Positions 1 to 64,000 of a stretch of 64,000 nucleotides of DNA are shown piece after piece (within the stretch, counting starts at the first letter, position 1; every line of letters begins with the position of its first letter). The translations under genes were made by a program, and so were the position numbers. The notes beneath the pieces are model-generated. The model saw nothing but the letters and a program-made list of their open reading frames with translations, had not been told where the DNA came from and did not search any database. The stretch lies in the sequence record MT446421.1; one strand, given 5' to 3'. This stretch comes from Escherichia virus TH55.

Positions 1-240
1 AAATTCATCACCAAAAATAAGACCGGTTCCATTACGACTATGGAAAGAAAATCCAGTTCCATCGATAGTACTAAATTCCGTCACAACATTTGCTTCCATC
101 TTGGTGACTGAAAACTCTTTGGTAGTAATCAAATCAATGATAGAGGTTCCTTGCTGGTTCAAAATGCAACCGGGCATACCGACATGTTTAAGGAAGCCAT
201 CTAAATCTTTAATGCAATAACTCTTTCCAATTTTAAACAT
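1..240 (-). CDS. hypothetical protein, 3' end cut by window edge
   Basis: ATG at 238-240 preceded by GAGGA; minus frame open to position 1 (MFKIGKSYCIKDLDGF...). Confidence 0.45.
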   Translation of the reverse strand, partial: MFKIGKSYCIKDLDGFLKHVGMPGCILNQQGTSIIDLITTKEFSVTKMEANVVTEFSTIDGTGFSFHSRNGTGLIFGDEF

Positions 241-247
241 AATATCC

Positions 248-508
248 TCATTCAAATCGGATGGTTGAATTCTTGAACAACAAACCAGAACAAACAGTTC
301 CTTCAACTTTCTTACCAGTTGGACCCACGGCCGTAAAGCCTGTGTGTTGGAAATCATCTTTACCACAAGAGAACCAATTATATCCGGTGATTTGGATTTG
401 CTCATAGCCGTTTGCATCTAATACACGAATGGCGTTATCTGCATCAGTACAACCAGCTAATGAAACTGCCAGAACCAGCGCAGCAATAGAACGATTAATG
501 TATTTCAT
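248..508 (-). CDS. putative lipoprotein
   Basis: 86-aa ORF; N-terminal signal peptide with lipobox LAGC. Confidence 0.55.
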   Translation of the reverse strand: MKYINRSIAALVLAVSLAGCTDADNAIRVLDANGYEQIQITGYNWFSCGKDDFQHTGFTAVGPTGKKVEGTVCSGLLFKNSTIRFE

Positions 509-514
509 AATTTC

Positions 515-691
515 TCACTTAGTCAGCAGGTCGTAAAAACCGCCATTAACATGTTTGGGAGCCGAGACTAACCGAACAGCCAGCCGATGACAATCAGGAC
601 AAACATCATTATCTCTTTCAGAGATTTTCTTGATTTTTTCGTATTCTTTCGCGCAGTCATCAGATTGGCATTTGTAATCATAAAGTGGCAT
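515..691 (-). CDS. FmdB-like zinc-ribbon small protein (58 aa)
   Basis: Not in ORF track (<60 aa); MPLYDYKCQSDDC...CPDCH CxxC/CxxC pattern; fills gap between neighbours. Confidence 0.45.
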   Translation of the reverse strand: MPLYDYKCQSDDCAKEYEKIKKISERDNDVCPDCHRLAVRLVSAPKHVNGGFYDLLTK

Positions 692-692
692 G

Positions 693-1064
693 TTATTCCT
701 TAAAGTGTGCTTTCAACATCTGGTAAACGGTCCAGGCTTCAGAGTTATTAGAAATGGTGATTTTAGTCAAAGGGAATTCGCTTGGTTCAGATGTAGCTGC
801 GTCTTCGCATTCATCTTCAGTATCGTCATCTTTTTCTTCTTCAAAGAAACGGAATTCGTCTTCCTTTATGAATAGACTCACAAATTCACCAGTTGATAAT
901 TCCATTTTATACACATCACCATCTTCAATTCTGACTGGTCTAAATCCCTCGCCATTGATTATAGCATTGGCTATATTATCATTATCTGTGCATAACAAAC
1001 GGAATCTGCTTTCAGCAACATTATCTTTAAAATAATACCACTTATCAGTTTCAAATTTAGACAT
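693..1064 (-). CDS. hypothetical acidic protein
   Basis: ORF 693..1187 trimmed to internal ATG (1062-1064) with AGGAGA SD; resolves overlap with 1057..1281. Confidence 0.5.
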   Translation of the reverse strand: MSKFETDKWYYFKDNVAESRFRLLCTDNDNIANAIINGEGFRPVRIEDGDVYKMELSTGEFVSLFIKEDEFRFFEEEKDDDTEDECEDAATSEPSEFPLTKITISNNSEAWTVYQMLKAHFKE

Positions 1065-1281
1065 TATAAATCTCCTTCCAAAAATCTGTACCATCTTCTG
1101 ATTCTTCGCGGAACAGCGCATAGCTAGGTAATTCTGCGTCTTTGTCTGCATACACATAAATGATATCAGTGGTGCAAAGAAATTCATTGATGTTTTTCTT
1201 CACAATCACTTTATCACTTTCAGCAGTGTCCCAAAACTCTTCAGCGGTCAGGGAAGTGGTCACACAATCTTCATTAAACAT
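1057..1281 (-). CDS. hypothetical protein
   Basis: 74-aa ORF, ATG with GAGGAG SD. Confidence 0.5.
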   Translation of the reverse strand: MFNEDCVTTSLTAEEFWDTAESDKVIVKKNINEFLCTTDIIYVYADKDAELPSYALFREESEDGTDFWKEIYNV

Positions 1282-1329
1282 AATATTCTCCTCATTGATA
1301 GGGCAAAATTACCCTATCATTTTTATAAT

Positions 1330-1821
1330 TTAGGCACGATGAATATCAGCATACTCAACGATAAAGCTTTCAGGAACCACCTTAAAGGTTCCAAGGAACA
1401 CAATGTTATAGAGCTTAACGCCTTCTTCAACCCACTGGTCTGTGATGTAACCAGACATGCTAGTGGTTTCATAAGTACCAAAAGGTTCGTCAACATATTC
1501 AAACGGTTTAGGTGAAACAAAAAAGACACCTTTGCCCAATTTCCATTTAAAATCAACCCCAACATGAGACTGGTCAATGGTTTCAACTTCTTCGGTCACA
1601 GGAGCGATGTACCCAGTAAATTCGGTTGATTCCAGGAATTTAGGATGCACATAAGCCAATTGAGTTTCAGTCTGACCATTTTTAGGAATAATACGCACTT
1701 TAACTTCTTTAATTCCACCTACTAAATTAGTGCGAAGACCCACAACCTCAACAAAACGACCAGCAGCTTTAGAACGAGATTCTTTAGAAACACGTACAAT
1801 ATCACCAGCTTCAACTTTCAT
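1330..1821 (-). CDS. hypothetical protein, paralog of 1900..2652
   Basis: 163-aa ORF; C-terminal ITDQWVEEGVKLYNIV block shared with next gene; own promoter motif upstream. Confidence 0.6.
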   Translation of the reverse strand: MKVEAGDIVRVSKESRSKAAGRFVEVVGLRTNLVGGIKEVKVRIIPKNGQTETQLAYVHPKFLESTEFTGYIAPVTEEVETIDQSHVGVDFKWKLGKGVFFVSPKPFEYVDEPFGTYETTSMSGYITDQWVEEGVKLYNIVFLGTFKVVPESFIVEYADIHRA

Positions 1822-1863
1822 AATTTTCTCTCTTGGTTAATAAGTTTATTCTCCAGTGGGGTC

Positions 1864-1892
1864 ATTATACTCTGACCCCAAGAGTTTGTACA
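1864..1892 (-). promoter_or_regulatory. early-type promoter (sigma70-like)
   Basis: -35 TGTACA 1887-1892, 17-bp spacer, -10 TATAAT 1864-1869; upstream of 1330..1821. Confidence 0.55.
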
Positions 1893-1899
1893 CTTAAAT

Positions 1900-2652
1900 T
1901 TAATTAAAAATTTCAACAACCATGGAACGTGGAACAACAGTAAATTCACCAGCATGAACAACGTTCAGGAGTTCAACGCCATCTTCAATCCACTGGTCTG
2001 TTACCCAACCACAAATGGAACTGTTAAATGGGCGTTTGATTTGAACTGGTTTACATAACAAGTCAATAGGGTCACCCAGTTCGCTAACTTCTTCCAGCAG
2101 TACAGATTCACGCGGATAAAGGATAGCTTCAAGATTGTCACCTGATTCATTGACCGCAGTAAATTCAAAGATGCTTTGGTGATTGTGGTACTTAACTGTT
2201 TTAACGGTAAATGGAGCAAATCCAAAAATACCTTTCAGTACGCGCCAACCGGCATTCAATGCATTAGTATTATCAAAATCACCATATCCAACAAGTTGAT
2301 AGATTTTGCCAACTTTGATAGGAGTTTCTTCAACTTCCTTGAAGAGCTCAATCTCAGCTTCATAAACAATAATTTTTTCTACTTCATTAGTATCAAGGCG
2401 ACGTGCATGCAGAATATATGCGTTATAAAACCAGTTACTTTTTACAAAAGTTTCAACAATAAATTCACCTTCACCTAAAGCATCAGCCAGAGTATTATAC
2501 CCAGAAATCATAGCTGCGTTTTGAGTAATAGGTTTAACCAGATGATAAGTTTTGTTAATTTCAATAGTCATATTTTGTTTCTCAAGTTTTAATGGTTTAA
2601 TTGGGCGAACATACATACTTACAACATCAAAGTCAATAAATTCTGGTTTCAT
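1900..2652 (-). CDS. hypothetical protein
   Basis: 250-aa ORF; C-terminal VTDQWIEDGVELLNVV block shared with 1330..1821. Confidence 0.6.
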   Translation of the reverse strand: MKPEFIDFDVVSMYVRPIKPLKLEKQNMTIEINKTYHLVKPITQNAAMISGYNTLADALGEGEFIVETFVKSNWFYNAYILHARRLDTNEVEKIIVYEAEIELFKEVEETPIKVGKIYQLVGYGDFDNTNALNAGWRVLKGIFGFAPFTVKTVKYHNHQSIFEFTAVNESGDNLEAILYPRESVLLEEVSELGDPIDLLCKPVQIKRPFNSSICGWVTDQWIEDGVELLNVVHAGEFTVVPRSMVVEIFN

Positions 2653-2909
2653 TATGCAACCTTATTGAACATCGCCAGTTGATTAGGTTGTACAACCATA
2701 ATTTCACGACGACCTTTGGCGTTTGACACGTTCAGGTAGATGCCTTTGTTCATGTCTGTTTCTTTATCATATACCGCAATTTTATTGACAGTAAAGATTT
2801 TACCACGAATATTTGTAAATGCACATTCAAACGCTTCAGTCAGACCTGCTTCAGCAGCTTGAAGAGCAGACATTTCATATTGTTGGCCAATTTCAAAAGA
2901 AGTAATCAT
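2652..2909 (-). CDS. hypothetical protein
   Basis: ORF 2652..2957 trimmed: upstream 48 nt is the promoter/leader motif; ATG 2907-2909 has GAGGA SD. Confidence 0.55.
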   Translation of the reverse strand: MITSFEIGQQYEMSALQAAEAGLTEAFECAFTNIRGKIFTVNKIAVYDKETDMNKGIYLNVSNAKGRREIMVVQPNQLAMFNKVA

Positions 2910-2940
2910 TTTGTTATCCTCATCAGTAGTTGATGAGATG

Positions 2941-2969
2941 ATTATGTCTCTTTCCATTGGCCTTGTACA
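2941..2969 (-). promoter_or_regulatory. early-type promoter
   Basis: -35 TGTACA 2964-2969, 17 bp, -10 CATAAT 2941-2946; conserved leader CATCAACTACTGATGAGGA. Confidence 0.55.
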
Positions 2970-2976
2970 CTACTTT

Positions 2977-3660
2977 TTATCGTTTTTTCGGTAAAGATAA
3001 CGGGTCTGCATCTTCTTCGGAAGGAACTTCATCTAAACCAAGAGCATAGCGCTGGGCGTACTTAAGCATCAAAATATCTTTCGCGCAGTCATGCACCGAA
3101 TCATGCGCCACAAATCCATCTAAAGTCCCCTTTGGTAATGGAGTTTCACACATCTTACGGACGAGTGATAGGGCTTCGATTGCTGTCCTGATATCTCGCT
3201 GGTTCCAGAATACAACCGGCTCCAGGCCATAGGTATTCAATTCACGCTCGGGAATACCCTCATTGCGCTGTAGGTCACGGATAAGGTCAACAAACAACGG
3301 GAAGTCAAAAGACATTCCACGACACCACATAAGGCTTTCGTATTTGTTAATTCCATTACCATTCAGATAATCAATTGCCTGTTGGATACCGGTCAGAGTA
3401 TCAACATCTTGCGCAGAAGGAGCCAAGTTAACACGGGCTTCTGCTGATTGCTTTTTCCACCAACCCATGGTTGTTGTATCGAACAGACGCTTACCTTTTT
3501 GGTATTCAAGGCTAAACTTGATACGTTTGCCGCGATTAACCAGGGTTTCGAATGATTCCACAATAGCAGGGTCAGATTCGAATGTAATCAGAGCCAGGTC
3601 AATAACGGCTCCCTTCGAGCCGTTTCCCAGAGTTTCAAAGTCAATAATAGCATCAATCAT
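2977..3660 (-). CDS. dexA: exonuclease A (DexA)
   Basis: 227 aa; near-colinear with recalled T4 DexA (MxDxIIDFET...GFVAHDSxHDCAKD...). Confidence 0.85.
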   Translation of the reverse strand: MIDAIIDFETLGNGSKGAVIDLALITFESDPAIVESFETLVNRGKRIKFSLEYQKGKRLFDTTTMGWWKKQSAEARVNLAPSAQDVDTLTGIQQAIDYLNGNGINKYESLMWCRGMSFDFPLFVDLIRDLQRNEGIPERELNTYGLEPVVFWNQRDIRTAIEALSLVRKMCETPLPKGTLDGFVAHDSVHDCAKDILMLKYAQRYALGLDEVPSEEDADPLSLPKKR

Positions 3661-3737
3661 CGCACATCTCTTTTAATTTTTGAATTTCACCAGCAACCAT
3701 CGCACATCTCTTTTAATTTCTGAATTTCACCAGCAAC
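3658..3737. repeat. 40-bp tandem direct duplication (2 copies, 1 mismatch)
   Basis: catcgcacatctcttttaattt[t/c]tgaatttcaccagcaac at 3658-3697 and 3698-3737; spans dexA start. Confidence 0.85.
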
Positions 3738-3932
3738 ATAGTCGGAGATAAAAATCCCTGGCTCTTCATTGTTAAAATATTCAATCGCGGCCATACGTTT
3801 CCGAATAAGATTCAGTTCCAGCAAAACGTAATTACCCTGCACGACGATAGTCGGATTATCTTCGAAAAATTCAACCGCGTCCTGAATACCATAGATAAGA
3901 TTATCTAAATCTTCTTTATGTACTTTATACAT
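3687..3932 (-). CDS. hypothetical protein (dda.1 position)
   Basis: ORF trimmed to ATG at 3930-3932 with GAGGT SD; 3' end lies in the 40-bp tandem repeat. Confidence 0.5.
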   Translation of the reverse strand: MYKVHKEDLDNLIYGIQDAVEFFEDNPTIVVQGNYVLLELNLIRKRMAAIEYFNNEEPGIFISDYVAGEIQKLKEMCDGCW

Positions 3933-5253
3933 AATATGCGTCGTACCTCGCTCGTGTGATTCCAACATAAGCCAACTGGCTCGCTAATGAAGCTTCGGCC
4001 ATATGGATGCATGGAGTATAGATGAATGCTTTGTCCACTGAAACGCCTTGGGCCTTGTGGATTGTACTGACCGGAAGAGCACGGACTTTCAAGAAGGTCC
4101 TGCGCGCTTTCCAGAAGTCTTTCCACTCTGGACGTTTACCAGCGGCTTTCATCTGTTTGTATGTGTCAGCAACTTTCGCCAGATATGCCTGGAATTTTGG
4201 TTGCTGGTCTTCTGGTAAAACTTTGATGCGGTCAACCTGATATTCTTCATCTTCATCAATTGACTCAACTTCCAGGTCCCAGTAATTAATCACTAACTGG
4301 TGCGATTCGCCTTTACAGCGGAGAATAGTGGAAGTGTATTTGCAATCCTTGATGCGAACCAACTGACCATTATTAAAAATGGTTTCGCTGAATTTCTTAC
4401 CTTCAAATTCCAGCTCTTTCATGTGCGGCTCTTGCATAACCAGGACTTCATACGGTAAAAATGCTTTATCCGTTTCATAGAGCTTGCGACGAATAATATT
4501 GTTCAGTTTTTCAACTGATTTATTCGTGTATGCATACATCCTGTTTTCCATCAACATATCAGCATCTTTTACAATACTGAAATAGTTTACCATGAAATCC
4601 TTTAAAGCGGTTTGTGAGGTGAAACCTTGCACGCCATGACCTTCATACATACAGTCACGGAACCAGCCGCCATTGCGAATTTCTGTCGCCACTTCAATGA
4701 TAGGAGCATTGCTTCGCATGACCTCAGTCAGATGAATCTGTTTGAACTTAGGATGCGTAAAGAACGGGCTTATCTTTTGCTGTGTGCTTCCCGGGTCAAC
4801 TGGCTGCAGCTGGTGCATATCACCAATTCCAAGAATAGTGCACCATTCAGGAACAGAGTTAAGAATAATCTTAAACAGAGACCCGTCATACATACTTGCT
4901 TCATCACAAACCAGAACATTGCATTTTGACATGTCAGGCATTTCGCGCTGTTCAAAAACGTTTTGGTCTTCATATGTCGTTGGGTTAATCTTCAAGATAC
5001 TATGGATTGTATTCGCTGTTTGACCAGACAATTTAGATAAAACTTTTTTCGCCTGGTGAGTTGGTGCAGCAAGCACAATTCCCATAACTCCATTACGCAC
5101 TAAGTGGTCAATGACAAATTTTGTCAGAGTGGTCTTACCTGTGCCAGCTGGACCATTCAGAGTGATACATTCCCCTGAACGTCGCTGAATAGCTTCAGTA
5201 ATATAATCAAAAGCTTCTTTTTGTCCTGTGTTCAAGTCTTCAAATTTAATCAT
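3925..5253 (-). CDS. dda: Dda DNA helicase (SF1)
   Basis: 442 aa; Walker A GPAGTGKTT; colinear with recalled T4 Dda. Confidence 0.9.
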   Translation of the reverse strand: MIKFEDLNTGQKEAFDYITEAIQRRSGECITLNGPAGTGKTTLTKFVIDHLVRNGVMGIVLAAPTHQAKKVLSKLSGQTANTIHSILKINPTTYEDQNVFEQREMPDMSKCNVLVCDEASMYDGSLFKIILNSVPEWCTILGIGDMHQLQPVDPGSTQQKISPFFTHPKFKQIHLTEVMRSNAPIIEVATEIRNGGWFRDCMYEGHGVQGFTSQTALKDFMVNYFSIVKDADMLMENRMYAYTNKSVEKLNNIIRRKLYETDKAFLPYEVLVMQEPHMKELEFEGKKFSETIFNNGQLVRIKDCKYTSTILRCKGESHQLVINYWDLEVESIDEDEEYQVDRIKVLPEDQQPKFQAYLAKVADTYKQMKAAGKRPEWKDFWKARRTFLKVRALPVSTIHKAQGVSVDKAFIYTPCIHMAEASLASQLAYVGITRARYDAYYV

Positions 5254-5549
5254 GCCAATTTTACTCGCTTAACATATAAAGTATCTAAAATTAATTTCAA
5301 TTCTCGTGCGTGTTCTTCAGTAGGAAAAACAGTTTTTGTTCCCCACTTATCAAACCACCATTTTCTAGGTGTGCATACTGTTTCAATACGTCCCATGCGT
5401 AAATAGCGGCTTGTAGTATATGAATAGTTGGCAAGTTCATATTCTGCGCCCACTTTTGTGGTGTATAAGGTAACCTTTCCATCATACTCCAATGGGTGTT
5501 CAAAACCATCTTTATCTTTGTGGACCAGCACATATGCGTAGTACATCAC
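5250..5549 (-). CDS. hypothetical protein
   Basis: 99-aa ORF abutting dda. Confidence 0.5.
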   Translation of the reverse strand: MMYYAYVLVHKDKDGFEHPLEYDGKVTLYTTKVGAEYELANYSYTTSRYLRMGRIETVCTPRKWWFDKWGTKTVFPTEEHARELKLILDTLYVKRVKLA

Positions 5550-5550
5550 A

Positions 5551-6297
5551 TTAACCTCTAATCAGTTTAAAAATTGACGCGTTCAAAGGCAGACCACGTT
5601 TCAGTTTTAATTTACCAATAAAACCAATCTTCTCAAAACGCTCAAGACCTTGAATGATTTTATCATAGCAATCAAAAAGCGTTTCAGCATTAGTTAATTT
5701 CTTGGTAACTTTCCAGTCATTACCTTTGAGCAAGACGTTCAATTTAGTAAGCTCATGACCTTCCGCAATACGGGAACCATCAATGCGAGCCTTCAGAGCA
5801 ACCATTTTTAATTGGTTTTCTTTGGACTGCTCTGATTTACTCATTTGAGCATAATGCTTAACGCGATTCTCACGTTTGTGTTGGATGTTCTTGATATGGG
5901 TATATGACTTTTTAATCTGTTCCCATTTCTCTGCAGTCAGATTTAACTTTTCAATCTTCTTGACAGATGGACGAGCAATTTTTACAGCAACATCATCACG
6001 ACGTTGTTTAAGCTCATCCAGGGACCAATCAGAACGCATGGTGTTGTATTTCTTTTTAACAGGAATAACATTACCTTTGATATAACCAATGTCATTGTTA
6101 AAACGCTCTAATGATAACTTCTCACCTTCAATAGAGTTATTAAATGTTTCACCAGAATAAGCACAAACTTTTTGGTCAAGAATGTTAACCAGGTAATTGA
6201 AATCCAGGTTAAAGTCCTTGCCACGACGTTTAGCAGAAGCTTGAGTGTGTTCCAGGCGACGTTTAACTTTCAGCGTTTTGGTTTTTGATAAAGTCAT
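5551..6297 (-). CDS. hypothetical basic protein (T4 srd position); weak HNH-like segment
   Basis: 248 aa; LSLERFNNDIGYIKGNVIPV resembles degenerate HNH_3 motif; position between dda and the ARTs. Confidence 0.5.
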   Translation of the reverse strand: MTLSKTKTLKVKRRLEHTQASAKRRGKDFNLDFNYLVNILDQKVCAYSGETFNNSIEGEKLSLERFNNDIGYIKGNVIPVKKKYNTMRSDWSLDELKQRRDDVAVKIARPSVKKIEKLNLTAEKWEQIKKSYTHIKNIQHKRENRVKHYAQMSKSEQSKENQLKMVALKARIDGSRIAEGHELTKLNVLLKGNDWKVTKKLTNAETLFDCYDKIIQGLERFEKIGFIGKLKLKRGLPLNASIFKLIRG

Positions 6298-6344
6298 GAT
6301 ATTTTTCTCATCTTACGGACGATTTGGTAACTCAGTATGAAATT

Positions 6345-6372
6345 ATTATACACCGTTCATCTTTCATGTACA
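6345..6372 (-). promoter_or_regulatory. early-type promoter
   Basis: -35 TGTACA 6367-6372, 16 bp, -10 TATAAT 6345-6350; leader TACTGAGTTACCAAA. Confidence 0.5.
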
Positions 6373-6432
6373 CCACTTTTTCGCCTTTAACGCTTTTATT
6401 TTTACTGTGTATAATGGTTCTAAGGTCTTTGG

Positions 6433-7047
6433 TTAGTTCAAAACAGTCAAATGCCAAACAGTATACAGGTTATTCAATGGGTGTGTTTCAATCAAGTCTA
6501 CGCGGAGCGTAGTCCCAGCGGGAAACATAAACTCATCTTCATCATTAACCAGGTGCAAGTTTGACTTCCTGGTTGCTTCTGGATATGCACCATTGAACTC
6601 TTCAGGAGGAGCACCACAAATCATTTTGAAGATTGCTTCCTGATAGTTATACGCATATGGTGCATTGTTTATGCAGAAAATATTCCTTGTTCCATAGAAA
6701 CTGTATGATGCGAAATTTCTTGCAACCTGCCAGTCCCTGGAAAAACTCATTACACGATTGAATTCAATCGTTGCACCAACATATCTTAAATCTTCCAGGT
6801 ATTCCATAGTTTTCTTTGATATACCACGGAACAACGCCGGGGGTGGTGCAGTATTCAGATTGTTGCGGATAATCCTGGACAAGTCTTCTTGAATCAGGTC
6901 AGGTTTATTTTCCATACACTGCCAGAGTACTGATTGCTCATTATCTGTATAAAGAGCATCAATCTCCGCTTGGCATTGGTTACGAAAAGACTCACTAGAA
7001 GCGGCAGTGTCAATAATTCCATTCAAAACGTCATCAGTGTACAGCAT
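6433..7047 (-). CDS. ADP-ribosyltransferase, ModA/ModB-like
   Basis: R-S-E triad: LFRG, MSFSRD, DEDEFMF; start trimmed to ATG 7045-7047 (GAGGA SD). Confidence 0.65.
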   Translation of the reverse strand: MLYTDDVLNGIIDTAASSESFRNQCQAEIDALYTDNEQSVLWQCMENKPDLIQEDLSRIIRNNLNTAPPPALFRGISKKTMEYLEDLRYVGATIEFNRVMSFSRDWQVARNFASYSFYGTRNIFCINNAPYAYNYQEAIFKMICGAPPEEFNGAYPEATRKSNLHLVNDEDEFMFPAGTTLRVDLIETHPLNNLYTVWHLTVLN

Positions 7048-7078
7048 TTTATTATCCTCATCAGTAGTTGATAGGAAC

Positions 7079-7107
7079 ATCTTAACGTGTCTTATTGCTC
7101 TTGTACA
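7079..7107 (-). promoter_or_regulatory. early-type promoter
   Basis: -35 TGTACA 7102-7107, 17 bp, -10 TAAGAT 7079-7084; upstream of ART gene. Confidence 0.5.
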
Positions 7108-7652
7108 CAGTCAAGAACATAATAATCATCAATAAATCCAGCATCAACTACCACGAATTTCTGGTCAACTGGAACAAACCATTCAAGCTCGGAATCAATC
7201 ATGTCCATGTATTCTTCACGCCTTAATGTAGCTGCCCGTGCGGAACCAGAAGCTGTATTGAAGAATTCAAGTGGAACATCAAGTGCGATTTTGCGCATCG
7301 CATCATGGTAACAAAAAGCTTTGGTCTGATTCAATCTGACGATAGTCCTAGTCACATATTCCATTGCAGCAAAATCCCTGGCAATACCATAGTCTTCTGT
7401 AAAGGAGGTTATCCGTCCAAATTCAAAAGGTTGCATTGATTCTTTTGCTTCATCTAACAAATCAATCTCTTGCTGGGTTACCCCGCGCCACAAGACTGTA
7501 TCGGGTATAGACAACCTTGACTTGATGATTGAGTTGACATTTGAATGCAAGGTCTTATCAACCTTTGATGTACGGCATTCAAATAATGAAGCTATCTCCA
7601 TTTCACTAAATTTTAACTGGTTGGGTTCGGTATCAGATTTGATGATGTTCAT
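7092..7652 (-). CDS. ADP-ribosyltransferase, ModA/ModB-like
   Basis: R-S-E triad: LWRG, ITSFTED, DSELEWF; tandem with 6433..7047. Confidence 0.65.
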   Translation of the reverse strand: MNIIKSDTEPNQLKFSEMEIASLFECRTSKVDKTLHSNVNSIIKSRLSIPDTVLWRGVTQQEIDLLDEAKESMQPFEFGRITSFTEDYGIARDFAAMEYVTRTIVRLNQTKAFCYHDAMRKIALDVPLEFFNTASGSARAATLRREEYMDMIDSELEWFVPVDQKFVVVDAGFIDDYYVLDCVQEQ

Positions 7653-7708
7653 AATGGTCTCTCTGTTGTAAGAAAGACCATTATGTCATTAGGAGGGGAG
7701 TAAGTAAA

Positions 7709-7978
7709 CTACTTAAACACTCCAAGTGGAACGCCAAAGACTGCAATGTCTACGGCCATACCAATCGGAGATTGGTATGATGGAGATTGATATGATGAGT
7801 AAGAACTTTTCGATTTTATCGGGGTTTCGACTTTAATTGTCTCGGATTCAGTCTTAAGCCTTTGTAAACGATTAATTTTTTGTTGCTCGATTTCCTTATG
7901 AGCATGTTTACGGTCGATATCCAGCGCCGATGTGGGAATATTTGTTAACCAGTTCATTGTTTCACCCATGGTGCCCAT
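7709..7978 (-). CDS. hypothetical protein
   Basis: 89-aa ORF. Confidence 0.45.
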   Translation of the reverse strand: MGTMGETMNWLTNIPTSALDIDRKHAHKEIEQQKINRLQRLKTESETIKVETPIKSKSSYSSYQSPSYQSPIGMAVDIAVFGVPLGVFK

Positions 7979-8133
7979 GGAGGTGGGTCATCGTAATATG
8001 AGGCCAGGTCGCGTAGAACTTCCATTGGGAGGCTAAAACCGTGCTTCTGTATAATCGCATCAAGTTCGTCAACTAGGTCCACACGGGCTTCCGTAGGAGC
8101 TTTAGGCTCTTCAAAAAGTTCAAATAAATCCAT
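7954..8133 (-). CDS. small acidic protein (59 aa)
   Basis: Not in ORF track; ATG overlaps upstream stop (TAATG). Confidence 0.3.
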   Translation of the reverse strand: MDLFELFEEPKAPTEARVDLVDELDAIIQKHGFSLPMEVLRDLASYYDDPPPWAPWVKQ

Positions 8134-8615
8134 TAGTAACCACCGATAGGGCCGTAACCATACATACGAGCTCGGACTTTAGTATCGTGCAGAGCTTCTT
8201 CTGTTAAAGTAAAGCGCAGACCAATATCAAAGTGTTTCCAAATCTGACGTTCGACTTCAGCAAGGTCGTCGGTAGTGGAAATCAGATATGTGCGACCTTG
8301 AAGACGTTCAGTGGCCATTTTATCTCTATCTTTATAGAAAATGGTATCTTCGCCATAAAGGTCTGGGTGACGATAGCCTTTGATGTGCAGAGCTTCAGAA
8401 ACAGTAAACGGACACCCTTCGGCAACATCAACGTTTTTTCTATGAAATACCTTCAGCATAACGTTTTCTGGCATCGTCAAGTTCATTAATTTTGTTTCCA
8501 ATGCAGTGACCGAATCCATGCCATTGTAAACCATGATAAGGCATGCGGTAGCATCGTAAGGTCGTGTTTGACCTGCCGAATCACGGACATAGAATTCTAA
8601 TTCATATACTTTCAT
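8133..8615 (-). CDS. hypothetical protein (T4 mrh position)
   Basis: 160-aa ORF; AAGAGGA SD. Confidence 0.5.
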
Positions 8616-8761
8616 AATGTTTTCCTCTTACCGACTAATGGACCATCAGGAACTTTATTTTCCTTGATGTACTTTTCGTTTTCTTCCATCATTTTACTGC
8701 CAATTTTCAAAAGCAAATCCAGTGCTTCTTTTGCTCGGCGTTCAGCATCTTCTTGTGTCAT
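8612..8761 (-). CDS. small protein (49 aa)
   Basis: Not in ORF track; ATGA stop/start overlaps at both ends. Confidence 0.3.
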
Positions 8762-8952
8762 GATTTATCTCCGTAGATATCACGCATCAGTTTAAGCGCT
8801 GCTCGTTCGGTCTTCTTTTCCTGCATGGCTTTAAGCCCGTTAACGGCCCATTCTTCGGCTTCGCGCTGCATTTCTTCCTCGGCTCTGGCCACCCAGGAAT
8901 CATCAATCCCTGGAGTAACCAACCAATCTTTAAGCCAACTTGTAATTCTCAT
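8758..8952 (-). CDS. hypothetical protein
   Basis: 64 aa; N-terminal SWLKDW similar to next gene (SWLKNL). Confidence 0.45.
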
Positions 8953-9294
8953 TTAATCACACGAGCTGGAAGACGAATCACAGCTTCCCGAATCATAGGA
9001 GGAATAAGACGAATCACCGGTCCACGAACTAACTGCGGCAGCGGTGACCACAATCGAAGTAGTATCGATACTGCTTTGCGCTTGGGCTCTTTGTTCTTGC
9101 AGTCGAGTTAAACGTTTTTGTAAGTCTTCTTCTGACATTGTAGAATATAGGTCTTTTGATTTCGATTTGACCACTTCTTCCATCATACCATCACCCATGT
9201 AAGCATATTCTCTTAGCTTAACATCTGGCGGGCTAACTGGAACCACGCCCTCGTTTGGTTTAGTCTTGAATAAATTCTTGAGCCAACTAATCAT
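8953..9294 (-). CDS. hypothetical Ser-rich protein
   Basis: 113-aa ORF. Confidence 0.45.
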   Translation of the reverse strand: MISWLKNLFKTKPNEGVVPVSPPDVKLREYAYMGDGMMEEVVKSKSKDLYSTMSEEDLQKRLTRLQEQRAQAQSSIDTTSIVVTAAAVSSWTGDSSYSSYDSGSCDSSSSSCD

Positions 9295-9488
9295 AGGAAA
9301 CCTCGTTTAAATTCAACTTGACCATCATCATAACTGATTTCAATATTGAATTCTAAAGAGTCATCGTCATGCATCATGAATGAATGTACGATAACTTCAT
9401 CAAACACACCCAGACCATACTTAAAATGGACATCATGCGCAATAATTTCATCTAAAGCTTTGTTTGGTTTAATCCAACGGTTTAACAT
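9291..9488 (-). CDS. hypothetical protein
   Basis: 65-aa ORF. Confidence 0.45.
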   Translation of the reverse strand: MLNRWIKPNKALDEIIAHDVHFKYGLGVFDEVIVHSFMMHDDDSLEFNIEISYDDGQVEFKRGFL

Positions 9489-9513
9489 AGTATTCTCCTC
9501 TGTAATTGAAATA

Positions 9514-9538
9514 ATTATACCGCTTCTATTAAAAGCAA
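9514..9538 (-). promoter_or_regulatory. possible middle-type promoter (MotA-box-like TTGCTT plus -10)
   Basis: -10 TATAAT 9514-9519 with TTTTTGCTTTTA about 11 bp upstream; no -35. Confidence 0.3.
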
Positions 9539-9541
9539 AAA

Positions 9542-9559
9542 GGGACTCCGAAGAGTCCC
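9542..9559 (-). terminator. rho-independent terminator after soc
   Basis: GGGACTC-TTCG-GAGTCCC hairpin followed by TTTTTGCTTTT on minus strand. Confidence 0.7.
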
Positions 9560-9564
9560 TATAA

Positions 9565-9798
9565 TTAAACTACTGGGGTAGGCGTAAACATCGCCGCGTT
9601 CTTAGTTCGCCAATCAGCTGCACTAGACGCTACGGTGACATAAGCGGCCTTTTCGGAAGGAAAAGTCTGATAGTGTGCATTTGCAATACGATGCTCATTT
9701 GAATAGATTTCAAACGGAACAGATACTTCAACACCTTTAACTTCTTTACCTTCACCAGCTGGATGCGTAAAGGTTTTGATATTAACGAAACCACCCAT
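9565..9798 (-). CDS. soc: small outer capsid protein Soc
   Basis: 77 aa; VNIKTF...HYQTFPSEKAAY matches recalled T4 Soc; TATAAATA late motif upstream. Confidence 0.85.
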   Translation of the reverse strand: MGGFVNIKTFTHPAGEGKEVKGVEVSVPFEIYSNEHRIANAHYQTFPSEKAAYVTVASSAADWRTKNAAMFTPTPVV

Positions 9799-9829
9799 AA
9801 TTAACTCCTTTGTTGTTTAATTACGGGTG

Positions 9830-9837
9830 TATTTATA
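9830..9837 (-). promoter_or_regulatory. T4-type late promoter motif TATAAATA upstream of soc
   Basis: Exact TATAAATA on minus strand about 32 nt upstream of soc ATG. Confidence 0.55.
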
Positions 9838-9839
9838 AC

Positions 9840-10358
9840 TTAATAACCCCGGTCCTGACGAGCAAAGTTCTCAGCGTTTTTCAGGTAATACAATTTAAAG
9901 ATTTCTTCTGCAGTCAGTCCAAGGCCATGGAACATGTTCAGAACAAAGTGCAGGATATCAATCATCTCAAATTTAATTTCGAGCTGGTCTTCGGGAGACA
10001 ACTCATCAATACGACGATTACGGAATTCAGCATGTTGGACTTTCCATGGTTTCCATACACTAGATGCAGCTTTCTCGCCATTAGACATACCACCGAGAGA
10101 AGTCAGAAGTTCACGGAATTCGTCGTCGACATAATCTTTCTGGTTACGAAGCCATGCAACAACATCACCTGCAGTAGCCAATTCATCTGGATGTGAGTTA
10201 TATTCTGGTTTTTCAGTAGCCAGACGAACTTGCAATGATTTCTGCATATCAAGCATAATCTGCAGCGGGTCAGTACCTTTTGTAATTGCATTGTCATAAG
10301 CTTCTTCAGCTTTATCAACACCGGCAATCAGTTGTGAACATTCATTAAAATGAGCCAT
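9840..10358 (-). CDS. 56: dCTP/dUTP pyrophosphatase gp56 (MazG-like)
   Basis: Trimmed to ATG 10356-10358 (AAGGAAA SD), 172 aa; MazG-like helical motifs; T4 gene 56 position. Confidence 0.7.
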   Translation of the reverse strand: MAHFNECSQLIAGVDKAEEAYDNAITKGTDPLQIMLDMQKSLQVRLATEKPEYNSHPDELATAGDVVAWLRNQKDYVDDEFRELLTSLGGMSNGEKAASSVWKPWKVQHAEFRNRRIDELSPEDQLEIKFEMIDILHFVLNMFHGLGLTAEEIFKLYYLKNAENFARQDRGY

Positions 10359-10443
10359 TATATTTTTCCTTATCAATTCATGTTATTTTGTATGTTAATT
10401 ATATCATATTGGTTTGAAGCATAAATACACGGAAGGAGGATAT

Positions 10444-10641
10444 ATGCTCAAACTATCTAGTCTAATTCAAGCCATCAAAGGCAGTCGTAAGCGAACGATT
10501 CTGGTCCTTTCGATACTCTGTTTAGTTCTACTCTGGAACTTCGTTGTTGCCCCTGTTGCATTGACACATGGTGTTATATTACCAGTCATTGCACTCGAAT
10601 CAGTTGTAGATATTTTACTGGCATTAATCGGCCTTATATAG
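10444..10641 (+). CDS. small hydrophobic protein on plus strand
   Basis: ATG 10444 preceded by GGAAGGAGGA; two hydrophobic helices; only plus-strand candidate, in the 56-61 gap. Confidence 0.35.
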   Translation: MLKLSSLIQAIKGSRKRTILVLSILCLVLLWNFVVAPVALTHGVILPVIALESVVDILLALIGLI

Positions 10642-10759
10642 ATGGAATAATGTGAATATTATTCCATCGGATTTGGAAATTAACCAGTAAGAAAGACAAG
10701 AAACATCATGGGCTTTTTAGCTCTTGATGTTTTTCTGTGGAACTTACCGGAATCCCTTC

Positions 10760-11788
10760 CTAAACTTTTGCGTACTTCGAAAGTCGCATTCTCGCCATCA
10801 ACCCTTGAGCAATGTTATCGGCCATATATGATTCGATTTGTTCAGGGGTTGCGCCCTCCGATTTAACCATCTCATTTATGTCTTTCGTATGCCATGGTGC
10901 ATTGTCCCAGAACATAACGGCTTCACCCGCTTCAACGAGCTTCTTCATACGTTTAATCGTATCCGGATGTCTTGGCTCGTTGTCCATTACCCATACTCGG
11001 GTTTCAGCATAAGGAACGGCTTCCAATGCTAATGTTCCACCGGTTATCGCAATGCTGTTAGGGATAAACAAACTATCAATCGGACCTTCCATTACCCACA
11101 CGCGCTTGCGCTCATCAATCTTGTCTACGCCATAGACTTTGGAAGCTTCTGGGTGAGCTTTGATTGTGATATATTTTTGTGGTGCATCTTTGCGAAGAGC
11201 TCGTCCTTGGAAAGATTCGATTTCTTTTTTGCCGTTGAAGATAGGAATAACCAAGCGTGGTTCATTCGTTTCATTCTTATACGTCCCAGGATTAACGGAG
11301 TTAACTAATGCAGGCCATTTGTTTGTAAACCATAACCGGTTCCAAACATTGCTCGGAATACACCGACTTTTCACATACTTAACTATCGGATGCGCTTCTG
11401 GTAAAGTATCGATTCTTTCGCAAAAAGCAAGCTCTTCAATAACCGGAGTTTTTTCTTGTTCTTTCGGAGCTTCTGCAACTTCATTACGTTGTCGACCGAA
11501 GGCGTTTTCCTTGTACTTCTCAACCATATATTCCCGGTGCAAATCCGGCTCAAACTCTTTTATGTATTTGCTTATATGCGTGGAGTAGTCACAGTTAAAA
11601 CATTTCACGTAAACCGCACCATCAGACGGATTGGTATACGCCCAGAATCGAGCCTTGTGCGAATCTTTCTGGGAGTCACCACAAACCTTGCAACGACAGT
11701 TTGCCTTAAATGTGCTCCCGGTGACTTCTCTATAACGTGGTTGATACGATAAAGCTCTGACTGCAAATTCTCTATCAATATATGACAT
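10760..11788 (-). CDS. 61: DNA primase gp61
   Basis: 342 aa; N-terminal Cys4 zinc-binding CRCKVCGD...CFNCDY; T4 gene 61 position and length. Confidence 0.85.
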   Translation of the reverse strand: MSYIDREFAVRALSYQPRYREVTGSTFKANCRCKVCGDSQKDSHKARFWAYTNPSDGAVYVKCFNCDYSTHISKYIKEFEPDLHREYMVEKYKENAFGRQRNEVAEAPKEQEKTPVIEELAFCERIDTLPEAHPIVKYVKSRCIPSNVWNRLWFTNKWPALVNSVNPGTYKNETNEPRLVIPIFNGKKEIESFQGRALRKDAPQKYITIKAHPEASKVYGVDKIDERKRVWVMEGPIDSLFIPNSIAITGGTLALEAVPYAETRVWVMDNEPRHPDTIKRMKKLVEAGEAVMFWDNAPWHTKDINEMVKSEGATPEQIESYMADNIAQGLMARMRLSKYAKV

Positions 11789-12007
11789 AGTTTCCTCATT
11801 TCAATGGCCCCGAAGGACCATTATACTGTAGGTTTATCGTCTTTATTCTTACGCTTTTTTGATGGGATTTGTTCAGGGCCTTTATTGACAACTGCCCCGG
11901 AAGTGGTACCTGTTGCGATATTAGTTGGGTTTCCACCTGCATCACCGGCAGCCATATCTTCGTTGATAAAATCTTTGAATGTTTTCATAACACCCCCTTT
12001 CCGCTAT

Positions 12008-12199
12008 TTATACAACGAAGATAGCTTTATCACCATTTGCATCAGTCACTTCATAAGTGTCTTCATGATACAACGGAATAATCCAGGTAACACCATCATC
12101 AGCGATAACATGGATTGCTTCTTGGTCTTGCGACACGATTTCATATTCTTCAAAAATCTGGAAGACCGAAATCTTAGAGCCCGTACACATTGCACTCAT
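12008..12199 (-). CDS. hypothetical protein
   Basis: 63-aa acidic ORF. Confidence 0.4.
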   Translation of the reverse strand: MSAMCTGSKISVFQIFEEYEIVSQDQEAIHVIADDGVTWIIPLYHEDTYEVTDANGDKAIFVV

Positions 12200-12395
12200 A
12201 TTGTTCCCTTCTTTTAATCAATTGACGATGTGCCTTTTTAAGTTTACGAATCTGACGTTTGGTCGGTCGTGCAACATAAGCTTGAGTAGTTACTCGTCCA
12301 AAAACTCCATACTTGGGAGACGGAGTATCAATAAAGACTTCCCACTGACAAGAGTAACTATATATTGCTTTAGAGAATTGGGTCAAAACAAACAT
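12174..12395 (-). CDS. small basic protein, PTKRQIR family
   Basis: 73 aa; W-E-V-F-I ... RPTKRQIRKLKK shared with 13548..13787 and 35532..35708. Confidence 0.5.
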   Translation of the reverse strand: MFVLTQFSKAIYSYSCQWEVFIDTPSPKYGVFGRVTTQAYVARPTKRQIRKLKKAHRQLIKRREQYECNVYGL

Positions 12396-12396
12396 A

Positions 12397-12756
12397 TTAA
12401 CCTCGCTTCATGAAGGCATTAAAAATCTGGTCATCAATATCAGTAGGCGGTTCTTGAGCTTTAACCCAAGCCCCTTCCAGAATGTCATTTGCTTCAGTAG
12501 ATATCATGACCCCAATTTCAGGGTTTCCGGTTATCCATACTGCACAATCGCGTACGTTCTTTTTATCAAATGGATAACCACGATTATCTTCACAAGGCCC
12601 ATTCATTGTCATAAACGAACGAGCCTTTATGATAACACCATCTTTAACGATGATATAACCAATCGCCTGATTATAACGGGGCTCACGAAATTCATAGTGA
12701 GCATTACCATTATTATTGCTCACCAGTTCAAAATTCAGAAAATTATAATAACTCAT
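12397..12756 (-). CDS. hypothetical protein
   Basis: 119 aa; C-terminus DDQIFNAFMKRG identical to that of next gene. Confidence 0.5.
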   Translation of the reverse strand: MSYYNFLNFELVSNNNGNAHYEFREPRYNQAIGYIIVKDGVIIKARSFMTMNGPCEDNRGYPFDKKNVRDCAVWITGNPEIGVMISTEANDILEGAWVKAQEPPTDIDDQIFNAFMKRG

Positions 12757-12757
12757 A

Positions 12758-13195
12758 CTAATCTCGCTTCATGAAGGCATTAAAAATCTGGTCGTCAACT
12801 GAATAAACAGGATTTTCCAGAATTTTCAAAAGACTGTTTTTGATGTACTTGCCAGGGATACCCATATTAACAATACTGTCATTCAATTCATTGTCAGGGT
12901 TGATGTCTTTAAATTCAAACCCTTCAAACTCAACCTTGTCAGGAATACCATCAGCGAAAAAATAAACCAATTGGTGCATTGTATTGCGCGAAAATAATTT
13001 AGACTTGACTGCAATAAGTTCTTTCCAATGGTTTAATTCTTTGTTAAGAAGTTTATGAGCAAACGTAATTCTATCATCACTATCAACAAGAAAATAACCC
13101 AGATATTGAATTTCGTCGCTCCAAAACACCCTGTATGCCTGCGCATTTGGATTTTTACAACGAAGTTTTTTGATAACCAAATTTCTGTTAATCAT
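12758..13195 (-). CDS. hypothetical protein
   Basis: Trimmed to ATG 13193-13195 (AGGTGA SD); C-terminus DDQIFNAFMKRD. Confidence 0.45.
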   Translation of the reverse strand: MINRNLVIKKLRCKNPNAQAYRVFWSDEIQYLGYFLVDSDDRITFAHKLLNKELNHWKELIAVKSKLFSRNTMHQLVYFFADGIPDKVEFEGFEFKDINPDNELNDSIVNMGIPGKYIKNSLLKILENPVYSVDDQIFNAFMKRD

Positions 13196-13196
13196 T

Positions 13197-13490
13197 TTAT
13201 TCACCTGTAACCCATTGAACAATTTTGCTATTGTCAAATGAAGCATCGCAATACAGAACATAGTTATACTGCATAACGTCACCAGAAGTCAATTGGTCAG
13301 ATACTTCTTTAACCATATCAGGGCGGTCACGTTTAGTAATATTCATGATGTCAGCGCGAATTTGAGTTTCAACATCAGTTTGGTCCGCAGTCATAGACCA
13401 CTCACAAAGGTTTTTATCAAGTCCAGCAGTAACTGGAGCTGTACCACATGATGCTACGGTAAGAATTGCCGCGATTAATAACTTTTTCAT
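13197..13490 (-). CDS. putative lipoprotein
   Basis: 97 aa; signal peptide with lipobox VASC; GGAG SD. Confidence 0.55.
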   Translation of the reverse strand: MKKLLIAAILTVASCGTAPVTAGLDKNLCEWSMTADQTDVETQIRADIMNITKRDRPDMVKEVSDQLTSGDVMQYNYVLYCDASFDNSKIVQWVTGE

Positions 13491-13518
13491 TTCAATCTCC
13501 TCAGTAGTTGATATGGAT

Positions 13519-13547
13519 AATATACAGCATTATCCCTTTGTTGTACA
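13519..13547 (-). promoter_or_regulatory. early-type promoter
   Basis: -35 TGTACA 13542-13547, 17 bp, -10 TATATT 13519-13524. Confidence 0.5.
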
Positions 13548-13787
13548 CTATTTTAATGCATCTTCCAGATAAATTTTACGGAATTTGCGTTTTGTCTGAC
13601 GAATCTGACGCTTGGTAGGTTTCACAGGAAATTCGAAGAACTCTACGTATTCTTGTTCATAACCGCCATGGTCTTCCGAAAGAACTAGTTCCCAGCTGCT
13701 TACGGTGCGTTGGATAAACATATTATGCTTACCAAAAGATTTATTCCAAAAAGAACTAGGGGTAGGTTTCATTAATGTGATATTCAT
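13548..13787 (-). CDS. small basic protein, PTKRQIR family
   Basis: 79 aa; ...KPTKRQIRQTKRKF. Confidence 0.5.
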   Translation of the reverse strand: MNITLMKPTPSSFWNKSFGKHNMFIQRTVSSWELVLSEDHGGYEQEYVEFFEFPVKPTKRQIRQTKRKFRKIYLEDALK

Positions 13788-13991
13788 TTAAATTTCCTCA
13801 ATGCGGGCATCATATTCAAAAACTTTATTGTCATTAACAAAGGCTTTAACCAGCGCATTATTCACTTCTGCATACTGCACTGTAACCCATTCAATCATAT
13901 TTTGGTCACTAACATCCAGCGCGGTTTCTTTGGTAAACATATTACCATTTTCAAACCAACCAATAAACACTACGTTCTCTAATTTATACAT
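13788..13991 (-). CDS. dmd: Dmd antitoxin (inhibitor of RnlA/LsoA)
   Basis: 67 aa; VVFIGWFENGNMFTKE...QYAEVNNALVKAF matches recalled T4 Dmd; sits between 61 and 41. Confidence 0.8.
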   Translation of the reverse strand: MYKLENVVFIGWFENGNMFTKETALDVSDQNMIEWVTVQYAEVNNALVKAFVNDNKVFEYDARIEEI

Positions 13992-14309
13992 TTAGATTTC
14001 CTCACAGAAGGCCCAGGCGGCGTGATAAACGGTTGCGCCTTTAGTATCATTTAAACAAACCACGTCAACAGGTGCAATCACACGATAAAGACGGGGTTCT
14101 CCTCCATATGAGCGAGCTGCTCTTCCTGCATAGATACGCGCCAAACCAATATCTTCAGTAAAAAACACACGCCCTAAATTTTTCTTACGCCCAACTTCTG
14201 ACAGAACACCAGTTGCATCAGGAGGGCAAAGCATATTTTGGATTCCAGCATTAGAGCTTGAGCCATGATAATAAACTTTGTATTCCGCCTTGCAATCAAT
14301 AGTTTTCAT
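13992..14309 (-). CDS. hypothetical protein with H-G-S motif (possible Arr/Tpt1-like ART fold)
   Basis: 105 aa; YYHGSSSN ... GRVFFTEDIGLARIYAG; functional call speculative. Confidence 0.45.
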   Translation of the reverse strand: MKTIDCKAEYKVYYHGSSSNAGIQNMLCPPDATGVLSEVGRKKNLGRVFFTEDIGLARIYAGRAARSYGGEPRLYRVIAPVDVVCLNDTKGATVYHAAWAFCEEI

Positions 14310-14353
14310 TTTATTCTCCAGTAGTTGATAGGGTCATTATAACATAAGAAAAA

Positions 14354-14368
14354 GGGGCCGTAAGCCCC
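14354..14368 (-). terminator. rho-independent terminator after gene 41
   Basis: GGGGC-loop-GCCCC hairpin with T-run. Confidence 0.65.
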
Positions 14369-14380
14369 TTTTAAAATATT

Positions 14381-15820
14381 TTAAAATTTCATTTGAGCAG
14401 CAAGGTCATCCAGGTCGCTCCTGTTGACCCTGGTTTGTCGATTCATTTCGGCCTGGCGATTCATCTCACCGGTGGCTTCTTTAACCGTAGGGCCTTGTTT
14501 AGGAGCCGAATCATCATCAACCTCATACCAGCGCTGATTACCTTTCTTAACACCCATCTTGAATTTATTATAGTAGTTCTTATCACCATAACGAGACTTA
14601 AGCTGTTTGATTAACTGCAGCCCCATTTGAGCGAATTCTTCGGTCTCAACAACACCCAGCATAAAGTCAGCCGTGTGAGCAATACCAAAGGATTCTGCAA
14701 TGTCAGCCATATCAATCTCGGCTGCAACGTTCGCGCCCCTGGTTGTCTGCGCTGCAGTCCACAAGACCACATTTTTCTCAACTGCCAGACCACGAAGTTC
14801 TTCTGCAACCATCTTAATCAGGCCGTAACTGTTTTCGGTAAACGTTTTCAGTCTTGAGCTTGCACAGATTGCCAGGTAGTCAACAATAATCACATCCGGT
14901 ACAAACCCTTGCTTCAGTTTGTACTCGTTCAGTAATGCACGGAAGGTATCCGCATGAGCACCACCAGTTGGATATTGTTTTATCTTCAGAGTCCCGAGAG
15001 TCCCGGAAGCACGCCATTTTTCCATCTTAGCTTTATATTCCGCCCATGATATATGACCTTCATCAATATCATCCAGAGATACATCCAGCAAGTTGGCATC
15101 AATACGTTTGGCACATACTTCTTCGGCCATTTCCATGCTTATATAAAGAACGTTATGACCAGTCTGAAGATAGTCAGCCGCTAACGAACAAAGCCCCAGA
15201 GATTTACCGACATTCGTCCCGGCTAGTAAAACGTTCTCTGTACCGTACTCAACCCCGCCTTTCGTAATTTTATTCAGGATGTTAATGCGGAACGGAACTT
15301 TCTTCGATTTGTTCAGATAAGTCTGGAATCGAGCCTCGTAATCGTTTAACCAGTCATGACCAAGGGCAGAATCAAAACAGATGGACAATGCATCACGCAT
15401 GATGTCAGGGATAGCACCGATATCCGGGATTCGTTTATCACGTTTATCTTTAGGAAGTTCGGCATTACTCTGGATTTCGATAATCCTGGATGTGGCATTG
15501 AACATCGCAGACTTCTGTACATACTTTTCGGTTTCTCTAACCAACCATTCCTGGTCTTCTGGAGTATCGGCCAGGACTCCTAAAAGTTTCTTTGTGCCTT
15601 CATATTCGACTTCAGAAAGGTCAGAGTTGTCAAGTGCAATATCAAGTGCAGTCTTAGTTGGTACAGCTTGATATTCTTTTACGTGTTCGTTAATCGTATT
15701 AAAAAGGGTCTTCGCGGGACCCTTTTCAAAATATGTGCTATTCAGATATGGCCAGACTTTAACAAAATATTCCTTGTTAAAGAGTAGCTGGGATAAAATA
15801 GTTTCTACCACTTCCACCAC
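14381..15820 (-). CDS. 41: replicative DNA helicase gp41 (DnaB-like)
   Basis: 479 aa; Walker A GTNVGKS; colinear with recalled T4 gp41. Confidence 0.9.
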   Translation of the reverse strand: MVEVVETILSQLLFNKEYFVKVWPYLNSTYFEKGPAKTLFNTINEHVKEYQAVPTKTALDIALDNSDLSEVEYEGTKKLLGVLADTPEDQEWLVRETEKYVQKSAMFNATSRIIEIQSNAELPKDKRDKRIPDIGAIPDIMRDALSICFDSALGHDWLNDYEARFQTYLNKSKKVPFRINILNKITKGGVEYGTENVLLAGTNVGKSLGLCSLAADYLQTGHNVLYISMEMAEEVCAKRIDANLLDVSLDDIDEGHISWAEYKAKMEKWRASGTLGTLKIKQYPTGGAHADTFRALLNEYKLKQGFVPDVIIVDYLAICASSRLKTFTENSYGLIKMVAEELRGLAVEKNVVLWTAAQTTRGANVAAEIDMADIAESFGIAHTADFMLGVVETEEFAQMGLQLIKQLKSRYGDKNYYNKFKMGVKKGNQRWYEVDDDSAPKQGPTVKEATGEMNRQAEMNRQTRVNRSDLDDLAAQMKF

Positions 15821-16149
15821 CTCTTTTTCATTTTAATCTTATCAATTTCATCTTGTATTTGCATTGTAACACACTTTTCTACATGCACTGCAAGCTCCGC
15901 TTTGCGGTCTTCAGAAGGGGTGCCGAAATCAACTGAAACTTTTCCAGATGGTTCAATTTTAATTCCGGTTACGTACACAATGTGATTGGACCCATCAGGG
16001 AGTGATAACAGAATTTCCTGTCGTACGGTTCCCATGGATTGCCGGATAATCTCCAAACTTTTTTCGTAGTAAGGCACAGAAGGAGCCTTAGCTCCCTCCG
16101 CATCTTTCTCGAAATTATCTAAATCAGATAAATCGATATCATTCATCAA
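15805..16149 (-). CDS. hypothetical protein (T4 gene 40 position)
   Basis: 114-aa ORF between 41 and uvsX; assignment positional only. Confidence 0.45.
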   Translation of the reverse strand: MMNDIDLSDLDNFEKDAEGAKAPSVPYYEKSLEIIRQSMGTVRQEILLSLPDGSNHIVYVTGIKIEPSGKVSVDFGTPSEDRKAELAVHVEKCVTMQIQDEIDKIKMKKRWWKW

Positions 16150-17317
16150 GGTCTTCCATCATATCTAAATCGTTTTCGATATCTGCCGCAGATGGTTTTG
16201 CCTTACCTTCAGGGGCAGAGTATTTTTCAACCTTGGAGGCAATAAGCGCATCAACTTCGGCGTCAACAACAGCATTGCTATCGATTGCACCCAGCTGGTA
16301 ATGTCGTTTGATTGCATCACGGAAAGGTTCGTGCTTGAACAATGGACCCCAGAATTCGGTACAGTTAGTATCTTTTGCACGCCATGATTTTTCTTCGCGG
16401 ACCATTTCACCGGTCTCAACATCAAGATATTCACGGTTATACCAACCAACTTTCGGTTTCACCACAAATCCAATTTCCATTGCCATATCAAGCAGGCCAG
16501 AATACGGGTCAATACCCCCATCGAATTTTACATCAATGAAGAATTTACTTTTCTCTTTGACCATACGAGATTTTTCGGCGTTCAGAACAAATTGGAAACC
16601 TTCAAGTTCTTTACCAGTTTCTTTAATCTGACGTTTACCGATAATGAATACGGTGTCTGCAGAATACATAACACCTGTACCACCGGTCATAACGGTTTTG
16701 CTGTACATCTCAATCGTCTCAATTGTATGGTTAACCGCGACACAAGGGATATCCTTGATACTAAAATATGGGGTAACAATACGGAATAGAGATTTCAGGG
16801 ATTTAGCGCGAGTCATATCGCCAACGACTTTTTCGTTCATCGCATCTTCTGTTTCTTTTTTAGACGCCATGTTACCGATTGAGTCAATAAAGATAATGAC
16901 TTTTTCACCACGCTCAATTGCTTCAAGCTGGTTAACCATATCAACTTTCAATTGTTCAACCGACTGGATTGGTGTGTGAATAACACGTTCCGGGTCAACT
17001 TTCATTGCACGAAGATATGCTTCTGTGATACCAAATTCTGAATCATAGAACAAACAGATTGCATCGGGGTATTTGTTCATATATGCAGAGACCATCGTTA
17101 AACCCATATTGGATTTAAAGTGTTTTGACGGACCAGCAAAAATAGTCAAACCTGACTGCATACCACCATCTAGTGCACCGCTGATTGCAATGTTCAGCAT
17201 CGGGATTTTTGTACGAACTACATCTTTATCATTAAAAAACTTGGACTTAGTAAGAGTCGCAGTCATTTTGGATGTAGAAGCTTTAATCAAACGGGATTTC
17301 AAATCTGCAATAGACAT
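16139..17317 (-). CDS. uvsX: UvsX recombinase (RecA-like)
   Basis: 392 aa; colinear with recalled T4 UvsX (MSIADLKSRLIKASTSK...GPSKHFKSN). Confidence 0.9.
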   Translation of the reverse strand: MSIADLKSRLIKASTSKMTATLTKSKFFNDKDVVRTKIPMLNIAISGALDGGMQSGLTIFAGPSKHFKSNMGLTMVSAYMNKYPDAICLFYDSEFGITEAYLRAMKVDPERVIHTPIQSVEQLKVDMVNQLEAIERGEKVIIFIDSIGNMASKKETEDAMNEKVVGDMTRAKSLKSLFRIVTPYFSIKDIPCVAVNHTIETIEMYSKTVMTGGTGVMYSADTVFIIGKRQIKETGKELEGFQFVLNAEKSRMVKEKSKFFIDVKFDGGIDPYSGLLDMAMEIGFVVKPKVGWYNREYLDVETGEMVREEKSWRAKDTNCTEFWGPLFKHEPFRDAIKRHYQLGAIDSNAVVDAEVDALIASKVEKYSAPEGKAKPSAADIENDLDMMEDLDE

Positions 17318-17402
17318 TCATTTTTTCCATAGGCACCATTATATTTTTCTCACAGGTTTAAGATAGGATAATTATATCACTGTATTTTTAGAGCAATTAA
17401 TG

Positions 17403-17906
17403 TTAGTTAATACCTTGGCGTGCTTTCTCTTTAGCTACACATTTATTAATATAGCTCAGACGGTTTTGAGCAGAACGCTGATACATATCGCGATACTCAT
17501 TAGCTTTTGGAGAACCAGCCTCTGCTGCCTGATAAGCTTCCGCGCGCATGATGTTTATCTGCATATTGATGTATGACATACAGACCTGTGAAATCTGGTT
17601 AACAGTATCCAAGTCATTTTGTCGCTTAGTTTCTGCTTCTAATTTAGCGATTACTTCATCATGCTTCGCAGCTTGCTCGCGTTTGTACTCAATTTCTTGT
17701 TGAGCATATTTCGCGCAGTTATTTCCACATTGATTGTTGTCGCGTTTGTAGATAAGTCCAGTACCACCTTTGAAATCAAAGGAACCATTATGCACCTGAC
17801 GGTCTGCAGCAATTCGCGCTTTACCAATCTCACTGGCATTAACTACATCACCCTGGTAAGCACAACCAGATAACAGTATAACAGCTGCGATAGCTAACTT
17901 TTTCAT
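17403..17906 (-). CDS. putative lipoprotein with coiled-coil
   Basis: Trimmed to ATG 17904-17906 (GAGGA SD); MKKLAIAAVILLSGC lipobox; sits where T4 has beta-gt/42. Confidence 0.55.
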   Translation of the reverse strand: MKKLAIAAVILLSGCAYQGDVVNASEIGKARIAADRQVHNGSFDFKGGTGLIYKRDNNQCGNNCAKYAQQEIEYKREQAAKHDEVIAKLEAETKRQNDLDTVNQISQVCMSYINMQINIMRAEAYQAAEAGSPKANEYRDMYQRSAQNRLSYINKCVAKEKARQGIN

Positions 17907-17916
17907 TGTATTTTCC

Positions 17917-18060
17917 TCAATTAAAACATTCATAGCGGGCTTGGAGCCCCAAAAATACCCAACCCAAAATTAAAGTTGGAATCATATGTGGAGTCATTAT
18001 TGCCCAATAGATTGACATACCAAAAAATGCAATCAGTACAATAATTGTAATCATCTTCAT
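17917..18060 (-). CDS. small membrane protein (47 aa)
   Basis: Not in ORF track; ATGA overlap with stop of 18057..18299; hydrophobic. Confidence 0.35.
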   Translation of the reverse strand: MKMITIIVLIAFFGMSIYWAIMTPHMIPTLILGWVFLGLQARYECFN

Positions 18061-18299
18061 TTGGTTTCCTTGATGATAATTACTTGTGCGTTTGATTTAC
18101 GTTCAGCAACGAGTGCCCAGATAAATGCAATAAACCACCCGACCATTGTCCAACCTAACAGGAGGTTAACAAAGAAGATTCCGCAATTACTTTTGGTTCC
18201 TCGCAGTAGCGCGATAATCCACGGCAGAAAATATGCCAGTGCAGCCAGGAAGAAAGAACCAGCACCAAGAACAACAGTACCTGCAATTAATGTTTCCAT
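18057..18299 (-). CDS. small inner-membrane protein, Imm-like (by position and size)
   Basis: 80 aa, two predicted TM helices, directly downstream of gene 43 as T4 imm. Confidence 0.45.
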   Translation of the reverse strand: METLIAGTVVLGAGSFFLAALAYFLPWIIALLRGTKSNCGIFFVNLLLGWTMVGWFIAFIWALVAERKSNAQVIIIKETK

Positions 18300-18339
18300 T
18301 TTAATATCCTTAATTTAATCATCAGTAGTTGATGGAGTA

Positions 18340-18368
18340 ATCATACGGCAATCCTTTGCCGTTGTAAA
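18340..18368 (-). promoter_or_regulatory. early-type promoter
   Basis: -35 TTTACA 18363-18368, 17 bp, -10 TATGAT 18340-18345; upstream of imm-like gene. Confidence 0.55.
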
Positions 18369-18371
18369 CAC

Positions 18372-21086
18372 TTAAAAGTCAAACATATCAAAAAGAGTTG
18401 CTTTCTTTTCGTAATCAACCTTTGCTGCTTCAGAGAACCCCGTTAACGGTTTGACAAAAGTCTTCTGGAACAGTGTGTTGTAGTCCATCCACTGCAGAAC
18501 CTGGTCACGAATTTCAATCGGGAGTTCAATCCCTGATGGCCATGCAATCACAGTTTCGCCAAACGGGTTACCAACTTTAAGAGGAAGCACATACACCTTT
18601 TCCCCTTCCATGATTTGTGGAACAGTCTTCAACCCTTTGGTTGCACGCATGTAAGCGAGCACGCCTTTGATATGAGCCGGACACTTAAATCCAGGGAAAC
18701 CACCCTCATTATATTTCTGGATGTTGTTAACCGATGATACACCTGCGATTGTCATGTAGTTAAGCTCATTAAATTCCTTATTGAATTCCTTGAAGTATGT
18801 CTGCAGAGATTCTTCACCTTCTTGCAGCATGCGACGGATACATTCTTTCAGGGCTTTCTGACATGCTTTTGGCGTACTCGACTTTTGAGTTTCCAGACCC
18901 ATGATTTTCAGTTTCGGAACAGCATATCGGGTGCCTTCCATATCGTACACGTTCAGAGCATAACGCTTCTTCGCCGTCCAGAATCCACCAACACCTTTAG
19001 AACCCAACGGAGGACATGCAATCGCTTCACGGTCCATAAACATAAGGTGCTGTTTGTTGTTCATGTATTCAGCCAGCTCACGGAAAGCTTTATCGATTGC
19101 TGGTTCCAGACGGTCTTTCGCAAACTTGTCCATGAAGTCAACCAGGTGGTTTGTATCGCGGAATTTAGATTCGCCACCAACCTTTTTAATCAGGTTATCG
19201 CACTGGATATAAATGGAGTCAGTATCGCCATAGAATACATATGTTTCACCACTTGTACCACAAACACTATCAAAATATTCGTTAACTTTACGCTCAATCC
19301 ACTGCAATGTAAGTTGTCCGAAAGATGTAATCGCGGTTGCATTTCGCAGGTCAAAGTAACGGAACCAGATATTACCCAGAGCGCCATAACAACTGTTGAT
19401 AAGCAGTTTACGGTTAATCTGTGCGGTCATGCCTGCAACTTCTTCCATCTGCGCTTTGTACAACATACCATTCAGAACTGTTTGATTCAGACCATGCAAG
19501 GTTGTTTTCATATTATCATCAAAGTCATAACGATAATCAACTTCAGGCTCGGTTGTACCAGTTCCTGGATTACGCAGGGCTTCCTTAATCAGTTCACCAT
19601 TACGTTGAGCCGCAAGCATATAACCTTTGTGCTCTTTACGCTGATTAAACACCTTGGTGACTTCTGTTGGAATAATACCCGCAACATCTTTAAAATACAT
19701 CATACCGTTTGGAGCACAACTAAATGTATCAGATGGACGGTCAGCAGTTCCTGCGATGTATTCGTACATTGGCGCTGGTGTAAATGACCCGGCAATCGTT
19801 TCTGGACTAATGTTAATCTGTCGGATGATGCTCGGATACAGAGATGTTAAGTCACAGCTCATAACGTATTTGTATGCGTTCGGAATCGGTTCCTTAACAA
19901 ATGCACCTGGGAACGATTGACGAACATGTGATTTGGTTTCCGGAATGACTTTATTTTGAGTCTTCAGGCTGTTAAAGATAATCGCATCCCAAGTTTTGAT
20001 TGGGCTGAATACAGACTGAATCTGCATTTTTGCATAATAACCCATTGACTGGCTAAGGTTAATAAACTGACGCTTACGGTCAATCTGTACAACACGATAA
20101 ACATCGATGATGTTATAAGAAATATACCGTTGGTGATTTGATTCGCGCAGTTTAGAAATCGGGCCATCATACGGGAGTTTACCAACACCCAGCTCAGATT
20201 CCGCAACATAATCCAACGAATAAGACGGTTGGTTTGTGAAGCTGAACTTTTTATACAGGTCCAGATAATCCAGAACAGAGATACCCAGAATCTGAACGAT
20301 TTCTTGTTCTTCACCGAAACCGTTGTTAATGACCTTAACTTTTGTACGACGATGTGGACTCAAACGTTTTGCCGTAGCTTCACCAAATACATTTTTAAGG
20401 CGGTTGTAGATATATGGAATATCAAACTTCTCGATGTTCCAACCAGTTAACATAACCGGAGTTTTCTCGTTCCAGAATACCAAATACTGTTGGAGCATTT
20501 CTTCTTCTGAATCGAAAGCCATATAAACAATTTTTTCCAGGATTTCTTCAGGGACTTCATCACCGCCATCTTCTTGCAGCTTAGCAGCAATATCGATAGA
20601 CCATTGCTCCACAGTGGCGTATGGTGAGCCCAAAAGGTCAAAGACATAGAATTTATCGTCTATCGAATCATAGTGCGTCAGGGCATCAATAGGGTGACGT
20701 GCTTCAGACGGCTCAGGGAACCCATCAGGAGATGTCACCTCGATATCGAAGTTAGCCACACGGATTTTACTTGAATCGTATTTGATTTCGTGCGGGTAAC
20801 GGTCGGACAAGTATGCGAGTTTAAAGTCATCCATACCCATAGCTTCGAGACCCATGTCATTCATTCGCTTCATCCACTGGGATGCATCACGCATGGAATC
20901 GAATTCTTTTTTCACGCAACCTTTATTATAGATGTCTGTATATTTTGCAGCTTGGTCTTCGCGGGCATGCATAAACAGGCATGGGGCATAGGGGATTTCA
21001 CGAACACGTTCATGACCATTCTTGTCAATGTATCGTTCGAGTAGGTTGTCACCGATTTGTTCGATAGTTAAATAAAATTCTTGCAT
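18372..21086 (-). CDS. 43: DNA polymerase gp43 (family B)
   Basis: 904 aa; colinear with recalled T4 gp43 including exonuclease and YGDTDS polymerase motifs. Confidence 0.95.
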   Translation of the reverse strand: MQEFYLTIEQIGDNLLERYIDKNGHERVREIPYAPCLFMHAREDQAAKYTDIYNKGCVKKEFDSMRDASQWMKRMNDMGLEAMGMDDFKLAYLSDRYPHEIKYDSSKIRVANFDIEVTSPDGFPEPSEARHPIDALTHYDSIDDKFYVFDLLGSPYATVEQWSIDIAAKLQEDGGDEVPEEILEKIVYMAFDSEEEMLQQYLVFWNEKTPVMLTGWNIEKFDIPYIYNRLKNVFGEATAKRLSPHRRTKVKVINNGFGEEQEIVQILGISVLDYLDLYKKFSFTNQPSYSLDYVAESELGVGKLPYDGPISKLRESNHQRYISYNIIDVYRVVQIDRKRQFINLSQSMGYYAKMQIQSVFSPIKTWDAIIFNSLKTQNKVIPETKSHVRQSFPGAFVKEPIPNAYKYVMSCDLTSLYPSIIRQINISPETIAGSFTPAPMYEYIAGTADRPSDTFSCAPNGMMYFKDVAGIIPTEVTKVFNQRKEHKGYMLAAQRNGELIKEALRNPGTGTTEPEVDYRYDFDDNMKTTLHGLNQTVLNGMLYKAQMEEVAGMTAQINRKLLINSCYGALGNIWFRYFDLRNATAITSFGQLTLQWIERKVNEYFDSVCGTSGETYVFYGDTDSIYIQCDNLIKKVGGESKFRDTNHLVDFMDKFAKDRLEPAIDKAFRELAEYMNNKQHLMFMDREAIACPPLGSKGVGGFWTAKKRYALNVYDMEGTRYAVPKLKIMGLETQKSSTPKACQKALKECIRRMLQEGEESLQTYFKEFNKEFNELNYMTIAGVSSVNNIQKYNEGGFPGFKCPAHIKGVLAYMRATKGLKTVPQIMEGEKVYVLPLKVGNPFGETVIAWPSGIELPIEIRDQVLQWMDYNTLFQKTFVKPLTGFSEAAKVDYEKKATLFDMFDF

Positions 21087-21150
21087 TTGGTTTCCTTTAT
21101 AGTCGAGTGATTGACTTTTGTTTATGACTTGATGTTATTATACTACAAAA

Positions 21151-21164
21151 GGGACCGAAGTCCC
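21151..21164 (-). terminator. rho-independent terminator after regA
   Basis: GGGAC-TTCG-GTCCC hairpin then TTTTGT. Confidence 0.65.
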
Positions 21165-21175
21165 TTTGCTTTAAA

Positions 21176-21544
21176 TTAATTGCCAATTGTGTATTTGGCT
21201 ACGAGCTTCCAGTCGTCTTTTTGTTTAAAGGAGATAACACGGAAGTTGTTTGTTACTGCAAACAATTCATTATGCTCTTCTTCTTTGATAGTGATTAAGC
21301 CCCAGTCTTCGAGCAGTTGAGCGATGGAATCACGGCGCTGATAGTCTTCACCATCAATATCCACCTGGCGGCCATCCATGCGCAGCATTTCTTTGAAGTG
21401 AACAATATAGTAACGGCCTTGCTTTTGGAGGATGTGACAGCTCTGGTAAAGTACACGGTCTTTATTATTTGCGATGCCCATACGGGTCAGAGTTTCTTTA
21501 ACTTTCAGGAAGTCTTCAGGTTGCTTTAATGTAATTTCAATCAT
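21176..21544 (-). CDS. regA: translational repressor RegA
   Basis: 122 aa; near-identical to recalled T4 RegA. Confidence 0.9.
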   Translation of the reverse strand: MIEITLKQPEDFLKVKETLTRMGIANNKDRVLYQSCHILQKQGRYYIVHFKEMLRMDGRQVDIDGEDYQRRDSIAQLLEDWGLITIKEEEHNELFAVTNNFRVISFKQKDDWKLVAKYTIGN

Positions 21545-21545
21545 T

Positions 21546-22124
21546 TTACCATTCCAATATTTGTTTTTTAATTTCTTTTTGTTCTTTCACATTACTGGTA
21601 ACGGTCTTTAAGAATTCATCCGTCACCAGACCTTTTGTCTTTTTCAAAACATCTTTAAGACTACCTTTGACTTTCAATGTTTCCATATACATCAAAGCAT
21701 CATCTGCATTAATTGTATAATATTTCATTAAAAGCTTTAACACAAGCTGGACGCTGACTACATCCGGCTCAGCCTTAGCCCATTTGCCATAACGCTTGCC
21801 TTGTGGAACCGCATGCAGCAAATAATTATAATGCTGTTGGTCTGTTAACCCGGAACCGATTAAGTTCATCACGTTCACCTGCATGATGCAATCGACATGT
21901 TGGCTCAATGCGTTTTCTAACCAGAATTTATTGTAGTTTTCCGATTGAATCAGGTTTCGTGGTTTTTTACTAACGGTTATGTCATTAAGAATCGCGAACA
22001 ATTCATTTTCTGCTTTCTCTTTGTATGAATCGGACAATTCCTGAATTTTGTTAAAGTCGCGTGATTTCCACGCAACCTCATGTTCGTTTAATTGAACGTC
22101 ATCATCAAAGAGACTTACAGCCAT
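21546..22124 (-). CDS. 62: clamp loader small subunit gp62
   Basis: 192 aa; colinear with recalled T4 gp62. Confidence 0.85.
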   Translation of the reverse strand: MAVSLFDDDVQLNEHEVAWKSRDFNKIQELSDSYKEKAENELFAILNDITVSKKPRNLIQSENYNKFWLENALSQHVDCIMQVNVMNLIGSGLTDQQHYNYLLHAVPQGKRYGKWAKAEPDVVSVQLVLKLLMKYYTINADDALMYMETLKVKGSLKDVLKKTKGLVTDEFLKTVTSNVKEQKEIKKQILEW

Positions 22125-23074
22125 TTCATTTCCCCAGCCAGTTGAGCAAACAGATAAGTCAAGTGAACTTCGGTATTGGCTGCAATGCCATGGTACTGAT
22201 TATTCTCACCCACAATCTCATACATACGGATGATGCTTGCACCAGTCAGTTTGCCATACATTTCATCAGCCAGCTTTGCAATGAAGCTTGAATAATCATT
22301 TGCATGCTTAGGAGCCAGGCCACGGAGAACTTTAAAGTTACGGTCTTTAAGGGCATCAATCACATCATCAATTGGTGTGCGATTGTTTGTCACGATGCTT
22401 AGAATACCAGAATCGATAACACCCTTTGCGGAGTAACGGTCAAGCTCATTAATTGTCTTACGCAGGTCCGGGAAATTATGCTTAACCAGAGCAGCAACAA
22501 CTTTCAGGTCTTCGATTTCAACGCCTTCGTTTTTACATATCGCGACTGCACGATGAATCATCTCTTTCATCATAGTGGTCTGGTCAGCTGGAGTTGCTTC
22601 ACCAAACTTAATTACGCGACAACGAGACTGCAGCGGAGTGATGATGCCATCGATATTGTTCGCGGTCATAATGATTGAACAGTTGCTCGAATAAGCTTCC
22701 ATAAAGCTACGAAGGTGTCGTTGTGATTCAGCCAGACCCGCGCGGTCGAACTCATCGATAACGATTACCTTGCGGCGACCTTCGATTGATTTAGATGATG
22801 CAAAGCGAGTCAATTCATTACGCACAAAGTCAATTCGGCAATCGGAGCCGTTAACAAACAGCATATCGGAATTTGTATCCGCACACATAGCTTTCGCAAC
22901 TGTTGTCTTACCAGTACCAGGGGAACTACTGACCAGAATCAAGTTGGGAATCAAACCTTTTTTAACAATCGCCTCTAATGTTTCTTTATCATGAGCCGGA
23001 AGAATACACTCTGATAATGTACCTGGGCGGTATTTTTGTTCCCACATGAATTCTTTGTCATTAACCGTTAACAT
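22115..23074 (-). CDS. 44: clamp loader ATPase gp44 (AAA+)
   Basis: 319 aa; Walker A SPGTGKTT, Walker B VIVIDEFD. Confidence 0.9.
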   Translation of the reverse strand: MLTVNDKEFMWEQKYRPGTLSECILPAHDKETLEAIVKKGLIPNLILVSSSPGTGKTTVAKAMCADTNSDMLFVNGSDCRIDFVRNELTRFASSKSIEGRRKVIVIDEFDRAGLAESQRHLRSFMEAYSSNCSIIMTANNIDGIITPLQSRCRVIKFGEATPADQTTMMKEMIHRAVAICKNEGVEIEDLKVVAALVKHNFPDLRKTINELDRYSAKGVIDSGILSIVTNNRTPIDDVIDALKDRNFKVLRGLAPKHANDYSSFIAKLADEMYGKLTGASIIRMYEIVGENNQYHGIAANTEVHLTYLFAQLAGEMKWL

Positions 23075-23130
23075 ATATTTTCCTCATATTAGTTTCTACT
23101 TTGTACTCCATGGGGCCGAAGCCCCATTTA

Positions 23131-23826
23131 TTAATCTTGGAATTCGTGGCTAGAGCCTTGTTCCATTGCAATCACATAGCTTGCTTGTGTGCCTTCAAAC
23201 TTCGTAGCAAATTTATCATCTTTCGCCCAAAGCATAACACGGTAATCGGCCGGAATCATTTTCATGTTCAGTTTGTTAATGATAAATTTAAACGCTGCAT
23301 CACCTTCGTAGTCGCCGCACACCAGGGAATACAATGGACGCGCTAACTCTTTATCTTCGAGCTGATTATAACCATGGATAACAATCTTACCGTCTTTGTT
23401 GGTGATTGCAAAAGTATCCAGAGACAAACCACCAGCCACACGCAGAAGCTGCTGCAGGTCACTACCTTTCAGGTCGAAGATAACCTTAGCTACCGGGAAA
23501 GGAATCTTCTTAGCAGGGAACACGATAGTGCTCGGGTCTGCTGCAGGCCAGTGAATCGTTGAACGTTGGTCTTTGATAATGATGTTTGATGCGTCTTCAG
23601 CCAGAGATACTTCAGCTTGGTCAGTTACCAGGCTAAGAATACTTAAGAAGCCGTTCAAGTCATAAATTGCAGCTTCAAAGTCAATTGTATCATTGATTTC
23701 GGCTTCGCCGTATGACGCTCCAGTTACGGAACGAGTCAGGATGGTATTACCTGGCTTAAGCATAATGCCAGAGTAAATGGAAGTGAAGTTTTTCAGAACT
23801 GTGATAGTGTCTTTAGAGAATTTCAT
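23131..23826 (-). CDS. 45: sliding clamp gp45
   Basis: 231 aa; colinear with recalled T4 gp45. Confidence 0.9.
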   Translation of the reverse strand: MKFSKDTITVLKNFTSIYSGIMLKPGNTILTRSVTGASYGEAEINDTIDFEAAIYDLNGFLSILSLVTDQAEVSLAEDASNIIIKDQRSTIHWPAADPSTIVFPAKKIPFPVAKVIFDLKGSDLQQLLRVAGGLSLDTFAITNKDGKIVIHGYNQLEDKELARPLYSLVCGDYEGDAAFKFIINKLNMKMIPADYRVMLWAKDDKFATKFEGTQASYVIAMEQGSSHEFQD

Positions 23827-23856
23827 TTAATTACCTTTTATTCAAATCAAAATTAA

Positions 23857-24288
23857 TTAAGCAACAACTGCCATTTGTTTGCGGATAGCTTCCGGAAGAG
23901 ATTCAATATACTCTGGAAGTTGCGCAGCAATAATAGAACCAGCTTGCACCAGATGGTCGTCAGAATTAACACAATAATCATCTTCAAGACGTTCGGAACC
24001 GTCACGGTCGATAACCAGTTTAGCACCAGCAGCCAGTGAATCGTTGTAGTGATTACGCATCAGTTCAATCCACTTATCAGATACATCAGTATCAATCACA
24101 CCGTACAGCATGAATTTAATTTCTTGCGGCAGAGACTGCAGACGGGTAGCAGATGCTTCATCACAGGCCAGAACCCAGGATTTGCGCACACGGTTTTGGT
24201 TATGTGGGTTAGCGTCGGTGCGGATGGTTTTAACTTGGATATCTTTAGCAGTTACGTTGTTCATAATATTCTCTCTATTCATTATCAA
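23857..24288 (-). CDS. rpbA: RNA polymerase-binding protein RpbA-like (positional)
   Basis: ORF between 45 and 46 as T4 rpbA; TTG-initiated in track, true start probably ATG at 24282 or 24264. Confidence 0.5.
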   Translation of the reverse strand: MIMNRENIMNNVTAKDIQVKTIRTDANPHNQNRVRKSWVLACDEASATRLQSLPQEIKFMLYGVIDTDVSDKWIELMRNHYNDSLAAGAKLVIDRDGSERLEDDYCVNSDDHLVQAGSIIAAQLPEYIESLPEAIRKQMAVVA

Positions 24289-24540
24289 TTAATCAAAGTA
24301 TTCATATGCGAACCAGGCATTGTGTCTGTTCGCGATTATTTTAACATATTCTTCACCGAAAGCGTTTTGCAAGTCACGTTCAGTGACAAGGTGTTCATCT
24401 TTCGAAAAGGTATTAACTAACACATACCGTTTAATTTCAGGGACAGCCAGTAAATGCTGCCCGGTTAAGAAGTCAGCCATAATAGCCTCTATTATAACAT
24501 CCTTGTTTAAAGCATTATTCCATAACAGTGAATCGACCAA
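24289..24540 (-). CDS. hypothetical protein (45.2 position)
   Basis: 83-aa ORF; 5' end overlaps gene 46 by 26 nt, start uncertain. Confidence 0.45.
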   Translation of the reverse strand: MVDSLLWNNALNKDVIIEAIMADFLTGQHLLAVPEIKRYVLVNTFSKDEHLVTERDLQNAFGEEYVKIIANRHNAWFAYEYFD

Positions 24541-26197
24541 CTTTTTTCATCTGGAGATGTTGCCCGTATGCTTCCGGGTCATGGTCTCGGTGGCTGATGA
24601 TAAAGATGTTGGTGTCTTCCAATTTGTTCAGGATGGTAGCAATTGCTTTAACACCCTCTACGTCAGTGGCCGAGTCAAAAACTTCATCCAGAATCAATGT
24701 GTTAATATTAACACCAGATACTTTCGCAGCAATATCGCGCCATGTAAACAGCAATGCAATATCTATACGAGCTTTTTCACCCTGGCTAAATGATGCATAA
24801 CTAAAGTCTTCACGACCACGAGATTTAATCGTTTCGTTGAACTCTTCATCTAACGTAAAGCTATAATCAGCTTCCATAACTTTAAGATAAGCGTTTATCT
24901 GCTTATTAAAGATAGGAATATATTTCTTAATAATCGCGCCCTTAATACCAGAATCTTTCAGCATATCCGTTAGGATACCACGTTGATATTTTTCCATCAC
25001 AAGGTCGGATTTCTGTTTGACTATTTTATCAAGCTGGTCTTGAAGCATTTTAATGTCTGCTGCATGGTCAATAAATTCTGACTTAGCTTGCTCGATTAAT
25101 GCTTTAACCTTTTTAGCTTTTTCGACAGTCTGGACTAAGGTTTGTTTCTTAGTTTGAATGTCTTGAGCTATTGTACGCTGGTTTTGTCTTGCCTTGGTAT
25201 ACGCATCAAATTGCTCTTGAACAGCATTCTGGCGAGCTTTATGCTTATCAGCTGATGCATTACATTCTTCAATCTTTGACTCAATCCTGGCGACAATAGG
25301 GTCTCCTGGATGCAACTGACTGGCACAAGTCTGACAACAACCGCCCTTCTCGTACAGACCAACAACCTTTCGGTAATCGTCAATCTTCGATTTAATCAGG
25401 AATGATTCCTGCTTTAACTTTGTGAGTTCGTGCTCGGGGTCTTCTCCCAAAATTATCTCGGTCAGTCTTGTTGTTGCTTCTTCGATAGTTGCCTTGATTC
25501 CACGTGCTTCTGTAGCAAGTTCATCATACATCGTTTGCAGCCGCAACAGATTATCACCTGACAATTTTCTTTGACGGTCTTCGTTGTCCTGATAGATTTT
25601 AATCTGTTGAACGATACCATCATGCTGCACATCCATTACCTGGATTTGACTATTGACTTCGCGGATAAGAGATTTGTTCAGCTTATCCATATCGGCCAGT
25701 ACAGAAACCTCTAACAGGTCTTCGACGAGTTTTCTTCTTGCAGGAGTGGATAGGCCCATAAAAGGGGTATATCCAGCTGTGCCGAGTACGACAATTTGTT
25801 TGAAGCTTGCGTAGGACATTCCGATAAGCTGTTCAAATTCCGCTTGGAAGTCTTTACTGCTGGCAGATTCATCAAGACGTTTACCGCCACAAGAGATTTC
25901 AAAAACATTGGGTTTTTGCCCGCGTTTGATATAGTATTCTTTTCCATCATATTCCATCCACAATTCAACGAGCATATCTTTTTTGTTGCTCGAGTTAATC
26001 AGCTGACCTTTCTTTACATCACGGAAAGGCTTACCGAACATAGCAAAGGTAACCGCTTCAAGGAACGTAGATTTACCTGCGCCATTCTTGCCAGTTACAA
26101 GAGTTTTCTGGACTTTATCCAGTTCAACAGTAATCGGTTGAGCACCAACCGACATAATATTTTTATAGATAACTTTCTTAAGCTTAAAAGTCTTCAC
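24515..26197 (-). CDS. 46: recombination nuclease subunit gp46 (Rad50/SbcC-like)
   Basis: 560 aa; Walker A GKNGAGKST, coiled-coil, CxxC hook, C-terminal signature/D-loop. Confidence 0.9.
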   Translation of the reverse strand: MKTFKLKKVIYKNIMSVGAQPITVELDKVQKTLVTGKNGAGKSTFLEAVTFAMFGKPFRDVKKGQLINSSNKKDMLVELWMEYDGKEYYIKRGQKPNVFEISCGGKRLDESASSKDFQAEFEQLIGMSYASFKQIVVLGTAGYTPFMGLSTPARRKLVEDLLEVSVLADMDKLNKSLIREVNSQIQVMDVQHDGIVQQIKIYQDNEDRQRKLSGDNLLRLQTMYDELATEARGIKATIEEATTRLTEIILGEDPEHELTKLKQESFLIKSKIDDYRKVVGLYEKGGCCQTCASQLHPGDPIVARIESKIEECNASADKHKARQNAVQEQFDAYTKARQNQRTIAQDIQTKKQTLVQTVEKAKKVKALIEQAKSEFIDHAADIKMLQDQLDKIVKQKSDLVMEKYQRGILTDMLKDSGIKGAIIKKYIPIFNKQINAYLKVMEADYSFTLDEEFNETIKSRGREDFSYASFSQGEKARIDIALLFTWRDIAAKVSGVNINTLILDEVFDSATDVEGVKAIATILNKLEDTNIFIISHRDHDPEAYGQHLQMKKVGRFTVME

Positions 26198-26412
26198 AAA
26201 AGATTCCTTTTAATGTATCTTTTAGACCATTCTATCATATCATCATAATCTAAAAAGCATTCATCAAATTCAGCCATGCAAACCACTCCCTGCGCCGTTT
26301 TTGATGTGATATAAATTATTCCGACATATCTAGAATCTTCTTCGGTATAATCAATATTTGCTACAAATTCATCATCAAGATTAAATTCAAAAGTCTTCAT
26401 CGTAATAAGCAT
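26194..26412 (-). CDS. hypothetical protein
   Basis: 72-aa acidic ORF. Confidence 0.45.
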   Translation of the reverse strand: MLITMKTFEFNLDDEFVANIDYTEEDSRYVGIIYITSKTAQGVVCMAEFDECFLDYDDMIEWSKRYIKRNLL

Positions 26413-26650
26413 CCTTGATGCATGATTCAGCCATATGAATTAATGTCTCTGGAGTATCATCTTCCATTACATTAAAACTAAATTCTACGGCCCAATCGGT
26501 GACTACATAGACTTTGATAAGTTGACCGGTTTCCCGGTCAGTGATAGCTTCAAACCAATACTTAATAGTATTCGGTTGATTATCGTCGTCAACCACATCA
26601 CATTCGCGGATATGTTCAAGCCCCGCTTCATTAAAATCATAAAGTCTCAC
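26387..26650 (-). CDS. hypothetical protein
   Basis: 87-aa acidic ORF. Confidence 0.45.
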   Translation of the reverse strand: MRLYDFNEAGLEHIRECDVVDDDNQPNTIKYWFEAITDRETGQLIKVYVVTDWAVEFSFNVMEDDTPETLIHMAESCIKDAYYDEDF

Positions 26651-27666
26651 GGTTGCACCTCAAGATATAATTTGTTGGCCAATGCTTTAAGAGCTTTTGA
26701 TTCTTTCTCATTGGTGTCAGGTAATGCATCAATATATTCTGCCATCATATCAGTTAAGCGTTTTATGTCTAACTCTTCTTCGGAGTCAGTCGTATCAACA
26801 CTGTTATCAACCTTATTGACAACACGCAATTCATGTACACGCTTTTCTAATTCAGATTCGAACTTGGTCAGGTCTTTATCGACTTTTTCTACAATAACAC
26901 GGACTGATAAGTCTTTGAAGTCGTCGTAGTTAATAGTTTCGTTTGGATAGAAAATCTTCCGATGCCAAGTGGTTTCATTCGGAATAAATTTCATCTCTTC
27001 GGTTTCTGTATCAAATTCCCAGAATCCGCGCGGGTCATTCTCATCACCTGCTGTTAATGTCCATGGCGTTCCTATGTACTTAACGTTCGCAGCTTCCGAA
27101 ATGGTATGGAAGTGCCCAGACCAAACTTGCTTGTACTTCTTAAGGAAATCAGGCTCAAGCCCGTGGGATTTCAATCCTTTATAGAAATAAAACCCGGTTA
27201 ATTCCCAGTGACCGATGCAATATTCGGCACCAGAAGTTTTGATGTGTTGATGAATGTCAGTCGCGTTCTCGTCACACATCCATGGAATCATATCAATCTG
27301 ACAACCGTCAAAATCAACAGTCGTTGGCTTGTCGTAGATTTTAACATGGTCATACTTATTCAGGAGTTCGGTGATAGCATTAGGATGAATCTTATTCTTC
27401 AGATTCATGTCATGGTTCCCGACTATCGTGTGCATAGTAATTCCTGCTTCACGAAGGAGTTCCATAATCTCGCGGCTGAATTCCATTGTCTTATGCGTTA
27501 CAGCCTTACGGACGTCAAAAATATCACCATATTGAATCCAGACTTTAATTCCATTTGCTTTGGAATATGCAATCGCCTGTAAAATACCATCACGTTGAAT
27601 GTTTTGAGCCCATGGGTCGTCAGCTTTGACACCCAAGTGCCAATCACCTAAATTTAAAATTTTCAT
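26647..27666 (-). CDS. 47: recombination nuclease subunit gp47 (Mre11/SbcD-like)
   Basis: Trimmed to ATG 27664-27666 (MKILNLGDWHLG); phosphoesterase motifs GDxxD, GNHD. Confidence 0.9.
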   Translation of the reverse strand: MKILNLGDWHLGVKADDPWAQNIQRDGILQAIAYSKANGIKVWIQYGDIFDVRKAVTHKTMEFSREIMELLREAGITMHTIVGNHDMNLKNKIHPNAITELLNKYDHVKIYDKPTTVDFDGCQIDMIPWMCDENATDIHQHIKTSGAEYCIGHWELTGFYFYKGLKSHGLEPDFLKKYKQVWSGHFHTISEAANVKYIGTPWTLTAGDENDPRGFWEFDTETEEMKFIPNETTWHRKIFYPNETINYDDFKDLSVRVIVEKVDKDLTKFESELEKRVHELRVVNKVDNSVDTTDSEEELDIKRLTDMMAEYIDALPDTNEKESKALKALANKLYLEVQP

Positions 27667-27806
27667 AAGCCAAGCGCCGTTATCGCAGTGCAAAATAAAA
27701 TTATTGAAATGAACCCGTCAGGAGTAGAAAAGAATCCTATCCAACAAGCTCGTGTGAATGTGTAGAATGCCATGAATAACACAACATATCCTAAAAATAA
27801 TTCCAT
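27663..27806 (-). CDS. small membrane protein (47 aa)
   Basis: Not in ORF track; GAGGAG SD; stop overlaps gp47 ATG (ATGA). Confidence 0.4.
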   Translation of the reverse strand: MELFLGYVVLFMAFYTFTRACWIGFFSTPDGFISIILFCTAITALGL

Positions 27807-27855
27807 ATAATCTCCTCAGTTGGTTCATTTTATCATCCCGAATATAAAGCAAAAA

Positions 27856-27872
27856 GGAAGCACTAGGCTTCC
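27856..27872 (-). terminator. terminator-like hairpin
   Basis: GGAAGC-loop-GCTTCC followed by TTTTT on minus strand. Confidence 0.5.
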
Positions 27873-28036
27873 TTTCCAATTAATACACCATACAGAGGTT
27901 CGCGATTAGACTTGAACTTGATTTTCTTATGGGTAATAGTACCTTCATTTTCTGCTTTAATACGAGCGGCTTCAAATTGAAGTATCATCTCATTTTTATC
28001 AGATTTAATCTTATCAAAATCCGTCGAATTCGTCAT
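27863..28036 (-). CDS. small protein (57 aa)
   Basis: Not in ORF track; GAGGT SD; stop lies in loop of terminator hairpin. Confidence 0.3.
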   Translation of the reverse strand: MTNSTDFDKIKSDKNEMILQFEAARIKAENEGTITHKKIKFKSNREPLYGVLIGKEA

Positions 28037-28191
28037 TCATATGACCTCTTAAAAATCAGGATGTTCGTCTTGAAATATATTACCCAATCGTTTTAATTCG
28101 TCGGAAGTAAGAATATTTACATCATCAATAGTCATAATACACCTCTTAAACTTTTTCGTATTCGTCATTCATTAACCGGCAGTCCATGTTA

Positions 28192-28392
28192 TCATCGTTG
28201 CCACCACTTCTTAAGTTGATGTGAATCCACCCAAACCTTGGCTACAGGCTCAATCCGAAAAATTTCATCGGAATACTGCCCAACCATTTTATATTCGGTT
28301 TCAGTCTGCTTGATACAGATATTACCATATGAGCGAAGTCTGAAAGCGGCTCCAACAAGAAGCCGTTTAAAAGGTTTATTTACTAATGCCAT
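28192..28392 (-). CDS. hypothetical basic protein
   Basis: 66-aa ORF. Confidence 0.4.
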   Translation of the reverse strand: MALVNKPFKRLLVGAAFRLRSYGNICIKQTETEYKMVGQYSDEIFRIEPVAKVWVDSHQLKKWWQR

Positions 28393-28687
28393 TTACGATT
28401 TCCCAAATTTGTTTGCGAGTAGTTTCCCACATCAACTTAATCAGGTCTTCCGTAACTGGTTGGCGGTAAATTCCACGCAGTTTAACTAAAGCATATTTGT
28501 ATGCTTCAAAATTGTTTTCCAGCACTGCCCCTTGAGCATGCTTATTCAGTCGTGCAATTTCACGAGCATTCTTTTTCAGAATCTTTGCCGCTTGACTCTG
28601 TGCTTCGAGTGCGTTCGCTTCTTCGAGACGTTCCTGTGCTTCTTCAATCTGCTTATCGGTCAGTTGAGAAATATCTGGAGCTTGCAT
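28376..28687 (-). CDS. hypothetical coiled-coil protein
   Basis: 103-aa ORF. Confidence 0.5.
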   Translation of the reverse strand: MQAPDISQLTDKQIEEAQERLEEANALEAQSQAAKILKKNAREIARLNKHAQGAVLENNFEAYKYALVKLRGIYRQPVTEDLIKLMWETTRKQIWEIVNGISK

Positions 28688-28688
28688 A

Positions 28689-28940
28689 TTAATCCTTGGG
28701 AGTTAACTCAATTGTAAAATATAGATTAGCATTATCTACATGATAACGGTAATCAACGTTATTATCCGGTGAAGTAAATTCCAGATTCCGGACGTTTAAA
28801 GGGTCGATATCAATTGGAAGACCTTTTATGTCTCGCAGATAAAGTTTAATGAAATATGGGAGCGCAGTAAAGTCTTCCTCGATTTTATCTAAAAAATCGG
28901 TAATATCAAATTGATGTTCCATATAAAAAATCCAAATCAC
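28689..28940 (-). CDS. hypothetical protein
   Basis: 83-aa ORF; 5' end overlaps gene 55, start uncertain. Confidence 0.45.
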
Positions 28941-29463
28941 CTTCTTTATCTTTGGCGCTCTTATCAGACCCTGGCGCTTTAACTAAAGAGGATTCGTACT
29001 GTGTCATTTTGTCATAGATGTCCTGGATAAATGTTTCATCAGCCAGAGCCACCATATCGTCATCACGTGAATCATACACGTTATGGACGAAGTAGCTATA
29101 TTTCTTTGCCATTTCTTTACGTTCTTTTTTGATACGCTGAACGAAAGCATTGAAGCAAGCCATTGTTATGTAAGCATGTGGATTATCGTATTTTGTTTCG
29201 TCGAAGTTGTGAAGACCTTTTATTGCGGCCTCAATTCCGTCTGCAATCATTTCTTGCTTCCAGGATTGGGTATATCCGGAGAAGTTGAAACGTTTGCTAA
29301 GACCTTCGGCTATAAGCATAATTGCCAGACCAATAACGTCGTTCTGGCGAATAATTTTATTCGGGTCGGTGTTCGCATTCAGCTTCTGTTTCCACTCCGA
29401 AATAGCTTTCAGAAGCTCTTTATTATTTACATAGTTATTCTTGGTTAATTTAATTTCGTTCAT
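28906..29463 (-). CDS. 55: late-transcription sigma factor gp55
   Basis: 185 aa; NYVNNKELL...[36 protein letters not shown] matches recalled T4 gp55. Confidence 0.9.
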
Positions 29464-29511
29464 ATCGCCTCGCTTAGTATATGAATATTATATCATCCTT
29501 AATACAAAGCA

Positions 29512-29778
29512 TTAGCGAAGTAAACAGTAAGCCTGAAAGACCTTCTCCATAATTGCCTTAAATTCATGAATGTCAATATAAGGGATAACCTCGGCATCGC
29601 TAATGAATTCCATCAGGCGGTCATGTTCGTTGCGGTATTGCCCTTCATTCAGCATACTAATATGGGACTCCCAAGAGCCGTACCCTTCTGCGTGCGGGAA
29701 GAATGTTATTTTCATAAATTCATCCACCCAAAACGTTCCCAGGTCCTGGACGGATATCATTGTATGATTGATGTGCAT
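29512..29778 (-). CDS. hypothetical protein
   Basis: 88-aa ORF. Confidence 0.45.
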   Translation of the reverse strand: MHINHTMISVQDLGTFWVDEFMKITFFPHAEGYGSWESHISMLNEGQYRNEHDRLMEFISDAEVIPYIDIHEFKAIMEKVFQAYCLLR

Positions 29779-30044
29779 CAGTACACCATCTGAGCAGCTT
29801 CTAAAACATCGTCAAGCTTATCAAACTGGTCAACATAATCAATCCCACCTACTTCATCTTTAGCATACAACCAATACTGATGAAATTCATATTCAATAAT
29901 AAAGTGGTCACCTTCAATCTGGAGGACACCAACATCATTGACACAAACAGCATAACCTGCCAGACGTACATCATTCAGGAGTTCTTCTTTCATAGCAATC
30001 ATTTCCAGGTTTTTCTCATAATGAGAGAGTTTAATTTTAATCAT
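29778..30044 (-). CDS. hypothetical protein
   Basis: 88-aa ORF. Confidence 0.45.
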   Translation of the reverse strand: MIKIKLSHYEKNLEMIAMKEELLNDVRLAGYAVCVNDVGVLQIEGDHFIIEYEFHQYWLYAKDEVGGIDYVDQFDKLDDVLEAAQMVY

Positions 30045-30294
30045 TTAAGTAGTCCAGGAATTCGTCTAATGTCATACCTTCCCCCCAAGCTTCCCAAGCA
30101 TCGATTTTAGTGTACTTGGTTTTAGTACACATAGGATAGATTCTGAATTCATATCCCATTGAAATGAAATAATTTAAAATCCTTTGTAAATAGTAACCGT
30201 GACTAATTTTATGAGCTCGGCGAATTCCATTAGCATACTTGTAAGATACTATTACCGCAACACCTTCAGGTAATTCAATAGCAGGACACATCAT
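30037..30294 (-). CDS. hypothetical protein
   Basis: 85-aa ORF. Confidence 0.45.
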   Translation of the reverse strand: MMCPAIELPEGVAVIVSYKYANGIRRAHKISHGYYLQRILNYFISMGYEFRIYPMCTKTKYTKIDAWEAWGEGMTLDEFLDYLND

Positions 30295-30617
30295 TTCGCA
30301 CCCTTAACAATTTTCAGGTCAACAAACCCCTTCTTGCGCTGGGCCTTCATACGCTTGATAGCTTTATCAGAAACTTCTTTGTTTTCACGCAGAAGCGGTA
30401 AACCAAACGCTACTACATCAAATTCATTCAGGATATACTGGACAAGGCTTTCACGAATACGCGCTTTGCCCATTGTCTGACCTTCTGCAATAATCAGTTT
30501 CTGTACATCGCCTTCCCACTGGTCCAGAATCTCAGGAGTAACAAAACCAGATTTCATCAGAGTGTTAACTTTAGCAAATGCGAAATTAGCGATGATGTTA
30601 GTGATAGATGCAGTCAT
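30291..30617 (-). CDS. hypothetical protein
   Basis: 108-aa ORF. Confidence 0.5.
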   Translation of the reverse strand: MTASITNIIANFAFAKVNTLMKSGFVTPEILDQWEGDVQKLIIAEGQTMGKARIRESLVQYILNEFDVVAFGLPLLRENKEVSDKAIKRMKAQRKKGFVDLKIVKGAK

Positions 30618-30689
30618 GATATATTCCTCAGTCTCATTAAATTAAAATTTTATTATCCTAGGGTCATTATACCATGACCCCGTTGGTTT

Positions 30690-30887
30690 TTACTGCGCTT
30701 TAGCGCCTTTCCAGCCTTCGTACATCAATGCGGCCGATAATAATATTGTTCCTGCACATTTTGAATAATAGAGATTCCAAAACCAGTTCAGAAAAACTTC
30801 ATCATCAATACCTTGAGCTATCATATTTTCAAAGAACTGACGACGAGATTCAGCAATTCGCTGTGATAATTTAGATTCAGGATTCAT
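30690..30887 (-). CDS. hypothetical protein
   Basis: 65-aa ORF. Confidence 0.45.
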   Translation of the reverse strand: MNPESKLSQRIAESRRQFFENMIAQGIDDEVFLNWFWNLYYSKCAGTILLSAALMYEGWKGAKAQ

Positions 30888-31019
30888 TTAAATTTTCCAG
30901 TTACCGTTTTCATCAATAAATTTAATCCAGTCATTTACTGACCACTTAGTTGTATCGCCTTTTGGAGCAGAATTTAAAGCGTATAATCCTTGTTTAAAAA
31001 GCATTCGTTTGATATTCAT
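30888..31019 (-). CDS. small protein (43 aa)
   Basis: ORF 30888..31112 trimmed to ATG 31017-31019 with GAGGA SD. Confidence 0.35.
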   Translation of the reverse strand: MNIKRMLFKQGLYALNSAPKGDTTKWSVNDWIKFIDENGNWKI

Positions 31020-31026
31020 GTTTTCC

Positions 31027-31320
31027 TCAGCTGTAACGATAGCACTCGTTTGATTTACGTTTTGCAACAAGATGAGAAGTATTATAATCCAAATCATCCT
31101 CAACGTATACATCTTTTTTCAACTGACGAACTTCTTTACGCAGTTGACGATTCATCTCATTCTTGACTTCTGAATCAACGCCACGCATACGCTTCCATTT
31201 GTCTGAACGGAAGATATTTTCGTTTAAAGTTTCTTCTGATACACCATCAGGCGCTTTACGTCTAGCTATGCAATTAAAATCTTTAGAAGACAAATCTTTA
31301 CGACGAATAGTTTTACCCAT
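31027..31320 (-). CDS. hypothetical basic protein
   Basis: 97-aa ORF. Confidence 0.45.
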   Translation of the reverse strand: MGKTIRRKDLSSKDFNCIARRKAPDGVSEETLNENIFRSDKWKRMRGVDSEVKNEMNRQLRKEVRQLKKDVYVEDDLDYNTSHLVAKRKSNECYRYS

Positions 31321-31322
31321 AG

Positions 31323-31577
31323 TTACCTCAACAGTTTGTATCCAATAAGATTTTTAATGTACTGAATATCTTTGACATCCAAATCCAACTTAAGGTCTTT
31401 CAGACGGTCGCACAGGGTCAAAAAGGTTACATGCTTCCAATTCTTCACTGGGCAACAATAAGTCTTAGGACCATTTGCAATTTCAATATTCTTATCAGTG
31501 ACGGTGAGAAAAATTAGGCGCTCATCATCCAGATTAAGGGTAATGATATTTTTCATTGAGTGTAATTTCAGGCTCAT
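31323..31577 (-). CDS. hypothetical protein
   Basis: 84-aa ORF. Confidence 0.45.
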   Translation of the reverse strand: MSLKLHSMKNIITLNLDDERLIFLTVTDKNIEIANGPKTYCCPVKNWKHVTFLTLCDRLKDLKLDLDVKDIQYIKNLIGYKLLR

Positions 31578-31750
31578 AATTTAATTTCCTTAGCTATCGA
31601 ACAAAACACTCCACGGTCACAAATCATTTTAATACCAAGGTCAATTATGGTATACCACACATCCAGGCTAGATATTTCAGTTACTAAAACAGCTTTGCCG
31701 TTGATTGAATAATACTGGTTGACTTTAATTTCTTTATCTTCAATAACCAT
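31574..31750 (-). CDS. small protein (58 aa)
   Basis: ORF 31574..31828 trimmed: upstream part is the promoter/leader motif; ATG 31748-31750 with GAGGA SD. Confidence 0.45.
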   Translation of the reverse strand: MVIEDKEIKVNQYYSINGKAVLVTEISSLDVWYTIIDLGIKMICDRGVFCSIAKEIKL

Positions 31751-31781
31751 TTTGTTTTCCTCATCAGTAGTTGATGGGATA

Positions 31782-31810
31782 ATGATACACCGTTCAAAGG
31801 GGCTTGTACA
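31782..31810 (-). promoter_or_regulatory. early-type promoter
   Basis: -35 TGTACA 31805-31810, 17 bp, -10 TATCAT 31782-31787. Confidence 0.55.
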
Positions 31811-31817
31811 CCCCTTT

Positions 31818-32135
31818 TTAATCTTCAATTAAGTCCTGGTCGTACCCCAGGGATATCAGTTTTGTTTTAAAGGCAGGAATATTGGTCATTTTTTCATCAT
31901 TGACAAAAATCACCGGGTAACGAATGTTAAGAGTAGGATATCCACCACGCTTAGCCAAAGACACGATTAAAGGCCTGTCATAAGCGATTTCAGAGCCTTG
32001 TTTGTTAAGGACTGAATAGAATGTATAAGGAAGGTTTAAGGAGCCCAGAAGGCTCCTGACGTGCATACAACCAGGGCATCGACCGACTTCTTCGGGGATA
32101 CCATAGATTTCAATCTTAGTCGAGTTTTGGCCCAC
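31818..32135 (-). CDS. nrdH: glutaredoxin/NrdH-like redoxin
   Basis: 105 aa; CPGC active-site motif; adjacent to nrdG/nrdD. Confidence 0.6.
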   Translation of the reverse strand: MGQNSTKIEIYGIPEEVGRCPGCMHVRSLLGSLNLPYTFYSVLNKQGSEIAYDRPLIVSLAKRGGYPTLNIRYPVIFVNDEKMTNIPAFKTKLISLGYDQDLIED

Positions 32136-32415
32136 AGGAAATCACTCCTTGGTAGTTCCAGGTTTTAATAACTTCTTCATCGCTGGCGGTTGCATACGGG
32201 ACATAAACCTGAATAAGGAAACCTGTGTCATCGAAAGAGAAATAAACCGTCGGTTTGATTCCATGAATCTCAGATAGAGCATAGATATCTTTAAGGTCTT
32301 CTTCTTTATCAGCAAAGAATTTCGGGTCCAAGTCACAGTCATGGAAGTACCATTCATCACCGAACTTGTCCCATGCGGTCCAATTAGTAGCTACATATTC
32401 TTCGAAACGTTTCAT
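32116..32415 (-). CDS. hypothetical protein
   Basis: 99-aa ORF. Confidence 0.45.
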   Translation of the reverse strand: MKRFEEYVATNWTAWDKFGDEWYFHDCDLDPKFFADKEEDLKDIYALSEIHGIKPTVYFSFDDTGFLIQVYVPYATASDEEVIKTWNYQGVISCGPKLD

Positions 32416-32651
32416 TCTTTCACCTTCATCATTTTAGCAATAACACTATGGACAGCCTGGATTCGTTTGTCGAACTCAGACCCTTCAAGGCCCTTTTCAG
32501 TACTCAGGGCACCAATCATCACAAACAGCAATCCAAATGGGATAACCAGGATTAAAAGGCACACAATAAACAGGACAAATGTAATATTGGCCAGGATATC
32601 AGAAACAGCATTACGAAATTTATTCATATTTACCCTTAATTGATTAACCAA
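32412..32651 (-). CDS. small membrane protein
   Basis: 79 aa; central hydrophobic helix. Confidence 0.45.
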   Translation of the reverse strand: MVNQLRVNMNKFRNAVSDILANITFVLFIVCLLILVIPFGLLFVMIGALSTEKGLEGSEFDKRIQAVHSVIAKMMKVKE

Positions 32652-32741
32652 GCATTGATAAGCACTAAACTATACTGCGAATAAAATTCTGGACCAAAAT
32701 GAAAAATCATATCATTTATAGTATCCATAATATAATTAAAT

Positions 32742-33212
32742 TTAATCATGTTTCCACACCCCATCGGTATTTGACCAAAGTCGCTGATTATCTGACCCTC
32801 GCCACAGTTTTTTGGTCGGAAGATTTTTCTCATACTTCCCATCAATAATAACATCAACATATTTAAGCATTTCTAGTTGTTTAATATCTTCAAACTTATA
32901 TCCTGTCCACATCCAAATGCTTTTATTTGGATAAAGATTTTTAACAGTTTGAACCACAGAGTGAATAACATCTCGGTTATCAGGATAGAGAGGGTCTCCT
33001 CCAGTTATAGTTAATCCTTCTATATAATCATTATTCAAACATTCAATTAATTGTTCTAGTGTTTCACCAGTGAATGGAACCCCATTTCTAGCATTCCATG
33101 TTGATTTATTATAACACCCTTCACATTTATGCAAACAACCTGTAACGAAAAGAACGACCCTGCATCCAGGGCCATTCACAAAATCACAAGGATAAAATCT
33201 ATCATAATTCAT
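32742..33212 (-). CDS. nrdG: anaerobic ribonucleotide reductase activase NrdG (radical SAM)
   Basis: 156 aa; CxxxCxxC cluster CLHKCEGC. Confidence 0.85.
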   Translation of the reverse strand: MNYDRFYPCDFVNGPGCRVVLFVTGCLHKCEGCYNKSTWNARNGVPFTGETLEQLIECLNNDYIEGLTITGGDPLYPDNRDVIHSVVQTVKNLYPNKSIWMWTGYKFEDIKQLEMLKYVDVIIDGKYEKNLPTKKLWRGSDNQRLWSNTDGVWKHD

Positions 33213-35026
33213 TGGTGTTTAACCCTATGCATGATTTCTTTATTTTTGCCGAGATTAAATCCACGTTCGTTCGGATTTCCCAAATAACCGCAAGTTCTTC
33301 TTATTGTGTTCATCTTTTTAGGGTCAGTTTCTCCACAAATAGAACAAACAAATCCGTTTTCAGTAGGAGTCATTTCATGGGTACTTCCACACGTAAAACA
33401 TTTATCTACTGGCATATTAACACCAAAATAATCTAAATGTTGCGCGGCATAATCCCATACAGCCTCAAGACCTTTTAAGTTATTTTTCATATCAGGAAGT
33501 TCAACATAAGAAATGTGACCACCTGTCGCAATGAAATGATATGGGGCTTCGCGAGAAATCTTTTCAAACGGAGTAATATTTTCTTCTACTGAAACGTGGA
33601 AACTGTTAGTGTACCATCCTTTATCGGTAACATCTTTTACACTTCCATATTTTTCAGTATCAAGTTTACAGAAGCGATAACAAAGGTTTTCAGCAGGTGT
33701 AGAATACAAACTAAAAGCAAAACCGGTTCTTTCAGTCCACTGCTTAAGACGAGCATTCATTTTAGTTAAAATTTCTTGCCCAATATCACGACCGGCAAGA
33801 ATATTCAATTCGTGAATACCAATGTATCCCAAAGACACTGAACTTCTACCGTTTTTAAATAACTCAATTATATCATCATCAGGTTTAAGACGAACCCCGA
33901 ATGCACCTTCTTGGTAAAGAATAGGAGCAACAGTCGCTTTAACTCCTTTTAAAGAACTAATTCTACACATCAAAGCTTCAAAACACAAATCCATTCGCTC
34001 ATTGAACAATTCGATAAATTTCTGTTCATTGAACTGTGTTCCAATATAAGAATCTAACGCAATGCGAGGAAGATTCAGTGTTACAACACCAAGATTATTA
34101 CGTCCATCAAGAATTTCATTACCAGTCGAATCTTTCCATACGCCCAAGAAACTACGGCAACCCATTGGAGAAACAGGAATAGATGAACCAGTGATAGCTT
34201 TATTGTTCTTAGCTGAAATAATATCAGGATACATTCTTTTGCTTGCACACTCTAGAGCAAGCTGCTTAATATCATAGTTCGGGTCGTCTTTATAAAGATT
34301 AACACCTTCTTCAACGAACATAACAAGTTTAGGGAAAATAGGAGTTATCCCATCGCGACCAAGACCTTTGATACGATTTTTCAGAATTGCTTTCTGAATC
34401 ATTCGTTCAGTCCAGTCAGTTCCCGTGCCAAACGTAATTGTCACAAAAGGCGTTTGCCCATTTGAACTAAAGAGCGTATTTACTTCATATTCATAAGCTT
34501 GGAATGCATCGTATACGTCTTTTTCTGTTTTAGATTGGGCATAATTCAATGCATCAGTGATTTGCCATTTTTCTGCATCTTCAATATGTTTTGCGTATGT
34601 ACGTTTAACATAAGGAGAAAATACTTTGTCTACATTAGCAAAAGTCGTTCCGCCATATTGGTGAGAAGCAACCTGTGCAGTAATTTGTGCCATAATTGCA
34701 GTAGCAACACCGATTGATTTAGGAGTTTCAATCTGTGCATTACCAAGCTTAAATCCGTTCTCAAGCATTCCTTTTAAATCTACTAAACAGCAATTAGTAA
34801 ATGGAAGAGCAGGGGAATAATCAATATCATGGAAATGAATAATTCCACTTTCATGTGCTTTCATAATAAAAGACGCGACCATATTTTTGGCAATGTGTTT
34901 AGATACAATACCAGCCATAAGGTCCCGTTGAGTTGGAAAAACACGAGAATCTTTATTAGCATTCTCGTTTAAAAGGTCTTTATTAGTTTTATGAATCAAT
35001 CCTTCAATTTCGTTTTCAATTGTCAT
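33209..35026 (-). CDS. nrdD: anaerobic ribonucleoside-triphosphate reductase NrdD
   Basis: 605 aa; C-terminal glycyl-radical motif RTCGYLG; Cys4 zinc ribbon; uninterrupted (no intron). Confidence 0.9.
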   Translation of the reverse strand: MTIENEIEGLIHKTNKDLLNENANKDSRVFPTQRDLMAGIVSKHIAKNMVASFIMKAHESGIIHFHDIDYSPALPFTNCCLVDLKGMLENGFKLGNAQIETPKSIGVATAIMAQITAQVASHQYGGTTFANVDKVFSPYVKRTYAKHIEDAEKWQITDALNYAQSKTEKDVYDAFQAYEYEVNTLFSSNGQTPFVTITFGTGTDWTERMIQKAILKNRIKGLGRDGITPIFPKLVMFVEEGVNLYKDDPNYDIKQLALECASKRMYPDIISAKNNKAITGSSIPVSPMGCRSFLGVWKDSTGNEILDGRNNLGVVTLNLPRIALDSYIGTQFNEQKFIELFNERMDLCFEALMCRISSLKGVKATVAPILYQEGAFGVRLKPDDDIIELFKNGRSSVSLGYIGIHELNILAGRDIGQEILTKMNARLKQWTERTGFAFSLYSTPAENLCYRFCKLDTEKYGSVKDVTDKGWYTNSFHVSVEENITPFEKISREAPYHFIATGGHISYVELPDMKNNLKGLEAVWDYAAQHLDYFGVNMPVDKCFTCGSTHEMTPTENGFVCSICGETDPKKMNTIRRTCGYLGNPNERGFNLGKNKEIMHRVKHQ

Positions 35027-35496
35027 TTTAAACTCTTTCTAAGCTGCTTCTTAAATGAAGCCATTAATTGTGTTTTGGTGTCAGATTCATTATAAGTCAT
35101 ACCATTCAAAAGCATTTCCCGAATCATTTCTTCTTTCCCCAGACGACCGAACTCTTTGGCTTTGTCTGTTACAAAATTGGGGTGAATATTGTTTTCGGTA
35201 TAATCAGATTTCAGATAGACAAGCAAACTCTCTAACCATTCCAGGTAGTCAACATCGCGACTTTTCAGACCCGAACGGCTGAACTTATGCTTCATTTGTC
35301 CTTCTGTCCCATTGCACAGATTGCATAGTAACCCGCGAACCTTACCAGCTTTTGGCCCGTTCAATTCGTGGTCATGGTCAAGATGGTTGGCCTGAACATC
35401 GGAGTCCAAATCACGGTGGCAAATTGGACACTTACCAGCTTGTGCATCATAAAGTTTTTGTTTTTCTTCTTTGTATAATTTGCCAGTCAACAACAT
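35023..35496 (-). CDS. 49: recombination endonuclease VII gp49
   Basis: 157 aa; zinc-binding CPICHRDL...HLDHDH...CNLCN. Confidence 0.85.
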   Translation of the reverse strand: MLLTGKLYKEEKQKLYDAQAGKCPICHRDLDSDVQANHLDHDHELNGPKAGKVRGLLCNLCNGTEGQMKHKFSRSGLKSRDVDYLEWLESLLVYLKSDYTENNIHPNFVTDKAKEFGRLGKEEMIREMLLNGMTYNESDTKTQLMASFKKQLRKSLK

Positions 35497-35531
35497 AATA
35501 AACCCTTACCATTATTAGATAAGGGTATTTA

Positions 35532-35708
35532 TTAAATCTTATAAAACGCGCGGTGTAACCGTTTAAATTGACGAATCATCTTTTTAGTAGGACGAGTATA
35601 CAATCCTACACAGGTGGCCATAAACTGGTCGGTAGGACTTCCTTTAATAAGAAGTTTCCAGACCTTGACACCATTTAACTTTTCGGTATAGACTAATGCA
35701 GTTTTCAT
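35532..35708 (-). CDS. small basic protein, PTKRQIR family (58 aa)
   Basis: Not in ORF track; ...RPTKKMIRQFKRLHR; ATGA overlap with upstream stop. Confidence 0.4.
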   Translation of the reverse strand: MKTALVYTEKLNGVKVWKLLIKGSPTDQFMATCVGLYTRPTKKMIRQFKRLHRAFYKI

Positions 35709-36007
35709 GCGACCTCAAATTCATTATCATCGTTAGTCCAAAAACACCAGAATGAAGCTTTAGTATCTTCAAACATTTCTTTAGTGTATTCGTATACCTT
35801 ACCATTGAATTCGATAGCAGTTACGCCAATGATTTCAGGATTGCCCCATGGAGAAATCTCCACCTTCAAGATTTTAACTTCAGCACCTTCACAGAGCTCG
35901 CCTGACTCAAAACCGCGATTGCCGTTTAATTCAGGCCAGTCAACATAATGGTCAACATCTTCTTCAGTAATACGAACAGTTTTACCTTCAAATTCAAATA
36001 AATTCAT
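35705..36007 (-). CDS. hypothetical acidic protein
   Basis: 100-aa ORF. Confidence 0.5.
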   Translation of the reverse strand: MNLFEFEGKTVRITEEDVDHYVDWPELNGNRGFESGELCEGAEVKILKVEISPWGNPEIIGVTAIEFNGKVYEYTKEMFEDTKASFWCFWTNDDNEFEVA

Positions 36008-36180
36008 CAGAAGGCCTCATCAGCAAAGCGAAGTTGAGCTTCAAGCCAATGGATATAATCCGCCGCGGCAAAAATTAAAGCAGATTCTTCATCAGGTAAC
36101 TTACGGGAATCCGACAGTTCATAAAGTGATTTTTCAATCAGGCGGCCTTTATGACGGCCAATTTCAATTTTGGTACTCAT
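36007..36180 (-). CDS. small protein (57 aa)
   Basis: Not in ORF track; stop overlaps downstream ATG. Confidence 0.3.
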   Translation of the reverse strand: MSTKIEIGRHKGRLIEKSLYELSDSRKLPDEESALIFAAADYIHWLEAQLRFADEAF

Positions 36181-36297
36181 ATCCAAACTCCATATCGATT
36201 AAATCATTGTTTGAAGGTTCATTATAATCTATTTCGGAATCGTTGTAAACAGGTTCCTCTGGCTCGACGGTTTCCCATCGAGCGGTATACCATGGTT

Positions 36298-36618
36298 TTA
36301 TAGCGTAATCCATTCTCTGATAGTTTGGGTTACGACACGTTCTTGGAGCTTAACCAGTTCAACAGTCGGGACCATATGGTCCCAGTCGGTATGATAAGAA
36401 CCGGTACGAGTTTCGTTTACAGCCACATGCACATTATGTTTTTTGCTGAAATAAATTGCCTGGCGATATTGGTATTTGCCGGTTTGTGTCCATTCGCCTA
36501 ATTCAACCGGAACCAGGTAGTCCGAAAATTCAAACTCGTATGATTCAGTAAACGCATCATGGTCTTCAATGATTTCGCTTAAAACAGCATCAACATCTAA
36601 TTCATTTTCAATAGTCAT
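36298..36618 (-). CDS. hypothetical acidic protein
   Basis: 106-aa ORF. Confidence 0.5.
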   Translation of the reverse strand: MTIENELDVDAVLSEIIEDHDAFTESYEFEFSDYLVPVELGEWTQTGKYQYRQAIYFSKKHNVHVAVNETRTGSYHTDWDHMVPTVELVKLQERVVTQTIREWITL

Positions 36619-36923
36619 TGGTCACTCCAATAGCTTGATACTTCAAAATCAGGCTCGCCGTCGTCCCAGTACCAGGGACCCACCGGATGCCAATCGCCAT
36701 GCTTATCTTCTTCATATTCTATAGATTCAAGCCCAACGTATTGCCATTGGACTTCATAAGCAGTGCCACCAATTACAACAGTGTTCTCACCATACGGGTT
36801 AGCCACAGCAAAGTCAATACCTTCTTCCTTTGCCAGGGCGACCATGTATTCGTATAGTTTATATTCCAGGTCGTCTTCGTTGCCATCGCCCAGATAAATT
36901 GTTTGTCCGTCTAATTCACTCAT
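36615..36923 (-). CDS. hypothetical acidic protein
   Basis: 102-aa ORF. Confidence 0.5.
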   Translation of the reverse strand: MSELDGQTIYLGDGNEDDLEYKLYEYMVALAKEEGIDFAVANPYGENTVVIGGTAYEVQWQYVGLESIEYEEDKHGDWHPVGPWYWDDGEPDFEVSSYWSDQ

Positions 36924-37096
36924 AATTCCACCATAAATTCAAATAACTGGTCGCGTACACAAGTATCAGTCCAACCCCATTCGTTGGCTTCTTCTTTTAA
37001 CCAATCCGGGAGATTTGCCAATACGGTTTCTTTACTAGGCGCAGGAGTATCAAACTCTCTTGCGCAGGTTTTATAAGCCATATCAAATTCGGTCAT
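36920..37096 (-). CDS. small acidic protein (58 aa)
   Basis: Not in ORF track; ATGA overlap with downstream start. Confidence 0.3.
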   Translation of the reverse strand: MTEFDMAYKTCAREFDTPAPSKETVLANLPDWLKEEANEWGWTDTCVRDQLFEFMVEL

Positions 37097-37260
37097 TTAA
37101 AGTTCCAGAATGAAGCACCAACCAGAAATAAAGGCCAACAAATCATAGACGTCAGCCACCAGCAAAAGTCACCTGCACCGAAATCATCTAATTTAGCTAG
37201 GGTCTTAGCATAACCAATACCGATGATAAGATACAAAACACCCAACGATAATTCAATCAT
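37093..37260 (-). CDS. small membrane protein (55 aa)
   Basis: Not in ORF track; ATG overlaps nrdC stop; two hydrophobic segments. Confidence 0.3.
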   Translation of the reverse strand: MIELSLGVLYLIIGIGYAKTLAKLDDFGAGDFCWWLTSMICWPLFLVGASFWNFK

Positions 37261-37520
37261 TTAAAATATTCTCGCAGTTGGTCAAAGCCGCCAATATGAC
37301 TTCCGTCAGGAGCAAATACTTGCGGCATGGTCAAACCAATTTGAGATTCGCGACCAAGTGCAGCCAGGAGTTGGGCAATCTTCTCATCATCAAACACACC
37401 TTTTTCTGGCATAACGTTGATGAACTCGTAAGGTTGTTTTTTAACATCCAAAAAACGTTTTGCATTATCGCAGAATACACAGCGATGAATAGATGAATCA
37501 TAACCATATACTTTAAACAT
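37257..37520 (-). CDS. nrdC: thioredoxin/glutaredoxin NrdC
   Basis: 87 aa; near-colinear with recalled T4 NrdC (MFKVYGYDS..C.(F/Y)CDNAKR). Confidence 0.85.
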   Translation of the reverse strand: MFKVYGYDSSIHRCVFCDNAKRFLDVKKQPYEFINVMPEKGVFDDEKIAQLLAALGRESQIGLTMPQVFAPDGSHIGGFDQLREYFK

Positions 37521-37521
37521 A

Positions 37522-37779
37522 TTATTCCTTAATTCCTAATACTTGTTTGAAGGTCTCAGTATAATCGGGGTATTGACCGGTTTGTTCTTTATGTTTGACC
37601 ATAATACCATAAACTTCTGAACGCATATTATTATATGAACGAGTTAAAGCAGATTTCAATACTGAATAACTATCCGGAAGTTTACCGTGTTCTTTATAAT
37701 AGGCCAGAGTTAATTCACGGACCGCCTTATCAGCAGTCTCAAGATATTCTTTACGCTTTGCCATTTTCGTCTCGCTCAA
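37522..37779 (-). CDS. hypothetical protein
   Basis: 85-aa ORF. Confidence 0.45.
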
Positions 37780-38044
37780 ATTTGTGTTTACAATGTCTGC
37801 ATTTGTAACGAAGAGTACTAGTCTGCCAATGGACTAACTGGACCTGTTCAGTTCCACATTCTGGACAGTTAGGAACGCTCTTAGAAGCACGTTCACGGCG
37901 GCGAACCATAGCCATTACCATATCCCAATCGGGAACCTGACTATAATCATCAGTCCAGTTTATAAGACCTTTATTAAACCCCGCTGCGGGGGTCCATTCT
38001 GGAAATGCAGTTTCTGCAATATCTTCAGCTAAACGTTGTTTCAT
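37751..38044 (-). CDS. zinc-ribbon protein
   Basis: 97 aa; CPECG...CRHCKH Cys4 pattern. Confidence 0.5.
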
Positions 38045-39030
38045 TTCAGTAGCTCCAGAGCCTGTTCCAGTTTATCCAGACGATTAGTTGATTCTTCCCA
38101 AAGTCGCTTGGCTTTGGTATAGTCTTCAGTTGCCTTTTTATTAACAGCAAGAGCTTTATTATACGCCATTTCCAGAGCAACAATTTCAGGCGCTTTTTGT
38201 TCCACTGGCTCATTATTCAGATTATCAATCAGGTCTTCAAGGGTGGTTTCTTGCGGAGCATTCATAATTTCCTCACTTTTCTTTTTATAAATTTCTGCAT
38301 CAGTTGGTTGTTTTGCGCATTTAACTTCGCGTAATGTCACCACAATTTTCCAACCTTTCCAACCATGAGTACTGGTGATAGGGTCTACTTTAATTTTTTC
38401 AACAGTGCGCATATAGTTAAGGGCGCACTGCATCTGTGAAGTAAGCGTGCTCGCGGCATCAAGATACTTTTTGACATTTTCTGGAGTAGCTACCGGCGTA
38501 AAGAATTCATACTTAACTGTAATAATTACCTGGTTTTCACCAGACTCTTTAACATTTATCATGTGCTCAGCCAAATGGGAGATAGTGCGATAATCGCTAC
38601 CCATCAATTTTGTCGCTGATTTGATGATAGACATTTTGTTATCTCTGAATTCACGAGCCCAGCAATTTGCGAATTCAGAAACAGTATAGCCTTGTTTATC
38701 AAGGTAGTATTTTTCAACATCACCAAACCAATGATATCCAATTGTACCTTTACCATGTCTGGATTCAACGCCAAACTTATTAAGAAGGTCTTTATTAACC
38801 AGGTATGCCAGGACTCGGGAACCTTTAAAAGTTTTCTTGATATCATCTTTACCGGCACGGCTCGCAATAGTCGCAATGTCTTTCTTGAAGCGCCCGGATG
38901 CAACAATCGTCGAGTCAATCTGATTTAACCAGTAATTGATAATTAAAAGGATAGCCGATTCACCTATTAATGGTTTTACTTTTGCATCGATAGTGGTGTT
39001 AAAGGCCTGGATATATTCGTTACGTGTCAT
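38041..39030 (-). CDS. hypothetical protein
   Basis: 329-aa ORF; C-terminal coiled-coil. Confidence 0.55.
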   Translation of the reverse strand: MTRNEYIQAFNTTIDAKVKPLIGESAILLIINYWLNQIDSTIVASGRFKKDIATIASRAGKDDIKKTFKGSRVLAYLVNKDLLNKFGVESRHGKGTIGYHWFGDVEKYYLDKQGYTVSEFANCWAREFRDNKMSIIKSATKLMGSDYRTISHLAEHMINVKESGENQVIITVKYEFFTPVATPENVKKYLDAASTLTSQMQCALNYMRTVEKIKVDPITSTHGWKGWKIVVTLREVKCAKQPTDAEIYKKKSEEIMNAPQETTLEDLIDNLNNEPVEQKAPEIVALEMAYNKALAVNKKATEDYTKAKRLWEESTNRLDKLEQALELLK

Positions 39031-39088
39031 AGTGTTCTCCTCATAAAGTAGGAATTCATTATACTCCCTCCATCCTTGGAAGTAAACA

Positions 39089-39970
39089 TTATTTTAATGC
39101 TAAAATCGCCGCCTGCAATTTATTGCGTTGTGTTTCCATATTCTTGATGCGATTCAGAACATCCTGAATACCCTTTTTCTCATCTTCAATCAGACCGTTT
39201 AAGCGGTTGACTGATTCCTGGATAGCATCAGCATGATAGCTCTCAATAGGCTTCATTGGTGGGTTAAAGATTTCAAGAGAGCTGTTTGGCTGGATTTTCC
39301 ATTGATACATATTTTTAACTTCCAGTGGTGAAATTTTAGCCTGGTCGTAAGATTTAAACTGACCTGTAACTGCTGGGTTATATGTCGCAGTAGGGATATG
39401 TTCTGCCATTTCTGGTTCCTTTTTCTCTTGATAAGGTGCATAAGACAAAAGATATTCTTTAGTTAATTTAATATCAATGACTATAGTTTTAAGGAATTTT
39501 TCCGTTTGGTGGATATAATTTGTATCTTCTTCAAACGTGTATGCTTCAACAGCATGGCGCATATAAAACAGCGCGATACCCATAACCTCTTTAAAGGTAT
39601 CACAAAGAGCAACGTCGCCCTTGGTGGTTGGTTTGAACTTAATCTGTATACCATCATTCTTGATATTGATAATCAAGTTGTCAGAGTTAAAATTATAGTT
39701 CTTGATGTTAACCGGAGCCTTGCGAATACGAAGCCCGCCAGCCAGGATTTCCTTAATGCTCTTACGAACTGTGGCACCAAACAAAAACGCAGGGCGGCGG
39801 CAGTAATCATTCAGAGAGTTAATTCTTACAATACGTTGCCCATACCCCTGGGTGGCAGAACCTGATTTGATTTTACCAAAGTTAACCAGAGAATTCATCG
39901 CGATAAGACGGGTTGCACGACCTTCACGCTGTTCAAATCGAGAATATTCTTTACGTGTTTTAATGTTCAT
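39089..39970 (-). CDS. hypothetical protein
   Basis: ORF trimmed to ATG 39968-39970; C-terminal coiled-coil. Confidence 0.5.
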   Translation of the reverse strand: MNIKTRKEYSRFEQREGRATRLIAMNSLVNFGKIKSGSATQGYGQRIVRINSLNDYCRRPAFLFGATVRKSIKEILAGGLRIRKAPVNIKNYNFNSDNLIINIKNDGIQIKFKPTTKGDVALCDTFKEVMGIALFYMRHAVEAYTFEEDTNYIHQTEKFLKTIVIDIKLTKEYLLSYAPYQEKKEPEMAEHIPTATYNPAVTGQFKSYDQAKISPLEVKNMYQWKIQPNSSLEIFNPPMKPIESYHADAIQESVNRLNGLIEDEKKGIQDVLNRIKNMETQRNKLQAAILALK

Positions 39971-39971
39971 A

Positions 39972-40208
39972 TCATAATCCAAATAATTTTTTATAGAGTT
40001 TAGCAAAAGGCCAGGCCACACACATTATAACAGCGACTACCCAGAATATAGGCCAGCAAAATGTTGTGAACACCGCATCATACTCGTCCCCACTTTCGTA
40101 GGGACTATCAAACTTGTGAAGTAACAGGGTAGTAATAAAACCTATCACAAGATAACCAAAAATAATGCTGATAATCAAAATAGTCATATTAATCCTTAAG
40201 CAATTCAA
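39972..40208 (-). CDS. small membrane protein
   Basis: 78 aa; two hydrophobic helices. Confidence 0.45.
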   Translation of the reverse strand: MNCLRINMTILIISIIFGYLVIGFITTLLLHKFDSPYESGDEYDAVFTTFCWPIFWVVAVIMCVAWPFAKLYKKLFGL

Positions 40209-41034
40209 TAACGTTCATCAGTTTCTGACGTTCGGCTTTCGCCGCGTTATTCAGTCCCGACAGACGGAAAATTTCATCATCTTGCTGCTGGATGGTGATG
40301 TTAAGCTCTTCAATCTGTTTAGTGAAAAGCTCAATTTGCTCTGAATATTTTTCATTGCTTCGCACTGGAACAGGTTCCATTTTAGGAGCTTGTTCTGAAG
40401 GGCTGACTTCAAATTGGTCTTTAATTTGACATAGTTTAATACGCTGGACGCCTCCAGTTTTAACATCATAAAAGGTAAGAACACCATGGCATTCCAGTAC
40501 AGACAATGCCAAACGAAGATGGAATTTCCAATTATCATATTGACATCCACTAAAAGAAGAAATACTGTATTCACCTTCTTTTTGACCTTTAATAACATTA
40601 AATAGTTTATAATCTAAAGAATTATTGGTTTTAAAGGTCATTTGTTTATCTTGACCGCTTGCTAAACGAGCGCCTAATGCCAATAAACGGCGCTGGTTTT
40701 TCCAAAGGTCTTTAACCACTTCATCAAACGTCATGGTGCTAATCGCACGACCATAAAGGTCATAGCCTTTGTTATAATTTTTAAGTAGAATTTTGGCATT
40801 AGCACGAGACAACATACCTGAACGATGAAGAGATTTCATGACTCGGTCTTCTAATGTAAGAAGACCAGTGGTCTTTTCAAAGATTTTAGTGAATTCAGCG
40901 GAATTAGTACAAACATTGAACTTATTCCACATCATATATAGAACATTTAAAACCACATCTTTAGTGCTTGGAATACTGTTAAATTTAACAACTTTTTTAA
41001 CTTCAGAACGAATTTCATTAATTGCTTGTGACAT
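40189..41034 (-). CDS. hypothetical protein
   Basis: 281-aa ORF; AGGAAA SD; C-terminal coiled-coil. Confidence 0.55.
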   Translation of the reverse strand: MSQAINEIRSEVKKVVKFNSIPSTKDVVLNVLYMMWNKFNVCTNSAEFTKIFEKTTGLLTLEDRVMKSLHRSGMLSRANAKILLKNYNKGYDLYGRAISTMTFDEVVKDLWKNQRRLLALGARLASGQDKQMTFKTNNSLDYKLFNVIKGQKEGEYSISSFSGCQYDNWKFHLRLALSVLECHGVLTFYDVKTGGVQRIKLCQIKDQFEVSPSEQAPKMEPVPVRSNEKYSEQIELFTKQIEELNITIQQQDDEIFRLSGLNNAAKAERQKLMNVIELLKD

Positions 41035-41097
41035 AATAATTTCCTCAATAGATTAATCAAAGGTCAGAACCATTATACCATCCTTGGTATAAAGCGT

Positions 41098-41622
41098 TTA
41101 TGCGAGAACCGTCTTTAAACGCTCTTCAAACTTCTGAAGGAGTACCTGGCGCTCTGCTCTTTGTTTGGTATAGGTTTCAATACGCTCTGAAGTGAGATTG
41201 TATTGTTCATTAACTGATTCCCTCATGAATTCAGGAATCTCTTTACATGCTTTGATTTCATTGAACTTATCAAGCACCGCTTGTTGTTCAGCAATCAGAC
41301 CATCATAATATTGGATATCTGATTTGATGTTTTGTACATCAGATTCAGTAGGCATATTTTTCTTCGCTCTTGTCGCCTGATACTCAGCATTAGTCTCTCT
41401 TGACCAGAACAGGGAGCGGTTTTTATTGGTGTTTTTATACACATCAACAATACCAACTGAATCAACAGTCACAATCCAGTTCCAGGCGTTTTTATAAGTT
41501 TGACCACCTGATACTGTAATCTCACCCGCACAAGCAACATCATTAAAGAACTTGCTTTGTGCTTCTGATTTAAAATTACCATTATTGTAATTAATCAGAT
41601 TAAAGATTGATTTAGCTTCCAT
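41098..41622 (-). CDS. hypothetical protein
   Basis: 174-aa ORF with own promoter motif. Confidence 0.55.
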   Translation of the reverse strand: MEAKSIFNLINYNNGNFKSEAQSKFFNDVACAGEITVSGGQTYKNAWNWIVTVDSVGIVDVYKNTNKNRSLFWSRETNAEYQATRAKKNMPTESDVQNIKSDIQYYDGLIAEQQAVLDKFNEIKACKEIPEFMRESVNEQYNLTSERIETYTKQRAERQVLLQKFEERLKTVLA

Positions 41623-41658
41623 TTTATTCTCCAGTATTTGGTAACTCAGTATGGGAAC

Positions 41659-41687
41659 ATTATACGTCTATCCCCATACCATGTACA
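41659..41687 (-). promoter_or_regulatory. early-type promoter
   Basis: -35 TGTACA 41682-41687, 17 bp, -10 TATAAT 41659-41664. Confidence 0.55.
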
Positions 41688-41690
41688 CAT

Positions 41691-41993
41691 TTAATTAAAA
41701 GTTCTTTCAGTATTTTCACCACTGAACCAGACGCTCTTAACGGCTTGCTGGGCGCGATGGAGCTGCTCTGCCATATAAACACCAAGGGCCTCAGCTTTAC
41801 GTGCCCTGTGAGCTTCTGCGGCGACTATTTGCAACTTATCCATCATGATAAGAGCTTTACATTTCTCCTTCAGAGCATATCGCTTCTTCTCTTCTGGAGT
41901 TTTGACCATTCCTCTTAACTTGTGCATTTTCAACTTAAAATGGTCAGCAGATTTCAGACATGCGTCAGTCATGTCAAGTTCATACTTTTTCAT
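41691..41993 (-). CDS. hypothetical basic helical protein
   Basis: 100-aa ORF. Confidence 0.5.
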   Translation of the reverse strand: MKKYELDMTDACLKSADHFKLKMHKLRGMVKTPEEKKRYALKEKCKALIMMDKLQIVAAEAHRARKAEALGVYMAEQLHRAQQAVKSVWFSGENTERTFN

Positions 41994-41999
41994 AATTCC

Positions 42000-42206
42000 T
42001 CACTTGCGACGACGTTTTGGTAATGGTTTAGGGAAGAACATTGCTTTACCTGCAGGGGTCAAAGTCACACGCAAAGCATTACCAATACCAAGGGATGCTT
42101 TAACCAGACCTTTGGCTTTTAACTCACCAAATGCTTGACGTTGTTCGGGGTCACGAGTGTTAACCATCAGACCTTTTTCACCAGCAGCTTTGATTAATTC
42201 TAACAT
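42000..42206 (-). CDS. hypothetical protein
   Basis: 68-aa ORF; GGAGA SD; own promoter motif. Confidence 0.5.
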   Translation of the reverse strand: MLELIKAAGEKGLMVNTRDPEQRQAFGELKAKGLVKASLGIGNALRVTLTPAGKAMFFPKPLPKRRRK

Positions 42207-42255
42207 TTTATTCTCCGTTTGTTCGTTTGTTTATTTGGTAACTCAGTATGGAATC

Positions 42256-42284
42256 ATTATGCATCATGACCATCTGGTTGTACA
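42256..42284 (-). promoter_or_regulatory. early-type promoter
   Basis: -35 TGTACA 42279-42284, 17 bp, -10 CATAAT 42256-42261; just downstream of terminator. Confidence 0.55.
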
Positions 42285-42304
42285 CTACTTTTTAAAATAA
42301 AAAA

Positions 42305-42320
42305 GGACCCCGAAGGGTCC
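42305..42320 (-). terminator. rho-independent terminator
   Basis: GGACCC-TTCG-GGGTCC hairpin followed by TTTTTTATTTT. Confidence 0.75.
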
Positions 42321-42563
42321 TTAGATTACACTCCAAAAATTATGGAAGCGGATATCATCGATAGCCCAGTTAACAAACATGCGAGTTTGTTTGGGTGTTG
42401 GTTTACATGAGTACTTGTTATTGACCCGACGACCAGTTTCTCGACAGACTGCTTCGAGATACCATCGGCGGCCTTTATGAGGTCTTCCGTATGATAAGAA
42501 GACCTTGATTTCTTTGTTAACGATAATAGGAATTGTGGTTGTCAAGGTATACCTCTTCAACAA
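42321..42563 (-). CDS. hypothetical basic protein
   Basis: 80-aa ORF followed by strong terminator; 5' end overlaps upstream gene. Confidence 0.45.
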   Translation of the reverse strand: MLKRYTLTTTIPIIVNKEIKVFLSYGRPHKGRRWYLEAVCRETGRRVNNKYSCKPTPKQTRMFVNWAIDDIRFHNFWSVI

Positions 42564-43527
42564 ACTTGTCCCAGAACTTCATGTCCACCTTCACAGGCAT
42601 ACCATTCTTAGCAGCCTGGATGGCCAGAACTTCAACTAAATCGACAGTATCTTCAAGAAGTTCTTGAACTTCTTTAAATGGTAATTCACCAGCTTTAATC
42701 AGCTTAATGATAGAGGCTTCACGCAATGGGAATACCAAGTCACCTGTTTGGTAGATTTCCATCAATTGATACCCTGCACGATATGCATGGCTCAGTGCTT
42801 TCCAGTCAATACCTTCATTAGCTTCAGCCTTACGAGCACGTTCACCATATTCGGCGTCGAGTTTATTCAGAGATTGCTTGAGCTCGATTAATGATAGAGT
42901 AGTTTGGTATTTACGACCGAGGACAGTATAGAACGTTTGAGGACCTGTTTTCTCATGGTTATGAAATACCCATTCGCAGAACTCGTTTTCAGGGAGCCTG
43001 TGTTTGATATCTTCTACCTTAGTACGTCGTTGCTTAGTGGAACCATCTTCTTGATAATCAACCCATTGTTCAGGAATCTGGTTAACAATTTCCAATACAC
43101 CACGCAGTGCAGCCAATCGAGAACCTTTAACACCATATTTGGAAGCTTGCTTACGGACGTACCCCAAATAGGCTTTCATGTTAGTTGTATAGAACCGCGA
43201 ACGGTTGTCTTGAATAAACTTCCATACATCTGGTAAATCGGATTTGACTACCAGGTCAGCCGGTGTGTGAATCATATCCAGAGCAACGGTTTCGCCTTCG
43301 GCTGCCAGTTTAAAGAAATATTTCAGGCTATAAAGTTCATGGTCAACATCATCTTTTGTATTTTTGGTAGCCGTGTTATTCGTGTTCAGGTTGGTATGGT
43401 TCATCGCGGTTCCGAGCAGGATATCTCGCGGATGAGGAACAAAGATTTCTTTAAAATCAACATCAGATTCCGGAGTGCTTGTTCCATAAAGATGGCTACC
43501 GAAGTAGCCTTTCATAACTGTTCTCAT
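42517..43527 (-). CDS. predicted nucleotidyltransferase (pol-beta superfamily fold)
   Basis: 336 aa; N-terminal GSHLYGTSTPESDVD fits hG[GS]x9-13Dh[DE] motif. Confidence 0.5.
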   Translation of the reverse strand: MRTVMKGYFGSHLYGTSTPESDVDFKEIFVPHPRDILLGTAMNHTNLNTNNTATKNTKDDVDHELYSLKYFFKLAAEGETVALDMIHTPADLVVKSDLPDVWKFIQDNRSRFYTTNMKAYLGYVRKQASKYGVKGSRLAALRGVLEIVNQIPEQWVDYQEDGSTKQRRTKVEDIKHRLPENEFCEWVFHNHEKTGPQTFYTVLGRKYQTTLSLIELKQSLNKLDAEYGERARKAEANEGIDWKALSHAYRAGYQLMEIYQTGDLVFPLREASIIKLIKAGELPFKEVQELLEDTVDLVEVLAIQAAKNGMPVKVDMKFWDKFVEEVYLDNHNSYYR

Positions 43528-43976
43528 TTCTTCGCCTCAAAATGGATTACCGGGCACATCTTAGATTTACGAGCTTTGATATATTGAATGAAAACGTTTT
43601 CTTTAATTTCCTTTCCTTCGCGTTTGGCTAGAATGCGTTGCCATTCCTTTTCTTCTTTACGTAAATCATACCAGGACCATAAATTCATTAGACCGTACAT
43701 AATGCCAAAGGATACCACTAGAATAAGGGCCAGTGTAGCCAGTCCTAAAATAAATCCTAAGCTTAAACCAACCGGCATGCTTAATACAAAGAAATGCTCT
43801 AATACACCAGCCCCCGCGACAGTTAATCCAAAAACCATACTACCGATAAAAACGGCACAAACAAAACAAGCCCAAACCATTTTCCAGAAGTAAGCACACA
43901 AAGAGTGTGGTCGAGAATGACGGTCATAAAAACGGTCGTGTAATTTAACGTGCCAAGAGTTTGCATTGATAATCAT
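43524..43976 (-). CDS. membrane protein
   Basis: 150 aa; multiple hydrophobic helices. Confidence 0.5.
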   Translation of the reverse strand: MIINANSWHVKLHDRFYDRHSRPHSLCAYFWKMVWACFVCAVFIGSMVFGLTVAGAGVLEHFFVLSMPVGLSLGFILGLATLALILVVSFGIMYGLMNLWSWYDLRKEEKEWQRILAKREGKEIKENVFIQYIKARKSKMCPVIHFEAKK

Positions 43977-43986
43977 AATATTTTCC

Positions 43987-44547
43987 TTAAGAGTTCATAG
44001 TTGGGATAACAGAGTTCAGATAAGAGACTAAAACTTTTAGCTCGTCCTTAGTAAATACCACTTCATTAAAACCATCGTGTACTTGGGTAATACATAGTTG
44101 GTCACGACCGTCATGTTGAACAACAGTCAGTTCAGTATTATAATTTAATTCTTCTTCGTCGCCGTCAAAGGTTTCGCTGGAGCGAATCAGTGCATCTTGG
44201 CCTGGTACTTTCCATTCGACTTCTGGCTTACATTCTTCCTGGAACAGTTTGAAAATACAATCAAAGAATTTATCAGAATCGCTAATGCTCAGACATTTTT
44301 CATCTGTTTCAATATTAAACCCACCATCGTGCTTATAAATGCGAGCGCATACATCATCGTTAATATCAAATACACCACTAAAACTACCGCTAAGATAATC
44401 CTGTTTATCTAAAACCTTTAAAGCATAAAGTGGTTTAATATCTTGGATAGTCAGTACGATTTTATCGTCTTCTTGACAAAGCTCAATTGCATTATTAACT
44501 ACTTCAGCGGTCAGTTCGCCAAACAATTCAGTTGTTTCAATAATCAT
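43987..44547 (-). CDS. hypothetical acidic protein
   Basis: 186-aa ORF. Confidence 0.5.
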   Translation of the reverse strand: MIIETTELFGELTAEVVNNAIELCQEDDKIVLTIQDIKPLYALKVLDKQDYLSGSFSGVFDINDDVCARIYKHDGGFNIETDEKCLSISDSDKFFDCIFKLFQEECKPEVEWKVPGQDALIRSSETFDGDEEELNYNTELTVVQHDGRDQLCITQVHDGFNEVVFTKDELKVLVSYLNSVIPTMNS

Positions 44548-44557
44548 TTTCTGTTCC

Positions 44558-44842
44558 TCAACGGTTATGTTTTAAAATACTATAAAGTGCTTCTACTTGG
44601 CTTGCATCCAGGTAAATAACATCATCATCTTGCTCAATGGAAATCCCACCGGTATTACCTTTAACAAAATTACATTCGCATACTTCAACTGGGCGGTATA
44701 CGTCACCAACTGGATGCTCAGGCTCCAGAACAATCACACCATTTTCAGAATTGCCGCTTGGGTCATATAACATTACATTTTCCTCACTAACCACGAAAAG
44801 AATAAACCGATTAAAATAGGACCTATAATCATTGTTGACCAA
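44558..44842 (-). CDS. hypothetical protein
   Basis: 94-aa ORF. Confidence 0.45.
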   Translation of the reverse strand: MVNNDYRSYFNRFILFVVSEENVMLYDPSGNSENGVIVLEPEHPVGDVYRPVEVCECNFVKGNTGGISIEQDDDVIYLDASQVEALYSILKHNR

Positions 44843-44864
44843 GCCCAGGGTTCTAAGTAATAAA

Positions 44865-45122
44865 TCATCTCATGCTCCTGTGCCAACAATTTCTTGGTTC
44901 ACGTTTAAAAATTTCATCATGCATTGATTGACAACCAACACAATATATCACACCTTTAATCGCTTGTCTCCGCGCTTCAGGAATTTTTTCGTCGCAGTCA
45001 AAACAGAATTCAGCAGACTCCCTTTCAACTGCAACTTGTGCTCGTGCGTGAACGATAGCGGCTTGGACAACCGCTTCCATCTCTAACTGTTCAGCACCAT
45101 CTTTTGCAAATCCAACAGCCAT
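44865..45122 (-). CDS. TraR/DksA-family C4 zinc-finger protein
   Basis: 85 aa; CFDC-x17-CVGC with IPEARRQA core typical of TraR/DksA. Confidence 0.65.
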   Translation of the reverse strand: MAVGFAKDGAEQLEMEAVVQAAIVHARAQVAVERESAEFCFDCDEKIPEARRQAIKGVIYCVGCQSMHDEIFKREPRNCWHRSMR

Positions 45123-45304
45123 TATTCTTTCAACTCATTCAGATAAGCAATTAATTCTTCTTTAGAACTATTCAAATCACGCTTGCACTGTTCTATTCCA
45201 GAATATGAATAACCTTCACAATATTCAACAGCCAGGTCATTGGATGCATTTTCAATGTGCCAGGCGAGTTTGATAATTTTTTCAATCTGTTCAGTAGTTA
45301 ACAT
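45122..45304 (-). CDS. hypothetical protein
   Basis: 60-aa ORF. Confidence 0.4.
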   Translation of the reverse strand: MLTTEQIEKIIKLAWHIENASNDLAVEYCEGYSYSGIEQCKRDLNSSKEELIAYLNELKE

Positions 45305-45308
45305 AATA

Positions 45309-45545
45309 TCACCAGTATTTTTTGATAGTAGAAATTAATTCTTGGACTTGAGTGGTCTTCAGCTTACACCCACAACCTTTTAAGGTGTCTTTAAGGAGCC
45401 ATGGCTCTTTGAGCTCATCCTTTTCCAGGCGAATTCTATATCCGCGGTAATCAGCAAATATGCTTCCGTCATCAAATATCTTAATTTCAAGAATATGATT
45501 ATTGGTTTCATATTCCAATGAAACCATGGTATTTGTAAGTTTCAT
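45309..45545 (-). CDS. hypothetical protein
   Basis: 78-aa ORF. Confidence 0.45.
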   Translation of the reverse strand: MKLTNTMVSLEYETNNHILEIKIFDDGSIFADYRGYRIRLEKDELKEPWLLKDTLKGCGCKLKTTQVQELISTIKKYW

Positions 45546-45748
45546 TATTCCACCACATATGATAATGAGAAAATTGCTGATGAAAGATGAGTAGCATCTT
45601 CTTCACACAGTTCAAATGGAGCTTTCTGCAAGAGTTCAACAACTTCTTCATCAGTGGCACTGTCCATAAAGATTGCATAATCATTAAGATAGATAACAAC
45701 CTCATCACCAGTATTAACTGCATCAATCTTGATATTTTTAATTCTCAT
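45545..45748 (-). CDS. hypothetical acidic protein
   Basis: 67-aa ORF with own promoter motif. Confidence 0.45.
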   Translation of the reverse strand: MRIKNIKIDAVNTGDEVVIYLNDYAIFMDSATDEEVVELLQKAPFELCEEDATHLSSAIFSLSYVVE

Positions 45749-45776
45749 TGTATTCTCCTCAGTAGTTGATGGGATA

Positions 45777-45805
45777 ATAGTACACCCTTTTTATGAGGAT
45801 GTAAA
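45777..45805 (-). promoter_or_regulatory. early-type promoter
   Basis: -35 TTTACA 45800-45805, 17 bp, -10 TACTAT 45777-45782. Confidence 0.5.
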
Positions 45806-45848
45806 CCCCTAAATGAAAAAAGGCCCACCCGAAGGCAGACCTTTTGAA

Positions 45849-46232
45849 TTACTCTAGTGTTAACAGATACTTAGTCTGAAAGAAAACTCCAACGATATCG
45901 TCCAGAGTCGATTGAATAGCCTTAGGTACAACTTTATAGACTCTTTCCGAGCTTTTAATCATTTCATCTAAAAACAAAATTGTATCTTTCGGCAAGTCCG
46001 AGGCGGACGGTAATGCAGCTTTGTATTGTTTCCCGCTGTAACCTAACCATTGCTCACTGAACTGGTCGAGTGGACCTTGGATTTCTGTGAAGTAGAAATC
46101 ATAAGCTTTATGGCGGGCGTAACTTTTGGTTTCAAGATGGGCGGATTTAAAATAAGCCAAAGAGACTAACAACCACCCAATATATGAATCCACCTCAGAC
46201 CCACGACCCGTTACGAAATCATCAAATTTCAT
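45849..46232 (-). CDS. hypothetical protein (rI.-1 position)
   Basis: 127-aa ORF downstream of rI. Confidence 0.5.
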   Translation of the reverse strand: MKFDDFVTGRGSEVDSYIGWLLVSLAYFKSAHLETKSYARHKAYDFYFTEIQGPLDQFSEQWLGYSGKQYKAALPSASDLPKDTILFLDEMIKSSERVYKVVPKAIQSTLDDIVGVFFQTKYLLTLE

Positions 46233-46515
46233 CTTCCAATTTTACCTTCATTAATTTAGCGTATTCGACTGCAGCAGCACGGCCATCAATTTGACATGTG
46301 ATTTCATTTACACATTGACTCTTATTGTTCCATTCAGTTTTAATAAAAGCCCAAAATTGTTCGGACTGCTCGACGCTGGGTTCTTTGAATTGCGAATAGA
46401 TTTGCATCGCACTATCTGCATACTGGGTAAATTTACCATCTGTCGCAGAGGACATATTTGGGCCTAAACAGCCCATTAGTAATAGACTTAGAGAAAGTCC
46501 TCGAATAAGGTCCAT
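46222..46515 (-). CDS. rI: lysis-inhibition regulator RI (antiholin)
   Basis: Trimmed to ATG 46513-46515 (AAGGAG SD), 97 aa; signal-anchor plus C-terminal region resembling recalled T4 RI. Confidence 0.7.
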   Translation of the reverse strand: MDLIRGLSLSLLLMGCLGPNMSSATDGKFTQYADSAMQIYSQFKEPSVEQSEQFWAFIKTEWNNKSQCVNEITCQIDGRAAAVEYAKLMKVKLEDEI

Positions 46516-46589
46516 AAAGGACTCCTTATTGTTGGTCATGATTACGCTTTGCAGCCTTAACATAGCGGAATACTAGTTAGTAACTGTAT

Positions 46590-46865
46590 TTATAATCTTT
46601 TAAATTTGAAACAATACATTGCAAATAAATCAGAAAAATGTCTATCAACCCATATTCTTTGCACTGGACTAGTCACAGTCAGCATATAATGTGATTTTTG
46701 TAAATTTATTCCATTTTTATTCGGGCATTCTTTATTAACAGAATGGTACGTGCTTGCTACTATTTCAATTTCCCTTTCATATCTCTCGCTATCTGTTTGT
46801 GTGGGAATAAATGCAATTCCAGCAATAACAAAAATAGAGATATACGTCCAAACCTTGTATACCAT
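46590..46865 (-). CDS. membrane-anchored protein
   Basis: 91 aa; N-terminal TM helix. Confidence 0.45.
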   Translation of the reverse strand: MVYKVWTYISIFVIAGIAFIPTQTDSERYEREIEIVASTYHSVNKECPNKNGINLQKSHYMLTVTSPVQRIWVDRHFSDLFAMYCFKFKRL

Positions 46866-46872
46866 GCGAACC

Positions 46873-47445
46873 TCAGCTTGTTAATTCGAGCCAGTGTTTT
46901 CTGCATAAAGATACGTACGATTCATTCCCACCGACTAACACTTGCTCGCCGTCCTTTACAGCAGCACCGTCGATTACTCTCGCGGTCATGGTTGCTTTCC
47001 GGCCGCAATGACAGACGCCCTTTAATTCAACCAGTTTATCCGAAATAGCCAGAAGTCTGGCTGAACCGGGAAATAATTGACCCCGAAAATCTGTTCTTAA
47101 CCCGTAACACATAACGGGGATATTGTAATTATCAACCACTTGAGCTAACTGGTCAATTTGCTCTGGTAACAAAAATTGAGCTTCATCGACCAGGACACAA
47201 TGGATATCCTTTTGAGACTCGGCCCATTTATAGAATTCAAACAGGTTCATGTCGGCCGTTACCAGGTTTGCTTCCTGGCTAATACCAATACGTGATTTAA
47301 TTTCAGATTCCGAGTCCCGATTATCAATAACAGGTTTTAGCAAAAGCACACTCATTCCACGCTCTTTATAGGAATAAGCTGCAGTCAGCAATGAAGCTGT
47401 TTTGCCTGCATTCATTGCTGCGTAATGATAAATTAAACTCGCCAT
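46873..47445 (-). CDS. tk: thymidine kinase
   Basis: 190 aa; P-loop AAMNAGKT, C-terminal Cys/His zinc site CHCGRKA. Confidence 0.9.
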   Translation of the reverse strand: MASLIYHYAAMNAGKTASLLTAAYSYKERGMSVLLLKPVIDNRDSESEIKSRIGISQEANLVTADMNLFEFYKWAESQKDIHCVLVDEAQFLLPEQIDQLAQVVDNYNIPVMCYGLRTDFRGQLFPGSARLLAISDKLVELKGVCHCGRKATMTARVIDGAAVKDGEQVLVGGNESYVSLCRKHWLELTS

Positions 47446-47454
47446 ATCACCTTC

Positions 47455-47640
47455 TTAAAGCGTATTCACATAAGCTATTAATTCGTTTTCTTTCGCATCA
47501 AATCGATTAGCAAATTCTTCTTGCTGTTCGGGAGATAGCGGGCCATATTCATCGTAAAAAGCGTTTGCTTCTGTATGCTCATCCAAAAGCTCATGGATAA
47601 GCTCAAACAATCTACTTTTCTGACTAATACTTAAACTCAT
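47455..47640 (-). CDS. hypothetical acidic protein
   Basis: 61-aa ORF. Confidence 0.4.
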   Translation of the reverse strand: MSLSISQKSRLFELIHELLDEHTEANAFYDEYGPLSPEQQEEFANRFDAKENELIAYVNTL

Positions 47641-47843
47641 TTCGGTTCACCATATCGCACAAATTTAGGATGTTCGCAATAACCAGAATGAAAACCTTCA
47701 CCCTTATGATTAGAACATCCTTTATTAGAACAGTACCACCAGTAATCAAATTCACATTCCATTTCGTCGTTGCATAAAGCTGCGATTACTGGCCATTCGC
47801 ATTTTTCACATTTGGCCGTTTTAAGAATTCGGGCTTGACTCAT
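47637..47843 (-). CDS. Cys-rich small protein
   Basis: 68 aa with 8 Cys (CEKCEW...CSNKGC...). Confidence 0.45.
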   Translation of the reverse strand: MSQARILKTAKCEKCEWPVIAALCNDEMECEFDYWWYCSNKGCSNHKGEGFHSGYCEHPKFVRYGEPK

Positions 47844-48016
47844 AATTCAATTCCATCCATAACCAAAATTCTTTTTCGTTGGGTCTTGAGAGCTTCGTTA
47901 GCCCGGTCATAATCTTCTTGACTACCGCTAGGCTGTAAAGCCGCTACCTTTTTGGCCAAGTGAATAAGCTTATCCAAGTTTTCAACAATACGTTCTTGTT
48001 CTTCATTCAGGCTCAT
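47840..48016 (-). CDS. small protein (58 aa)
   Basis: Not in ORF track; ATGA overlap with downstream start. Confidence 0.3.
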   Translation of the reverse strand: MSLNEEQERIVENLDKLIHLAKKVAALQPSGSQEDYDRANEALKTQRKRILVMDGIEL

Positions 48017-48467
48017 AATCCACCACTATTAAATCAATATCAGGAGTAAACATGTCGATTAATTTAGAAACCTTTTCCCAATCTCCACCTGCAATACCAC
48101 AACCAATGCGAGGAATGTAAATTACCGGTTTAAACAAAAGGGTTTCTGCTTGTAGATTTAATTCTATCATACAATTTACTAAAGCACCATAATCAAGATT
48201 AGGGCCCGGTTCATATTGAGTGTACAAATTATAACACATACCAAACCCAGTAGGTTTATGTTTAAAAACAATAGACATATCGCCTAATTTATCACGAGAA
48301 CCATATTCAGTGGTGGTTTTATCTATTTCTAAAACTTTTGGATAGGCCTTCGCCAACTGTCCAGCTACACCAGAACCCATTGTGTGGAAGCAGTTACAAC
48401 CATGAGCAATAATATTGCCTTGAAGAAAGAGGGCGACGATATCGCCCTTAATATACTGGGTAATCAT
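48003..48467 (-). CDS. macro-domain-like protein (possible ADP-ribose binding/processing)
   Basis: 154 aa; IAHGCNC...MGSGVAG and IGCGIAGG glycine-rich segments resemble macro-domain motifs; tentative. Confidence 0.5.
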   Translation of the reverse strand: MITQYIKGDIVALFLQGNIIAHGCNCFHTMGSGVAGQLAKAYPKVLEIDKTTTEYGSRDKLGDMSIVFKHKPTGFGMCYNLYTQYEPGPNLDYGALVNCMIELNLQAETLLFKPVIYIPRIGCGIAGGDWEKVSKLIDMFTPDIDLIVVDYEPE

Positions 48468-48823
48468 TTAGAGTTCAATCCTCTATTATATGAATCCACT
48501 AACCTGTCAACCATACTGGTGCAGGCCGCCTTATATTTTGCACTTGAAAGAATGCAATCCATTTCAAATAATTTCTTTTCATATTTGTTGGATAATACAT
48601 TCTTTTTCAAAAGTGTATGTTCAACATCATTTTGGCCATCTTTATATGCCGCGGTGAGCTTGGCGCTGAACTGGATTACACAATCCACATTGCTTGGTGC
48701 GCAATAATCTTTAGCCGTCCTCGTTGCATATTCTATGATGCTGTTGTTGTCATCGCTCTGTACTGAAGCTATTCCTCCCATGCTGAATACTAACCCTATG
48801 GCTAAAGTGATAACTCTTACCAT
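48464..48823 (-). CDS. secreted/periplasmic protein
   Basis: 119 aa; N-terminal signal peptide. Confidence 0.5.
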   Translation of the reverse strand: MVRVITLAIGLVFSMGGIASVQSDDNNSIIEYATRTAKDYCAPSNVDCVIQFSAKLTAAYKDGQNDVEHTLLKKNVLSNKYEKKLFEMDCILSSAKYKAACTSMVDRLVDSYNRGLNSK

Positions 48824-48825
48824 TT

Positions 48826-49368
48826 TTAATCCACCGTTTTTAATAGGCCTCGTGATTTTAAGTAGTTAGCTTTTTCTAGGACCTGTGAAGCATACGTATT
48901 ACCAGCTTTCACATTCCATCCTGCGTTATATGATGATAGTGTTTTCCTTATATCCCCCTTATGAATATTCAACCAGTATGAAAGCTCAATGTAAGCCCAG
49001 CGTGCACTGTTCTCTCTCTTGCTTATCATTTTGATTATTTCTTTATCTGTCATTGTCCACCCAACCTGTTTCACGCGTTCGCGCACGGTTGGAAGATAAT
49101 TTTGGAATATACCATATGCATGATGCTTATCTTTATTTAATCCAGTATTAATCCCAGCAGAACTCTCCTGCCAGGTTAAACCAGCCATGATATATCCCAA
49201 ACCATTATGTTGGTGCGGATTTTCTTTGTACTTACCATTTTTCTGGAACTGTTCTCCAAACGCATAAGCATATTGGAGGTTTTCCATTTGTTCATTACTG
49301 AAAGTAGGCTCTACGCTATGGGCAGACATACTAACTGTCAATAGTAAGGTGGCGATTACTTTTTTCAT
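48826..49368 (-). CDS. lytic transglycosylase-like periplasmic protein (SLT domain)
   Basis: 180 aa; signal peptide; TWQESSAG ... GIFQ catalytic-motif pattern. Confidence 0.6.
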   Translation of the reverse strand: MKKVIATLLLTVSMSAHSVEPTFSNEQMENLQYAYAFGEQFQKNGKYKENPHQHNGLGYIMAGLTWQESSAGINTGLNKDKHHAYGIFQNYLPTVRERVKQVGWTMTDKEIIKMISKRENSARWAYIELSYWLNIHKGDIRKTLSSYNAGWNVKAGNTYASQVLEKANYLKSRGLLKTVD

Positions 49369-49378
49369 GAATTCCCCA

Positions 49379-49837
49379 TTAGATATAAATCACTTTTGTG
49401 CTAATTTTTCCTTCCAGACGATTAGAGTTAACAAACGCCATACGACAACACATGGTCGGAGACTTCCCAGGAATAGCGGGGTTAACTGTCATTCCTAACC
49501 ATAGGTTCTTGTCCGTGATTTCCAGACGAAGTGGACGGTAGTTCACATTCGGGTCAATTTGTGCTTCAACTTCCGGGAGTGGTTTCATCTCCAAGAATTC
49601 AACGATTTCTTTTACATGTGGTGTGATTTTTCCAAACAAGTCAAAAACATATTGTTCATCAATTTCACGCTGGATTGCACGGTCCAACAGGTGTGGACTG
49701 TACTTAATGAAGAATGCCTCAAGGCCTGCTTCTTTACAAGCCTTGTTGATAGCATTATTAATTTTGAGGAACTCCGTTTCAAAAATGCGACGAAGTTTAT
49801 TGCGGCGAATGTAAACACTTGAATCGATAGTAGTCAT
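49379..49837 (-). CDS. regB: endoribonuclease RegB
   Basis: Trimmed to ATG 49835-49837 (AAGGAGA SD), 153 aa; VYIRRNKLRR...HLLDRAIQREIDE matches recalled T4 RegB. Confidence 0.85.
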   Translation of the reverse strand: MTTIDSSVYIRRNKLRRIFETEFLKINNAINKACKEAGLEAFFIKYSPHLLDRAIQREIDEQYVFDLFGKITPHVKEIVEFLEMKPLPEVEAQIDPNVNYRPLRLEITDKNLWLGMTVNPAIPGKSPTMCCRMAFVNSNRLEGKISTKVIYI

Positions 49838-49864
49838 GATTATCTCCTTTTGTTTGATGGGATA

Positions 49865-49893
49865 ATCATAACTCATTTCAATCTGCTTGTACA
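49865..49893 (-). promoter_or_regulatory. early-type promoter upstream of regB
   Basis: -35 TGTACA 49888-49893, 17 bp, -10 TATGAT 49865-49870. Confidence 0.55.
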
Positions 49894-50473
<580 letters not shown>

Positions 50474-50477
<4 letters not shown>

Positions 50478-50692
50478 TTCACTTCCTCATCAGATGCAAT
50501 ATCATATTCTACAAAACGAAGGCCATCATATCCACCCCGAACAGAGATATACGTAGTCGGGTAAACAATTTCTTTACCATTCCATTGGCCACCGTCCCAA
50601 CATTCCATAAAGCCTTGTTCGCCCTGTTCGTGGAACCAGTCAACAAACATCTTCAGAGCTTCTTCAGAACCTTCAATAGTCAATTTAGACAT
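50474..50692 (-). CDS. hypothetical protein
   Basis: 72-aa ORF. Confidence 0.45.
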
Positions 50693-50981
50693 ATTTTTTC
50701 CAGTCAGAAATCATGTGAATCTCCTGGTCATATGCCAGGAGACTGCGAGTAATAATACCCTTACAAGGTCCAGAAATAAATTCCAGAGTAAAGTAAGGAA
50801 CCTGTTTCATTAATCGGATACTTGGAGCATGACATCTAAAACGAGAGCCCTTAAAGGGCCCTGACATGAATACATATTCTAATGGATAGAAATAAGCATA
50901 TTCAAAATTAACGGTAAGGTCCTCTCTTCGGACCTTACGTGAGAAATAGCAAAACTCAAAAAGTTCTTCATCAGTCATCAT
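50685..50981 (-). CDS. hypothetical protein
   Basis: 98-aa ORF. Confidence 0.45.
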   Translation of the reverse strand: MMTDEELFEFCYFSRKVRREDLTVNFEYAYFYPLEYVFMSGPFKGSRFRCHAPSIRLMKQVPYFTLEFISGPCKGIITRSLLAYDQEIHMISDWKKYV

Positions 50982-51505
50982 TGCATTCCTATCACAAAGA
51001 ACAACGGCAAAGGCTTATCACCTTGACACATAAATTTATTCATCATTACCTGATAAGCTTCATAGAACTTATCCATTGCAGGGAGGCGAATAGGTTCTTC
51101 AATAATGATTAAAAGACGCGTAAAACGCAATCCACGGTACTTATGGAAATTATCTTCATCAAGGAAACTGCGTACAGTATCATAGACAACGAATCCAGGT
51201 CGTTCAACTTGAAGATGTGGTTGTGCCTTAGAAACCCGCTTTATTATATTACAGATTTCTCGTGAGCGATGCGAAGAACTCGACATAACAATCACATCAT
51301 TACCTTTAGAAACCCAATCCGCAGCAAACTGCGCAATAGCACTTGTTTTACCTGTTTGTCTTCCACCATCAAGTCTAAGAGTACCAAACTCTTGCATTCT
51401 TGAAGCGGGTTCATACCAGGTGTATTGGTCTGAATCTAAACGTTCAATGGCGCGTTCAGCGAAGGCGTGCATTAAGGTTAGATAAATGGGAGTTAAAAAT
51501 TTCAT
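50978..51505 (-). CDS. P-loop NTPase
   Basis: 175 aa; Walker A GGRQTGKT, Walker B-like LLIIIEE. Confidence 0.55.
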   Translation of the reverse strand: MKFLTPIYLTLMHAFAERAIERLDSDQYTWYEPASRMQEFGTLRLDGGRQTGKTSAIAQFAADWVSKGNDVIVMSSSSHRSREICNIIKRVSKAQPHLQVERPGFVVYDTVRSFLDEDNFHKYRGLRFTRLLIIIEEPIRLPAMDKFYEAYQVMMNKFMCQGDKPLPLFFVIGMQ

Positions 51506-51666
51506 AGTTGTCTCTTAATTGTGGGGCCATTCCTTGGCACATTAATTCGTCCATGTATCCGTATGTAAACCCTTTACCGCACTTGGGCTCGACCTTATTA
51601 CAGGTAGGGAAAGGTCCATCACTCAGAGGACGCGACGTTCATGAGGAGAGGGCCGGCTTGCCTTTA

Positions 51667-51966
51667 TTAGAAAGAACCAGAACCTTTAATTGTGTTCTGG
51701 CGACCTTTATTTTCTAATTCAGAATGGTCGATTTCGTATGCTTGTGCTACACCAAAGGCCTTTTTAACTTTAGCTAAAGAGCCTTTAGATGTGACAATAT
51801 TAAAAGTATTGCCTTTAGTAAAATCAACCAAATCCACTTGTACACCCTGTTTACCGAGGCTTGCTACAATAGCATCAACATATTGTTGGTCTAAATTGCC
51901 CTGGACTCCGATTTGAAATGCTTTGGGAGCTTTGGCTTCAGTAATAAATTCTTGATAAGTTTTCAT
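51667..51966 (-). CDS. internal protein (IP) with capsid-targeting sequence
   Basis: Trimmed to Met of MKTYQEFITEAK, the T4 IP capsid-targeting N-terminus. Confidence 0.6.
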   Translation of the reverse strand: MKTYQEFITEAKAPKAFQIGVQGNLDQQYVDAIVASLGKQGVQVDLVDFTKGNTFNIVTSKGSLAKVKKAFGVAQAYEIDHSELENKGRQNTIKGSGSF

Positions 51967-52014
51967 TTTATATTCCATTGTTTGGTTAATAAAATCATTA
52001 TACAACCTTTTTAG

Positions 52015-52431
52015 TTAAGCGTACACAGCTTTCCCATAGTATTTGTACCAAGCAGGCTTTTGAGAAATTTTCTCATTCAGTCTAGCTTGACTGATTTCAA
52101 TTGACCAGATTGATGGTTGATAATCATTCTTCCATTCATCAGGAATATCAGTTAAATCTTGGGTAGAAATATCTTTTATGTTAAACCCTCGCTTTAAACA
52201 TTCCGCAATAAGTTCTTGATGCCGGTTTTTAAGGAACAAAAGCTTATCATAAAAGAAGGTGACATGACCAGTCCCTAAAAGGAAAGATGATGGGATTTTA
52301 AAGTCAGAAACCTTTTTACCATTTTGTACATGCTTACGAACAGCACCAAACACGCGAGGAAGCTCACGATATTCAGCCATAAGATGTTGGTCAGCGAGTT
52401 CAGATACCAGGGTTAAGTTAATGCGAGTCAT
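52015..52431 (-). CDS. denV: endonuclease V (pyrimidine-dimer glycosylase) DenV
   Basis: 138 aa; N-terminal [35 protein letters not shown] near-identical to recalled T4 endo V. Confidence 0.9.
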
Positions 52432-52457
52432 GTTTGTTCTCCGTAGTTGATAGGGTC

Positions 52458-52486
52458 ATTATAACCCTATCATTTGGAGATGTACA
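52458..52486 (-). promoter_or_regulatory. early-type promoter upstream of denV
   Basis: -35 TGTACA 52481-52486, 17 bp, -10 TATAAT 52458-52463 in loop of GATAGGGT/ACCCTATC inverted repeat. Confidence 0.55.
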
Positions 52487-52756
52487 TCATTTCTTAGAGT
52501 ATTGACCCATAAGTTTAGCGATATCACCCAATTTCTGATTAAACAAATAATCCACTTCTTTGCCAGATTTATCTACAATTTGCCACTGACCATTTCCTTT
52601 GTTGCCAAAGGTCCAATCACCGACTTTAAATGAAGTTCCATTAACTTTTTTAATAGAAGTAAACTCAAAGCCTTCTTTCTTAGCTAAAAATGCCATGCGG
52701 CTTTCATCTGATTCATTTAATACAGATTCAGCCAAAAATTCTTGATACGTTTTCAT
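52487..52756 (-). CDS. internal protein (IP) with capsid-targeting sequence
   Basis: 89 aa; N-terminal MKTYQEFLAE capsid-targeting motif. Confidence 0.65.
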   Translation of the reverse strand: MKTYQEFLAESVLNESDESRMAFLAKKEGFEFTSIKKVNGTSFKVGDWTFGNKGNGQWQIVDKSGKEVDYLFNQKLGDIAKLMGQYSKK

Positions 52757-52764
52757 ATTTTACC

Positions 52765-53256
52765 TTATTTGTATGCGTCAAAAGTTCCGGTGCGGAAAGT
52801 TTCAATAACTCGTTTAGCCCGGTTCGGAGTCTGGACTTTATACCATCTTGAGTCTGCCAGTTCCTTGGCAGCCGCTTCCCATGATTTAGCCTTCAGCAAT
52901 CGCATACCCTTAGGAAAACCCGCAACACCAGCAACACCCATCTGGAATACCATATTAATGAGTGCACAACGACGAACTTCATCAAGTACATCATAAACAG
53001 GTTTTAAGACAGGATGTCTCAAGATTCCGGCTTTAGCCTTTTCGACCGAACGGTTAAACAGTGTTTCGGCTTCGTGTTGGGTTATACGACCATTACAGAC
53101 GCGACCCATGAGCTTATCGAGCTCGGCGCGAGCAACATCTTTAGATGGGTTCTTAGTTATCAGTTGCCCGATGCCAATGGTCCAATAGCCTTCAGTATCT
53201 TTATACAAATCCAACTTACAACCTTCATCTATGCGTAACATTTCGAATATATTCAT
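52765..53256 (-). CDS. e: lysozyme (endolysin), T4 e-type
   Basis: 163 aa; near-colinear with recalled T4 lysozyme ([12 protein letters not shown]...catalytic E11/D20/T26). Confidence 0.95.
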
Positions 53257-53258
53257 AA

Positions 53259-53278
53259 TACCCCCTTATATAGGGGTA
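53259..53278 (-). promoter_or_regulatory. RBS-sequestering hairpin at lysozyme start
   Basis: Inverted repeat UACCCC/GGGGUA with 8-nt loop; SD AAGGGGG in 3' arm; AATAAATA overlaps 5' arm. Confidence 0.5.
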
Positions 53279-53282
53279 TTTA

Positions 53283-53741
53283 TTATCCGAAAATTTGAGT
53301 CATTACCTTGTACATCGATTTGCCCATCACATACTGCCATTGACTCGGTTTAATCAGAGCAAATGCATCGAACTCTGGAACCGAACTACCATCCGGGAAG
53401 GTATGATAGGCAGAGCATTTACTATGTCTAAACTGCTCATGCTCAACCGGAACCGTGTACAAAAACAGGTGAAGATTTTTGTTATCTGAATAACGGAACT
53501 CACCCAGGTCCTTTAAGAATGCCGGGTCGTATTGGGTAAACCCGGTTTCTTCTTCGGTTTCACGGATAGCCGCTTCAATCGGGGATTCACCAGCTTCAAC
53601 ATGGCCCTTAGGGATGTCCCATTTATGTGCAGGCATACCTGGTTTACGAGAACAAGTCACACGACCCATGAATAACTCTTTATCTTCAGTCATGAAAATA
53701 ATGCCAGCAGATAATTCTTTCACCTTGTTTTTCTTACTCAT
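53283..53741 (-). CDS. nudE: Nudix hydrolase NudE
   Basis: Trimmed to internal ATG; Nudix box GHVEAGESPIEAAIRETEEETG. Confidence 0.8.
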   Translation of the reverse strand: MSKKNKVKELSAGIIFMTEDKELFMGRVTCSRKPGMPAHKWDIPKGHVEAGESPIEAAIRETEEETGFTQYDPAFLKDLGEFRYSDNKNLHLFLYTVPVEHEQFRHSKCSAYHTFPDGSSVPEFDAFALIKPSQWQYVMGKSMYKVMTQIFG

Positions 53742-53970
53742 CGTCACGTTTCCATGATTGGTTAAAAATATCACTCATTAAAAATTCAAGTCTATTTTCC
53801 AATGAAGGGCTTTCACTACTAGAAACTTGAACCATGTAGTCGGAAATAGGTCGGAACATATCCAAGTCAGTTTCTAAATCATCTTTGATTTTCTCTTCTG
53901 ATGTACCTGTATCATAGGAATACAGATAAGAATCACATGACTCTGATTTAATATAAATTGCAATACTCAT
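53734..53970 (-). CDS. hypothetical acidic protein
   Basis: 78-aa ORF. Confidence 0.45.
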   Translation of the reverse strand: MSIAIYIKSESCDSYLYSYDTGTSEEKIKDDLETDLDMFRPISDYMVQVSSSESPSLENRLEFLMSDIFNQSWKRDDE

Positions 53971-54554
53971 TTACGGCATTCCTCAATAAAGGAGTTCAAT
54001 GTATTTTTCTTAGTGATATCGTCATATACCTTTTTAACTTTAGAAATACGAAAAGGTACTTCAATAACCATAGTCCATAAAAATGATGCAATAAGTCCAG
54101 CAAGAGCAGTAGAAAAGCACGCACCCATTACAGCTACGGGTGCTTCATTTTTGCCTGTCAAGAAAAACCACAGGAATGGTAAAAATAAGATTCCAGCCCA
54201 GGCATAAAACCTGGAACAAATTAACTTATCAAATTCATCACTCCAGGTACGAAATCCATATTTCTTGCTATAAGAAATTAATGGGTCGGGTGTCTGTTCT
54301 TTGAGTGGTTCTGGTTGATACCCATTAATGATATATCCCATTTTATATTCCTTAATTAAAAGCTCTTTCACATGACGATTGCATCGCGACCAATCAACAT
54401 TTTCCACCTTGATTCCTTCATCACCATCATCAAGGTTCGCCCAATATTTTTTGGTAATCATAAATTCATCTCTTGATACAATTATACCTGCATTTTCCGA
54501 CCGACGGATGAAGTTTACATCAACACCCATACAACCCGGCTCATAAAGGGCCAT
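53967..54554 (-). CDS. membrane protein, FI-x-EC-K/R tail family
   Basis: 195 aa; TM helices; C-terminus ...NSFIEECRK. Confidence 0.5.
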   Translation of the reverse strand: MALYEPGCMGVDVNFIRRSENAGIIVSRDEFMITKKYWANLDDGDEGIKVENVDWSRCNRHVKELLIKEYKMGYIINGYQPEPLKEQTPDPLISYSKKYGFRTWSDEFDKLICSRFYAWAGILFLPFLWFFLTGKNEAPVAVMGACFSTALAGLIASFLWTMVIEVPFRISKVKKVYDDITKKNTLNSFIEECRK

Positions 54555-55240
54555 TACCAGCCCTCCATAGGGAATTCCAGATATACTTGAGCATTAACGC
54601 GGATTTCATTTGTAATCTTTTTAACACGGTCGGTATTACGAGACACACGACCAAACCAGCGCCAACCGTTACTTACTGCGCGAGAACCTGTATGCCATGT
54701 CTGCCAATCAAACTGGAGCAACGTGCGGTCAGGAGCATCCCACTTGGCTAATTCATTGGACTCAATTTTTTCCAGAACTTCTTTATGCCACTGACGATAG
54801 ATAAGTTCGCCTTCAGGAATCTGACTAAATTGTGCAGTTCCGGTTGCAAAATAAGTAGGACACACATCAGCGTTAACAAGACCAAGAATATGTTCAGAAT
54901 GGTAACGAGGATTATCATAATCAGGTTGCCCTGCAGTAATAAAGTGTTGACCAACCGGAATATCCGGGCGTGGTACATCGTCATGGTGATAACCTGGGAT
55001 AGCAGGATACCAACCAGGCATCAGCATATGAACCCGAGAATCAAATACAACCTGGTCGGTGTTCCAATCATCCGGCAGACTCATAATAAAGCTACGAGTA
55101 ATAGGACCGCCATTGTCAAAAGCGAAAGCCAATGAGCTGTTGAAGAACATAGTTTCGTTTTTGATTTTATCATTAGAAATTTTACCAGCGAAACTGCCTA
55201 CTGCATGAGCTTGAGAATTAAAAGTTTTTGGACCGTTCAT
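54554..55240 (-). CDS. hypothetical protein
   Basis: 228-aa ORF; GAGGA SD; His/Asp-rich, no confident family call. Confidence 0.5.
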   Translation of the reverse strand: MNGPKTFNSQAHAVGSFAGKISNDKIKNETMFFNSSLAFAFDNGGPITRSFIMSLPDDWNTDQVVFDSRVHMLMPGWYPAIPGYHHDDVPRPDIPVGQHFITAGQPDYDNPRYHSEHILGLVNADVCPTYFATGTAQFSQIPEGELIYRQWHKEVLEKIESNELAKWDAPDRTLLQFDWQTWHTGSRAVSNGWRWFGRVSRNTDRVKKITNEIRVNAQVYLEFPMEGW

Positions 55241-55267
55241 AATATTTTCCTCATTGATTGTGGGACC

Positions 55268-55296
55268 ATTGTGTCATAGTCCCACTTGGATGTACA
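55268..55296 (-). promoter_or_regulatory. early-type promoter (weak -10)
   Basis: -35 TGTACA 55291-55296, 17 bp, -10 CACAAT 55268-55273. Confidence 0.35.
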
Positions 55297-55299
55297 CAC

Positions 55300-56280
55300 T
55301 TATTTTTCGAAAGGACGAATTAAATGTTGGTTAGCCTTGAAACGTTTAACATAGTCTTCGTGACCCAGGGTGTTGTACATATTAACCACTTCCTGGTAAT
55401 GTTCCCAGGCATACTCGCGGAACCATCCAGAAGTAATGGAGGTGCAGACTTTTTCCAGCGCAATATGGAAGCTCACGGATGGAGAGATATTGAACTCATT
55501 GGGAACCTGCGAACGCTCCAGAGCGAGTACACATGCTTCTTCATAAACCCCTGCCAGTTTAATAATCTCAGGGAGTGCTTCAAATTTTTCACGCGAGGTC
55601 ATAACTTCTGAATCATCTTTCATATAGAACTTATATGCAGGCTTATCAGCAAGCGCCACGGCCTCGTGGATGGAGTCATGGTCAAGGGTATAGATTGTAT
55701 CATTAAAGAAAGTTTTCTTGCCCACGTCTAGTTTAGGGTGACTATATGACAATGTTTCTGCCTGGCGCTGCAGCATGATTTTATGCAGTTCGTCATTAAG
55801 AACAACCCCCTTATTGCGAAGGTAATTAATATGACTCATGGTCTTCAGGAAGAATGGATTGTTCTTCAGGTAACGATGAGACAATTTAATTGCCAGACAA
55901 ATATCAGGAGTCGCCCAGTAAAAACCAGATAGACGGTCTTTCTGAATATTTGCCTTCGCATATTTGAGTAAACGATAACTGGAGGTAAAATCTTCCTCTT
56001 GTAGCTCATCAGTCAGCTCACGAACACTTGTCAATGCGCGGACGATGTACGCTTCAAAATAGGTTTCTTTACCATTGTGCATACATTTAAAAGCTTGAAC
56101 ATCTGGGTTATCCACATGCACATGTTGTCCCATCATCTGGGTTTTAAAGCTATTCCAGGAGCCCTGGTCAGCGATAAAGTCCCAATCAGAGTTTTCAATT
56201 TTCTGACTTTCAATCAGACCAGCGTTATGTAATGCACGAGAACCAATAACTAACATCATAATATTTTCCTCAAATAACAC
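55300..56280 (-). CDS. hypothetical protein
   Basis: 326-aa ORF. Confidence 0.55.
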   Translation of the reverse strand: MLFEENIMMLVIGSRALHNAGLIESQKIENSDWDFIADQGSWNSFKTQMMGQHVHVDNPDVQAFKCMHNGKETYFEAYIVRALTSVRELTDELQEEDFTSSYRLLKYAKANIQKDRLSGFYWATPDICLAIKLSHRYLKNNPFFLKTMSHINYLRNKGVVLNDELHKIMLQRQAETLSYSHPKLDVGKKTFFNDTIYTLDHDSIHEAVALADKPAYKFYMKDDSEVMTSREKFEALPEIIKLAGVYEEACVLALERSQVPNEFNISPSVSFHIALEKVCTSITSGWFREYAWEHYQEVVNMYNTLGHEDYVKRFKANQHLIRPFEK

Positions 56281-56511
56281 TTAAATTTCAGCAGCAGAGA
56301 TATTAGATTCATCTATCATCTCAGAGGCGGACCCCTTAACGATAGGAACCAATTTGCCATAGAGGTCTTCATTATAAGGGTCGTTGATACAGTGTGCATC
56401 TTCAAAACGAACACCGTAATCAGACTTCTTATAAACGAGACCGTAAATCTTTGTAAACTTAGCACGACTAATTTTTACAGGCTCATCAGTCATTGGGGCG
56501 TAATACCACAT
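56281..56511 (-). CDS. hypothetical protein
   Basis: 76-aa ORF with own promoter motif. Confidence 0.45.
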   Translation of the reverse strand: MWYYAPMTDEPVKISRAKFTKIYGLVYKKSDYGVRFEDAHCINDPYNEDLYGKLVPIVKGSASEMIDESNISAAEI

Positions 56512-56539
56512 AATGTTTTCCTCATTAGTTGACGAAATA

Positions 56540-56568
56540 ATGATACTACATTTCTTTAGGCTTGTACA
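56540..56568 (-). promoter_or_regulatory. early-type promoter
   Basis: -35 TGTACA 56563-56568, 17 bp, -10 TATCAT 56540-56545. Confidence 0.55.
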
Positions 56569-56614
56569 CTAAATTTCTGCACATAAGTCCTCCTATCACA
56601 TCCTTGTGATTAAA

Positions 56615-56842
56615 TTATTTTCCTAACGAAATACGAGTAGGTTTTTTACCGAAATATTCTTCATAGGAACCATCTAAACGACCTGCTTTAGACCGACAGT
56701 ATGAATCATACTTTTTGTAATAAGTCAACTCTGTATTGTAACGTGGATGTCTATCAGCCATAATAATACTTAACGGCCAGCCTTTAGCATAATCGATAAG
56801 ACCATTTATTTTACGAATATATCTTTTCTTTAATTTTAGCAT
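56615..56842 (-). CDS. hypothetical basic protein
   Basis: 75-aa ORF. Confidence 0.45.
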   Translation of the reverse strand: MLKLKKRYIRKINGLIDYAKGWPLSIIMADRHPRYNTELTYYKKYDSYCRSKAGRLDGSYEEYFGKKPTRISLGK

Positions 56843-57069
56843 GAGCTTGGGTACCAGATTTTACCATCGGCACGAGCAACGAAGGTGCGACCAGCTTCTT
56901 CACCATAACAAGAGCTGTTCAACCAGTCTTCAAGACGGACTTCGCCGTCATAATCATCAAGCTCGACACCGAAATCTTGAGCAGAAGCCATATCTTTTAC
57001 TTTCTTATACAGCGCGGCCAGTTCAAGGGCAGCTTTTTCTAATTCAGCATGTTCAACAGCAGTAGTCAT
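56836..57069 (-). CDS. small acidic protein, WxSSxC-tail paralog 1
   Basis: 77 aa; AAGGTGA SD; C-terminus ...GKIWYPSSC. Confidence 0.55.
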   Translation of the reverse strand: MTTAVEHAELEKAALELAALYKKVKDMASAQDFGVELDDYDGEVRLEDWLNSSCYGEEAGRTFVARADGKIWYPSSC

Positions 57070-57078
57070 TTTATCACC

Positions 57079-57309
57079 TTAGCAAGTCATAGAGGAGTTA
57101 AACCAGAAACCCTGGCCATCATTGATGCCGTAATCACTGCGAATCCAGTCATATTCTTCATATTCTTCGCTAGAAGCCGGAATATAACGTTGGAAACGGT
57201 CTGCGGCGTGTAAATTAAAAATTTCACCGGTTTTATCGGCTAACTGCTCACCTTCACAGATTAGTGCACGGATTTGGTCTTCAATTTCTTTAACAGTTTT
57301 AGTAGTCAT
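57079..57309 (-). CDS. small acidic protein, WxSSxC-tail paralog 2
   Basis: 76 aa; AAGGT SD; C-terminus ...GFWFNSSMTC. Confidence 0.55.
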   Translation of the reverse strand: MTTKTVKEIEDQIRALICEGEQLADKTGEIFNLHAADRFQRYIPASSEEYEEYDWIRSDYGINDGQGFWFNSSMTC

Positions 57310-57318
57310 TTTATAACC

Positions 57319-57516
57319 TTAGCATTCATAAGAGGAGGACACCCAAGAGGTACCGCTAATAGTAATACAACCATTATAAAGCGTAATATGTTGTTCCAGA
57401 TTACGCTGACCGTCAATATAGATATCAGCTTCTTCGCGTTCTTCTTTGCAAATCTGGATAACGTTTTCAATAGCTGCCGCGGCAGTACGGATTGCACAAT
57501 CTAATTCACGAGACAT
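57319..57516 (-). CDS. small acidic protein, WxSSxC-tail paralog 3
   Basis: Trimmed to ATG 57514-57516 (AAGGAA SD); C-terminus ...GTSWVSSSYEC. Confidence 0.55.
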   Translation of the reverse strand: MSRELDCAIRTAAAAIENVIQICKEEREEADIYIDGQRNLEQHITLYNGCITISGTSWVSSSYEC

Positions 57517-57524
57517 ATAATTCC

Positions 57525-57806
57525 TTAACATTCAGAAGAGGAGGACACCCAACCGCCATTTTCTAGGTCGGTTGTGTAGTCATGAGTATTAACAATAGCC
57601 CATTCAGGATGACCATCTTCTTCCCAATGAGCAAGGTCAGCTTTCAAGGCGCCAGGAGAATAATAGTCACCGCCCATACCGCGAGCAGGGTATATATTAA
57701 AATGAGTCTCATATTTGTCTGCAATTTCCTCAGCACGGCGAATGGCTTCATGGATTTCTTTTACTGCGGCCAGAAGCTCTGGTTGGTTATGGTTATCATT
57801 CATCAT
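57525..57806 (-). CDS. small acidic protein, WxSSxC-tail paralog 4
   Basis: Trimmed to MMNDNHN start abutting upstream stop; C-terminus ...GGWVSSSSEC. Confidence 0.55.
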   Translation of the reverse strand: MMNDNHNQPELLAAVKEIHEAIRRAEEIADKYETHFNIYPARGMGGDYYSPGALKADLAHWEEDGHPEWAIVNTHDYTTDLENGGWVSSSSEC

Positions 57807-57807
57807 A

Positions 57808-58098
57808 TTAGCACATCTCAGAAGAGGAAACCCAGGCACCAACAGTAACAACGCCGTTTTCAACTCGCCCGCCGTTGTTTTCAATATGGTGAGCGAACCA
57901 TTCGGAACATTCATAACCAACTGGATGATATGTACGGCCGGTGCCGTAATCACCAGTGCTGAATTCGATACCATATTCATCTGCGATTTCTTCACAGTGT
58001 TTTTCAATTTCAGAGGTCTTATTTAGAAGAGAATAGATGGCTTTTTCTGCAGATTTCTCATCATAATACTTGGGGATAGCAATTTCAATTTTATTCAT
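57808..58098 (-). CDS. small acidic protein, WxSSxC-tail paralog 5
   Basis: 96 aa; AAGGAA SD; C-terminus ...GAWVSSSEMC. Confidence 0.55.
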   Translation of the reverse strand: MNKIEIAIPKYYDEKSAEKAIYSLLNKTSEIEKHCEEIADEYGIEFSTGDYGTGRTYHPVGYECSEWFAHHIENNGGRVENGVVTVGAWVSSSEMC

Positions 58099-58448
58099 GA
58101 TTTACATTCCTTAATAAAGGTTTCAAGGTCATTACGTTTTGTTTTGTCTAGGAACTTATTATACTCAGCCATTGCCAAAGCGTATCTCTTTCGGCTGGGA
58201 GCATTCACGGCATTTGTGTGACAGATATCATACACAACCGGGATAAAATAAGCCACAACAGCCGGAGCAATTATCATAAAGAAGCCCATCTCAATAGGCA
58301 TGACTCCCTCGATTGCAGCCATAACCGTGGTCATTACCAGACCAACCAAACCACCAAGCATGGCAGTGACAATCCCCAATAATAAATTGCCGCCAATATC
58401 ATATTCAGCCAATTGATAAACATGTGATGCAAGACTAGGCCGTTCCAT
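58095..58448 (-). CDS. membrane protein, FI-x-EC-K/R tail family
   Basis: Trimmed to ATG 58446-58448 (AAGGAGG SD); TM helices; C-terminus ...LETFIKECKS. Confidence 0.5.
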   Translation of the reverse strand: MERPSLASHVYQLAEYDIGGNLLLGIVTAMLGGLVGLVMTTVMAAIEGVMPIEMGFFMIIAPAVVAYFIPVVYDICHTNAVNAPSRKRYALAMAEYNKFLDKTKRNDLETFIKECKS

Positions 58449-58794
58449 TACGAACCTCCTTAATAAATTCTTCGGCACATTTAATTTTGTGCTCTTCTTG
58501 TAGGGAAACACATTTTTGTTCCCACTCTTTAACTCGTCCACGGTATCCTTTATTCATATGATTTTGATGCCACACATTTATCAAAATCATACTCAGGACT
58601 GTAATAAAAGGAGCTGCGATTATTAGCGCCCAGGCAACTCCAACACTAATGATACTCATATCCCCACAAAGCACCATCATTATAACCCCAACGATGCATA
58701 TGGACAGGGCCCCAAATGCTGGCATAAGGTCTTTATCAATTTTGTCTGCGTATACAAATTTTTCTGGTTTACTTGGCAGATATAACGTTCGCAT
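58435..58794 (-). CDS. membrane protein, FI-x-E tail family
   Basis: Trimmed to ATG 58792-58794 (AAGGGG SD); TM helices; C-terminus ...AEEFIKEVRNGTA. Confidence 0.5.
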   Translation of the reverse strand: MRTLYLPSKPEKFVYADKIDKDLMPAFGALSICIVGVIMMVLCGDMSIISVGVAWALIIAAPFITVLSMILINVWHQNHMNKGYRGRVKEWEQKCVSLQEEHKIKCAEEFIKEVRNGTA

Positions 58795-59341
58795 TTTGAA
58801 CCCCTTTAGCATATTCACGACATTCAGCAATAAAACGATTAAGCTTACGTTTCCGTTTACGACCCTCTAATGTATACTCAGCCGCCAAATCAAGAAGCTC
58901 ATCTTTATCATAATTTTTAATATCAGTATAAGTTGGGCGGCGGTCAACCATTCCAAAGTGGTCACCATTTTCCAACATCAAATAACACACCAAATGGTCA
59001 TCATCGTCCGCATTAATAAGCTGCTTATAATCACTTGGTTCATTTAACGCATACACAGAATAACTCAGCCCAGCGAATTCCACTCGTTGAATACCCAGAT
59101 TTACGTCAATAATTTCCAAGGCATCTGCAAAAGAAAGGTCTTCAGCTAAAGCAAAAATAAAAGGCAATTTGGTAGTATCGCCGCGACTTGTTGTTCTTCT
59201 TAAGAAATCATTGGAATAGCCCAAGTCGCGGCGGATTCTATAAAGAACTGTGTTAGTTTCAGTGGCAAGACCACTACCGCCAAACCATTCCACATTTGAT
59301 AAAAGATTATCATATAAAGTCATAATTTTCTCCTCTCCCAA
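58769..59341 (-). CDS. hypothetical protein with FI-x-EC-R motif
   Basis: 190 aa; C-terminal KRKRKLNRFIAECREYAKG. Confidence 0.5.
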   Translation of the reverse strand: MGEEKIMTLYDNLLSNVEWFGGSGLATETNTVLYRIRRDLGYSNDFLRRTTSRGDTTKLPFIFALAEDLSFADALEIIDVNLGIQRVEFAGLSYSVYALNEPSDYKQLINADDDDHLVCYLMLENGDHFGMVDRRPTYTDIKNYDKDELLDLAAEYTLEGRKRKRKLNRFIAECREYAKGVQNANVISAK

Positions 59342-59365
59342 TTAGGGGGCTTTGCCCCCTTTATC

Positions 59366-59959
59366 TTACTTAAGTGAATTGATGTATTCTTCAATGTCAG
59401 CGGACGTGGTATCCACACCAACCTGTGGACCTTTGAAGGTTTCAACACGCATCAAGGTGTCTTCAATATCAATCTTAGTCAATGCAGCGATTTCAACAAC
59501 ATCATCTGCAGTCGCAATACCCAGGGCAGATACCTTACGGGTTTCGCGGATGTATTCCAGTTTAACAGCTAGTTCCTGACGAGAATCATCCAGCTCTTTA
59601 ACTTTCAATTTAATTTCATTACGCATTTCAACATAATCGTCTGCCTTCTTACGAAGTTGTTTAGCAGTGCGACGATACAGGAGACCCAGTTTAGCATGGA
59701 CCTGGACATCAGCACCATCAGCAATCAGTTTGCGGATTTCACGCTCTTTTGAGGCGGCGAGTTGGTCTTTTTCATTCGCTAACTCGCGGATGCGTTTTTC
59801 TTCATTAACAGACTTAACGTGGGCGGTCTGGAGCTCAGTAATCTTGTCAATCAGGGTAGACGCCGCTTGAGTATATTGGTCTTCAATAGACAGGTTTTTT
59901 GCCATTGCAGTACCCAGTTTGGAGCGGATGAATTCAACAAGTTTCTTTAAAGTATTCAT
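59366..59959 (-). CDS. coiled-coil protein
   Basis: 197 aa; extended heptad-like helical sequence. Confidence 0.5.
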
Positions 59960-60031
59960 GGTATTTCCTTCAGTTGGTTAATGTTTTATTATCCAGGGAA
60001 CATACTATCATGTTCCCATTAAAGCACTAAT

Positions 60032-60337
60032 TTAGATTTTGTTTTCCTGCACACCATAGTAAAGTTCATCAGACACAATATCCAGGATGCGGCGAACATA
60101 TTCATCATGGTATTGGCAGTCAAAATCAAATGCAACAGTAGTTTCCGCTTCACGAGTGAATTTAACTTGCACATTCAGGTGATTAACAACGTTAGTTAAT
60201 TTATCAGTAAAGAACTCTTTTGCTACCGCCTGTTGGACTTGTACTTTGAACTTGGTGTTGCGAATCATATTTTCAGCAGATGCGAAATTACCAGTTTTAT
60301 CAAAGTCAACAAGCGCCAGGTTGATGATGAATTTCAT
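60032..60337 (-). CDS. hypothetical protein
   Basis: 101-aa ORF; own promoter motif. Confidence 0.5.
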   Translation of the reverse strand: MKFIINLALVDFDKTGNFASAENMIRNTKFKVQVQQAVAKEFFTDKLTNVVNHLNVQVKFTREAETTVAFDFDCQYHDEYVRRILDIVSDELYYGVQENKI

Positions 60338-60378
60338 TTTATTCTCCAGTGTTTTATTTGGTAACTCAGTATGGAATC

Positions 60379-60407
60379 ATTATGCCTTAAAGCAGGGGGC
60401 TTGTATA
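60379..60407 (-). promoter_or_regulatory. early-type promoter
   Basis: -35 TATACA 60402-60407, 17 bp, -10 CATAAT 60379-60384; leader TACTGAGTTACCAAA. Confidence 0.5.
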
Positions 60408-60423
60408 CCCCCCCCTTTTTGAA

Positions 60424-60867
60424 TTAAATTTCAAATTCTTTGCGGAAGTTGGAAGCATAAGACTGAACTGATGCTTTGTTGAACCCAAACTCACGCACAA
60501 TCATATCAATAACAGCTCTGCGAGCAGCACCATTAGACATATTAACAGTTTTGAACATATCATAGCATAAATCTTTGTTGCTCATACCGGAGCGTTTAGG
60601 TGCCTTACGTTCAGCTTTTGGTTCAGCTTTAGGAGTAGGTTTAACTTCTGGTTTAACCTGTCCATCATTCAGACCTTTAAAAATTTTACCTGCCAGAGTT
60701 GCCAGTTTAGCAGCTTCGCCACGAGTGATACCAAATACTGCCGGGTTAAATGAAATACCTTCAGCTGTCAGACGTTTGAAGAACATACGGGCTGCGGATT
60801 GTGCTTCAGCTTCAGAAGAGTTGTTTAATGCCAGTTTAACGTACTTAACCAGTTTTGAAGTTTTCAT
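60424..60867 (-). CDS. hypothetical protein, paralog of 60951..61376
   Basis: Trimmed to MKTSKLVKYV start; shared C-terminal GAARRAxIDxxV...VQSYASNFRK. Confidence 0.5.
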   Translation of the reverse strand: MKTSKLVKYVKLALNNSSEAEAQSAARMFFKRLTAEGISFNPAVFGITRGEAAKLATLAGKIFKGLNDGQVKPEVKPTPKAEPKAERKAPKRSGMSNKDLCYDMFKTVNMSNGAARRAVIDMIVREFGFNKASVQSYASNFRKEFEI

Positions 60868-60909
60868 TTTATTATCCCGTTTGTTTATTTGGTAACTCAG
60901 TATGGGATA

Positions 60910-60938
60910 ATTATACATTATCCCACCTGGAAGTAAAA
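60910..60938 (-). promoter_or_regulatory. early-type promoter
   Basis: -35 TTTTAC 60933-60938, 17 bp, -10 TATAAT 60910-60915. Confidence 0.5.
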
Positions 60939-60950
60939 CACTTTTCTCAA

Positions 60951-61376
60951 TTATTTTTGAGCTTTGCGGAAGTTGGAAGCATATGACTGAACAACAGTCT
61001 TTTTGATATCATGGGTGTTAACCAGAACATCAATCAGAGCGCGACGAGCTGCACCATCTGCCATATCAATTTCTGCAAATGCCTGGAAGCAAATGTCACG
61101 AGCATTACCAGATTTTGACTGGATTTTTTCTTCTTTAACTTCTTCAATTGGGAATTCAATCATTTCAGCTTGGATTAATTCAATGATAGATTCTTTTGAC
61201 TGTTTGGTGTTTACCTTCAGTTCAGAATTAAGGGACTTGGCGATGGCAACAATCTGGGTTGAAGTCAGATGAATAAGTGCATCTTCACGAATGCAGATTT
61301 CACATACTTCATCGGCAACCATTTTGTTGGTGATGCGGGTAACAGAGAATGCAGAGGTCAGGGTCAGGAAGTTCAT
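60951..61376 (-). CDS. hypothetical protein, paralog of 60424..60867
   Basis: Trimmed to ATG 61374-61376 (GGAGA SD); shared C-terminal domain. Confidence 0.5.
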   Translation of the reverse strand: MNFLTLTSAFSVTRITNKMVADEVCEICIREDALIHLTSTQIVAIAKSLNSELKVNTKQSKESIIELIQAEMIEFPIEEVKEEKIQSKSGNARDICFQAFAEIDMADGAARRALIDVLVNTHDIKKTVVQSYASNFRKAQK

Positions 61377-61427
61377 TTTATTTCTCCAAAGTTTTGTTTG
61401 ATTCAGTGTGTAACTCAGTATGGAATC

Positions 61428-61456
61428 ATTATGCATCCAGTCAATTCGGATGTACA
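61428..61456 (-). promoter_or_regulatory. early-type promoter
   Basis: -35 TGTACA 61451-61456, 17 bp, -10 CATAAT 61428-61433. Confidence 0.55.
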
Positions 61457-61500
61457 CTACTTTTTGAAGAAAATTTCAAATTTATTCGGGGTATAAAAAA

Positions 61501-61515
61501 GCCCGCAATGCGGGC
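61501..61515 (-). terminator. rho-independent terminator
   Basis: GCCCG-loop-CGGGC hairpin followed by TTTTTT. Confidence 0.65.
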
Positions 61516-61517
61516 TG

Positions 61518-62072
61518 TTAGTTCTTATAAAAGCGGAACGGATTTATATGAAAGGCGAGCATAGCCTTAGGGATTGGTCGGGACAGAAGGCTCTTGAGCT
61601 TCCAACCACAATAAACGCGCAGATAAAAGGTGATTCCACCGACCTTGAGATAAGGAACAGAAGCAAAAACACCCCAGGCATTATCCGTCCACATCCAGAG
61701 CCATCCGTGATGAGCTTTATCCGGGGAACCGGATTCAACATCAGGATTGCCTTTATAATGGAATTCTGAATTGCAATCACGACCGAGCTTGTGGTAAGCA
61801 AAATTGTATGCTTTGTTTCGCCAGAGCCAAGCTACTCGTTGGAAGTAAACACCTAACGGCCATTTTCGGATTTTTGACCAACGTTTGACATGACCCCGGT
61901 CACCATCAATCGGATTATCATAAGTCATCATCCAATCAAACCCGAACGGAAGTTTACCAGTCTTTTTATTATAGAATGGAACTACAAATGGAGCCAGGAT
62001 AACGGCCAGAATCATGGAGATAAAATCCAGTGGAACTAACAGAATCCAACTCAAATATTTTAACAGTTTCAT
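61518..62072 (-). CDS. membrane-anchored protein
   Basis: Trimmed to ATG 62070-62072; N-terminal TM helix; Trp/His-rich. Confidence 0.5.
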   Translation of the reverse strand: MKLLKYLSWILLVPLDFISMILAVILAPFVVPFYNKKTGKLPFGFDWMMTYDNPIDGDRGHVKRWSKIRKWPLGVYFQRVAWLWRNKAYNFAYHKLGRDCNSEFHYKGNPDVESGSPDKAHHGWLWMWTDNAWGVFASVPYLKVGGITFYLRVYCGWKLKSLLSRPIPKAMLAFHINPFRFYKN

Positions 62073-62101
62073 ACGTTTCTCTTTAGTTGATTTATAAAAA
62101 A

Positions 62102-62123
62102 GCCCCAACCTTTCGGAAGGGGC
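62102..62123 (-). terminator. rho-independent terminator
   Basis: GCCCC...GGGGC interrupted hairpin followed by TTTTTT. Confidence 0.6.
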
Positions 62124-62161
62124 TATACCTTGTCGGGGTTCCACCTGCAAGGCAAGTGTTC

Positions 62162-62557
62162 TTATCCGCGAGCGAATGCCATTGCAGCGCGTTCGTTAGC
62201 ACGGTCGGTGATGTTCAAGAATTTATCACGAGCGATTTCGATTGGAGCACCAACCCAGTCAGCAGCACCATTACCTGGAGACTGTTTAGGGCGAACCATA
62301 TAAGTTGAAACTTTGGAACCGGCTAGTTTGGCACCAGGTGCCGCGGCATTTTTAACGTCTTTAGCTTTGATGCCAAACCCAGTTACGATACCCCAAGAAA
62401 CGCCATTAACTGGTTTCTTGAACATAACACGGTCACCAATTGAAACACCGGCTTTTTCTGGAGCCACTAAAGAAAATTTACCAGCTTCAGTCAGTACGGA
62501 TTCGGTGATGGTATTGCGATTTAAAAATTCTGCATATGTAAGCATTTTGTTTTCCAT
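62162..62557 (-). CDS. hypothetical protein, possible internal/virion protein
   Basis: 131 aa; N-terminus MLTYAEFLN loosely resembles IP targeting sequence; TATAAATA late motif upstream. Confidence 0.45.
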   Translation of the reverse strand: MENKMLTYAEFLNRNTITESVLTEAGKFSLVAPEKAGVSIGDRVMFKKPVNGVSWGIVTGFGIKAKDVKNAAAPGAKLAGSKVSTYMVRPKQSPGNGAADWVGAPIEIARDKFLNITDRANERAAMAFARG

Positions 62558-62575
62558 TATTAGGGTTGTTGTTAA

Positions 62576-62583
62576 TATTTATA
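62576..62583 (-). promoter_or_regulatory. T4-type late promoter motif TATAAATA
   Basis: Exact TATAAATA on minus strand 19 nt upstream of ATG 62557. Confidence 0.4.
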
Positions 62584-62594
62584 TTCCATAGTAC

Positions 62595-62643
62595 CGGATG
62601 CACCATCCGCTCGGATTTCTCATACTACCGGACGCACCGTCCG
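62595..62643. repeat. two tandem related stem-loops in ORF-free region
   Basis: CGGATG-CAC-CATCCG (62595-62609) and CGGACG-CAC-CGTCCG (62629-62643), each within a ~30-bp repeated unit. Confidence 0.6.
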
Positions 62644-62781
62644 CTCTGGAAAAACTCCGTAAAAGGGTGCGCCGTTTCAGCTGTGATATAAGGGGGCATC
62701 AACAAATCGTAAAGATTTATTAATGCCAGTCCTTAAACAGGGAACTTCAGTCCGACGACTTACCGGTAGCGACCCGGTTTC

Positions 62782-63021
62782 TCATTCAATTGTAATAGCT
62801 AATTTGACTTTAACAACCTTATAATTGGAATCAAGGTCATTGAATTCCATAAAATTTGTTGCTAATCTGCGAGTCGGGAAACTTAGATATTTATTATGCT
62901 CAGGTGGAGCGGTTAATGCAAACCATGGGACTTGTTTATCATTTTCATCAAACTCATCAAAGCTATAAACCAACTCGTTGTTGGTTATATCCATAACTGC
63001 ATATGATTCACTAATAACCAT
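62782..63021 (-). CDS. hypothetical acidic protein
   Basis: Trimmed to ATG 63019-63021 (GAGGA SD); track N-terminal extension runs through tRNA-Arg. Confidence 0.45.
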   Translation of the reverse strand: MVISESYAVMDITNNELVYSFDEFDENDKQVPWFALTAPPEHNKYLSFPTRRLATNFMEFNDLDSNYKVVKVKLAITIE

Positions 63022-63036
63022 AATATCCTCGGTAAT

Positions 63037-63113
63037 TGGTCGGGGTGGTGGGATTCTAACCCACAACCTACGGTTTAGAAGACCGTTGCTCTATACAATT
63101 GAGCTACACCCCG
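63037..63113 (-). tRNA. tRNA-Arg (anticodon UCU)
   Basis: Hand-folded cloverleaf: acceptor CGGGGTG/CACCCCG, anticodon stem ACGGT/ACCGT, loop CTTCTAA, T-arm GTGGG/CCCAC, encoded CCA. Confidence 0.75.
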
Positions 63114-63189
63114 GGTGGCCCCATCCGGACTTGAACCGGAAACCTGCCAGTTATGAGCCGGATGCTCTAACCAATTGAGCTACAGGGCC
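63114..63189 (-). tRNA. tRNA with CAU anticodon (Met or lysidine-type Ile)
   Basis: Hand-folded: acceptor GGCCCTG/TGGGGCC, D-arm GCTC/GAGC, loop CTCATAA, T-arm TCCGG/CCGGA; abuts tRNA-Arg. Confidence 0.7.
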
Positions 63190-63194
63190 TAAAA

Positions 63195-63464
63195 TTAAAT
63201 TACAAATCCAGCGGGAGCATTATCATCTTTAACCATATGCTGAATTGTATGATAAGTCATTTCTTCTGGTGCAACCAGATAAGCCGCAGTGTTAACCAAC
63301 GGGATTAATTTGACTTTATTGAATGTTGAACAACCAATTGACATAAAGGTTTCGCCTGTTGGATGCTGAATTTCGCCAAATTGGCACTCATACGAAATAG
63401 AGCAACGTTTGGTAGTGGTTGTCTTTGTTTTAGGGTCGTAAAAAGCTAATTTTAATACTAACAT
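63195..63464 (-). CDS. hypothetical protein
   Basis: 89-aa ORF upstream of tRNA pair. Confidence 0.45.
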   Translation of the reverse strand: MLVLKLAFYDPKTKTTTTKRCSISYECQFGEIQHPTGETFMSIGCSTFNKVKLIPLVNTAAYLVAPEEMTYHTIQHMVKDDNAPAGFVI

Positions 63465-63584
63465 AACACCTCAAATAAAATTAAGTAAAGTAAGTTTGAT
63501 TAATAGCACATGCTATTATGAAAGGTTCTTTGAGGGAAGAACCTTTGGTAATAGAGGGTACTTATTAATAATAACGCGTTTTTA

Positions 63585-64000
63585 TTAAAGCATATCAAGC
63601 GCTTTAACAGATGGGATTTGGATTTCTTCTTCGATTATATATAGCTTAACATAAGAAATTACACGCATGAAATCACCATCATTTTCACAAGCCATGCCTA
63701 AAAGTTCGGTCAGGGCTTCATTCAGGTAGTATTCTTCATCATCGCCATTTAGCAATGCATCTAAATCTTCTACACCCAGAACCTTACTTAAAAATTCATG
63801 GGTTAACTGACCAGATTTTACACCAGATGCAATGTAGTCGATAACCAAGTGTTTAACCACATCCCATTCTGAATTACCACATTTGTTGCGGTTATTGCAA
63901 TGCGAACCATAGAAAAGTTCCAGGATATATTTGTACTGTTGTATTTCTTGTTCTTCTACACCAAATACAGTCTGGGTTTTATAATTATCACCATCATTTT
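63585..64000 (-). CDS. hypothetical protein, 5' end cut by window edge
   Basis: Frame stays open upstream of the GTG at 63860 to position 64000. Confidence 0.45.
   Translation of the reverse strand, partial: NDGDNYKTQTVFGVEEQEIQQYKYILELFYGSHCNNRNKCGNSEWDVVKHLVIDYIASGVKSGQLTHEFLSKVLGVEDLDALLNGDDEEYYLNEALTELLGMACENDGDFMRVISYVKLYIIEEEIQIPSVKALDML

Follow-up and report, generated by a model that had tools for sequence, protein, structure and literature searches.

Five small acidic proteins (W1–W5) encoded in tandem in a 64,000-nt window of phage DNA, the whole stretch analysed here, were shown to be old, individually conserved members of a widespread uncharacterised family of small acidic phage proteins. 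This family and a predicted nucleotidyltransferase, encoded by a gene downstream of the array, were shown to form a two-component module, and their linkage points to an undescribed two-part phage system. We infer that the common C-terminal tail of the small proteins engages the partner enzyme, with the small proteins being its dedicated substrates, which we favour, or pseudo-substrate regulators like MenA1. The favoured reading, in which one enzyme serves several tagged substrates whose tails engage its catalytic cleft, is given a probability of about 0.35.

The five paralogs and their C-terminal tail

The original prediction placed five co-oriented minus-strand genes encoding 65–96 aa at positions 56836–58098, between nudE and the tRNA genes, and all five ORFs and both flanking landmarks were found there (Table 1). 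W1–W5 are all acidic, with pI values of 4.37–4.75 and net charges of −6 to −12, and the wider family has a median pI of 4.5 and a median charge of −8.4. Each gene had been assigned its own Shine-Dalgarno sequence. This was clear for W3, W4, and W5 (TAAGGA, TAAGGT, and TAAGGTGAT, respectively, each consisting of the preceding stop codon and GG), but the sites of W1 and W2 were weaker. The ATG of W1 overlaps the stop codon of the upstream gene (ATGA), and the ATG of W2 lies 1 nt past the stop codon of W1; judging from this arrangement, W1 and W2 look translationally coupled. W3 starts at 57516, after TAAGGA, and its orthologues are also 65 aa long. In the GenBank record MW250787 (Escherichia phage UPEC07), W1 is unannotated and W2 is over-extended to 151 aa across W1; orthologues in other phages agree with the gene calls of the original prediction.

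Table 1. Positions of the array, the partner gene, and flanking features in the 64,000-nt window.
Feature	Position	Strand	Description
nudE	~53283-53741		
Partner gene	55300-56259	minus	319 aa; DUF7277 (N-terminal) + DUF7275 (C-terminal); phrog_2141
Intervening ORF	56281-56511	minus	76 aa; phrog_3723; lineage-specific, outside conserved module
Intervening ORF	56615-56842	minus	75 aa, basic; phrog_7065; outside conserved module
W5	56836-57069	minus	77 aa; C-terminus KIWYPSSC; phrog_899 E 9e-10; family HMM E 1e-20
W4	57079-57309	minus	76 aa; C-terminus GFWFNSSMTC; phrog_899 E 1e-14; family HMM E 5e-28
W3	57319-57516	minus	65 aa; C-terminus TSWVSSSYEC; phrog_4882 E 4e-36, phrog_899 weak (0.19)
W2	57525-57806	minus	93 aa; C-terminus GGWVSSSSEC; phrog_899 E 1e-19
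W1	57808-58098	minus	96 aa (ORF); C-terminus GAWVSSSEMC; phrog_899 E 8e-23; family HMM E 1e-26
tRNA genes	63037-63189		

The proteins had been described as divergent bodies with nearly identical tails. The tails agree with this description, with a consensus of W-x-(S/N/P)-S-S-x-x-C across the five, but the bodies are not unrelated: the five proteins align over their full length, W2–W5 being 20–27% identical to W1, and their bodies have in common an N-terminal helix, a Y-x-P(G) segment, and an internal Trp. Judged from these alignments, W1–W5 are true paralogs over their whole length. W5 carries a second, internal copy of the motif, DWLNSSC. In the window, the family HMM matched only W1–W5 (E 5e-28 to 7e-9; next best, 1.8), and the tail regex matched W1–W5 and one chance ORF of 31 aa, indicating that the tail pattern of W1–W5 did not arise by chance.

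The assignment of the layout to no characterised T4 gene family was borne out, since a six-frame HMM scan of the whole T4 genome matched no ORF and yielded a homologue of neither the small family nor the partner enzyme. Profile searches of the paralogs likewise placed them in no characterised family. Searches against Pfam, NCBIfam, PADLOC, PDB, and fold libraries gave no match, and the only hits were the PHROGs of unknown function phrog_899, which covers W1, W2, W4, and W5 end to end (E 8e-23 to 9e-10), and phrog_4882, which was matched by W3. By HMM, the genes of the window are members of phrog_899, phrog_4882, phrog_2141, and Pfam DUF7277/DUF7275, all of which are sequence bins of unknown function with no record of the tail motif, the pairing, or a role. 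In the literature, nothing was found on the small-protein family or its pairing with the enzyme.

The tail is conserved well beyond this genome. Clustering at 50% identity divides the family into 138 clusters; the Cys is the last residue in 125 of them, and it is followed by one residue in about 9%. Trp was present in 131 of 135 tails, and Ser at position −4 and Ser or Thr at position −3 were each present in 133 of 135. The spacing between Trp and Cys ranges from 4 to 7 residues, and SS is replaced by SA or GS in some lineages. The alignment of homologues gave a mean column identity of about 14% for the bodies. The genes are under purifying selection, and the idea of a diversifying family had to be abandoned: gene-wide dN/dS values were 0.16–0.30, positive selection was not seen gene-wide, and each paralog has stable orthologues. 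The orthologues of W1 are 45–96% identical, with a dN/dS of 0.22, and the values for W2 and W3 are 0.30 and 0.20, respectively. W4 is the most variable paralog among related phages (45–80% identity), and W5 is 96–100% conserved in Dhaka/Gapriver-type phages, with a dN/dS of 0.16. Individual paralogs are swapped mosaically between related phages.

In the structure model of a small protein, the overall pLDDT was 82.8 and the body was predicted to fold. The tail was the part with the lowest confidence, with a pLDDT of about 71 versus about 90–94 in the three preceding blocks. This fits a tail that may extend as an exposed arm; alternatively, the tail may contribute to the structure of the small fold itself.

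Linkage of the tail genes to a single enzyme gene

The downstream enzyme gene (DUF7277+DUF7275) was used as the bait for the linkage test, which covered 80 loci from 23 enzyme lineages. The family HMM detected small genes at 73 of the 80 loci, and this number rose to 78 once the tail regex was added. At these 78 loci, the single enzyme gene was accompanied by one to seven co-oriented tail genes, the great majority immediately upstream of it; 243 tail ORFs lay on the strand of the enzyme and 0 on the opposite strand. Tail genes were upstream in 21 of the 23 lineages; of the two without an upstream call, one is a cut locus and the other is probably an artefact of start calling. The median gap between the last small gene and the start of the enzyme gene was 308 nt. 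Downstream positions were found in YB07 and, for one copy, in four loci. In the reciprocal test, in which loci were found with a degenerate DNA pattern of the tail, the enzyme was present in all 19 testable loci and absent at all 29 chance-pattern loci. The phrase "common C-terminal tag", used in the original prediction, is the best description of the tail, and this near-obligate linkage to one conserved enzyme gene, which the prediction had not noted, adds weight to it.

The pairing was kept across different surroundings, namely in Tevenvirinae, Biquartavirus, Twarogvirinae, Stephanstirmvirinae, Otagovirus, Menderavirus, and contigs of 355–389 kb. No third gene was common to the loci across lineages, the protein with the nucleotidyltransferase fold being the only conserved neighbour. 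The phrog_7065 ORF was found in only 4 of 11 related loci, where it is highly conserved (dN/dS 0.035), and the phrog_3723 ORF is missing in HX01, 44RR2.8t, PsgM04F, and Tr1, in which the array abuts the enzyme gene. The dN/dS of the enzyme was 0.06 versus 0.16–0.30 for the small proteins. The presence of one to seven small genes per enzyme gene and the far stronger conservation of the enzyme agree with a single enzyme that has many clients. In Streptomyces, Gordonia, and Curvibacter phages, the short and distant homologues of the enzyme had no small-family gene within 4 kb, indicating that the enzyme family in general does not need the small proteins.

Proximity to tRNA genes was rejected as a general link, as a tRNA gene lay within 5 kb in only 7 of 51 diverse loci. 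NAD-salvage neighbours were a weak candidate, with NAMPT or DprA-like genes in only 3 of 23 lineages each. Promoter-like sites did not exceed the chance level.

The partner enzyme and a possible tagging mechanism

The partner is predicted to be a nucleotidyltransferase of the Pol-beta type, with a fold like that of MenT. Its hG[GS] motif is formed by G6-S7 just past strand 2–5, with both residues at least 90% conserved; a DxD pair, D25/D27, is located at the start of strand 26–31, and a third acidic residue, E69, lies in strand 64–73. D25, D27, and E69 are invariant in 40 enzyme sequences, down to 44% identity. The motif, the DxD pair, and the third acid on a strand-helix-strand core that characterise the Pol-beta superfamily are thus all present, and the catalytic triad is complete. 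Pfam scans with the whole enzyme (E up to 1) and with the split domains (E up to 10) detected neither AbiEii/DUF1814 nor any other nucleotidyltransferase family; only DUF7277, DUF7275 for the C-terminal domain, and sub-threshold chance matches were obtained. PADLOC gave no match to the enzyme. The enzyme is mildly acidic (pI ~6.1), and an acid-base pairing of the toxin-antitoxin type was rejected since the enzyme is not basic and no charge complementarity was obvious.

In the substrate model, the tail of each small protein would enter the catalytic cleft, and the enzyme would move a nucleotidyl or phosphoryl group onto a tail hydroxyl, that of Ser −4 or Ser −3. Anchored by its Trp, the tail would hold the thiol and carboxylate of the terminal Cys close to the catalytic metals. 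Different jobs early in infection would then fall to the diverged acidic bodies. Enzymes with the nucleotidyltransferase fold that modify small partner proteins are found in GlnD-PII, MntA-HepT (a type VII toxin-antitoxin system), and CitX-CitD, each of which combines a Pol-beta-type transferase with a small protein bearing a defined hydroxyl acceptor; CitD is a small acidic carrier of about 100 aa, and its prosthetic group is put on a Ser. The phage enzyme showed no sequence relationship to these transferases in the Pfam scan, their acceptors lie inside the fold and not on a terminal tail, and to our knowledge none of these systems has tandem paralogous clients. MenT-type nucleotidyltransferases phosphorylate a Ser/Thr within their own active site (PMC11375011). 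However, the targets of all characterised fold relatives, MenT1, MenT3, and MenT4, are tRNA 3′ ends, not proteins, which counts against the substrate model, and the small proteins encoded upstream of them act as inhibitors (PMC10435456). The varying Trp-to-Cys spacing, the replacements of SS, the clusters with a residue after the Cys, and the distant enzymes without small genes also weigh against this model.

A more specific and rather doubtful proposal is that the module is a hitherto undescribed phage protein-tagging system. A MenT-like enzyme would covalently nucleotidylylate, or build a nucleotide-derived group on, the W-x-S-S-S-x-x-C-COOH tag of one to seven changeable small acidic effectors or carriers, and the system would serve host takeover or counter-defence in large virulent phages that infect Gram-negative bacteria.

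Alternative roles of the small proteins

The small proteins could instead be antitoxin-like regulators that inhibit the MenT-like enzyme as pseudo-substrates, as MenA1 does on MenT1. The tail would then keep the active site plugged for as long as the enzyme is not required, using the Trp as a base mimic, the Ser hydroxyls, and the terminal Cys as a chelator of the catalytic metals. The MenT fold of the phage enzyme and the position of the small gene upstream on the same strand (apart from the downstream exceptions) resemble MenAT1 of M. tuberculosis (PMC10435456). On the other hand, neither component is similar in sequence to MenAT1, the small protein also differs from MenA1 in fold, and MenA1 lacks the invariant W-x-S-S-S-x-x-C tail carried by all of the one to seven diverged small proteins per phage enzyme. 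The phage enzyme has a much larger C-terminal domain (DUF7275) than MenT1 and by sequence is not Pfam DUF1814/AbiEii; the small genes are downstream of it in YB07. MenAT1 sits on a bacterial chromosome, whereas the phage module is found in large virulent phages, and a lytic phage has no obvious use for a translation-blocking toxin. Two to seven anciently diverged antitoxins under purifying selection are also more than one toxin needs, and the enzyme is not basic. We regard inhibition of this type as rather unlikely. A role as specificity adaptors, in which the acidic bodies would bind different host or phage targets, such as a mimicked nucleic-acid-binding protein, and the tail would tether them to the enzyme that modifies the target, is clearly improbable. 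It would account for an invariant tail on a variable body, multiple paralogs for one enzyme, the mosaic swapping of single paralogs, and the strongly negative charge, which is shared with nucleic-acid mimics such as Ocr, ArdA, and Arn. However, it is entirely inferential, no sequence or fold similarity of W1–W5 to these known mimics was detected, and the two invariant Ser and the terminal Cys exceed the needs of a tether.

The proteins might also act alone as decoys or anti-defence effectors, with a tail that binds a host component or caps the fold and an enzyme gene that is adjacent through inherited synteny. Their acidity, their location in a hypervariable region of early genes, where genes for host takeover and anti-defence are typically found, and the carriage of the enzyme family without the small proteins in distant phages are consistent with this. 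In the searched defence and anti-defence models and folds, no match to the small family was found. Descent alone hardly explains an adjacency that 21 of 23 enzyme lineages have kept although its surroundings are otherwise unrelated, with all 243 tail ORFs co-oriented, all 19 testable loci positive in the reciprocal test, and both genes lacking in T4; independent action is improbable. The capsid-targeting sequence at the N-terminus of the T4 internal proteins IPI–III, of the MKTYQEFIAE type, is absent from W1–W5, whose N-termini are MNKIEIAIPK, MMNDNHNQPE, MSRELDCAIR, MTTKTVKEIE, and MTTAVEHAEL, respectively. The suggestion of a leader-core peptide precursor, with the body as leader or scaffold and a Trp/Ser/Cys tail that would be processed by dehydration, thioether formation, or Trp-Cys crosslinking and then released, fared worst and is very improbable in its classical form. 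RiPP clusters such as those of prochlorosins have many precursors per maturase and resemble the phage loci in their tandem small genes, one conserved recognition element, and single adjacent enzyme gene; Ser and Cys are the usual reactive residues, and a terminal Cys three residues past a Ser recalls AviCys-forming cores. However, the would-be core is conserved and the would-be leader is variable, which is the reverse of RiPPs: the conserved phage element is an 8-residue C-terminal tail, whereas prochlorosin-type RiPPs use an N-terminal leader. The phage proteins are 65–100 aa long and predicted to be folded, the enzyme, which is the only conserved neighbour, lies outside the known RiPP classes, a Pfam scan of the examined flanking genes revealed no known RiPP maturase family, and the array has no linked protease or exporter.

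Small early genes of unknown function number in the hundreds in large virulent phages, and one such family can now be approached through its C-terminal tag, which hardly varies, and through its almost obligate partner, an enzyme whose closest structural relatives are tRNA-modifying toxins of bacterial immunity. Should the tail serve as a tag for modification or docking, as in the substrate reading that we favour, it would represent a new kind of post-translational system in phage biology and would make the functions of dozens of "hypothetical" proteins directly accessible together. If the enzyme is a toxin with multiple inhibitors, lytic phages would have their first described MenT-like module. 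The module is common, the enzyme occurring in 697 of about 50,700 GenBank phage records, among them those of therapy-candidate phages of Escherichia, Klebsiella, Acinetobacter, Pseudomonas, and Aeromonas.

The five-gene array

Five tail-bearing ORFs (W1–W5) were present on the minus strand at 56836–58098, as described in the original prediction, and their placement between nudE and the tRNA genes was confirmed. All five products were acidic, with pI values of 4.4–4.8 and charges of -6 to -12. A family HMM run over the 64-kb window matched W1–W5 only, with E values of 5e-28 to 7e-9 (next best, 1.8). The original prediction gave each gene its own Shine-Dalgarno sequence; this was good for W3, W4, and W5, where it consists of the previous gene's stop codon plus GG, and weaker for W1 and W2, whose start codons overlap or come 1 base past the stop of the gene before, suggesting translational coupling.

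Coordinates of the array, its neighbours, and NAD-related genes in other phage loci
Feature	Coordinates	Strand	Product	C-terminus or assignment
W1	57808-58098	-	96 aa	...GAWVSSSEMC
W2	57525-57806	-	93 aa	...GGWVSSSSEC
W3	57319-57516	-	65 aa	...TSWVSSSYEC
W4	57079-57309	-	76 aa	...GFWFNSSMTC
W5	56836-57069	-	77 aa	...KIWYPSSC
Basic ORF	56615-56842		75 aa	phrog_7065
Enzyme gene	55300-56259	-		Pfam DUF7277 + DUF7275, phrog_2141
Overlapping genes	58095-58541, 58435-58830	-		Predicted membrane proteins phrog_2330, phrog_2604
Two tRNA genes	63037-63189
NAD-related, locus L007	781-2235
NAD-related, locus L153	1-878
NAD-related, locus L150	5172-7881
NAD-related, locus L008	4139-4717, 9524-10327

The region was 100% identical to that of Escherichia phage UPEC07 (MW250787, Straboviridae, Gaprivervirus), in whose annotation W1 is missing and W2 is prolonged to 151 aa in a frame overlapping W1. 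The gene calls of the original prediction are backed by orthologues in other phages. Within window positions 53000–60000, the MW250787 record names ORFs of 70–200 aa "major capsid protein", "tail completion protein", "portal vertex protein", and "host specificity protein"; such structural names are implausible for several small ORFs, and the GenBank annotation is unreliable here.

Judged from their alignment, W1–W5 are true paralogs sharing more than the tail: they could be aligned end to end, with a common N-terminal helix, a Y-x-P(G) segment, and an internal Trp. W1, W2, W4, and W5 matched PHROG 899 over their full length, and W3 matched PHROG 4882 and, weakly, PHROG 899. Both groups lack a functional annotation and were the only profile matches; Pfam, NCBIfam, and PADLOC searches gave no match, and a profile search against the PDB found no relative. 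The AF2 model of W1 (pLDDT 82.8) contained a small sheet and two helices, one long (residues 14–42) and one short, with the lowest confidence at the tail (about 71).

Each paralog had separate orthologues in related phages, with 45–100% identity. Gene-wide dN/dS was 0.16–0.30 for the W paralogs versus 0.06 for the neighbouring enzyme gene. W1–W5 are thus genuine genes that purifying selection maintains, and at this gene-wide level the idea of a "diversifying" family was unsupported. W2 was 99% identical in two JS98-type phages whose W1 and W4 were 77–78% and 56% identical, respectively (array compared with L010–L022, loci of related phages), and W3 and W5 were at least 91% identical in all Dhaka/Gapriver-type relatives having them. 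This mosaic pattern suggests gene-by-gene recombination within the array.

The basic ORF intervening between array and enzyme gene was found in only 4 of 11 related loci; it was extremely conserved where present (dN/dS 0.035) and resembles an insertion under strong constraint. In Tevenvirinae, the phrog_2330 and phrog_2604 genes immediately precede the array; elsewhere they do not belong to the conserved module. Their products showed a weak cross-match (E 0.007), and the two may be distantly related paralogs.

Conservation of the tail in the small family

When 1.84 billion representative proteins were searched exhaustively with a profile (E up to 1e-3), 138 clusters at 50% identity were obtained, with lengths of 70–136 aa. 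Cys was the exact last residue in 125 of them, the remainder mostly having one extra residue. The tail is well conserved beyond this genome. Counted back from the last Cys in 135 tails, W occupied -7 in 131, S occupied -4 in 133, S or T occupied -3 in 133, and S, A, or P occupied -5 in 127; G was present at -9 or -8 in the majority, and -2 and -1 were free. Mean column identity in the bodies was only 14%, and a consensus was nonetheless retained (...EAE..ADE.G..F....YGMGGTY.P...W...G.W.SSS..C). The median pI and charge were 4.5 and -8.4, and the terminal Cys was the sole Cys in 74 of the 138 members. These results show a phage-only small acidic family with an invariant terminal W-x-S-S-S-x-x-C.

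Many members contained internal copies of the motif, such as DWLNSSC about 25 residues ahead of the terminal IWYPSSC in W5. Metagenomic members carried two or three W-E-S-S-x-E units followed by a terminal W-V-S-S-S-x-x-C; besides W5, internal repetition is seen in the proteins P0056, P0080, P0152, and P0169, and P0056 reads WESSSEGWESSSEGWVSSSSQC. One lineage of approximately 168-kb contigs (L069, L072, L075, and L089) had six or seven members, one of them downstream of the enzyme gene, with the relaxed tails WMASASSC, WQGSSC, WYSSHC, and WQPSAGIC; therefore, neither the Trp-to-Cys spacing nor the Ser pair is absolutely fixed.

Linkage to the enzyme gene

In the first five contexts checked (UPEC07, HX01, Aeromonas 44RR2.8t, Pseudomonas PsgM04F, and Citrobacter Tr1), small genes lay directly upstream of a gene for a DUF7277 + DUF7275 protein of about 300–326 aa (phrog_2141). 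With the enzyme as bait, 80 IMG/VR loci with 38–97% identity to it were collected. Small-family genes were detected by HMM in 73 loci and by HMM plus a tail regular expression in 78, and tail-bearing ORFs numbered 243 on the enzyme strand versus 0 on the opposite strand. Copies per locus ranged from 1 to 7, with modes of 2 and 5. With the enzymes clustered into 23 lineages at 60% identity, upstream small genes occurred in 21; of the other two, one locus was cut upstream and one was a probable start-call artefact. Clustering of all co-oriented ORFs revealed no third component, as nothing besides the enzyme and the small-protein family was common to at least four lineages.

In the reverse search, 58 loci matched a DNA pattern that encodes W-[VIM]-S-S-S-x-x-C-stop. 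Half (29) contained real family members, and the enzyme gene was present in all 19 having sufficient downstream DNA, versus 0 of the 29 chance matches. The pairing was also found in Otagovirus psageK4 (about 5–7 copies), in Acinetobacter Acj61, and in Stenotrophomonas YB07, the last with its small genes downstream of the enzyme. T4 has neither the enzyme nor a small-family member, in agreement with the original prediction, which could place the layout in no characterised T4 gene family. The small family is shown to be tandem, variable in copy number, and tightly linked to and co-oriented with one conserved nucleotidyltransferase-fold gene, which is its almost obligate partner.

Short, distant enzyme homologues (252–275 aa) retaining GSRA...DxD were found in Streptomyces phage Annadreamy (gp196; L148), Gordonia phage PhinkBoden (gp17; L149), and Curvibacter phage P26059A (P26059A_0052; L151), with no small-family gene within 4 kb; therefore, the enzyme family is wider than the pairing. 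The PhinkBoden gene adjoins a tRNA cluster. In the T4-like contig L032 (3615–4567), a seven-gene tRNA cluster occupies the usual array site just upstream of the enzyme gene, and no convincing tail-family gene was found in the 5 kb covered.

The partner enzyme and candidate roles of the module

The enzyme (319 aa, pI about 6.1, mildly acidic) was present in 697 GenBank phage records and in more than 2,000 protein clusters; evident mis-annotations aside, it bore no functional name in any of them. It was highly conserved, with 44–75% identity between unrelated phage groups. Structural relatives of its confident AF2 model (pLDDT 92.4, pTM 0.86) were, with scores in parentheses, the MenT1 toxin (10.7), ANT(2'') (8.9), TglT/MenT3 (8.9), MenT4 (8.2), the H. 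pylori putative nucleotidyltransferase 4ok0 (7.9), TM1012 (7.8), and LnuA (7.1). The predicted strand-helix-strand elements carry G6-S7, D25-x-D27, and E69 at the expected places; D25, D27, and E69 were invariant in 40 enzyme sequences, and G6/S7 were at least 90% conserved. In the C-terminal DUF7275 domain, which has no recognisable relative, numerous His, Asp, Glu, and Cys positions were invariant (H128, H174, H194-D195, H198, C243, and C272); no support was found for an HD-like domain.

Both families had been catalogued before without an assigned function (PHROGs 899, 4882, and 2141; Pfam DUF7277 and DUF7275). Full-text literature, of which coverage was incomplete, gave no account of the tail motif, family, or pairing, an absence that is not proof. 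Both the conservation and the linkage stand out strongly, and hypotheses on the inferred function and mechanism could be tested at low cost.

The module resembles nucleotidyltransferases with small upstream partner proteins. Because the enzyme and the tail are its most conserved parts, while bodies and copy number vary, we infer that the small proteins engage the enzyme through the tail. In the favoured reading, one enzyme would serve several tagged substrates, moving a nucleotidyl or phosphoryl group onto a tail Ser, since a conserved enzyme with diverged clients sharing a hydroxyl/thiol terminal tag resembles enzyme-substrate systems. Small partner proteins are modified by nucleotidyltransferase-fold enzymes in GlnD-PII, MntA-HepT, and CitX-CitD. 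MenT-type enzymes are reported to phosphorylate a Ser/Thr of their own active site (PMC11375011). The module has an appreciable chance, roughly one in four, of being a new protein-tagging system.

The main rival draws on the MenAT1 pair, in which the active site of MenT1 is blocked by MenA1, a helical antitoxin of 68 aa whose gene lies upstream (PMC10435456); by analogy, the small proteins would be antitoxin-like blockers of a MenT-like enzyme. This accounts for the gene order and the fold but leaves unexplained why a single enzyme should have 2–7 copies that diverged long ago and are each conserved; moreover, the small proteins did not group with MenA1 by sequence or structure, nor did the enzyme belong by sequence to Pfam DUF1814/AbiEii. 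Roles of the small proteins as adaptors, independent effectors, or RiPP-like peptide precursors are possible at lower probability than these two.

In several phages unrelated to one another, NAMPT, PRPP synthetase, Sir2-like, and DprA-like genes recurred within a few kilobases of the module. Among the 80 loci, however, NAMPT was present in only 3 of 23 lineages, as was the DprA-like gene, so the association of NAD-related genes with the module is weak.

Follow-up and report, generated by a model that had tools for sequence, protein, structure and literature searches.

What kind of locus is the interval 62558-62781, which lies next to a pair of tRNA genes and carries no credible protein-coding sequence? 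The interval belongs to a 64,000-nucleotide stretch of Escherichia virus TH55 (MT446421.1), the whole of which we call the window, and an earlier note had suggested that it might hold a small stable RNA analogous to those encoded near the tRNA cluster of T4. The 1,151 bases from 62100 to 63250 are 100% identical to phage UPEC07, of the T4-like genus Gaprivervirus, and the local genes around the interval are all on the minus strand. Its bounds are the stop of a 79-aa ORF (63021..62782, minus strand) and the first ATG (62557) of the next minus-strand ORF. We found only ORFs of 41 aa or less between them, in agreement with the earlier note. The GC content was said to be higher than in the surroundings, and this is so on one side only, because the downstream ORF is equally GC-rich: 62600-62799 has a GC fraction of 0.485, compared with 0.34-0.36 on the side of the upstream ORF and 0.445-0.53 in the downstream ORF. 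The features upstream of the interval are as follows.

63037..63189, minus strand: tRNA-Met(cat) and tRNA-Arg(tct), called by ARAGORN (Rfam tRNA scores 62-74 bits), directly upstream and on the same strand
63113-63037, minus strand: the tRNA-Arg(tct) gene of this pair (ARAGORN)
62782..63021, minus strand: 79-aa ORF, phrog_33509 (unknown function), between tRNA-Arg and the rnaD homolog described below
62789..62816, minus strand: candidate weak sigma-70-like promoter, TTGTTA-16-TACAAT (9 of 12 matches)

A third tRNA, which had not been foldable by hand, was not found by the programs either: ARAGORN reported only the two tRNAs, both in 63037-63189 and none in the interval, and the Rfam tRNA model gave zero matches in 62558-62785 even at E values up to 10. 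A third tRNA or a tmRNA in the interval was rejected on these results. A scan with Rfam 15 returned nothing in the interval at the gathering score, and the sole Rfam match there at E up to 10 was noise (ceN108, 16.4 bits, E 3.3). Rfam has no model that detects rnaC or rnaD, since T4's own rnaC and rnaD went unmatched too. The sigma-70-like candidate would start transcription at about the T4 rnaD start; it is kept only among near-identical Gapriverviruses, and the region holds no more sites of this type than chance would give. We also observed a 19-nt inverted repeat that pairs 62552-62570 with 62812-62830.

The small RNAs rnaC and rnaD of T4 have been known since the 1970s and are rarely annotated. 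By homology, the minus-strand segment 62785-62666, about 120 nt long, is an ortholog of T4 rnaD, the species 2 small stable RNA. Nucleotides 1-119 of T4 rnaD aligned to 62785-62666 of the window with 88.4% identity (E 1e-37). The stable RNA locus that had been proposed beside the tRNAs is thus present, and the word "analogous" has to give way to "homologous" because T4 rnaD aligns over its full length. The limits of the interval also need a small correction, as the homolog reaches 4 nt past 62781, and the TGA stop of the 79-aa ORF falls within these first 4 nt. A covariance model, R1, made from 25 homologs scored the window copy at 133.6 bits (E about 1e-27), its sole strong hit in the window, and found T4's own rnaD at its annotated position with 111 bits. 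In all, 732 phage records match 62666-62782, and in RB3 and Aplg8 the matching feature bears the annotation rnaD; the matching UPEC07 GenBank record leaves the gene unannotated.

The position of the homolog is syntenic with that in T4: it shares the strand of tRNA-Arg, follows this tRNA and precedes a homolog of the operon terminator (62124-62096, minus strand); in the window a cassette intervenes between rnaD and this terminator homolog. T4 rnaD (119 nt; NC_000866 71053-71171) shares with the window copy its strand, its site downstream of tRNA-Arg and its predicted fold, and the two have identical first 10 nt (AUGAGAAACC) and 3' ends (GGCGCACC). Two differences in the surroundings were noted. 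In T4 rnaC comes next, which it does not here, and in T4 and RB3 rnaD begins 1-2 nt past tRNA-Arg, whereas in the window the 79-aa ORF (240 bp) intervenes; this ORF is missing from TH40, in which tRNA-Arg abuts rnaD. A discrete, processed stable RNA of about 119 nt has been shown for T4 rnaD. By analogy with T4, an rnaD transcript would exist in this phage too, with the ends listed here, and would be stable. The parts of the homolog, all on the minus strand, are as follows.

62666..62785, minus strand: rnaD homolog, its ends placed according to the annotated T4 ends (AUGAGAAACC...GGCGCACC)
62762..62778, minus strand: helix P1, a 5-bp hairpin ACCGG/CCGGU with the loop GUCGCUA
62667..62759, minus strand: rod made up of P2, an internal loop, P3, P3b-P4-P5 and an apical loop
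62759-62753 with 62674-62667, minus strand: P2, the closing helix
62746-62743 with 62682-62679, minus strand: P3
62727-62695, minus strand: apical hairpin

The fold consists of a 5' hairpin (P1) and a long irregular rod, and RNAalifold agrees with the minimum free energy (MFE) structure of the single sequence. The MFE on the minus strand was -39.2 kcal/mol (z -3.56) and the plus strand gave a z of only -0.86, which indicates that the stability is strand-specific. In a model-fitted alignment of 30 distinct rnaD homologs, 93.2% of the cells were paired, compared with 35-47% when the partners were slid, and compensatory change occurred at 23 of the 39 pairs; none of 500 shuffles reached the observed values. 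A plain MAFFT alignment gave a similar picture, with 91.4% of cells paired and compensatory change at 12 pairs, and slid controls over both alignments gave 32-51%. The check for covariation in homologous regions, whose absence the earlier note had named as part of what would refute its proposal, therefore came out in favor of a structured RNA.

The elements of the fold are not equally conserved. All Tequatrovirus and Gaprivervirus copies compared have the same P1 loop, GUCGCUA, while the outer pair of P1 changes from A-U to G-C in 6 of 25 sequences, and in Moonvirus and Kanagawavirus a different 6-bp hairpin stands in place of P1. The base of the rod (P2, internal loop and P3) is nearly invariant among close relatives. 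In TH41 and UPEC01, base pairs replace the internal loop, so that the basal domain is less invariant than first thought. The apical part, in contrast, exists in three unrelated sequence versions, each of which forms a hairpin. On the plus strand, a terminator-like site at P1 is merely the complement of this helix.

Several resemblances to other RNAs were considered for rnaD and dropped. The idea of a tRNA-like 3' end (CCA) was abandoned as unsupported because the T4 annotation ends in ...CACC and the next base varies. Rfam gave no support for a kink-turn, a Y RNA, an SRP RNA, a CsrA site or a tRNA arm, and a supposed tandem G.A motif was not conserved.

Outside the close relatives, a homolog in Moonvirus CF1 has compensated changes in P1, P2 and P3 and scores 36.7 bits (E 3e-6), and matches in Kanagawavirus are marginal (E 0.02-0.1, those of about 19 bits having E 0.02-0.03); both are found in a tRNA-region context. 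Judged by these matches, the rnaD family reaches Moonvirus and probably Kanagawavirus. A metagenome scan added 11 further loci, a viral-contig scan with a gapped pattern gave nothing new, and a 15-mer scan gave mostly chance hits.

The two tandem related stem-loops that had been noticed at 62595-62609 and 62629-62643 lie exactly at these positions, and they are not the basis of the stable RNA: both fall 3' of rnaD, in a lineage-specific segment. The segment contains the following elements.

62647..62665, minus strand: AU-rich linker CUUUUACGGAGUUUUUCCA, from the rnaD 3' end to hairpin 1, containing GGAG
62627..62646 (stem-loop 62643-62629), minus strand: hairpin 1, with GAG, a 6-bp stem CGGACG/CGUCCG, a GUG loop and GG(U)
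62594..62612 (stem-loop 62609-62595), minus strand: hairpin 2, with GAG, a 6-bp stem CGGAUG/CAUCCG, a GUG loop and G

The linker may be a processing site for RNase E or RegB. The hairpins sit in a 26-nt direct repeat of 88% identity with a spacing of 34 nt, and the 21-nt hairpin motif occurs twice in the window, compared with an expectation of 0.00 from 100 shuffles. The folding energy of the segment is unremarkable (z -1.67 on the minus strand and -2.11 on the plus strand), so that the case for the hairpins is carried by covariation. Hairpins 1 and 2 differ from each other by a compensatory T:A to C:G change, and hairpin 1 of MN01 and VR20 is CGGGCG/CGCCCG, again a compensatory change; a hairpin identical to hairpin 1 of the window occurs in Kosakonia phage 305. 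Among 7 distinct copies of the stems, 100% of the cells were paired and 5 of the 6 pairs showed compensatory change, which none of 500 shuffles matched. In TH44 and TH40, hairpin 2 is CGGGUG/CAUCCG; RNA of the minus strand then has a G.U pair at a position where the plus strand would have a C.A mismatch. The stems thus appear to be selected as RNA hairpins on the sense (minus) strand, the strand being read from this single type of G.U substitution.

Inverted repeats may also act as DNA. The two 15-bp palindromes, 34-35 bp apart and just upstream of a promoter, might be operators of a dimeric protein or cruciforms that promote recombination beside the late promoter, a role in recombination being one which PeSL-type elements have been proposed to play (PMC4122927). 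We regard this as very improbable. The half-sites vary between copies (GGAC, GGGC, GGAT and AAGC) while pairing is kept, which points to the folded strand rather than to base-specific protein contacts, and the G.U variant just described is a mismatch on the other strand.

Nor are the hairpins intrinsic terminators, because they have no U tract: GGUAGUAUGAG and GGUACUAUGGA come after them, and a scan for terminators on the minus strand listed neither. A long-range helix that would enclose hairpin 1 was predicted and then rejected, as a substitution in TH44 breaks it. Within the 64-kb window and the loci of the relatives that were compared, the motif GAGC-N4-GGTGC-N4-GG was confined to this locus. 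A viral-contig scan with GAGCGGANGGTGCNTCCGG found VR20 only, plus chance hits in unrelated high-GC contigs.

The rnaD 3' half and both hairpins are overlapped by an ORF of 41 aa (62598-62723, plus strand), which the UPEC07 record annotates as a hypothetical protein. The ORF is present, and one GenBank record carries it, and yet there is hardly any chance that the interval encodes this protein. It would be antisense to local transcription, records of other near-identical phages do not annotate it, and within it the relatives TH44, pEC-M719 and TH41 show 1-nt indels and a wholly different rnaD apical module. We regard the call in UPEC07 as spurious.

What follows the hairpins is a putative late gene and the end of the tRNA operon.

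62615..62624, minus strand: degenerate late-promoter box TATGAGAAAT, which follows hairpin 1
62576..62583, minus strand: T4-type late-promoter box TATAAATA, 19 nt before the first ATG and 31 nt before the second
62162..62545, minus strand: 127-aa ORF (131 aa if the start is 62557; 62545 is the likelier start)
62096..62160, minus strand: conserved segment GAACACUUGCC..., a homolog of the T4 post-rnaC segment
62124-62096, minus strand: intrinsic terminator AGCCCC...GGGGCU with a U run, at the end of the GAACACUUGCC segment

From the T4 late-promoter consensus we take TATAAATA to be a late promoter; the box matches at 4 places in the window, each of them on the minus strand, a number that does not exceed chance. 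Hairpin 2 ends 12 nt before TATAAATA, and the same layout is found in three Kanagawavirus phages. In Kosakonia 305, CIP9 and IME523, tandem hairpins stand just upstream of GATAAATA and a leader-bearing ORF, and in related phages GTATAAATA or GATAAATA precedes ORFs with the same type of leader. The first hairpin of the window is followed by TATGAGAAAT, and in Kanagawavirus phages TATGATAAAT follows the homologous hairpin. Local alignment of the hairpin region with the Kosakonia 305 module scored 53, compared with 14.5 +/- 2.3 for shuffles (0 of 500), and it matched hairpin 1 and TATGAGAAAT of the window to hairpin 2 and the late promoter of Kosakonia. By these matches, each hairpin is part of a repeated stem-loop and late-promoter unit. 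In EcS1 and CHI14 the hairpins have decayed and the promoter and gene are retained, so that the hairpins are dispensable for the downstream gene.

The 127-aa form of the ORF is the one annotated in the MN01 record. At its N terminus is a leader, MLTYAEFLNRNTITE/S, similar to the one that targets T4 internal proteins to the capsid; the RB3 protein IpI, for example, begins MKTFKEF...TITE/A. The likeness is confined to the leaders: BLASTP of the ORF was not significant against RB3 IpI and weak against a 218-aa ORF of Kosakonia, and the ORF had no Pfam or PHROG family match. From its leader alone, it may be of the internal-protein type. Searched with tblastn, the ORF occurs only in the same 15 Gaprivervirus records as the hairpin segment, and T4-like phages that are without the hairpins and the ORF carry rnaC in that place, or nothing.

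T4 sequence downstream of rnaC aligned to 62160-62097 (80%, E 5e-15). A cassette of roughly 500 bp, composed of the hairpins, TATAAATA and the 127-aa ORF, therefore fills T4's rnaC position, and rnaC is absent. T4 rnaC is species 1, a 139-nt RNA with a tRNA-like 3' part, and the cassette takes its place between rnaD and the terminator segment with no sequence similarity and without a motif like a T arm. As a presence/absence module, rnaC is missing from several other T4-like phages too.

Could the hairpins, together with the sequence on either side (about 62665-62586), constitute another small stable RNA that occupies the rnaC slot and is processed from the same precursor? The segment is directly 3' of rnaD, exactly at the T4 rnaC position, its stems covary as sense-strand RNA, and it exists only in the read-through precursor RNA because it lies upstream of the late promoter. 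We nevertheless think a second RNA quite unlikely. As a degenerate rnaC the segment is rejected, the alignment score being 15 compared with 14.1 +/- 2.3 for shuffles and the T-arm motif being absent. The homology of each hairpin takes in a late-promoter box as part of one unit, and the hairpin pair of Kanagawavirus comes after a terminator-like hairpin, not after a stable RNA. The decay in EcS1 and CHI14, the broken long-range helix in TH44 and the folding z of only -1.67 also argue against it.

Masking of the ribosome-binding site (RBS) is known from the T4 genes e, soc and 49. Masking by upstream sequence in read-through and not in late transcripts was rejected for the window, in which the predicted RBS accessibility was 0.65 and 0.64, respectively; in Kosakonia 305 the values were 0.49 vs 0.59 and in CIP9 0.58 vs 0.60. 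This equality in the window also argues against a reading in which the hairpins go beyond a generic barrier and are recognized specifically by an RNA-binding protein or an RNase, of the phage or host. Processing of the precursor, or early translation of the late gene downstream, could be under the control of such a factor. The conservation pattern is in favor of this reading: in two genera the GUG loop, its closing G-C pair, the GAG on the 5' side and the G that follows the stem stay the same even as the stem sequence changes, and the duplicated hairpins are always 34-35 nt apart. However, the reading lacks a known candidate factor, the motif is at only one locus per genome, and the element is lost in related phages that retain the gene. 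We consider a specific recognition element unlikely.

It is, in our judgment, very probable that the interval is a composite, in which an rnaD ortholog is followed on the minus strand by separate, duplicated hairpin and late-promoter units. In T4, the tRNAs of the cluster share one precursor with the species I and II RNAs, and the transcript of the tRNA operon terminates past the species I gene (PMC2330249). RNAC and RNAD were classed as late RNAs in a study whose Northern blot used an RNAC probe (PMC9697503). If the window follows T4, a precursor would begin upstream of the tRNAs, span rnaD and end at the terminator 62124-62096. Host RNases would cut rnaD from this precursor, and its compact fold would confer stability. 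The intact TATAAATA after the second hairpin would drive the 127-aa gene late, the box of the first copy, TATGAGAAAT, having decayed. The hairpins themselves may be a structural barrier or insulator in the read-through precursor. They may also protect or define the 3' side of the stable RNA and the 5' side of the downstream message, and together with the promoter they may form a conserved joint for cassette exchange, like PeSL elements.

The roles of rnaC and rnaD are unknown (PMC3014915). Our best guess is that rnaD is a protein-binding or host-adaptation RNA that acts via its invariant basal domain, although its sequence gives no hint of a particular partner. A bolder reading joins both halves of the locus: rnaD would be a host-specificity or anti-defense RNA, whose invariant base docks a conserved partner and whose swapped apical hairpin is the variable determinant, and the GUG hairpins, as a dedicated recognition element, would couple precursor processing to the expression of cassettes for injected internal proteins. 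The three unrelated apical versions occur across genera, and a convergent rnaD SNP, which appeared in every line when a T4-like phage was evolved on a single host (PMC12685909), weakly favors this direction. Even so, we hold this joint reading to be distinctly improbable.

The elements termed PeSL and PmSL, reportedly described by Arbiol (2010) and Comeau (2014), are the closest parallel to the hairpin and promoter units. Composite stem-loop/promoter elements are found at the borders of indels in T4-like phages (PMC4122927). As in a PeSL, a promoter, a ribosome-binding site and a start codon come directly after the stem-loop of the window; this stem-loop borders a cassette that differs between close relatives, and it occurs in tandem, partly degraded copies. 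In contrast, the promoters of PeSL and PmSL elements are early sigma-70-like or MotA-type middle promoters, whereas the box of the window is late (TATAAATA-type), and we found no -35/-10 pair or TGCTT box placed at the TATAAATA or GATAAATA promoter sites. The window stem-loop also differs in its conserved GUG triloop, its GAG and G flanks and its lack of a U tract, and PeSLs are dispersed whereas the motif is at one locus in the 64 kb of genome covered. A second parallel is the polymorphism of the T4 ip genes (Repoila 1994, cited in PMC4122927), in which small ORFs with late promoters are swapped between related phages. The ip-type genes share an N-terminal leader of the MKTF/YxEF...ITE type, as at the window locus, although the window ORF sits at the rnaC position, unlike the classical ipI locus.

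The locus is thus of a known kind, an unannotated copy of rnaD plus promoter-linked hairpins, and the results on the hairpins and on rnaD leave this kind unchanged. For annotation, it means that the UPEC07 record carries a spurious antisense ORF where an unannotated rnaD lies. The rnaD alignment, with a structure supported by covariation, a base that is strongly conserved and an apical module that can be exchanged, suffices for a family model and for the design of mutants. The hairpins add a putative late-promoter version to the stem-loop/promoter junctions that are thought to shuffle cassettes in T4-like phages, and the junction borders a gene that resembles an injected internal protein, a class which includes anti-restriction factors.

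The gap at 62558-62781 is a real, non-coding and structured interval, and the small stable RNA in it is the known T4 rnaD (species 2 RNA), whose copy here is unannotated. Escherichia phage UPEC07 matches 62100-63250 at 100% identity, and 13 other records covering this region match at 94-98%; where their lineage is recorded, it is Gaprivervirus (Straboviridae, Tevenvirinae). Parts of the region are matched by several hundred more T4-like phages. Genes run on the minus strand throughout, in this order:

63189-63114, minus strand, tRNA-Met(cat)
63113-63037, minus strand, tRNA-Arg(tct)
63021-62782, minus strand, 79-aa ORF
62781-62558, the gap, between the 79-aa ORF and the 127/131-aa ORF
start 62545 or 62557, end 62162, minus strand, 127/131-aa ORF
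61518-62075, minus strand, DUF7338 membrane protein (PF24027, phrog_2143), 3' of the terminator

The UPEC07 record (MW250787) annotates neither of the tRNAs, nor rnaD, nor any other RNA gene here, and labels the DUF7338 membrane protein (61518-62075(-)) 'holin'. A near-late-promoter box, TTATAAATC, stands directly after the operon terminator, by the DUF7338 gene.

The earlier note had seen no credible ORF in the gap, and the longest that we found has 41 aa. The 41-aa hypothetical protein annotated in UPEC07 at 62598-62723(+) was rejected: it is antisense to rnaD, the hairpins and everything conserved, is broken in relatives by indels and module swaps, and is probably a gene-calling artefact. 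That no third tRNA could be folded agrees with ARAGORN, which gave none beyond tRNA-Met and tRNA-Arg. GC content, described as above the surroundings, does exceed that upstream (0.485 at 62600-62799 versus 0.34-0.36), but the downstream ORF is equally GC-rich. An Rfam scan of the gap found no family up to E 10. T4's own rnaC and rnaD were not matched by Rfam either; therefore, Rfam holds no model detecting them.

BLAST against phage genomes showed that 62666-62782 is the sole widely conserved part of 62540-62800 (732 records), and the matching feature in RB3 and Aplg8 is annotated rnaD, 'species 2 RNA'. T4 rnaD aligned over its full length with 62785-62666 (88.4%, E 1e-37), with the same start, AUGAGAAACC, and the same end, GGCGCACC. 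This alignment puts 4 nt of the homolog outside the interval first drawn, and the homolog takes in the TGA stop of the 79-aa ORF. A covariance model that we built gave a single strong match in the window, of 133.6 bits. Thus the suggestion of a T4-like small stable RNA locus was right as to the RNA, but rnaD adjoins the hairpins that had been flagged and does not lie in them.

We gathered 25 distinct rnaD homologs from viral and metagenome contigs and phage records and aligned them with MAFFT. RNAalifold, single-sequence folding and inspection agreed on one fold:

P1, a 5-bp hairpin with the invariant loop GUCGCUA
P2, the closing helix, GUCGUCG paired with CGGCG-CAC
an internal loop between P2 and P3
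P3, (A/U)GUU paired with AGC(U/A)
a rod beyond P3, a long irregular helix reaching the apical loop

In the MAFFT alignment 91.4% of cells were paired (slid controls, 32-51%) and 12 of 39 pairs were compensatory. None of 500 shuffles reached the observed paired cells, covarying cells or covariation score, and 22 of 500 reached the compensatory-pair count. An alignment of 30 distinct sequences fitted to the model, which is biased to structure by construction as the MAFFT figures are not, gave 93.2% paired cells (slid controls, 35-47%) and 23 of 39 compensatory pairs, reached by 0 of 500 shuffles. Folding stability far exceeded that of shuffled sequences for the minus strand (z -3.56) and did not for the plus strand (z -0.86). 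The RNA is nearly invariant over its first 45 nt and its last 23 nt, and in TH41 and UPEC01 the internal loop gives way to Watson-Crick pairs. The apical part exists in three unrelated sequence versions, each hairpin-forming and spread across genera, so the apical hairpin behaves like an interchangeable module; version A occurs in the window, and version C in TH44, TH41 (both classified Gaprivervirus) and pEC-M719.

Beside the tRNA genes of two other genera the model matched as well, in Moonvirus CF1 (36.7 bits, E 3e-6) and, marginally, in Kanagawavirus phages (about 19 bits, E 0.02-0.03), and the elements in both genera carry compensated changes in P1, P2 and P3. The rnaD family thus reaches Moonvirus, and probably Kanagawavirus. 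In Kosakonia phage 305 (locus L078), the 84 nt before the rnaD-like element (633-716), not annotated as tRNA, are 74-89% identical to tRNA-Lys/tRNA-Ser genes of unrelated large enterobacterial phages and may be a tRNA remnant fused 5' of the rnaD-like RNA. The tRNA regions of these two genera also hold several long, conserved, unannotated non-coding segments (compared loci L087 1640-1800 and 2050-2160; L086 1600-1760 and 2000-2120; L085 1660-1840; L078 1740-1850), one reading ACGAGGCAGUCCAGAGAGAUGAGU...CUCUCUGGACCCGGA and another ending in a tRNA-like GGUUCGAGCCC arm; at gathering score, Rfam found only tRNAs in these regions.

In T4, a middle promoter drives the tRNA cluster as a single precursor of ~1.75 kb, from which eight tRNAs and RNA species I and II are made; its 3' end lies after species I (PMC2330249). 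By analogy with T4, where this was shown, rnaD would be co-transcribed with the tRNAs and cut out by host RNases, and its compact fold would give it stability. A candidate promoter, the weak sigma-70-like match TTGTTA-16-TACAAT (62816-62789), which is no better than chance, would start transcription at about the T4 rnaD 5' end. RNAC and RNAD were classed as late RNAs by time-resolved omics, with a Northern blot using an RNAC probe, and their function was stated as unknown there (PMC9697503) and in a 2010 review (PMC3014915). The only functional hint that we found comes from an evolution experiment of 2025, in which every line of a T4-like phage adapted to a single E. coli strain gained the same rnaD SNP (PMC12685909). 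Our best guess is that rnaD binds a protein or serves host adaptation, most likely through its conserved base.

The T4 reference order is tRNA-Arg, rnaD (119 nt), rnaC (species 1 RNA, 139 nt), terminator and e.8. No counterpart of rnaC was found anywhere in the window. In phages with rnaC, this gene comes a few bases after GGCGCACC and is followed by AACACUUGCC...terminator; in several others rnaC is precisely missing and GGCGCACC(G) is joined directly to AACACUUGCC. Across T4-like loci rnaC is a clean presence/absence module (L077, L057, L067, L009 and L058 versus L002, L072 and T4, L099). In the window the post-rnaC terminator segment lies at 62160-62097, immediately behind the 127-aa ORF's stop codon; therefore, ~500 bp stands in place of rnaC, made up of a linker, two hairpins, TATAAATA and the 127-aa ORF. 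A 35-nt stretch just before the operon terminator, ACACUUGCCUUGCAGGUGGAACCCCGACAAGG (window 62096-62160(-); T4 locus L099, about 1830-1908(-)), is kept in all T4-like phages compared, with or without rnaC, and is possibly another structured element.

The hairpin segment and the 127-aa ORF occur in exactly the same 15 records (Gaprivervirus), among which the ORF is 99-100% identical; it has no Pfam or PHROG family. Behind the TATAAATA box its N-terminus reads MLTYAEFLNRNTITE|SVLTE, comparable with MKTFKEF...TITE|A of RB3 IpI, and we take it to be the capsid-targeting leader and (L/I)xE cleavage motif of T4 internal proteins. Judged from this leader alone, the ORF would be of internal-protein type, and its product is possibly an injected, anti-defence-type protein. 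A second TATAAATA (about 11950-12012(-)) precedes an ORF starting MKTFKDFINEDMAA (MKTFKDFINE), which by its sequence looks like another internal-protein-type leader; it has no GUG hairpins upstream.

The two related stem-loops are exactly where they had been placed, CGGACG-GUG-CGUCCG at 62643-62629 (hairpin 1) and CGGAUG-GUG-CAUCCG at 62609-62595 (hairpin 2), both within a 26-nt repeat at 34-nt spacing. Their 21-nt motif occurs nowhere else in the window, and chance alone would give 0.00 copies. Outside the 15 records, the segment had a single match, Kosakonia phage 305 (Kanagawavirus). Kosakonia 305, CIP9 and IME523 have two hairpins of like design 35 nt apart, directly 5' of GATAAATA, which is followed by a ribosome-binding site and by an ORF that begins MLNFNEF...ITESV. 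Seven distinct copies share GAG, a 6-bp stem closed by G-C, the loop GUG and then G; 42 of 42 cells were paired (slid controls, 14-55%), with compensatory changes at five of six pairs, and no shuffle matched this covariation. The covariation check across related phages proposed earlier thus turned up compensatory changes in the hairpins as well as in rnaD. In TH44 and TH40, an A-to-G change gives G.U on the minus-strand RNA but C.A on the plus strand, suggesting that the selected structure is a sense-strand RNA hairpin.

Local alignment equated hairpin 1 and the TATGAGAAAT that follows it with hairpin 2 of Kosakonia 305 and the TATGATAAAT box there (score 53 versus 14.5 +/- 2.3 for shuffles). 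Therefore, the tandem stem-loops are two copies of a stem-loop and late-promoter unit, the first with a decayed box and the second with an intact TATAAATA. EcS1 and CHI14 retain the promoter and gene but only a collapsed remnant of the hairpins, so the gene itself does not depend on them. Since the late start site is downstream of the hairpins, transcripts read through from the tRNA operon are the only RNA that could contain them; there they would separate the stable-RNA portion from the message that follows, as a structural barrier or insulator. Genes e and soc of T4 have a ribosome-binding site that upstream sequence masks in read-through transcripts and leaves open in late ones; such masking was rejected here, as predicted accessibility was equal in both kinds of transcript. 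Kanagawavirus-type modules have an 8-bp inverted repeat, GAAUAUGA ... UCAUAUUC, around the late-promoter box and transcription start, just before the ribosome-binding site (L078 2030-2065; L086 about 2310-2345; L101 about 1535-1575), which could form only in read-through RNA.

In PeSL/PmSL elements of T4-like phages, a stem-loop precedes an early or middle promoter, a ribosome-binding site and the start codon; the elements lie at the edges of indels, often as tandem or degraded copies (PMC4122927). The window unit shares this order, the indel border and the tandem or degraded copies, but differs in its late-type promoter, in a stem-loop without a U tract and in being carried at one locus only. 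The hairpins are thus part of a late-promoter variant of a known cassette-junction type, and the unit would be a conserved joint for cassette exchange. For T4-like phages, rnaD gains a covariation-supported structure with an exchangeable apical module, and the GUG-triloop hairpin motif is now well defined.
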